From an uncultured virus (IMG/VR IMGVR_UViG_3300044638_000550) (taxonomy: Duplodnaviria > Heunggongvirae > Uroviricota > Caudoviricetes): DNA of 20,000 bases. The notes under the pieces are model-generated. The model was not told the DNA's origin. It saw only the letters and a list, made by a program, of their open reading frames with translations, and made no database searches. The translations under genes were made by a program, and so were the position numbers. The stretch lies in the IMG/VR virus record IMGVR_UViG_3300044638_000550. One strand, written 5' to 3'. Positions 1 to 20,000 of this stretch are shown here, piece by piece. Position 1 is the first letter of the stretch. Each line of letters opens with the position of its first letter.

Positions 1-1
1 C

Positions 2-76
2 CTCAACATTGCCAAAACCATCCTGTTCAAAATCATGGATGGCGAATTAGTTGGCACACAACCATCACGCATTTAA
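2..76 (+). CDS. 3' end of an upstream phage gene (partial; ...LNIAKTILFKIMDGELVGTQPSRI*)
   Basis: Open frame from the window edge to TAA at 74-76, followed directly by the AGGAG RBS of the next gene. Confidence 0.6.
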   Translation, partial: LNIAKTILFKIMDGELVGTQPSRI

Positions 77-88
77 AGGAGAAACAAA

Positions 89-286
89 ATGATTATCAAC
101 GGATATACACCAAAAGAATTTGCAAGTGACTTGGTAATTGGATGGATTCAAAACATCTATAACTTTAAAACAGCCGATCTTGATGATTTGACTGAAAGCC
201 AACAAAAGCAAGTGAAATTGCAATTAGCAAAAATTCACAAAAAACTTTTAGATTCAACAAAACTTGATGCAGTTTATTTAGATTAA
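89..286 (+). CDS. small hypothetical phage protein (65 aa)
   Basis: Strong SD (AAGGAG) just upstream of ATG 89; co-oriented with the early cluster. Confidence 0.75.
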   Translation: MIINGYTPKEFASDLVIGWIQNIYNFKTADLDDLTESQQKQVKLQLAKIHKKLLDSTKLDAVYLD

Positions 287-292
287 CCAAGC

Positions 293-306
293 AGGGCTTC
301 GGCCCT
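293..306 (+). promoter_or_regulatory. intergenic cUUCGg tetraloop hairpin (AGGGC-TTCG-GCCCT)
   Basis: Perfect 5-bp stem closed by C(UUCG)G. It has no U-tract and lies just upstream of the AAGGA RBS of ORF 320. Confidence 0.65.
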
Positions 307-319
307 CCAAGGAAACCAA

Positions 320-592
320 ATGACTGAATTCAAACTCCACTATTACTTTGATGACGTTGTGTCTTATGACAATGGCACAACGCTTGAGAATGTCAAAGTC
401 GGCTATGACTACTACCCCGCAGAAATCAATATGCCCCATGACCACAACTCAGCGGAAATCTACGATGTGTTTATCTTTAACTTAAAAGGTGATGACATTT
501 CTTGTGATCTGCCCTTATCAGAATTTCAACACATCATGTCTGAAACCAAGATTCACCACGCTCGTATGCTGAAAGAACAAAATGAAATCTAA
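320..592 (+). CDS. small acidic hypothetical phage protein (90 aa)
   Basis: RBS AAGGA upstream; D/E- and aromatic-rich; no family recognised. Confidence 0.75.
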   Translation: MTEFKLHYYFDDVVSYDNGTTLENVKVGYDYYPAEINMPHDHNSAEIYDVFIFNLKGDDISCDLPLSEFQHIMSETKIHHARMLKEQNEI

Positions 593-674
593 GATTATCC
601 AAACACTTGTTGAGTGCTTTTTAGCCATCGTCATCTTTGGCGGTATTGGTGTACTTTTAGCCTGGCGGGGGTAA
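582..674 (+). CDS. 30-aa single-pass membrane peptide MKSKIIQTLVECFLAIVIFGGIGVLLAWRG (absent from ORF track)
   Basis: Translated by hand: ATG 582, TAA 672-674. Basic N-terminus, ~20-aa hydrophobic helix and WRG end. It fills the gap between ORF 320-592 and ATG 677. Confidence 0.7.
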   Translation: MKSKIIQTLVECFLAIVIFGGIGVLLAWRG

Positions 675-676
675 GC

Positions 677-862
677 ATGATTGACCAACTAAAAGATTAC
701 TTCCGCTTGCCATCGGCTAATGAGTTGGCGGTTAAAGAACTTGAAATGGCACATAGAAAGCTGCTAGTGGCTCTCAGCGCCCAAGAATATGCAAAGCGTA
801 TGTGTGACTACCACTCAGACCGAATCAAACGCCTAACGGCTTATTTAAAGGAAGAAGCATGA
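677..862 (+). CDS. small helical hypothetical protein (61 aa, MIDQLKDYFRLPSANELAVKELE...)
   Basis: Start reassigned from 614 to ATG 677, 2 nt after the stop of the 30-aa ORF; ATGA overlap with the next gene. Confidence 0.7.
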   Translation: MIDQLKDYFRLPSANELAVKELEMAHRKLLVALSAQEYAKRMCDYHSDRIKRLTAYLKEEA

Positions 863-1413
863 ACGTCCAAGAATTACTTAAACTGAATGTCAATGAACAT
901 ACAGAAAAGAAAGCAAACCTAACTTATCTGTCATGGGCTTGGGCATGGGCTGAAGCACTCAAGGCCGATGCTAAAGCCACGTTCAAAGTAGAAATGTTTG
1001 GCGACAAATGTTTCATGGACATCAACGGCACGGCAATGGTTTGGGTTACGGTCACCATGTTTGACAAACCAATGACTTGCCAGCTACCCGTGATGGATCA
1101 CCGCAACAAAGCCATTCAAAGCCCCGATGCTTTCCAAGTCAACACCGCCATCATGCGTTGCATGACCAAAGCACTTAGCTTGCATGGTCTTGGTCTATAT
1201 TTGTATAGCGGTGACGATCTGCCATCTTTTGTAGAGCCTGAGTCAACCATTGACCCAGATAGCATGACAGACTTGTTTTTGGCCATCCACAACGCTAAGA
1301 CGCAAGACGAATTGAAGTTGGCCTACAAAATAGCTTACTCGGCTTGTGATGGCGACAAGGCTTGGCAGATTAAAGTGATTGCAGCTAAAGATGAAGCAAA
1401 GGGGAAATTATGA
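859..1413 (+). CDS. single-strand annealing protein, Sak3/DUF1071 (Rad52-like) family
   Basis: N-terminal VNEHTEKK..LTYLSWAWAW and C-terminal NTAIMRCMTKALSLHGLGLYLYSGDDLP motifs are typical of DUF1071/Sak3; adjacent to an exonuclease. Confidence 0.85.
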   Translation: MNVQELLKLNVNEHTEKKANLTYLSWAWAWAEALKADAKATFKVEMFGDKCFMDINGTAMVWVTVTMFDKPMTCQLPVMDHRNKAIQSPDAFQVNTAIMRCMTKALSLHGLGLYLYSGDDLPSFVEPESTIDPDSMTDLFLAIHNAKTQDELKLAYKIAYSACDGDKAWQIKVIAAKDEAKGKL

Positions 1414-2036
1414 TTGAAATGATTGAACAACGCTCAGACCAATGGTTTGCAGCACGAATTGGCAAAGTCACCGCATCCCGTGTGGCCGATGTGCTTGCCA
1501 AGACTAAAACGGGCTATTCGGCAACCCGTGACAACTACATGGCTCAATTGGTATGTGAACGCCTAACGGGTGAAAAGGGAGAGAGTTTTACCAATGCTGC
1601 TATGCAACACGGCACAGAAACAGAACCCCTAGCCAGAGCAGCTTATGAGGCGCTTAAAGACGTTTTAGTTGATGAAGTGGGGTTTGTGCCTCACCCATCA
1701 ATAATCATGGCGGGTGCGTCCCCTGATGGGCTTGTGGGGGACGATGGCTTGCTAGAAATCAAATGCCCCAACACCGCCACGCACATTGAGACTTTGTTGT
1801 CTCAAACCGTGCCAGGCAAGTACAACACGCAAATGCAATTCCAAATGGCTTGCACGAACCGTAGCTGGTGTGACTTTGTGTCTTTTGACAATCGTCTGCC
1901 CCAAGAACTTCAATTGTTTGTTAAACGTGTCCCAAGGGACAATATGTATATCAGGCTAATGGAAGAAGAAATTGTCAAATTCTTAAATGAACTTGACATC
2001 AAAATTGCTCAACTTATGGAAATTAAAAATGTCTAA
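1410..2036 (+). CDS. YqaJ / lambda-exonuclease-family 5'-3' exonuclease
   Basis: Motifs QRSDQWFAARIGKVTAS, AMQHGTETEPLAR, GASPDGL, LEIKCP (PD-(D/E)xK) and QMQFQM...WCDFVSFD. Confidence 0.93.
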   Translation: MIEMIEQRSDQWFAARIGKVTASRVADVLAKTKTGYSATRDNYMAQLVCERLTGEKGESFTNAAMQHGTETEPLARAAYEALKDVLVDEVGFVPHPSIIMAGASPDGLVGDDGLLEIKCPNTATHIETLLSQTVPGKYNTQMQFQMACTNRSWCDFVSFDNRLPQELQLFVKRVPRDNMYIRLMEEEIVKFLNELDIKIAQLMEIKNV

Positions 2037-2268
2037 ACTTTACGAAATTACCGTTGTATCGGGTAAATACAAAAACAAAGAGGGTGTGGAAAAATCACGC
2101 TATCAAACCATTGGCTCGGTTATTGAAACAAAGAACGGCCCAATGCTTAAACTTGATAGCATCCCACTTCCCGATGGCGGTTGGAACGGTTGGGCTTATC
2201 TAAACACCCCAAAGCCAAAAGAGGAATATAAAGGTTTGCCACGGGACGATGAAGAAATCCCATTCTAA
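2029..2268 (+). CDS. small putative ssDNA-binding protein (79 aa) with acidic DDEEIPF tail
   Basis: Start reassigned to ATG 2029, overlapping the exonuclease stop. Beta-rich aromatic/basic core, SSB-type C-terminal tip, and position after SSAP and exonuclease. Confidence 0.7.
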   Translation: MSKLYEITVVSGKYKNKEGVEKSRYQTIGSVIETKNGPMLKLDSIPLPDGGWNGWAYLNTPKPKEEYKGLPRDDEEIPF

Positions 2269-2273
2269 TTAAC

Positions 2274-2330
2274 GGGGGGAACGCTGTGCAAAGGATTTTC
2301 CTAGCTTGCAGACGAGCAGCTAGTACCCCC
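2274..2330 (+). ncRNA. structured intergenic RNA element with loop-E/sarcin-ricin (bulged-G) motif
   Basis: Nested pairings GGGGG/CCCCC, GAAC/UAGUA internal loop, GCTG/CAGC, TGCAA/TTGCA and AGGA/TCCT occupy most of the intergenic gap. Confidence 0.7.
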
Positions 2331-2348
2331 ACCAAATAAGGAAACATC

Positions 2349-2675
2349 ATGGACTATAAAGAAACATTTAAACGCATTTTTGCCATGCCTGAATTCCCAA
2401 GAGTTCGTGCAAATGATCCCCTTACATCGTTTGAGGCAGCGGAATCAATCAAAGACTCTGTGTCTCAGCACCACCAAACTATTTTGGATTGCCTTCAAAA
2501 ACACGGTGCTTTGGGCAAAGATGGCATTTCAGCCCGTACAAACTTAGATGGCAATCAAGTGGCTAGGCGACTCAACGAAATGAAAGTTATTGGGCTTATC
2601 CAATTGACGGGCAACACGGTTAAATCAAACTCAGGCAGAAACGAAAGAGAATGGCAATGTATCCACTTGGACTAA
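2349..2675 (+). CDS. putative winged helix-turn-helix DNA-binding protein
   Basis: RANDPLTSFEAA motif followed by ILDCLQKHGALGKDGISARTNLDGNQVARRLNEM..GLI (HTH) and a beta wing; RBS AAGGA. Confidence 0.7.
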   Translation: MDYKETFKRIFAMPEFPRVRANDPLTSFEAAESIKDSVSQHHQTILDCLQKHGALGKDGISARTNLDGNQVARRLNEMKVIGLIQLTGNTVKSNSGRNEREWQCIHLD

Positions 2676-2845
2676 ATGGCAATCAACCCGTCCACAAATT
2701 ACGATCTTGTAATAAGTGTGATGAAGTCAAACCACCCGAGGGGGGGATTGACATGGGGCATAAATGGATTTGCCAAAGTTGTTGGATTTCTAGGAAAATA
2801 GGCCGACACCAAAGGAATACAAATGACCAAAGACGATCTAATTAG
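2651..2845 (+). CDS. small Zn-finger protein (CNKC...CQSC); start may be 2657
   Basis: Two CxxC motifs; overlaps its neighbours as in a tightly packed operon. Confidence 0.65.
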   Translation: MAMYPLGLNGNQPVHKLRSCNKCDEVKPPEGGIDMGHKWICQSCWISRKIGRHQRNTNDQRRSN

Positions 2846-3017
2846 TTTGCTACGCATCACGGGCGCTCAAGAAGCCTCCATAGACGCTGTATGCGCTGCT
2901 TACGATGCGGGTTGGAACGATGCCCTTGATGACTACGTTAAACGCTTAGAGGCGCTTTCTTTTGGCAAAGACACGATAGACAGTTTTTCGGTGTTTATCA
3001 GGTCAGCTAAGAAATAG
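2823..3017 (+). CDS. small hypothetical phage protein (64 aa)
   Basis: RBS AAGGA upstream; AYDAGWNDAL-type motif common in small phage proteins; last + strand gene. Confidence 0.7.
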   Translation: MTKDDLISLLRITGAQEASIDAVCAAYDAGWNDALDDYVKRLEALSFGKDTIDSFSVFIRSAKK

Positions 3018-3479
3018 CGCTCTTTCATCAATTCTGCGCTTTTGCAAACCTTTTAGGACTTTGCCACCCGCCATGCAATATTTTAGAAGTTCCTCGGCAG
3101 CGCCCGCCATATCGCCACGCAACACCTTTTGACGTAAGGTTGACCTTTGTAGAGTGCCAAGACCTACATTGAAAGAAAATGAAACGAGCGAATCAAACTG
3201 TCCTTGAGTAAGAGGCACAGGGCAATAAGTAGCCACTCCTTTCTCAAACCTAGCAAGATCAGCCCTAAGAATTGCATTTACTTCTTCTTTTGAAAACGCT
3301 CGATTATCTTCTTGAGCCAAAGGGAAACCGCCTCTTTGATCAATTGGCATCTTGCCTTGATTTGGGTAAAGAACATGACCTACTCCTATTGTCCATAACT
3401 TAGCTGGGCATTGATACGGTTTAAATCTTACACCCTCATGGTGCTTGATCATTTCAATTGTTTTAGAACTGACGTTCAT
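3003..3479 (-). CDS. endolysin, GH24 (T4-lysozyme-like) muramidase, no SAR domain
   Basis: HEG..PYQC.....TIGVGH triad (E15-C24-T30), QFDSLVSFSFNVG and AGGKVLKGLQKRR.DERALF. Confidence 0.93.
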   Translation of the reverse strand: MNVSSKTIEMIKHHEGVRFKPYQCPAKLWTIGVGHVLYPNQGKMPIDQRGGFPLAQEDNRAFSKEEVNAILRADLARFEKGVATYCPVPLTQGQFDSLVSFSFNVGLGTLQRSTLRQKVLRGDMAGAAEELLKYCMAGGKVLKGLQKRRIDERALFLS

Positions 3480-3991
3480 TTGCCAAAGGCTCTGCCGCCA
3501 AAGTGGAAAGCAATGATGGAAGCAAACAAGGCCTGGGTGTCAGAGTCCCACAACATTTCAGCCAAATCCACAAATGTTGCACCGCTATGCCATCCATACG
3601 CAAACAAGCCAACATCTACAAACAACAACAAGAAAAAGAAACCGTAAGTGATGACAGGGCGAACAGAAGCCCTTAGATTCCTCATCCAAGGTGATGTGCC
3701 TTCATTTAGGCTTGTGTCATGGGCATAGATTGCCGACATTTCGGCTTGTTGTGCGCCAATCAAAATTTGTTGAGTGTTAGCAGCGCTCTCAGTAGCCAAT
3801 TGTTCAGACCTGATGTTTTCAATTCTTTCCTGTGCTTCAAACCCCGCCTTACGCAATTCCAACTCACGGGTTATTTGCATTTGAGCCAAAGCCAACTCAT
3901 GTAGCTTGTCGGCTCGATCTTGAAAGAAATCTAAAATCTTTGGCAAACCGCCCATTAAAAAAGAAATCAAGGTTGAGAGTAGTGTCAGCAT
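3476..3991 (-). CDS. putative holin (GTA 3TM-holin-like)
   Basis: N-terminal hydrophobic helix, coiled coil, then LRASVRPVITYGFF TM segment and a C-terminal FHFGGRAFGK; directly upstream of the endolysin. Confidence 0.65.
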   Translation of the reverse strand: MLTLLSTLISFLMGGLPKILDFFQDRADKLHELALAQMQITRELELRKAGFEAQERIENIRSEQLATESAANTQQILIGAQQAEMSAIYAHDTSLNEGTSPWMRNLRASVRPVITYGFFFLLLFVDVGLFAYGWHSGATFVDLAEMLWDSDTQALFASIIAFHFGGRAFGK

Positions 3992-4254
3992 TTGGAGTCC
4001 TTTTTATCATCGTTTTGCATAAGTTTGATACCACTCAGGAATCCAATCATGCCTCCGATAAGAGTAGAAAAAGCGGGTGAAATCATTTTGAAAATCTCTG
4101 CGTTGTCCACTTCCTTTGCCCACAAGCCCAACATAAAGCTGACCACCATGGCCAACACGGAGATACATAGGGTTGTGCTTACCATGAGGGTGACGTATAG
4201 CGTCAGCTTGTCTCTGGTGTCTGGTGTCGTTTTGGGCGTTGGTTTCTTGGTCAT
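3985..4254 (-). CDS. two-TM membrane protein in the lysis region
   Basis: Two hydrophobic segments (LTLYVTLMVSTTLCISVLAMVVSFMLGLW; ISPAFSTLIGGMIGFLSGI) with charged termini. Confidence 0.7.
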   Translation of the reverse strand: MTKKPTPKTTPDTRDKLTLYVTLMVSTTLCISVLAMVVSFMLGLWAKEVDNAEIFKMISPAFSTLIGGMIGFLSGIKLMQNDDKKDSKC

Positions 4255-4490
4255 ACAAGGGCATCAATTTGTCGTTTCAGATTGGTAATGTCAATGTTTA
4301 TCGTAATCTGTCGCATTCTGTACTCATAAATTTCATACTCATATTGATGAAACTTTTTGACTTGTTGGTCAATTTGCACTTGCACCGCCCGTTCAGCGTC
4401 TAATCTTTCCACCCGCTTGGCAAACGCTTCTGTTTGGATTGCATGGTTTGGCTGAACTATTGGATACCATTTGTCGTAACTGATCTTCAC
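4251..4490 (-). CDS. hypothetical coiled-coil protein (79 aa)
   Basis: 4-nt start/stop overlaps with both neighbours (GTG start); helical, Q/E/R-rich. Confidence 0.6.
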   Translation of the reverse strand: MKISYDKWYPIVQPNHAIQTEAFAKRVERLDAERAVQVQIDQQVKKFHQYEYEIYEYRMRQITINIDITNLKRQIDALV

Positions 4491-4774
4491 TTCTTTTCCC
4501 GATCAAGCGCATCTTTGTACCCGTAAATTATCTTTGATCTAAGTATTACCGTGTCAGCCGTTCCCGCCCAATCAGGCAAATTGTTCCACATCAACACATA
4601 ATCTGTTGTCTTGCAATGCTCTGCGTTGTGAATCAACCATGCAAGCATCTCCTTGTGCCGTTCTGTTGGGTCATGGACGGTGTAGCCAATTCCATAGAAT
4701 TCTCTAACGTAACACCCGTTCTTGGCTACCGCACCTACTAGCCCAAACAACAAAAGCAGAATGAGCCAACGCAT
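4487..4774 (-). CDS. exported/periplasmic protein with signal peptide (95 aa)
   Basis: MRWLILLLLFGLVGAVA is a classical Sec signal with an AxA cleavage site; two Cys in the mature part. Confidence 0.7.
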   Translation of the reverse strand: MRWLILLLLFGLVGAVAKNGCYVREFYGIGYTVHDPTERHKEMLAWLIHNAEHCKTTDYVLMWNNLPDWAGTADTVILRSKIIYGYKDALDREKK

Positions 4775-4778
4775 TCAT

Positions 4779-4982
4779 TTACTTTGACCAATAGTGTGAA
4801 ATGTAACCAAAGATTGAGGAAACGCCCGACACAAGCGCCATGCCCATCCAAAAGCCACCACGCCCCTTGTTTGCTAAAGCAATGAGGGTTTCCATGTTGG
4901 CTTCTAGCTTGTCAATCTTGGCTTCCATTGATTCAACTTTTTGCCAAAGCACACCATACTTGACCAAATCAATGTCGGACAT
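4779..4982 (-). CDS. coiled-coil plus C-terminal TM protein (XhlA-like / holin-like, 67 aa)
   Basis: Start reassigned to ATG 4982 (MSDIDLVKYG). Heptad segment followed by ANKGRGGFW and a TM helix. Confidence 0.65.
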   Translation of the reverse strand: MSDIDLVKYGVLWQKVESMEAKIDKLEANMETLIALANKGRGGFWMGMALVSGVSSIFGYISHYWSK

Positions 4983-4983
4983 A

Positions 4984-5526
4984 TCAGGCCTTTTGGATAA
5001 ACGCAAGCGCATAGTACAAAGGCAAAGTAGCACCGCCTGAAGTCACCACGGCAGAAGTGAAACCGCCCGTGTTGCCAACAGCATAAGAGTTACCCGCACC
5101 AATCACAAACCGATCACGCAAGTCGGGTGTGCCGTTAGAGCCATTGCAAAGGTAATAGCCAACGGGGATTGATCCAATTGAACCCGACCACATGATGATG
5201 CTTCCCGATGGGATTGGGTTGGTGCTTGCCGCAGTTCCCAAGATGCCATAAAGGTTGTCGTATGTGGCAATCTGCACGTTGGCAGAGTCGGTCAAAATGA
5301 ACTTATAGGAAAAGCCCTCGGTCAACCAAATTTCTTGTGGAGGGCGACCGCTTGTCCCCAACTGAATAGGGTTGGTGTTAGCAATCGTACCCGCTGAAGT
5401 CGTGTAAGTTGTCAACGGGGTGCTTGAACCCGCTTGGTAGGTATAGATAAACCCACCATCTAACGGGATGCCCGTGTTGGTAAAGAATTGAAAACCGTTA
5501 CCGATAGGTGCAAGATTGACTGCCAT
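4984..5526 (-). CDS. short tailspike/fibre: P22 head-binding-like N-domain plus phage tail-collar domain
   Basis: QFFTNTGIPLDGGFIYTYQAGSSTP...NTNPIQL..SGR N-domain; collar motifs PSGSIIMWSG..IPVGYYLCNGSNGTPDLRDRFVIGAG and YYALAFIQK; gp9 position after the ejection genes. Confidence 0.75.
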   Translation of the reverse strand: MAVNLAPIGNGFQFFTNTGIPLDGGFIYTYQAGSSTPLTTYTTSAGTIANTNPIQLGTSGRPPQEIWLTEGFSYKFILTDSANVQIATYDNLYGILGTAASTNPIPSGSIIMWSGSIGSIPVGYYLCNGSNGTPDLRDRFVIGAGNSYAVGNTGGFTSAVVTSGGATLPLYYALAFIQKA

Positions 5527-5527
5527 T

Positions 5528-7633
5528 TTATTTTCCTAAGTCTGAAAGTTTAGTACCAGCGCCAGGCTTCAAAGATTCTTTAGTCTGCTTTGCTGCGGCT
5601 CTGTTTGCCAAGGCTTCACGGGTCATTGTGCCAATAGGAACAACGCCAAATCCTGCCACATTAGCGGCTTTTTCTAACCCGCCTTTAGCCATTTCTTTAG
5701 CACCCGCCACAAATGTGTTGGATTGGTTAACATAGCTTCCACGGGGTTGTGCTTGGGTATATCTAGCCACGTTACCCAAAGCCCTAAGTTGTTGGGCAGT
5801 CTCACCATCAACTAATTCTAGCAATCTAGGGTCAAGTTGTTTAAGCGCTTTGTTATACCCTGCTTGGCTAAAGTTACCGTTATCATTTATGACACCAGCT
5901 TTATCTTTAAGATAATTGACAACAGCCGCAGACACGGCTTGATGGCCTTCTGAACCCTTACCAAGTTGTGCAGTCAACGCTTCTAAATCACGCTTGTTGC
6001 CACCAATAATGTATTTGGCAATAAACTTATCAGGTACGGCATCATTAACCGCAGCGTCATAAGCTGGGTCTTTTTTCAGCATATCAAATCTAGCTTTAGC
6101 CGCACTTCTAGCTTCATTTGCCAAAGGCTTGAGGGCTTCAGCTTCACCAGACAAAGGTAGTTCTTCCAATGCCGTGCGAACAATACTAGATGCAGTTTTA
6201 GCGTTACCATCACCTGAACGCTCTGCTTTACGCATCTCTGCTGCCAAGTTAGTTCTCATGGCCTCGAAGTTTTCAAACGTCATTGTCTCGCCATTTTTGT
6301 AGCGTTCTAATTGTTTGGCAATAGCAGGGGGCAAGAAATCTGTTTTAAGGTCTTTGCCCAACATCTTTTCAGCATTAGTGGCAAATTGTTTTCCATCAAT
6401 AGGAAAGTCACCACCAGCGGCATCTCTAAGCGCTTTGTATTTGGCAGAAATGTCAGCAGTTCTTGTGTCATCAAGTGCTTTGTAAGCATTGATTACAGTC
6501 TCAGCATTTTCAATGTAGTTTGTGCCATAAACATCAGGGGCGGCTTTGTCCCTGATAGCATTCATGTTTTCAATCAATTTACCGTTTTGTTCATTAAAAC
6601 GATTAGCCAAATCAGGGTTTTTGCCCCTCATGTTCATTTCGTCAGATAGCAAATTGATATCTTGTGTGGCTTGTCCACGGGTTAAACGAACAGGCACAGG
6701 CAACGTATCAGCCTCAACATGGCGCTCAAGGGCGGGCATATTAAGTTGATTGATTTGTGTAGATCGTATTTCGTTTTGCAGTTCAGGACTTACTTTGGCA
6801 AGAATTGCATTAATAGCCGCTTGATCAGTCGTAGCCGCTGCGCCCGCACTTTGCAAACCACGTTTGGCTTCAAACTGTTTTTGTATTTCTAATTCGCCAA
6901 CGCCAAGCTGTTTGCCAATAGCGCTTGGTATTTGTTTGCTTGCTTGAGCAGCTTGACCAACGGCTTGTTGCGCTTGTTGACTAGCAGGGCCAGCTAACGG
7001 TGCAAATCCCATAACTTCAGGCACACCCACAGGCGGTAACTTACTAGCTTCAAATGCTTTTTGTAAGTTTTGCACATATTGCTGACCTGTTTGAGTGCGG
7101 GGCTGATAAGTACCGCCCTCTTGAAGCCTACGGGCTATGTCCTGACCCGCTTGAATGCCTTGCTGAGTGCCATACTTACCGCTTGTCATTGTGCCAACAA
7201 TACCACCAAGGGCACTTACAGGCGCAGCAACGCTACCAGAAAGGGCGGTCAACCCTGCCTCACCAGCGCCCACAATTTTTTCGCCTAAAGCCTTTTTGCC
7301 TTCTTGCAATTTGTTATAAAACTGTGCAGCCAAAGGCAGTTCAGATTTCTTTTCAGCTTTCTTTTCCTCTTGCGTTTTTCCTGTGGGCGTTGTTTCCCAC
7401 AGATCAGCCAAGGTTTGACCAGATGCTTGTTGCGTTTGTTGAACAGGCTGAACCTTGCCACCCATTTCACGGGTTAAAGAATCAATGTCTCTTTGCGCTC
7501 TTGGATCGCCTGATTGCAAGCGTTGCTGTGCTTTGGTCATCTCGTCTTGCAAGATAGCCATGCGGTCAACCTGACGGTTTTGCGGTGTTGCCGTTGCGGG
7601 GGCGGCATCCCAAAGTTCAGCAAGACTAGCCAT
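5528..7633 (-). CDS. DNA ejection / internal virion protein (P22 gp16 position, 701 aa)
   Basis: Large, helical, A/Q/K-rich; third of three consecutive large genes after the tail hub. Confidence 0.65.
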   Translation of the reverse strand: MASLAELWDAAPATATPQNRQVDRMAILQDEMTKAQQRLQSGDPRAQRDIDSLTREMGGKVQPVQQTQQASGQTLADLWETTPTGKTQEEKKAEKKSELPLAAQFYNKLQEGKKALGEKIVGAGEAGLTALSGSVAAPVSALGGIVGTMTSGKYGTQQGIQAGQDIARRLQEGGTYQPRTQTGQQYVQNLQKAFEASKLPPVGVPEVMGFAPLAGPASQQAQQAVGQAAQASKQIPSAIGKQLGVGELEIQKQFEAKRGLQSAGAAATTDQAAINAILAKVSPELQNEIRSTQINQLNMPALERHVEADTLPVPVRLTRGQATQDINLLSDEMNMRGKNPDLANRFNEQNGKLIENMNAIRDKAAPDVYGTNYIENAETVINAYKALDDTRTADISAKYKALRDAAGGDFPIDGKQFATNAEKMLGKDLKTDFLPPAIAKQLERYKNGETMTFENFEAMRTNLAAEMRKAERSGDGNAKTASSIVRTALEELPLSGEAEALKPLANEARSAAKARFDMLKKDPAYDAAVNDAVPDKFIAKYIIGGNKRDLEALTAQLGKGSEGHQAVSAAVVNYLKDKAGVINDNGNFSQAGYNKALKQLDPRLLELVDGETAQQLRALGNVARYTQAQPRGSYVNQSNTFVAGAKEMAKGGLEKAANVAGFGVVPIGTMTREALANRAAAKQTKESLKPGAGTKLSDLGK

Positions 7634-9135
7634 TATTTAATAATCCCCAACATTTTTGCTTGCTGAATTTTTCTGCTCATGTCGGCAATATCTTGTTTAG
7701 ACATTGATGCTTTGAGTTTTGCCACCTGTTCAGGGGTCATTTCTTGGAAAATTCTAGGGTCAGCAAATTGATTAAACAATTGTGATTTTTCTTGATACTT
7801 TACAGGATCATTGCGGAATTGTCCCAAATACTCAGCACGTTTTTCTTTTAATCTTTCTACACCAATCATTTGGTCTGAAACTTCTTTAATAGCTTGTAAA
7901 GTCATCTTGCCGCTTGGATTGGCAATTTCAGCCATTGCCCTAGCCGCATCAGTATTACCGCCAGCCAATGCCAACAATCTTGTGTTTTTAGCTAATTCGT
8001 CTGTGGCGGTGTTTTCAGCCGTATAAGCATCAATACCCGCTGCGTTCAGAATACCCGCTGCCAATTTCTTACGTTCTGCACCAACACCCGTAAAGCCTTC
8101 TGGTGCAATCTTTTTAATATTTTGAAAAATGGCAATTCTAGGTTGTGCTTCTTTTGATGCGTTATAAGTATCTTGCCAATCTTGGTTAGCAATGGTTGTG
8201 TTTGCACTAATCGTGCTTGCTATTTGTGGTGCAAGACCCGTAACCATTGGCGCTTGTTGTTTAGTAGCAGCAGATGGAGGAATGTAAGTTGTTCCAACAG
8301 GCAAACCATAAGGATTGCCTTCTACGGCTACTTGCGGTTGACCTGGCCCAATCGTCAAAGGCTCTGCACGACCCGTCATGCTTATGCTTGGGGCTTGTCC
8401 TGATGGACTCATTGGCGTTGTAAGAGTTTCTTTCAACTCGCTACCAGTATTGGTCAAACCAACTTTAGTCGCAAACTCCGCACGTTGTTGTGGGATAGAC
8501 AATAACGATGCAGACTCAGCCATCAAGTCTTTTGTAATAGCTGGGCCAGCTTGGGCTTGTTTCAGCAAATCAATTCTTGAATTGATCATGCGTTCTAAAG
8601 ATGGGTTATCAGGATTGTTTTTTATTAAACCTTCATAAACTTTAATTATTTGTTTTGGATCGTTAACACCCATCAATCCTAATGAATGATCTGTATTTCC
8701 AATAATAATTCGCTCAGATTGTGTCAAATCTTGTTTTGCTCTAGCCGCCTCTGTTTGGCTTTTGTGCAGTCCACTTAATGAACTAATCACATCCGAACCC
8801 GTCAATGGGGCAATCTTTGGAATGACCGCATTGATCTTGTCCATGTCGATGCGACCATTGGTTTGCCAATTAGTGGGGTTGCTTGTGAACTCTTGAAGTT
8901 TTAAACGCTCATCATTCTTTTGACGCAAGACTTGGTTTTCAATTTGAGATTTTTCCAAAGCCAAAGGATTCATTTGCCTTGCTTGCTCAACTTCTAGCTG
9001 CGCTCTTTGCAAAAGCAAAGGATTTAATTGTTGTGCTTGTTGGAAGTTTTGCATTCCACTAGCCAAGTTCACCATGTCGCCAAGACTTGATGTTTGGGGC
9101 TTTGCGTAATTTACATTGAATGAAAGATCAGCCAT
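7633..9135 (-). CDS. DNA ejection protein (P22 gp20 position, 500 aa)
   Basis: Q-rich helical N-terminus; middle ejection gene by synteny. Confidence 0.6.
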   Translation of the reverse strand: MADLSFNVNYAKPQTSSLGDMVNLASGMQNFQQAQQLNPLLLQRAQLEVEQARQMNPLALEKSQIENQVLRQKNDERLKLQEFTSNPTNWQTNGRIDMDKINAVIPKIAPLTGSDVISSLSGLHKSQTEAARAKQDLTQSERIIIGNTDHSLGLMGVNDPKQIIKVYEGLIKNNPDNPSLERMINSRIDLLKQAQAGPAITKDLMAESASLLSIPQQRAEFATKVGLTNTGSELKETLTTPMSPSGQAPSISMTGRAEPLTIGPGQPQVAVEGNPYGLPVGTTYIPPSAATKQQAPMVTGLAPQIASTISANTTIANQDWQDTYNASKEAQPRIAIFQNIKKIAPEGFTGVGAERKKLAAGILNAAGIDAYTAENTATDELAKNTRLLALAGGNTDAARAMAEIANPSGKMTLQAIKEVSDQMIGVERLKEKRAEYLGQFRNDPVKYQEKSQLFNQFADPRIFQEMTPEQVAKLKASMSKQDIADMSRKIQQAKMLGIIK

Positions 9136-9144
9136 GATTTATCC

Positions 9145-11217
9145 TTATGTCGCTTTGATCATAGAGCCAAGCAAAGCCGTGTTGCCAAGGTTGCTCAATG
9201 CGGTTGCGTTGTTAGCGCCACTTTGTGTCGCATTGGTTGCCAAAGCTGATCCTGTACCTACGGCAAGGTTAGCGGCATTCAAACCCGCTACGTTGGCGGC
9301 ATTGACACCCGTAGCATAATTGTTTGTCAAGTTACTACCAAACGTGTTAGCCGCATTGTTCAAATTGCTACCATATTGGTTGTAAGCGCCTTGCATTGTG
9401 TTGGCATTGTTGACCATATTGCCAGCATAAGCATTAGAGCCACTTAGTAAGTTACTTCCATATTGGTTGTAAGCATTTTGCATCTGACCCGCATTTGAAA
9501 CCCTAGCGTTTCCATAGTTACTAGACAATGACCCCAAGTTTCCACCTAATGTATTGCCAAGACTTACTAATTGACCGCTAGATGTTGTTCCAATATTTGC
9601 CATGTTTGACAAAGTGTTGTAGATGTTTGATCGTTGATCTTGAAAATTTTTGAACGCATTTTGATAAGCGCCACTTGCATAGTTTTGTGTGTAGTCTTGC
9701 AAACCTCTTAATGCATTTCCACCTAAAGCACCACCACTCATATTTCCAAGGCGTTGATTAGCCATTTGGCCTTGACCTAATTGGAACGCATAGTTAGGCG
9801 CTAATTCGGTATTGAGATCAGCCGTTCCAAATTGCTTTGTGAAATAGGGCGTATTCGCCAAAATTTCTGTTGAGGCTCTTTTACCAATGTTTTGATAAGG
9901 TTCTTGATAACCAACTTGTTCGTCGTATAAATTATTTAGATCAGTTTTTGTATCTTTGTAAGTGTTTTCCAACGCTGTATTCGTATCGCCATAAACACCC
10001 GCTTGTGCATTTATGGTGTTGTTTAAATTAGTATTTAAATTTAAATAATTATTGGCTAAATTTCTATTTGTGTCACCATAAACACCCGCTTGGGCATTAA
10101 TGATGTTGTTCAAATTGGTGCTTTGGTTTGTAAAAATGTTGTTTAAATCTCTACGCCCCGCAGCGTTTAAGTCCCTTGCATCCGCATAAGTGCTTGTTAA
10201 CCTATCATTGGCTCTTGCTCCATACTCATTGATCAAGTTTCTAGCATCGGTAATGCCTTCTCGGTTGGCAATGTTTCCAAGCAAATTGCTACCAGCAGCT
10301 ACTGCCAATCCAGTTAAAGGATCAATCAATGTTTTTGCCGCATTAGCCGCATTAGCTACTGTGTTTGCCGTATTAACTGCATTACCCGCATTAGCCACAT
10401 TTGCTGCTGTGTTTGCACTAGCACCCGCATTAGCAAGTTCAGAAGCACCCAAGTCTGACATTGCAGTTGCCCCAGCGTTTGCCGCTTCAAAAGCAGAACC
10501 CGCACCCGTCCCCGCCAAAGAATTAAGAGCCGTACCGCCTTCAAAAGCGCCCGCACCCGCATTAGCTAATTCAAATGCAGAACCAGCGCCTGTGCCAGCT
10601 AAAGAACTAATTGCAGAACCACCCTCAAAAGCGCCCGCACCTGCGTTTGCTAATTCAAATGCAGAACCCGCCCCTGTTCCTGCCGCACCTGTTCCAGCAA
10701 ATACACCATCAAAAACACCCGCACCACCAGCCACGCCTAATATGGCGGCTTGCACCACTGGGTCTTTGAGCATTTCTTTCATGCCGCCAAAAAATGACAA
10801 ATCTTTTTTGGTTTTTACAGTATTTACAAACTCGCCATCTCCACTATAAATTTGTACTGGCGTTCCAACAGGGGCCTTATAATTAATATCGCCATTGCTT
10901 TTAGACATGGCAAAACCCTCAAGAGGGCCAATTTGCTCATCCATGCCAGAGCCAGTTGTTCTGTATTGAGGGGCGATAACAGTATCGCCAAGTGTTACTG
11001 AATTGCCAGGAGAAATCGTAGCCGCAACCCTAGCGGCTATTTTTCCCTCTGGAATATTCGCAACCCTAGACATTTGTTCGGGCGAAATTCCACTGCTTTG
11101 CATTAACTCAACAAGTTGAGAATCATTCATGTTTGGGTTAGCCAACAACTTACTTACAACTTGTTGATCTGTTAAACCAATACTTTTGGTCACTAATGAA
11201 TTTACTAGGTTATCCAT
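9145..11217 (-). CDS. DNA transfer/ejection protein, P22 gp7-like, enlarged (690 aa)
   Basis: Core QEPYQNIG...PNYAFQLGQG...GGALGGNALRGLQDY.QNYASGAYQNAF resembles gp7-family pilot proteins; Gly/Ala/Asn-rich. Confidence 0.7.
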   Translation of the reverse strand: MDNLVNSLVTKSIGLTDQQVVSKLLANPNMNDSQLVELMQSSGISPEQMSRVANIPEGKIAARVAATISPGNSVTLGDTVIAPQYRTTGSGMDEQIGPLEGFAMSKSNGDINYKAPVGTPVQIYSGDGEFVNTVKTKKDLSFFGGMKEMLKDPVVQAAILGVAGGAGVFDGVFAGTGAAGTGAGSAFELANAGAGAFEGGSAISSLAGTGAGSAFELANAGAGAFEGGTALNSLAGTGAGSAFEAANAGATAMSDLGASELANAGASANTAANVANAGNAVNTANTVANAANAAKTLIDPLTGLAVAAGSNLLGNIANREGITDARNLINEYGARANDRLTSTYADARDLNAAGRRDLNNIFTNQSTNLNNIINAQAGVYGDTNRNLANNYLNLNTNLNNTINAQAGVYGDTNTALENTYKDTKTDLNNLYDEQVGYQEPYQNIGKRASTEILANTPYFTKQFGTADLNTELAPNYAFQLGQGQMANQRLGNMSGGALGGNALRGLQDYTQNYASGAYQNAFKNFQDQRSNIYNTLSNMANIGTTSSGQLVSLGNTLGGNLGSLSSNYGNARVSNAGQMQNAYNQYGSNLLSGSNAYAGNMVNNANTMQGAYNQYGSNLNNAANTFGSNLTNNYATGVNAANVAGLNAANLAVGTGSALATNATQSGANNATALSNLGNTALLGSMIKAT
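9361..9490 (-). repeat. 87-bp (29-aa) duplication, MQxAYNQYGSNL x2
   Basis: ccatattggttgtaagc occurs at 9371 and 9458. Confidence 0.85.
9975..10120 (-). repeat. 87-bp (29-aa) duplication, NLNNxINAQAGVYGDTN x2
   Basis: ccataaacacccgcttg occurs at 9989 and 10076. Confidence 0.85.
10470..10695 (-). repeat. 84-bp (28-aa) tandem repeat AGTGAGSAFELANAGAGAFEGG..., about 2.6 copies
   Basis: tcaaaagcgcccgcacc occurs at 10541 and 10625; the repeat is visible in the translation. Confidence 0.9.
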
Positions 11218-11230
11218 GACTTAAACTTTC

Positions 11231-11467
11231 TCAAACATTGTAGTAAGGCACTTTGAAACTTTGCCCATTTACGGTGACATTGATAAACCCAACGGGGTTA
11301 GCGGGTAGGGTTGCCGTTCCCGTTGTTGCAGTCTCGGACGAACTAAAGTTCAACAAGTTAATAAAAAATTGTTGCCATGAACGTGATGGACGATTAGTCG
11401 CCCCATCCAAAAACGGTGCTTGTGGATAGGGGTTAACTTGTTGCGTGTTAGATAGTCCATTAGACAT
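11231..11467 (-). CDS. small tail protein in the gp26 (needle/plug) position (78 aa)
   Basis: Directly after the gp10-like gene with a TAATG overlap; PFLDGATNRPSRSWQQFF N-terminal motif. Confidence 0.55.
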   Translation of the reverse strand: MSNGLSNTQQVNPYPQAPFLDGATNRPSRSWQQFFINLLNFSSSETATTGTATLPANPVGFINVTVNGQSFKVPYYNV

Positions 11468-13725
11468 TAGTTCTCTGCCCCTTGCACTTTAAGGTTTGCT
11501 GAAATAATCACCATCTTCACGGGATCGGTCACCACAACTTCAAACACACGATCCCGAGCCGTTCCCAATCTTCGCCAAATAGCACGATTCTTGTACCTAC
11601 CGAGTTGACCAATGCCCACCCAATATTCATTTGACCAAGTTGAACCACCATCATTTGACCACCGCAACATGGCTTGTGGCGTTGTTGTGGTTGGGTTAAG
11701 TTGACTAATAGAACCTAAAACATAGGTTTTAGTGGCCTCAATAATCAATGAATCTACGCTTCCAATTGTATAGGTATCGCCCAAATAAATAAAACCTGGG
11801 ATTACGATTTGCTCATAATTTGAAAGCCCCGTAGTCCCCACGCCTGGCTGAAACTGTATCTGCAATTCATCAAAATATTGCCGTTGAAACTCGGTCACCA
11901 AATGGGGCGCTCTACGCAATCTGCGGATAGTCTGACCATCATCCGTATAGTTGTCTTTATCCAACTCATACAACTTACCATTCTCATAGTCACCAATAAT
12001 GACCAAGCCTTGAAACACCGCACAACAATTGCCACGGTGACGTTGGTAAGTGCTATCGTTTGCCAAGTAAAGCCACTTGTGCCACAAACCCGTTGTGATG
12101 TCATAAGCCCATGTCAACTCAAGTGATGGGAAAGTGACCACAAAAACTTCGTGTCCCTCAAGTTGGTAAGTCCACGAAATGGCATCACCAACATATTGAT
12201 TGACCAAAGTGTTCTCTACTGCATGAGTGGAAATCCTTTGAGGGATATAACCTTGCATTTGCATAATCTGCGCTTGGCCACGGTTGTTCCTTGAGACATA
12301 CGCAAAAGAGTTACCAAGTCGGGCAACCGAAAAAGGCGCTGCAATGCCGTGTTGCGTTGAAGTGCCAGGAATTCTTTGAAACGGGAACGGCACAGCCCCC
12401 ACATCAGTCCACACCTCAGAAGAAATCTCACCCAACAAATAAACTTCTCGGTGATCAACAATCAAAGCCACCAAGTCATCAGGTGCGCCATCTTTAAGCG
12501 AAAAACTTAAAGTAGGTGAAACGGGCGACAAAAGGTCACTAGCACCAAATTGTTGAGTCGTTGGGTTGTTATAGACAAAGTAGTTGTCAATAATGTCCAC
12601 GGTGTTTGCACCGCTAAACGCACCATCGGTAGAGGGCAAAACAGAAAAATTAAGCCCGTAAAACGTCCTAATGTTTAAGAAGCCTGAACTACTTATTGTG
12701 TACGTTCCAACCCCACCCGTACCCGTTCCAAGAGCCGTAATGATCGTGTCAACGGCTATTCCCACACCTTGAATGGTTTGACCAACGTAAAGGCTACCAC
12801 TTGCCACAGCGGTCACATTCATAGTGGTAGGTGCTACTTGGTATGTTAAACCCGTTGGCGTTCCCGCAGTTGTGGTAATTGCCGCACCGCCCAAAGTCGC
12901 AGACAAGGTGAATGTCGTTGAAGTGTTTGTGGCAATGATGTAATAAGTTGTTGGGTTGACATAGCCCGAGATTGAACCCGTGCCACCATAAGTTCCGCTA
13001 ATTGTCAAAGATTGACCAATAGCCAAAGGGATAGGGGAAGCTGCACAAGCAAACTGACCCGCCACGCCCGTGATTGTCACCGTGGATAGATCAGCGCCAA
13101 TGGTTGCCGTGACCTTGGCGGCTACGGTGACCGAATTTAAAGTATTTGACGCAACCGTTTGGGATAGGTTAATTTCATAAGTTCCAACGCCACCCGAACC
13201 CGTTAACAAGCCCGTAATAACGGTTTCATTGTCAACGCCAACGCCAAACAATGCTTGATCAGCGGCAATCGTGCCACTTGAAACGCCCGTGACGGTTAAA
13301 ACAGTTCCACTAATAGAGCCTGTGAACACGGCAGAGGCGGGGCTAGAAATGCGGAATGTGTAACGAAAAGCACCGTCAACCAAATAGACATTGACCCCGT
13401 TGTCGGTAATCCGCACTATTCCAGAACTGGAATTAAGTTGACCAATTACGGTAGGCACTAAATTAGAAGTTAGTGAATATACATAAGGCCCACAAACCGC
13501 AATTAATTGCTCACCACCCGAAATTGTGTGCAGCCCACGAACCTCTTGTGCGTTGGGTAAAACAGCTTTGACGGTGAGGCCAGGCGTGGGGTAAAGCGCC
13601 ACCACCCCCCGTTCCCCTTGCTGTTTAGCGGGGTCAACTTCGGGAAAGAAATTGATGCACTCTTGAGCATCTTGATAAATACTCGGTGCTTCATACGATG
13701 CGCCAACAAAACCAAAATCTGGCAT
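11467..13725 (-). CDS. tail hub / packaged-DNA stabilisation protein, P22 gp10-like, with beta-rich insertions (752 aa)
   Basis: CINFFPE...LYPTPGL start; [42 protein letters not shown] and [34 protein letters not shown] motifs. Confidence 0.88.
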
Positions 13726-13734
13726 GGTAGCCCC

Positions 13735-14715
13735 TTAAATAAAGCCGCCAGTTAAAATCCAACCCGCATCCTTGGCTCTACCCGTTTGCAAAGCATCGGG
13801 GTAACGTGCCACCGCTAGAGGGGCCATGTTTGTGCGTTTGAGGGTAGCTTTGGCTTGACCCGCAAAGGTCTGAATCATCGCTATTTGCGTTGCAGAGGCT
13901 TTGCCATACATAGGCATCAAACGCTCGGCTAAACACCATCTAAGGCACATTGAATAGCCTTGTGGCAATGTTATGTCATCATACATAGATTCATAACGGC
14001 TAAACAAGGTATTGGCAAACAAGTGAAGTTCGCCTTGTGAGGGGCTAGGCCAAACAAACAAGTTTCCCGATTCAGTGCCTGGGTTAAAGTAAACCGCTTT
14101 TGGCCACGGGCCACTTAGCGTTTTTAAACCAATCATTTCGTAATCTTGCAAAGCAAGAACCGACATGGGGTAATCCAAACCACCACCCGTAATCGGCTGA
14201 CCATTAGATGTAGTGTTTACCCTAACAAATGCCGAATCAATGTTAAGTGGCTTTTGGTAGTAAGCCGTGACGGTTGTTGAGGCAACGGTTTGATTAATGT
14301 TGACTTGGTAAGTGCCTTGCTCATTGATGTTGCCACCCGCACCCGTCAAGAATTGCGTAATCTTTGTTCCCGCTGTGATTCCCGTTCCACTTAGGGTTTG
14401 CCCTTGTGCCAAAGCGCCCGACAAAATGCCCGTAACGGTCAAAATATTACCCGTGATTGAGCCTGTAAAAGACGCACCGATAAAGTTTAAAGTCGATGGG
14501 TTAGGGCCAATCGTGTATTGAGTTTGTCCCGAAATGACGGGGCAAATGATTTCGGTGACATTGAAAACCATCATGTTTTCATTTGACCATTGGTCAATCA
14601 TGTCGTTCATCATGTCAAACGCATCAAGCGCTGCGTCTGGCGTTGGCGTTTCACCCGCCTCCAATGCGCCTATGTCCTTAAGCGCTCTACTAATTACGTC
14701 ATAAGGCACGGTCAT
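13735..14715 (-). CDS. head-to-tail adaptor, P22 gp4-like, with a beta insertion (326 aa)
   Basis: [18 protein letters not shown]...[14 protein letters not shown]-terminus and LPQGY...[15 protein letters not shown]-terminus; directly upstream of the gp10-like gene. Confidence 0.82.
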
Positions 14716-14767
14716 AGGTTTTCCTTACTATTTCACAATAAATGTTTGAACAAATCAAACTTCATAA

Positions 14768-15004
14768 TTAATTTAACGCTTGAATTTGGGCAGTTAAGGC
14801 TTGCAATTGAGCAAGTAGTTCTTCTTTAGTTGGTGTAGTAACGGTTGGCTCAACCATCACAGGGGCAGTAAACACACCATCAGCGTAAGTCCAACCTATT
14901 CCACCATATTCACATTCCACCAAAATTTGATTAGGTGCTAGTTCGGGTTGTCCAATGACAACATTTACCACTAAGCCATTTTCAATAATTGCGTATCTGT
15001 CCAT
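14768..15004 (-). CDS. putative tail-fibre assembly chaperone (78 aa)
   Basis: Start reassigned to ATG 15004 (AAGG RBS). The MDRYAIIENGLVVNVV..GIGWTYADGVFTAP pattern typically follows Gly-rich fibre genes; C-terminal coiled coil. Confidence 0.6.
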   Translation of the reverse strand: MDRYAIIENGLVVNVVIGQPELAPNQILVECEYGGIGWTYADGVFTAPVMVEPTVTTPTKEELLAQLQALTAQIQALN

Positions 15005-15011
15005 ATTTACC

Positions 15012-16025
15012 TTAATATGTAGTAATTCTTGCAAATCCAGCACCACCCGCACCGCCAGCACCAGAGTTTGTGCCATTTAATGAAGCACCGCCACCGCCAC
15101 CGCCAGAGCCTCTTATGCCAGCTCCACCATTACCCGCTGGGGTTGGACTAACAGAATTTGCCGCACCACCTCCGCCACCACTTCCAGAGCCAGTTGCACT
15201 AATAGTTCCATCGCCTCCATTACAAGTTGGTGAAGCGGCTACCGTACCATTAGTACCACCACCACCAGCTAGATACCTATTAGTTCCACCTCCTGCACCG
15301 CCAGCGCTTGCAACATTTGCGCTACTTATGCCACCGCCAGCCCCACCACCGCCAGGGCCAAGCAATGAAGCACCACCGCCACCGCCACCCGCACCAGCAG
15401 CGGAGCAACCACCACCACCGCCTCCACCACGTTCAGCATTTCCACCACTGCTAGTTCCCGAACCCGCACCACCGCCACCGCTAATATTATTAAAATTACT
15501 AGTACCGCCATAATATTGTGTAAATGGGAGGCCACCATCTGCATGAGCCGCACCCGCACTTCCACCATTTCCAGCACCACCACTACCGCCACCACCACCG
15601 CCACAACCATTTGCCGCATCTGAACCTCCCGCACCAAAAGCACCAGCATAAGCGGTTAAGTAACCAACAAAAATTGTGTTTCCGCCAGAAGTTCCTTGAT
15701 TTCCAGAAGTGCTATCTGCGGTTACAGCTGCACCACCATTACCACCCGCACCAATGGTCACAGATACAATAGATGGTATGTCACTAGCCTTGTAAATAAC
15801 ACTAACATAAGCGGCCCCAGAACCACCACCACCGCCTGATCTTTGACTAACAGCCGCACCTCTACGACCACTGCCACCACCACCGCCACCGCCCCAAAGT
15901 TCTACTTGAACATAATTAGCGTTTGGCGGTTTAACCCATCTACTAGAAAAAATAAATTCTTGAACATTAGTTGGTCTGTCATTTACAACATAATTAAATG
16001 AACTAGGTTGATTGGGCTGTGACAT
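15012..16025 (-). CDS. glycine-rich (polyglycine-II-type) fibre/adhesin protein (337 aa)
   Basis: Start reassigned to ATG 16025. WVKP..ANYVQVELWGGGGGGGSG, VSVTIGAGG, many GGGGG runs and a terminal GGAGFARITTY. Confidence 0.78.
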   Translation of the reverse strand: MSQPNQPSSFNYVVNDRPTNVQEFIFSSRWVKPPNANYVQVELWGGGGGGGSGRRGAAVSQRSGGGGGSGAAYVSVIYKASDIPSIVSVTIGAGGNGGAAVTADSTSGNQGTSGGNTIFVGYLTAYAGAFGAGGSDAANGCGGGGGGSGGAGNGGSAGAAHADGGLPFTQYYGGTSNFNNISGGGGAGSGTSSGGNAERGGGGGGGCSAAGAGGGGGGASLLGPGGGGAGGGISSANVASAGGAGGGTNRYLAGGGGTNGTVAASPTCNGGDGTISATGSGSGGGGGAANSVSPTPAGNGGAGIRGSGGGGGGASLNGTNSGAGGAGGAGFARITTY

Positions 16026-16026
16026 T

Positions 16027-16509
16027 TTAGTAATTTCCACCAAATGCAGAAACAGCGATACCAATGTTTGTACCACCAGCCGCTACCGTTGTACCCGCAT
16101 AAATTCTGTAAGTTGCAGGGAGGTTCAAACCCACACTAGGAATCGTCAATGGATAAATGGTCAAAGCCGTTGTTCCCAAGGCGGTCACGGCCGTTGCGGG
16201 GATAGCTACTTCACCTAAAAAAATGTTTGTGCTTGCCGTTGTATTAGCAGCACCATTGTTAATCCAAAAACGAACAACCGTTGCCGATGAAGTACCCGAT
16301 GCGGTTGCACCATTGGTTGAAGCCAAACGACACATAATTTGATCAATACGAGCGCCATCAGCACCCGCAGTAAAGACAAGCACCATGGCCGTGCCAACGG
16401 CTTGAGTACCGTCAAAAGCGGTTGTGTTGGTCATTGCCGTGCTTAAAACGGCATTTGTTGCGCCTACGTTTGGCGTTTGCGTAAAAACAGGTGTTGCTGT
16501 GACTGCCAT
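16027..16509 (-). CDS. beta-rich virion structural protein (160 aa)
   Basis: T/A/G/V-rich with few charges; inside the structural block. Confidence 0.65.
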   Translation of the reverse strand: MAVTATPVFTQTPNVGATNAVLSTAMTNTTAFDGTQAVGTAMVLVFTAGADGARIDQIMCRLASTNGATASGTSSATVVRFWINNGAANTTASTNIFLGEVAIPATAVTALGTTALTIYPLTIPSVGLNLPATYRIYAGTTVAAGGTNIGIAVSAFGGNY

Positions 16510-16511
16510 GA

Positions 16512-16877
16512 TTAAAAACCCCCAAAATTAGTTTGCATAAAAATATTAGCGCCCGTGCTACCACCGCCCGCTGAAATTGTGATTGACCCCGAGCCATTTG
16601 TAATGGTGATGCCACTTCCTTGTGTCAATGTTGCCAATGTGTAACTTGACCCATTGCCAATCAACAATTGACCGTTTGTAGGCACACTAGAAACGCCCGT
16701 TCCACCACCCGTGATCCCAACTGCGCCAAACGCCAATGTGCCACTACCATCGGTTTTAAGAACCTGACCGTTAGCACCATCGGCTAAAGGCAAAGTAAAG
16801 TTGGTTGTGGAACTTGTGCTAGGGGCAAGTAAATTGACCGATCCACCCGCTGAAGATTGAAAGACTAAAGTTCCCAT
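16512..16877 (-). CDS. short fibre-like protein (121 aa)
   Basis: FTLPLADGANGQVLKTDGSGTLAF, GGTG, NGQLLIGNG and GSGITITNGSGSITIS are shaft motifs common in phage fibres; RBS AAGGA. Confidence 0.7.
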   Translation of the reverse strand: MGTLVFQSSAGGSVNLLAPSTSSTTNFTLPLADGANGQVLKTDGSGTLAFGAVGITGGGTGVSSVPTNGQLLIGNGSSYTLATLTQGSGITITNGSGSITISAGGGSTGANIFMQTNFGGF

Positions 16878-16898
16878 GATGTTCCTTTAGTAAGCGGA

Positions 16899-17474
16899 TT
16901 AGGCGTTATGAATCACGCAAAAGTTAATCACAACGGCTTCAGACAATGAACCACCTGAAATGTTGCGTAATGAAATGCTAACACTACCCGCAGCCAAACC
17001 ATTAGCAAATACGTTGTATGAGCCAGGCGTGGCTTGACCACCAGAAATTGTCAAAATTACAGTATCGTTAACGCTGATCGTTGAATTATTTAACGTAAAA
17101 GTTGCATTAGTTGCAGTAGTTAATAAAGCGTTGTTCATTGTGATACGACCCGCAGACTTATCTAAAGTCACCGCAGTTGACTTGCTTGTCAATTGGGTAA
17201 CAGTTCCTTGTGCGGCAGCTGAGTAACCAAGTTCGCTTGAAGCGTAAACGGTTGTTCCCGTCACGGCAGCGGGGGTTGTGCCACCAATGACCGTGTTGTT
17301 AATTGTTGAGCCTGTAATGACTGTGTTATTAATTGTTGAGCCTGTAATCGGAGGGCTAAAGTAAGCCCCCGCTGGCCCAACCAAACCCAAGCAAGCGCCC
17401 GCTGAATCAAACTCAGCTTGCACAGGGACAATGTTTGTAGTAGATGTGTTTGCAACGGAATTAGTGCTTGACAT
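16899..17474 (-). CDS. beta-rich virion structural protein (191 aa)
   Basis: GTVTQLTSKSTAVTL..SAGRITMNNA..FTLNNSTI pattern; RBS AAGGA. Confidence 0.7.
   Translation of the reverse strand: MSSTNSVANTSTTNIVPVQAEFDSAGACLGLVGPAGAYFSPPITGSTINNTVITGSTINNTVIGGTTPAAVTGTTVYASSELGYSAAAQGTVTQLTSKSTAVTLDKSAGRITMNNALLTTATNATFTLNNSTISVNDTVILTISGGQATPGSYNVFANGLAAGSVSISLRNISGGSLSEAVVINFCVIHNA
17286..17348 (-). repeat. 30-bp in-frame tandem duplication (ITGSTINNTV x2)
   Basis: aatgaccgtgttgttaattgttgagcctgt vs aatgactgtgttattaattgttgagcctgt; two synonymous mismatches. Confidence 0.9.
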
Positions 17475-17486
17475 GGGTTTTTCCTT

Positions 17487-17834
17487 TTAGCTTTGATCGC
17501 CCACAGGGGTGATGTAAACAATTGACGGGCCAGCGGCTGAACCAATCAGTCGGACGTAGTAAGGGCTTGCGGGTACTGCCAAGACAATCGGAACTGTCAT
17601 TGAGGCGGGTAACACAAAGTTCCCTGTGGTTGAACCGCTGACGGGCAAAACAGCCGCACCCACGTTAGCATCGCCAAGGCTTACAGCAACATAGGTAGCA
17701 CCCGTGTTGATGAAAGAGGCGTAGTTAACTTGGTCATTGGTGCTTGCCTTGATCTGCGTAGCAGTGGTAGAAGAAGCCGCCACCGAAATGGCGGTTGTGA
17801 CTCCTACGGGGCGTAAGACCGTTGTATTAGACAT
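17487..17834 (-). CDS. small beta-rich virion protein (115 aa)
   Basis: Composition and position in the structural block; ends in a VYITPVG motif. Confidence 0.7.
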   Translation of the reverse strand: MSNTTVLRPVGVTTAISVAASSTTATQIKASTNDQVNYASFINTGATYVAVSLGDANVGAAVLPVSGSTTGNFVLPASMTVPIVLAVPASPYYVRLIGSAAGPSIVYITPVGDQS

Positions 17835-17836
17835 GA

Positions 17837-18160
17837 TTAGCCCGCTGTTGTGGGTAATGGGCCTTCAAACCGAATCACATCCACAAGGTATGTGCCAGCG
17901 GTAGGAGTTAACGATCCCGCAGTGACATTTCCAAATTGGATGCTTAGTGTATTGTCGGCAGAGCAACGTGCGTCAGCGATAAAAACACCCGCAGTTTGAG
18001 CCGCTTGACAAGCCACCAAAACGTGATCTGTTGACAAAAGGCCTGGCACGGTAAATGTTTGTGCCGCAGTGGTTGCCGCTGCAACAGCAGCAGGGGTCAA
18101 GGACGGGCCAACATAAAATGTTTGCAACGCATTGCCACGGGCTAGGGTAGTAGAGGGCAT
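17837..18160 (-). CDS. small beta-rich virion protein (107 aa, MPSTTLARG...)
   Basis: Start reassigned to ATG 18160 (AAGGAATCATC-ATG); the track start at 18214 lies inside a terminator. Confidence 0.72.
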   Translation of the reverse strand: MPSTTLARGNALQTFYVGPSLTPAAVAAATTAAQTFTVPGLLSTDHVLVACQAAQTAGVFIADARCSADNTLSIQFGNVTAGSLTPTAGTYLVDVIRFEGPLPTTAG

Positions 18161-18197
18161 GATGATTCCTTTAGAGAATGAGTAAATTGTAACGCTA

Positions 18198-18236
18198 AAT
18201 AAAGAAAAAGCCACCCCTTTTGAGAGTGGCTCTTTC
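18198..18236 (-). terminator. Rho-independent terminator after the coat and decoration genes
   Basis: The minus strand reads AGCCACTCTCAAAAGGGGTGGCT followed by TTTTCTTTATTT: GC-rich stem plus U-tract. Confidence 0.82.
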
Positions 18237-18253
18237 TCACATCACATCAGGAT

Positions 18254-18679
18254 TTAGCTGAATGTGCTGAAGTCGTAGCCATAGACGTAAACATCCATCG
18301 TAGCGGCTGCGCCTTGTGCCGTGCCAACATTCAGATACAGGTTTTGACCCGTTTGAATGCCTGTGGCAGCAACGGTGCGTTGTGACACTACGGTTGCGGA
18401 TGTCAAAGCCGACAAAGCGGCATTGGCGACAATTCCTGTACCCGCTGCGCTAGGGGCTGTAAACAGACCCGCTGCGGCAGTTGTCAATGAAATTGAAGCA
18501 TTGGTGAAAACCACATTGCTAACAGAGTAGTTTGTGGAGTTGTTGATTGCGATAACCGCTTGATCACCCGTTGCATTGACGTTCACACCAATTGCAACGC
18601 CTAAAAGACGAATTGCTTGGTTAGATGCCAAATTGGATGGGTGAATCGTTGTGCTACTTGCTGGGCCTGGATTTGCCAT
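18254..18679 (-). CDS. probable capsid decoration/cement protein (141 aa)
   Basis: Directly after the coat gene and before the terminator, so probably co-expressed at high level; beta-sandwich-like composition; RBS TAAGGA. Confidence 0.6.
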   Translation of the reverse strand: MANPGPASSTTIHPSNLASNQAIRLLGVAIGVNVNATGDQAVIAINNSTNYSVSNVVFTNASISLTTAAAGLFTAPSAAGTGIVANAALSALTSATVVSQRTVAATGIQTGQNLYLNVGTAQGAAATMDVYVYGYDFSTFS

Positions 18680-18709
18680 GATATGTATTCCTTAAATAAA
18701 GTTTAGAAC

Positions 18710-18729
18710 GGGGGGCGTTTAAACCCCCC
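18710..18729 (-). promoter_or_regulatory. G6/C6 hairpin after the coat stop codon (weak terminator or mRNA stabiliser)
   Basis: GGGGGG-TTTAAACG-CCCCCC on the minus strand, followed by an interrupted U-rich tail GTTCTAAACTTTATTT. Confidence 0.55.
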
Positions 18730-18736
18730 TTGACCA

Positions 18737-19993
18737 TTAGGCAGCGACTCGGCAAGCGAGTTCGGGGTACAGAGGCGCCCAGCCATATAGAACGTCCAAA
18801 CGGGTAGGAATGGAGTCATTGTTAATTGTGTACTGACGCACAACACGCATTGACAAACCAATTTCCTTATCGCTTGCACGACCCGCAAAGTGGACCCCCT
18901 CAGGTAGCTCGAGATCGCAGCAGGCCAACGTAAATGCATTCCGATGCATAATGATATTTTGTGGGGAAACAGTACCAACTTTGTTGAACTGAGTCACCGC
19001 AGCCGTGGCAGAGGTTGTAGGAATTGACACGTTTTGGAACTGACCCGCAGTGATCACCGCAGGGCTGACCACAACAGAGACAGTAGAACCAGAAGCAATG
19101 GCGGTTGTAGACTTCACAACAAAGTTGCGGAGTTTGTTTGTGCCATACGCTTGACGATTCTGTGGGTTAACTGCGAAAACGCCATCAATCGTAATGACAT
19201 CGCCAGCATTAAGATTCATTGTTCCCGTGTTAGCCGCAGTCACGCTGATAGTGCTTGAGGATGCCCAACCAGTGGTCAGGAAGCCCGTTGCAGTTGTGGT
19301 AGCAACAGAAGCGGTCACAGTTGTTGTGGAGTTGTTACCAAAGGTTTGGCTCACCACGTTCTGATCCATCTTCCAGTTCATGCCCGCAGAGTCACGACCC
19401 ATCAAACCCTTTTCGTATTGATTGCCAATACGGTCAGAGGGGACAAACAAACCCTTCAAGCTATCAACAATCGTTGCCGATGTGAAAGGCTCAACGATAC
19501 ATGATCTACGGCCATCACGGGGTGCGCCTTCAGAGTCAAGGTAAGCGCCCGCAGTCAGGTATGTGATCAGACCAGTTGGGGGTGTGCCAGCAGTACCAAC
19601 GATGTTGGCGGTTTGCAATGTAGCCATAGACATACCATCACGGTCAATCTTGTTGGCAATCGCTGCAATAGCGGGCTTCAACACACGGTCACTAAACATA
19701 TCCAAGGACAAAGCCAAGTCTTGTGTTGTGAACTGAGTGTCAACGTGGAACTGTGTGGACAAGCTAACGGGAACTGAAGTCTCGTTAAAATCTTCCACAT
19801 TCAGGGCTGGGCCTGTTGTTCCGATGAAACGGCCAGGTCTGCGGACATTGACTGTGTTACCAATCTTTGCACCGACAACAGCGAACTGGTCATCATAGTT
19901 ACGGTCAACTTCACTTGTGAAAGTCAACTCATTTTCCAAAACCATCAACGCTTCGTTGGTGATCTTGCTTATCGTCAATAAATTATTAGCCAT
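18737..19993 (-). CDS. major capsid protein, P22 coat (gp5) family (418 aa)
   Basis: MANNLLTISKITNEALMVLENEL..VDRNYDDQF...KIGNTVNVRRP, LSLDMFSDRVLKPA..IANKID, an I-domain-like insert (AGDVITIDGVFAVNP) and RLDVLYGW..LYPELACR. Confidence 0.92.
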   Translation of the reverse strand: MANNLLTISKITNEALMVLENELTFTSEVDRNYDDQFAVVGAKIGNTVNVRRPGRFIGTTGPALNVEDFNETSVPVSLSTQFHVDTQFTTQDLALSLDMFSDRVLKPAIAAIANKIDRDGMSMATLQTANIVGTAGTPPTGLITYLTAGAYLDSEGAPRDGRRSCIVEPFTSATIVDSLKGLFVPSDRIGNQYEKGLMGRDSAGMNWKMDQNVVSQTFGNNSTTTVTASVATTTATGFLTTGWASSSTISVTAANTGTMNLNAGDVITIDGVFAVNPQNRQAYGTNKLRNFVVKSTTAIASGSTVSVVVSPAVITAGQFQNVSIPTTSATAAVTQFNKVGTVSPQNIIMHRNAFTLACCDLELPEGVHFAGRASDKEIGLSMRVVRQYTINNDSIPTRLDVLYGWAPLYPELACRVAA

Positions 19994-20000
19994 TTTTGGA

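What the first reader, a model, noticed from the sequence alone, without database searches (positions are those of the whole stretch)
2274..2330. Intergenic RNA with an exact sarcin-ricin/loop-E motif directly behind the SSB-like gene
Seen in sequence: G2274-2278 pairs with C2326-2330. G2279-A2280-A2281-C2282 faces U2321-A2322-G2323-U2324-A2325. GCTG(2283-86) pairs with CAGC(2317-20), followed by a 6-nt bulge GACGAG, TGCAA(2287-91)/TTGCA(2306-10), and a cap AGGA-TTT-TCCT. Established: GAA/AGUA with a flanking C-U pair is the bulged-G (loop E / S-turn) motif of the rRNA sarcin-ricin loop, usually a protein- or tertiary-contact site. There is no U-tract, so it is not a terminator. Inference: a phage ncRNA or cis element. 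It could be a decoy for SRL-binding proteins or ribotoxins, a processing or autoregulatory site for the recombination operon, or a translational control element for the wHTH gene whose RBS lies about 8 nt downstream.
Basis: partly seen in the sequence, partly recalled or inferred. Interest (0 to 1): 0.8.

Follow-up and report, generated by a model that had tools for sequence, protein, structure and literature searches.

The report
Conserved phage S-turn hairpin RNA family
The small folded RNA behind this phage's DNA-binding-protein-like gene is real and belongs to a widespread, apparently undescribed family of freshwater-phage RNAs that keep a ribosome-type kink and a tRNA-like end almost unchanged, but what it does is still unknown.

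Summary
The hairpin at 2274-2330 is exactly as described. Its folding energy alone is unremarkable (z -1.55), but conservation is decisive.

- **Shared parts:** a G-run/C-run terminal helix; a near-invariant GAA/AGUA (bulged-G, S-turn) internal loop; a covarying P2 helix rich in G-U pairs, which places the function on the + strand RNA; a purine-rich 3' bulge; a hypervariable distal hairpin; and an unpaired ACC tail.
- **Copy number:** one per genome in 10 of 10 near-complete genomes.
- **Position:** usually 5-7 nt after the stop codon of an SSB-type gene from several unrelated protein families. Downstream genes vary, and some copies end an operon.
- **Databases:** no match in Rfam 15, no tRNA call, nothing found in four literature searches, and almost absent from cellular genomes.

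It is not a canonical terminator, not a ribotoxin decoy as drawn, and not in general a leader for the wHTH gene.

Best guess (about 0.4): the helix end resembles E. coli 4.5S RNA and tRNA acceptor ends, so host stable-RNA processing enzymes (RNase P, RNase E, exonucleases) cut there and yield a stable protein-binding RNA. Function is untested; no RNA data were available.

The parts
2029..2268 (+). Upstream gene: a 79-aa protein ending in an SSB-type acidic tip (..DDEEIPF). Its ATG overlaps the stop codon of the YqaJ exonuclease gene.
   Evidence: no Pfam or PHROG hit; 428 relatives; beta-strand model, no OB-fold match, best Z 2.6.
2269..2273 (+). 5-nt G-free spacer (UUAAC) between the stop codon and the element, with C at position -1.
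   Evidence: Family-wide, the gap is 4-9 nt in 58 of 73 cases. Position -1 is C in 72%, and G is 2% or less at -2 and -3.
2274..2278 (+). P1, 5' strand (GGGGG).
   Evidence: P1 length matches on the two sides in 166 of 177 unique elements.
2279..2282 (+). Internal loop, 5' side: GAA plus the flanking C.
   Evidence: With these positions left free in the search, they read GAAA in 88 of 93 unique matches.
2283..2286 (+). P2, 5' strand (GCUG).
   Evidence: Covariation: pair 1 is GC 89 / GU 54; pair 3 is UA 22, CG 13, GC 11, AU 9, UG 5; pair 4 is GC 107, AU 11, GU 8.
2287..2310 (+). P3 (UGCAA 2287-91 with UUGCA 2306-10) and the variable cap (2292-2305).
   Evidence: The cap and its length differ among close relatives.
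2311..2316 (+). 6-nt purine-rich bulge GACGAG on the 3' strand.
   Evidence: Relatives have GACGAG, GACGAA, GGCGAG or GCAAGA here.
2317..2320 (+). P2, 3' strand (CAGC).
2321..2325 (+). Internal loop, 3' side: U plus AGUA, with G2323 as the candidate bulged G.
   Evidence: These positions read GAGTA in 92 of 93 unique matches when left free.
2326..2330 (+). P1, 3' strand (CCCCC).
2331..2333 (+). Unpaired ACC tail, followed by a G-free A/U-rich stretch.
   Evidence: Not part of any search pattern. Family-wide, +1 is A in 90%, +2 is C in 89%, +3 is C in 95%, and +4 to +7 have G at 1% or less.
2338..2675 (+). Shine-Dalgarno sequence AAGGA (2338-42) and the downstream wHTH gene (2349-2675, phrog_1123, weak HTH_24 match).

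Best explanation
The hairpin is a member of a widespread, single-copy structured RNA family of freshwater phages. It acts as RNA on the gene-sense strand. It sits in the 3'-UTR position of SSB-type genes in replication and recombination modules.

**Shown**
- The conserved basal part has five elements: a terminal helix that starts with G and is G-C rich; an S-turn-type GAA/AGUA loop; a 4-bp P2; a purine-rich 3' loop; and a single-stranded RCC tail.
- Both flanks are G-free and A/U-rich.
- The distal hairpin varies freely.

**Inferred mechanism**
- The helix end is read like the end of a stable RNA (tRNA acceptor stem, 4.5S RNA).
- RNase P would cut 5' of the first G, using the RCC tail.
- RNase E and 3' exonucleases would trim the A/U-rich trailer back to ACC.
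- The polycistronic early mRNA would thus be severed just after the SSB-type cistron. A stable hairpin RNA would be released, or left as an end. Whole elements measure 38-72 nt in the type-2 form; the window copy spans 60 nt from G2274 to C2333.
- Its S-turn and purine-rich loop would form a binding platform for a protein not yet identified.

What that bound RNA does is not known.
For: **Structure and strand**
- 87.7% of cells paired against 81.1% in shuffles (0 of 500 shuffles reach it) and 45-59% when the partner is slid.
- G-U pairs occur in 54 of 144 sequences at the first P2 pair.
- Model hits lie only on the gene-sense strand, in all 41 matches over 320 kb.

**Invariance of the loop**
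- 88 and 92 of 93 unique matches, with the loop positions left free.

**Helix end and tail**
- P1 has equal lengths on both sides in 166 of 177 elements.
- ACC or GCC follows in 154 of 177, although it was never part of a search pattern.
- Both flanks are G-free.
- E. coli ffs, fetched, begins GGGGG and ends CCCCCACCC followed by AUUU. That is the same end architecture.
- The RNase P review (passages read) states three relevant points: pre-4.5S RNA is a natural RNase P substrate; model hairpins are cleaved; and the P15 GGU pairs with the RCC of RCCA.

**Not a general signal**
- One copy in 10 of 10 near-complete genomes.

**Acts apart from a downstream cistron**
- Some copies are followed by a canonical terminator (L083), by a convergent terminator (L186, L174), or by about 200 nt of noncoding DNA (L090).
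- Tandem copies occur in L040/L042, L134 and L183, and two copies flank a small ORF in L097/L106. Both fit an RNA product whose dose matters.
Against: - No RNA data exist: no ends, no abundance, no cleavage.
- The base after RCC is U (92), C (42) or A (20) of 154, so an encoded CCA is the exception.
- Position -1 is mostly C.
- ARAGORN finds no tRNA-like gene in 92 loci.
- The family model scores E. coli ffs at only 7 bits, so the likeness is confined to the helix end.
- An RNase P cut would leave the upstream SSB-type message without a protecting 3' hairpin. That is odd for a protein needed in bulk.
- In the window's own phage group the element is dispensable or replaceable. Of 80 relatives, 8 have lost AGUA, 23 carry only a 5-bp GGGGC-N3-4-GCCCC hairpin without ACC, and 2 have nothing.
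- The hosts are unknown, so which RNase P type applies is also unknown.
Confidence: 0.4

Rival explanations
1. Passive cis-acting 3' stabiliser or decay barrier. After an endonuclease cut in the A/U-rich trailer, the G-C-rich hairpin blocks 3' exonucleases. The SSB-type message then outlives the distal cistrons and the protein is made in bulk. The S-turn and ACC only strengthen the block or bind a helper.
For: - The element sits 4-9 nt after the stop codon in 58 of 73 cases, while the distance to the next start spreads over 6-33 nt.
- 32 of 70 unique upstream proteins end in an acidic-aromatic SSB-type tail, against 1 of 45 downstream proteins.
- Upstream families include phrog_27714 (21), small SSB (6), Gp2.5-like SSB (2) and other SSB types. 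phrog_27714 is modelled as an OB fold.
- 23 of 80 relatives keep a plain 5-bp G-C hairpin at the same spot.
- 3' ends formed by RNase E cleavage and exonuclease trimming inside an operon are reported for gal mRNA (PMC11925234; I saw only the start of its abstract).
Against: - A simple barrier would not need an invariant S-turn, a purine-rich loop or an RCC tail.
- It would be expected after other highly expressed genes too, yet there is one copy per genome.
- Some copies are followed directly by a canonical terminator that would do the same job (L083).
Confidence: 0.25
2. Translational operator. The small HTH or wHTH protein encoded just downstream binds the hairpin and blocks its own ribosome-binding site 8 nt away.
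For: - The SD lies 8 nt after the hairpin in the window.
- phrog_1123 wHTH genes follow the element in 6 of the 29 downstream proteins that I scanned, out of 46 found. A 92-aa weak-HTH protein follows in several more.
- In MW202462 the element directly precedes a MarR-family gene, although the SSB gene lies two genes upstream.
- Aca1 and Aca2 HTH proteins bind RNA hairpins in their own 5' UTRs (PMC13551039, passages read).
Against: - Downstream genes also include DNA polymerase, primase, RusA, MazG, a recombination directionality factor (RDF) and a Cas4-like exonuclease.
- Some copies have no adjacent downstream gene.
- Homologous wHTH genes persist behind a minimal hairpin (23 loci) or with no hairpin (2 loci).
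- Spacing is tight to the upstream stop codon, not to the downstream start.
Confidence: 0.08
3. A signal directed at RNA polymerase. It could be an attenuator or terminator that needs no U-tract, or a put-like antiterminator RNA acting in cis on the polymerase that made it.
For: - It is a stable G-C hairpin at a module boundary.
- It is single-copy within one operon.
- TTTT lies within +4 to +12 in 48 of 176 elements.
Against: - ACC separates the stem from any U-run.
- Only 48 of 176 have such a run.
- In L083 a canonical terminator follows within a few bases.
- The constant distance to the stop codon is not predicted by this idea.
- I could make no sequence comparison with put RNAs, because no such family is held in Rfam as far as searches show.
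Confidence: 0.08
4. Mimic of a host RNA that titrates a host factor. One version is the first reader's SRL or ribotoxin decoy. Another is a mimic of SRP RNA domain IV for Ffh.
For: - The loop has the GAA/AGUA signature.
- One minimal member (L234) aligns locally to the helix-8 region of Plant_SRP (13 bits, E 5.9).
- The minimal forms are GNRA-capped and share GCAGC with ffs domain IV.
- The helix end is 4.5S-like.
Against: - For the SRL version: there is no GAGA-type tetraloop, and the module is oriented the other way (recalled).
- For the SRP version: no Bacteria_small_SRP match at E up to 10 in 18 loci or in record G002. Only 1 of 18 loci gave even the weak plant hit. Most members lack a tetraloop at a fixed distance.
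Confidence: 0.05
5. DNA-level element: a hairpin or cruciform at an origin, a recombination linker, or a protein-binding site in the replication module.
For: - It is single-copy and lies in the replication and recombination module next to SSB, primase, polymerase or wHTH genes.
Against: - G-U pairs are frequent: 54 of 144 at one P2 pair, with further U-G pairs. On the other strand these would be C-A mismatches.
- The orientation is always that of the flanking genes.
- The conserved asymmetric loop is an RNA-type motif.
Confidence: 0.03

Closest known systems
Bulged-G (S-turn, sarcin-ricin / loop E) module of rRNAs
   Same: The sequence signature is identical: GAA opposite AGUA, closed by a G-C pair on the sheared G-A side and by a non-Watson-Crick pair on the other side. 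That pair is C-U in the window and A-G in 128 of 177 relatives. The signature is near-invariant across the family.
   Different: - It sits in a phage mRNA hairpin, not in rRNA.
- The G-C-closed side faces the open terminal helix rather than a tetraloop (recalled comparison).
- No GAGA loop is present.
- The three-dimensional fold has not been tested.
- 8 of 51 extended elements in the window's group have replaced it.
E. coli 4.5S RNA precursor and model hairpin substrates of RNase P
   Same: A single long hairpin begins with a G-run paired to a C-run and is followed by unpaired ACC and an A/U-rich trailer. ffs runs GGGGG...CCCCCACCC then AUUU. The RCC tail is what the RNase P P15 loop pairs with (PMC11143913).
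   Different: - There is no overall homology: the family model scores ffs at 7 bits and there is no SRP model hit.
- The element is much shorter (the window copy is 60 nt from G2274 to C2333).
- It is embedded in an mRNA.
- Cleavage has not been tested.
Intercistronic processing or stabiliser hairpins of polycistronic mRNAs (T7 RNase III sites and REP-type stabilisers, both recalled; gal operon RNase E 3' ends, PMC11925234, abstract start only)
   Same: It lies between cistrons, close behind a stop codon. It has an irregular hairpin with a conserved internal loop. It could uncouple the fates of the upstream and downstream messages.
   Different: - There is one copy per genome rather than one at many boundaries.
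- The minimal members (38-40 nt) look too short for an RNase III substrate (recalled requirement).
- The S-turn and RCC tail are not features of those elements.
Aca1/Aca2 5'-UTR RNA motifs bound by HTH proteins (PMC13551039)
   Same: It is a phage RNA hairpin just upstream of the ribosome-binding site of a small HTH gene.
   Different: - Those motifs lie at the 5' end of the transcript, next to a promoter and its DNA operator.
- This element lies inside or at the end of an operon, keeps its distance to the upstream stop codon, and often has a downstream gene that is not an HTH protein.
Earlier notes of this scan on freshwater-phage RNA cassettes (e1-6233237, e1-5870240)
   Same: e1-6233237 shares short words with a type-2 member and describes tRNA-ended small RNA modules of a widespread undescribed family. 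e1-5870240 describes an S-turn hairpin family in another phage.
   Different: These are unchecked AI notes on other DNA. They describe arrays behind promoters or next to tRNA-like genes. Here there is a single copy behind an SSB-type gene, with no tRNA within 1.2 kb in 92 loci.

Membership tests
Bulged-G / sarcin-ricin (loop E, S-turn) motif | AGUA opposite GAA in an asymmetric internal loop | tested here: met
   Window 2279-81 and 2322-25. Found in 88 and 92 of 93 unique relatives with these positions left free.
Bulged-G / sarcin-ricin (loop E, S-turn) motif | A Watson-Crick pair closes the G-A side and a non-canonical pair lies on the other side | tested here: met
   G2278-C2326 and C2282/U2321. 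Family-wide the flanking pair is A-G 128, A-U 24, C-U 12, A-A 10 of 177.
Bulged-G / sarcin-ricin (loop E, S-turn) motif | The three-dimensional S-turn with a bulged-G base triple | not testable with these tools
   Needs chemical probing or a solved structure. RNAfold does not model it and draws Watson-Crick pairs instead.
rRNA sarcin-ricin loop mimic (ribotoxin or elongation-factor decoy) | A GAGA-type tetraloop directly capping the bulged-G module (recalled definition) | tested here: not met
   The side of the module that would bear the tetraloop is the open helix P1. The distal cap is AGGAUUUUCCU and varies among relatives.
Intrinsic (rho-independent) terminator | A U-tract starting 0-2 nt after a G-C-rich stem | tested here: not met
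   ACCAAAUAAGG follows the stem. The scan lists no + strand terminator here. ACC intervenes in 144 of 177 elements. A canonical terminator follows the element in L083.
Hairpin-type RNase P substrate (pre-4.5S-like) | A helix starting with G at +1, paired to the 3' strand, followed by unpaired R-C-C | tested here: met
   Window G2274...C2330 plus ACC 2331-33. RCC follows in 154 of 177. The same end is seen in ffs. The definition comes from PMC11143913.
Hairpin-type RNase P substrate (pre-4.5S-like) | Cleavage by RNase P at the 5' side of +1 | not testable with these tools
   No RNA holder was listed. An enzyme assay is needed.
tRNA / tmRNA gene | A cloverleaf or tRNA-like domain recognised by ARAGORN | tested here: not met
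   0 genes in the window and in 92 loci carrying the element.
Bacterial SRP (4.5S) RNA, Rfam RF00169 | A match to the family covariance model | tested here: not met
   No hit at gathering score in the window. No hit at E up to 10 in window 2200-2420 or in 18 loci. 0 matches in record G002, while the control genomes ring.
Any Rfam 15 family | A match at or near the gathering score | tested here: not met
   The only hits on or overlapping an element were Plant_SRP (13 bits against a gathering score of 105) and two snoRNA families at 13-15 bits.
HTH-bound 5'-UTR operator (Aca-type) | Obligate pairing of the RNA with a cognate HTH gene directly downstream | tested here: not met
   Downstream genes are diverse or absent. 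The wHTH gene is present without the element in 25 of 80 relatives.

The most novel reading that the evidence does not exclude
The element is a phage-made stable decoy RNA. It would be excised like a tRNA and would present a tRNA/4.5S-like acceptor end (G-C helix plus ACC, completed to ACCA) on a rigid S-turn scaffold. It would soak up a host factor that acts on such ends. One candidate is an abortive-infection toxin that modifies tRNA CCA ends; such nucleotidyltransferase or pyrophosphokinase toxins are recalled knowledge, not tested here. The decoy would be made together with the replication genes that trigger the defence. The hypervariable distal hairpin and the occasional tandem copies would then reflect an arms race and dosage.
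Probability: 0.1. Interest if true: 0.85.

Novelty: new variant of a known kind. Interest (0 to 1): 0.66.

Why it matters
Conserved structured RNAs of phages are few, and most known ones come from cultured model phages. This one has several unusual properties together:
- It is abundant in lake viromes.
- It is single-copy.
- It is tied to SSB-type genes of unrelated folds.
- It is built from a near-invariant rRNA-type module plus a tRNA-like end.
- It is missing from Rfam.

If it is processed by RNase P, it would extend tRNA-style punctuation to phage mRNAs. If it binds a host or phage protein, it would define a new RNA-protein pair in early infection. Either way it is a ready candidate for an Rfam family and for simple bench tests.

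Tried and rejected
**RNA family and tRNA searches**
- Rfam at gathering score on the window found nothing.
- Rfam at E up to 10 on 2200-2420 gave only two snoRNA chance hits.
- Rfam at E up to 10 on 18 family loci gave three weak hits. Only one lay on an element (Plant_SRP, 13 bits).
- ARAGORN found no tRNA or tmRNA in the window or in 92 loci.

**Sequence collections**
- blastn of 1400-3100 against cultured and GenBank phages matched only weakly, over the exonuclease gene.
- blastn of a minimal family member found only two uncultured 'Manatee Spring' records.
- The window's own assembly is not held. The nearest record, G001, has no match to 1900-2800.
- A genome-contig scan for the dominant form found 4 hits, all on short contigs of freshwater MAGs. 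No host could be named.

**Expression**
- No RNA holder was listed among 20 runs.

**Protein folds**
- The fold search with the window's 79-aa protein model found no OB fold, best Z 2.6.

**SRP likeness**
- The family model on ffs scored 7 bits.
- RF00169 on record G002 gave no match.

**Literature**
- Four searches found no description of this family.
- In the 224-motif paper, a term search of the main text found no mention of SSB, sarcin, loop E, freshwater or RNase P. Its supplements were not opened and could list a related motif.
- The Minerva preprint's phage ncRNA array is tied to a reverse transcriptase and is unrelated.

**Readings considered and dropped**
- SECIS or readthrough signal: stop codons vary among UAA and UGA, and in-frame stops follow.
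- -1 frameshift site: no slippery sequence before the stop codon.
- K-turn: no G-A pair on the unbulged strand.
- Mobile repeat: it is single-copy.
- Promoter: the upstream sequence is unconserved coding DNA.

**Pattern hits excluded**
- Three of the 120 hits (L087, L141, L153) looked like chance matches. They were left out of alignment A1 and got no model hit at E 0.001.
- L075 was also left out of A1 because it is a deletion derivative.
Full report
**1. The observation**

- P1 is G2274-78 with C2326-30.
- The loop is GAAC (2279-82) opposite UAGUA (2321-25).
- P2 is GCUG with CAGC.
- A 6-nt bulge, GACGAG, lies at 2311-16.
- P3 is UGCAA with UUGCA.
- No U-tract follows. AAGGA lies 8 nt downstream and the ATG at 2349.

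RNAfold returns essentially the same hairpin at -22.6 kcal/mol, but its z-score against shuffles is only -1.55. The reverse strand folds about as well. Thermodynamics alone would therefore not single it out.

The exact signature does stand out. It occurs once in the window against 0.01 expected.

**2. Setting in the window**

The + strand carries a recombination module:
- a Sak annealing protein (859-1413);
- a YqaJ exonuclease (1410-2036);
- a 79-aa protein from the ATG at 2029, ending in ..DDEEIPF;
- the hairpin;
- a wHTH gene (2349-2675, phrog_1123);
- two small ORFs.

The module then meets a converging block of lysozyme, tail and head genes on the - strand.

The 79-aa protein has no Pfam or PHROG match. 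Modelled with 28 aligned sequences (pLDDT 70), it is three long beta strands plus a disordered tail. No OB fold appears among solved chains; the best Z is 2.6. 'SSB-like' therefore rests on its acidic C-terminal tip only.

**3. Close relatives**

A search of viral contigs with that protein confirmed 428 relatives and kept the best 80, at 84-100% identity. I read the DNA behind the stop codon in all 80 and sorted them with a script.

The script gave 39 loci with a full element, 7 altered, 2 deletion derivatives, 23 minimal hairpins, 2 with none, 1 truncated and 6 'other'. By eye, the six 'other' loci are:
- L018: a full element with one mismatch in P1;
- L040 and L042: two tandem copies each;
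- L074: the contig ends inside the element;
- L047: an altered loop;
- L072: a different gene follows.

The final tally for the 80 loci is:

| Class | Loci |
|---|---|
| Extended hairpin with GAA/AGUA | 43 |
| Extended hairpin with the 3' loop strand changed (GAUCCCCCC or CGUAGCCC forms) | 8 |
| Internal deletion derivatives (one still keeps GAA and AGUA in a mini-hairpin) | 2 |
| Only a GGGGC-N3-4-GCCCC hairpin, no ACC | 23 |
| No hairpin | 2 |
| A different gene follows | 1 |
| Cut by the contig end | 1 |

P2 changes in a compensating way (GCUG:CAGC, GCCAU:AUGGU, GCUAC:GUGGU). The cap varies freely in sequence and length.

The element is thus conserved but not indispensable in this phage group. 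The homologous wHTH gene is present whichever form precedes it.

**4. A much larger family**

All but three looked like true members, and they lay in many unrelated gene contexts.

The dominant form has the same P1, GAA and AGUA. P2 reads GCGG opposite CAGC (with a G-A at the third position). A further small internal loop and a CUG:CAG helix follow, and then a variable hairpin.
- Whole elements of this form measure 38 to 72 nt.
- The shortest are GNRA-capped.

*Test of loop conservation without circularity.* I scanned with the loop positions left as N. Of 120 matches (93 unique), the 5' side read GAAA in 88 unique sequences and AAAA in 4. The 3' side read GAGTA in 92. One match was a chance hit.

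*Covariation.* I used an alignment of 144 unique elements (A1; four pattern hits were left out as chance matches or a deletion form). Results:
- 87.7% of cells are paired, against 81.1% in shuffles (0 of 500 shuffles reach it) and 45-59% when the partner is slid.
- The first P2 pair is G-C in 89 sequences and G-U in 54.
- The third is U-A 22, C-G 13, G-C 11, A-U 9, U-G 5, and otherwise G-A.
- The fourth is G-C 107, A-U 11, G-U 8.

The abundance of G-U pairs places the constraint on the + strand RNA.

*Other structural regularities.*
- P1 is 4+4 in 92 and 5+5 in 74 of 177 unique elements, and unequal in only 11.
- In the dominant form P3 also covaries. There I chose the register that paired best, which flatters the count.

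*Flanks, which were never part of any pattern*:
- After the C-run, +1 is A in 90%, +2 is C in 89% and +3 is C in 95%.
- Then come four positions with G at 1% or less. Position +4 is U 60%, C 27%, A 12%.
- Before the G-run, -1 is C in 72% and the next positions are A or U.

**5. Distribution**

A covariance model (R1) finds the window element at 57.7 bits. In 320 kb of relatives' DNA it gave 41 matches in 55 sources, never more than one per source. All were on the gene-sense strand at the expected site.

In ten near-complete phage records there is exactly one hit each:
- five of 49-66 kb;
- five of the window's own group, 32-34 kb, two with terminal repeats.

Tandem copies occur in L040/L042, L134 and L183. 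Two copies flanking a small ORF occur in L097/L106.

Elsewhere the family is scarce:
- Among GenBank phages it was found only in two uncultured spring-water genomes.
- In 185,579 species' genomes the dominant form occurs four times, all on short contigs of freshwater MAGs.
- DNA runs that hold the window are lake or freshwater metagenomes.

I counted at least 172 distinct element sequences in what the capped scans returned.

**6. Neighbours**

In 83 instances on 80 loci, 73 have a same-strand open frame of 45 codons or more ending just upstream. The gap to the element is 4-9 nt in 58 of them and 5-7 nt in 48. A same-strand start within 60 nt downstream was found in 49, at distances spread from 6 to 33 nt.

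PHROG families of the 70 unique upstream proteins:

| Family | Number |
|---|---|
| phrog_27714 | 21 |
| Small SSBs (phrog_18154) | 6 |
| Gp2.5-like SSBs | 2 |
| Another SSB type | 1 |
| Pam3 gp34-like | 1 |
| Cas4-like exonucleases | 4 |
| Nucleotidyltransferases | 2 |
| HNH | 1 |
| Other unknown families | 4 |
| No match (several of these are the window's own type) | 28 |

phrog_27714 has no Pfam match.
- Its model (pLDDT 61, core above 80) aligns best to the PhiC31 RDF fusion (Z 7.3), BRCA2 OB folds (Z 6.1) and RB69 and T4 gp32 (Z 4.7 and 4.6), followed by many RPA-type OB folds.
- These are middling scores, but every listed fold is of the ssDNA-binding kind.
- The proteins have four conserved cysteines, a long low-complexity linker and an acidic tip.

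Independently of family, 32 of 70 upstream proteins end in an acidic-aromatic tail, against 1 of 45 downstream proteins.

Downstream genes are varied. I scanned 29 of the 46 found:
- wHTH phrog_1123 (6);
- one each of RusA, MazG, DNA polymerase, primase, RDF and Cas4-like exonuclease;
- three with other families of unknown function, one of them behind the chance-match locus L087;
- 14 with no match, including a recurrent 92-aa protein with weak HTH hits.

Some elements end an operon:
- In L083 a canonical terminator follows within a few bases.
- In L186 and L174 an A-run plus hairpin follows, which reads as a terminator for the opposite strand.
- In the L090 subgroup about 200 nt of noncoding DNA follow.

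**7. What this implies**

- The element works as RNA, in the sense orientation, as part of the early replication and recombination transcript.
- It belongs with the end of the upstream cistron rather than with the start of the next one.
- It is not a general punctuation mark, because there is one per genome.
- It is not a canonical terminator. ACC intervenes, only 48 of 176 have a U-run nearby, and real terminators can follow it.
- It is not in general a leader of the wHTH gene.

What is conserved is the basal sixteen or so layers of the helix plus both single-stranded flanks. That is what a protein or ribonucleoprotein recognising a helix end would see.

The nearest thing I know with such an end is a stable-RNA precursor. 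E. coli 4.5S RNA, fetched here, starts GGGGG and ends CCCCCACCC followed by AUUU. The RNase P review that I read in passages makes three points:
- pre-4.5S RNA is a natural substrate;
- simple hairpins are cleaved;
- the enzyme's P15 GGU pairs with the R-C-C of the 3' end.

I therefore favour processing by the host's stable-RNA enzymes, giving a stable hairpin RNA or hairpin-ended message that carries an S-turn platform. This step is inference. There are no RNA data.

The points against it are set out in the Against line. The main ones are:
- the base after ACC is seldom A;
- the likeness to 4.5S RNA is limited to the end (7 bits);
- a 5' cut would strip the upstream message of its hairpin;
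- natural variants lack the S-turn or the whole element.

The plain-stabiliser reading explains the SSB link and the 5-bp hairpins better. It does not explain the invariant loop, the ACC tail or the single copy.

**8. Comparison with known things**

- The loop meets the sequence definition of the bulged-G module. Its fold is untested.
- It is not an SRL mimic as drawn.
- It matches no Rfam 15 family.
- One minimal member aligns weakly to helix 8 of the plant SRP model (13 bits, E 5.9). The minimal forms share a GNRA cap and the letters GCAGC with ffs domain IV. The bacterial SRP model finds nothing, so I treat this as a lead only.
- HTH proteins that bind hairpins in their own 5' UTRs are documented for Aca1 and Aca2, which keeps the operator rival alive for the window itself.
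- Two earlier notes of this scan touch the same ground. One shares short words with a dominant-form member and calls it a widespread undescribed family with tRNA-like ends. One describes an S-turn hairpin family in another phage. They are unchecked notes, not independent evidence, but they do mean the scan has met this family before on other DNA.

**9. Verdict**

The family appears undescribed:
- three Rfam scans and four literature searches found nothing;
- a term search of the main text of one motif-catalogue paper found nothing;
- the supplements of that paper were not opened.

Function remains open. The mechanism I commit to is tRNA/4.5S-style processing into a stable protein-binding RNA, at about 0.4.

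Noticed in passing
window 2029-2268: The 79-aa protein carries an SSB-type acidic C-terminal tip. Its model is three long beta strands with no OB-fold match (best Z 2.6). It could be a minimal or novel ssDNA binder, or a mimic of the host SSB tail that competes for SSB-interacting proteins. Its ATG overlaps the YqaJ stop codon (2029-2036).
   Followed up: partly
L025-L038, L049-L056, L059, L080 (about 6-7 nt after the stop codon of the homologous gene): 23 of 80 relatives carry only a 5-bp GGGGC-N3-4-GCCCC hairpin without the ACC tail at the same spot. L014 and L075 look like internal deletions of the full element. L060 and L066 have no hairpin at all.
   Followed up: partly
L081, L083, L091, L093, L099, L103 and others (upstream ORFs, e.g. 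L103 220-1191): phrog_27714 proteins (about 250-330 aa, no Pfam match) have four conserved Cys, a long Ala/Pro/Lys-rich linker and tips such as DWDDE or DLNFDD. The model is OB-fold-like and is nearest to the PhiC31 RDF fusion (Z 7.3), BRCA2 OB folds and gp32. They are probably an unannotated phage SSB family related to Pam3 gp34-like proteins (Atlas feature score 0.93).
   Followed up: partly
L088, L112, L120; L097/L106 (between two copies): Small Cys-rich ORFs (about 50-85 codons) ending in CCYGN.C.T.CY-like tails precede the element. In L097/L106 such an ORF sits between two copies of it. They match no family.
   Followed up: no
L085, L090, L102, L118, L157, L170, L178 (e.g. L090 1184-1456): A subgroup lies behind a Cas4-like exonuclease gene inside a roughly 270-nt noncoding stretch. 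It has extra conserved sequence on both sides of the element and an AAC tail instead of ACC. It may be part of a larger RNA.
   Followed up: no
L086, L128, L176 (just 3' of the element): A second conserved stretch (AGCCCAGC.GGAGGTGGCGCT-like) follows the element in three unrelated loci.
   Followed up: no
L040/L042 3243-3370; L134 1195-1345; L183: These loci hold tandem copies 9-14 nt apart. In L134 the first copy has a C-G as its outermost P1 pair and lacks the ACC tail.
   Followed up: partly
L201 (MW202462) 1849-3225: In this complete uncultured genome an HNH gene and a 45-codon ORF lie between the SSB gene and the element, which directly precedes a MarR-family gene. Insertions can therefore separate the element from the SSB gene.
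   Followed up: no
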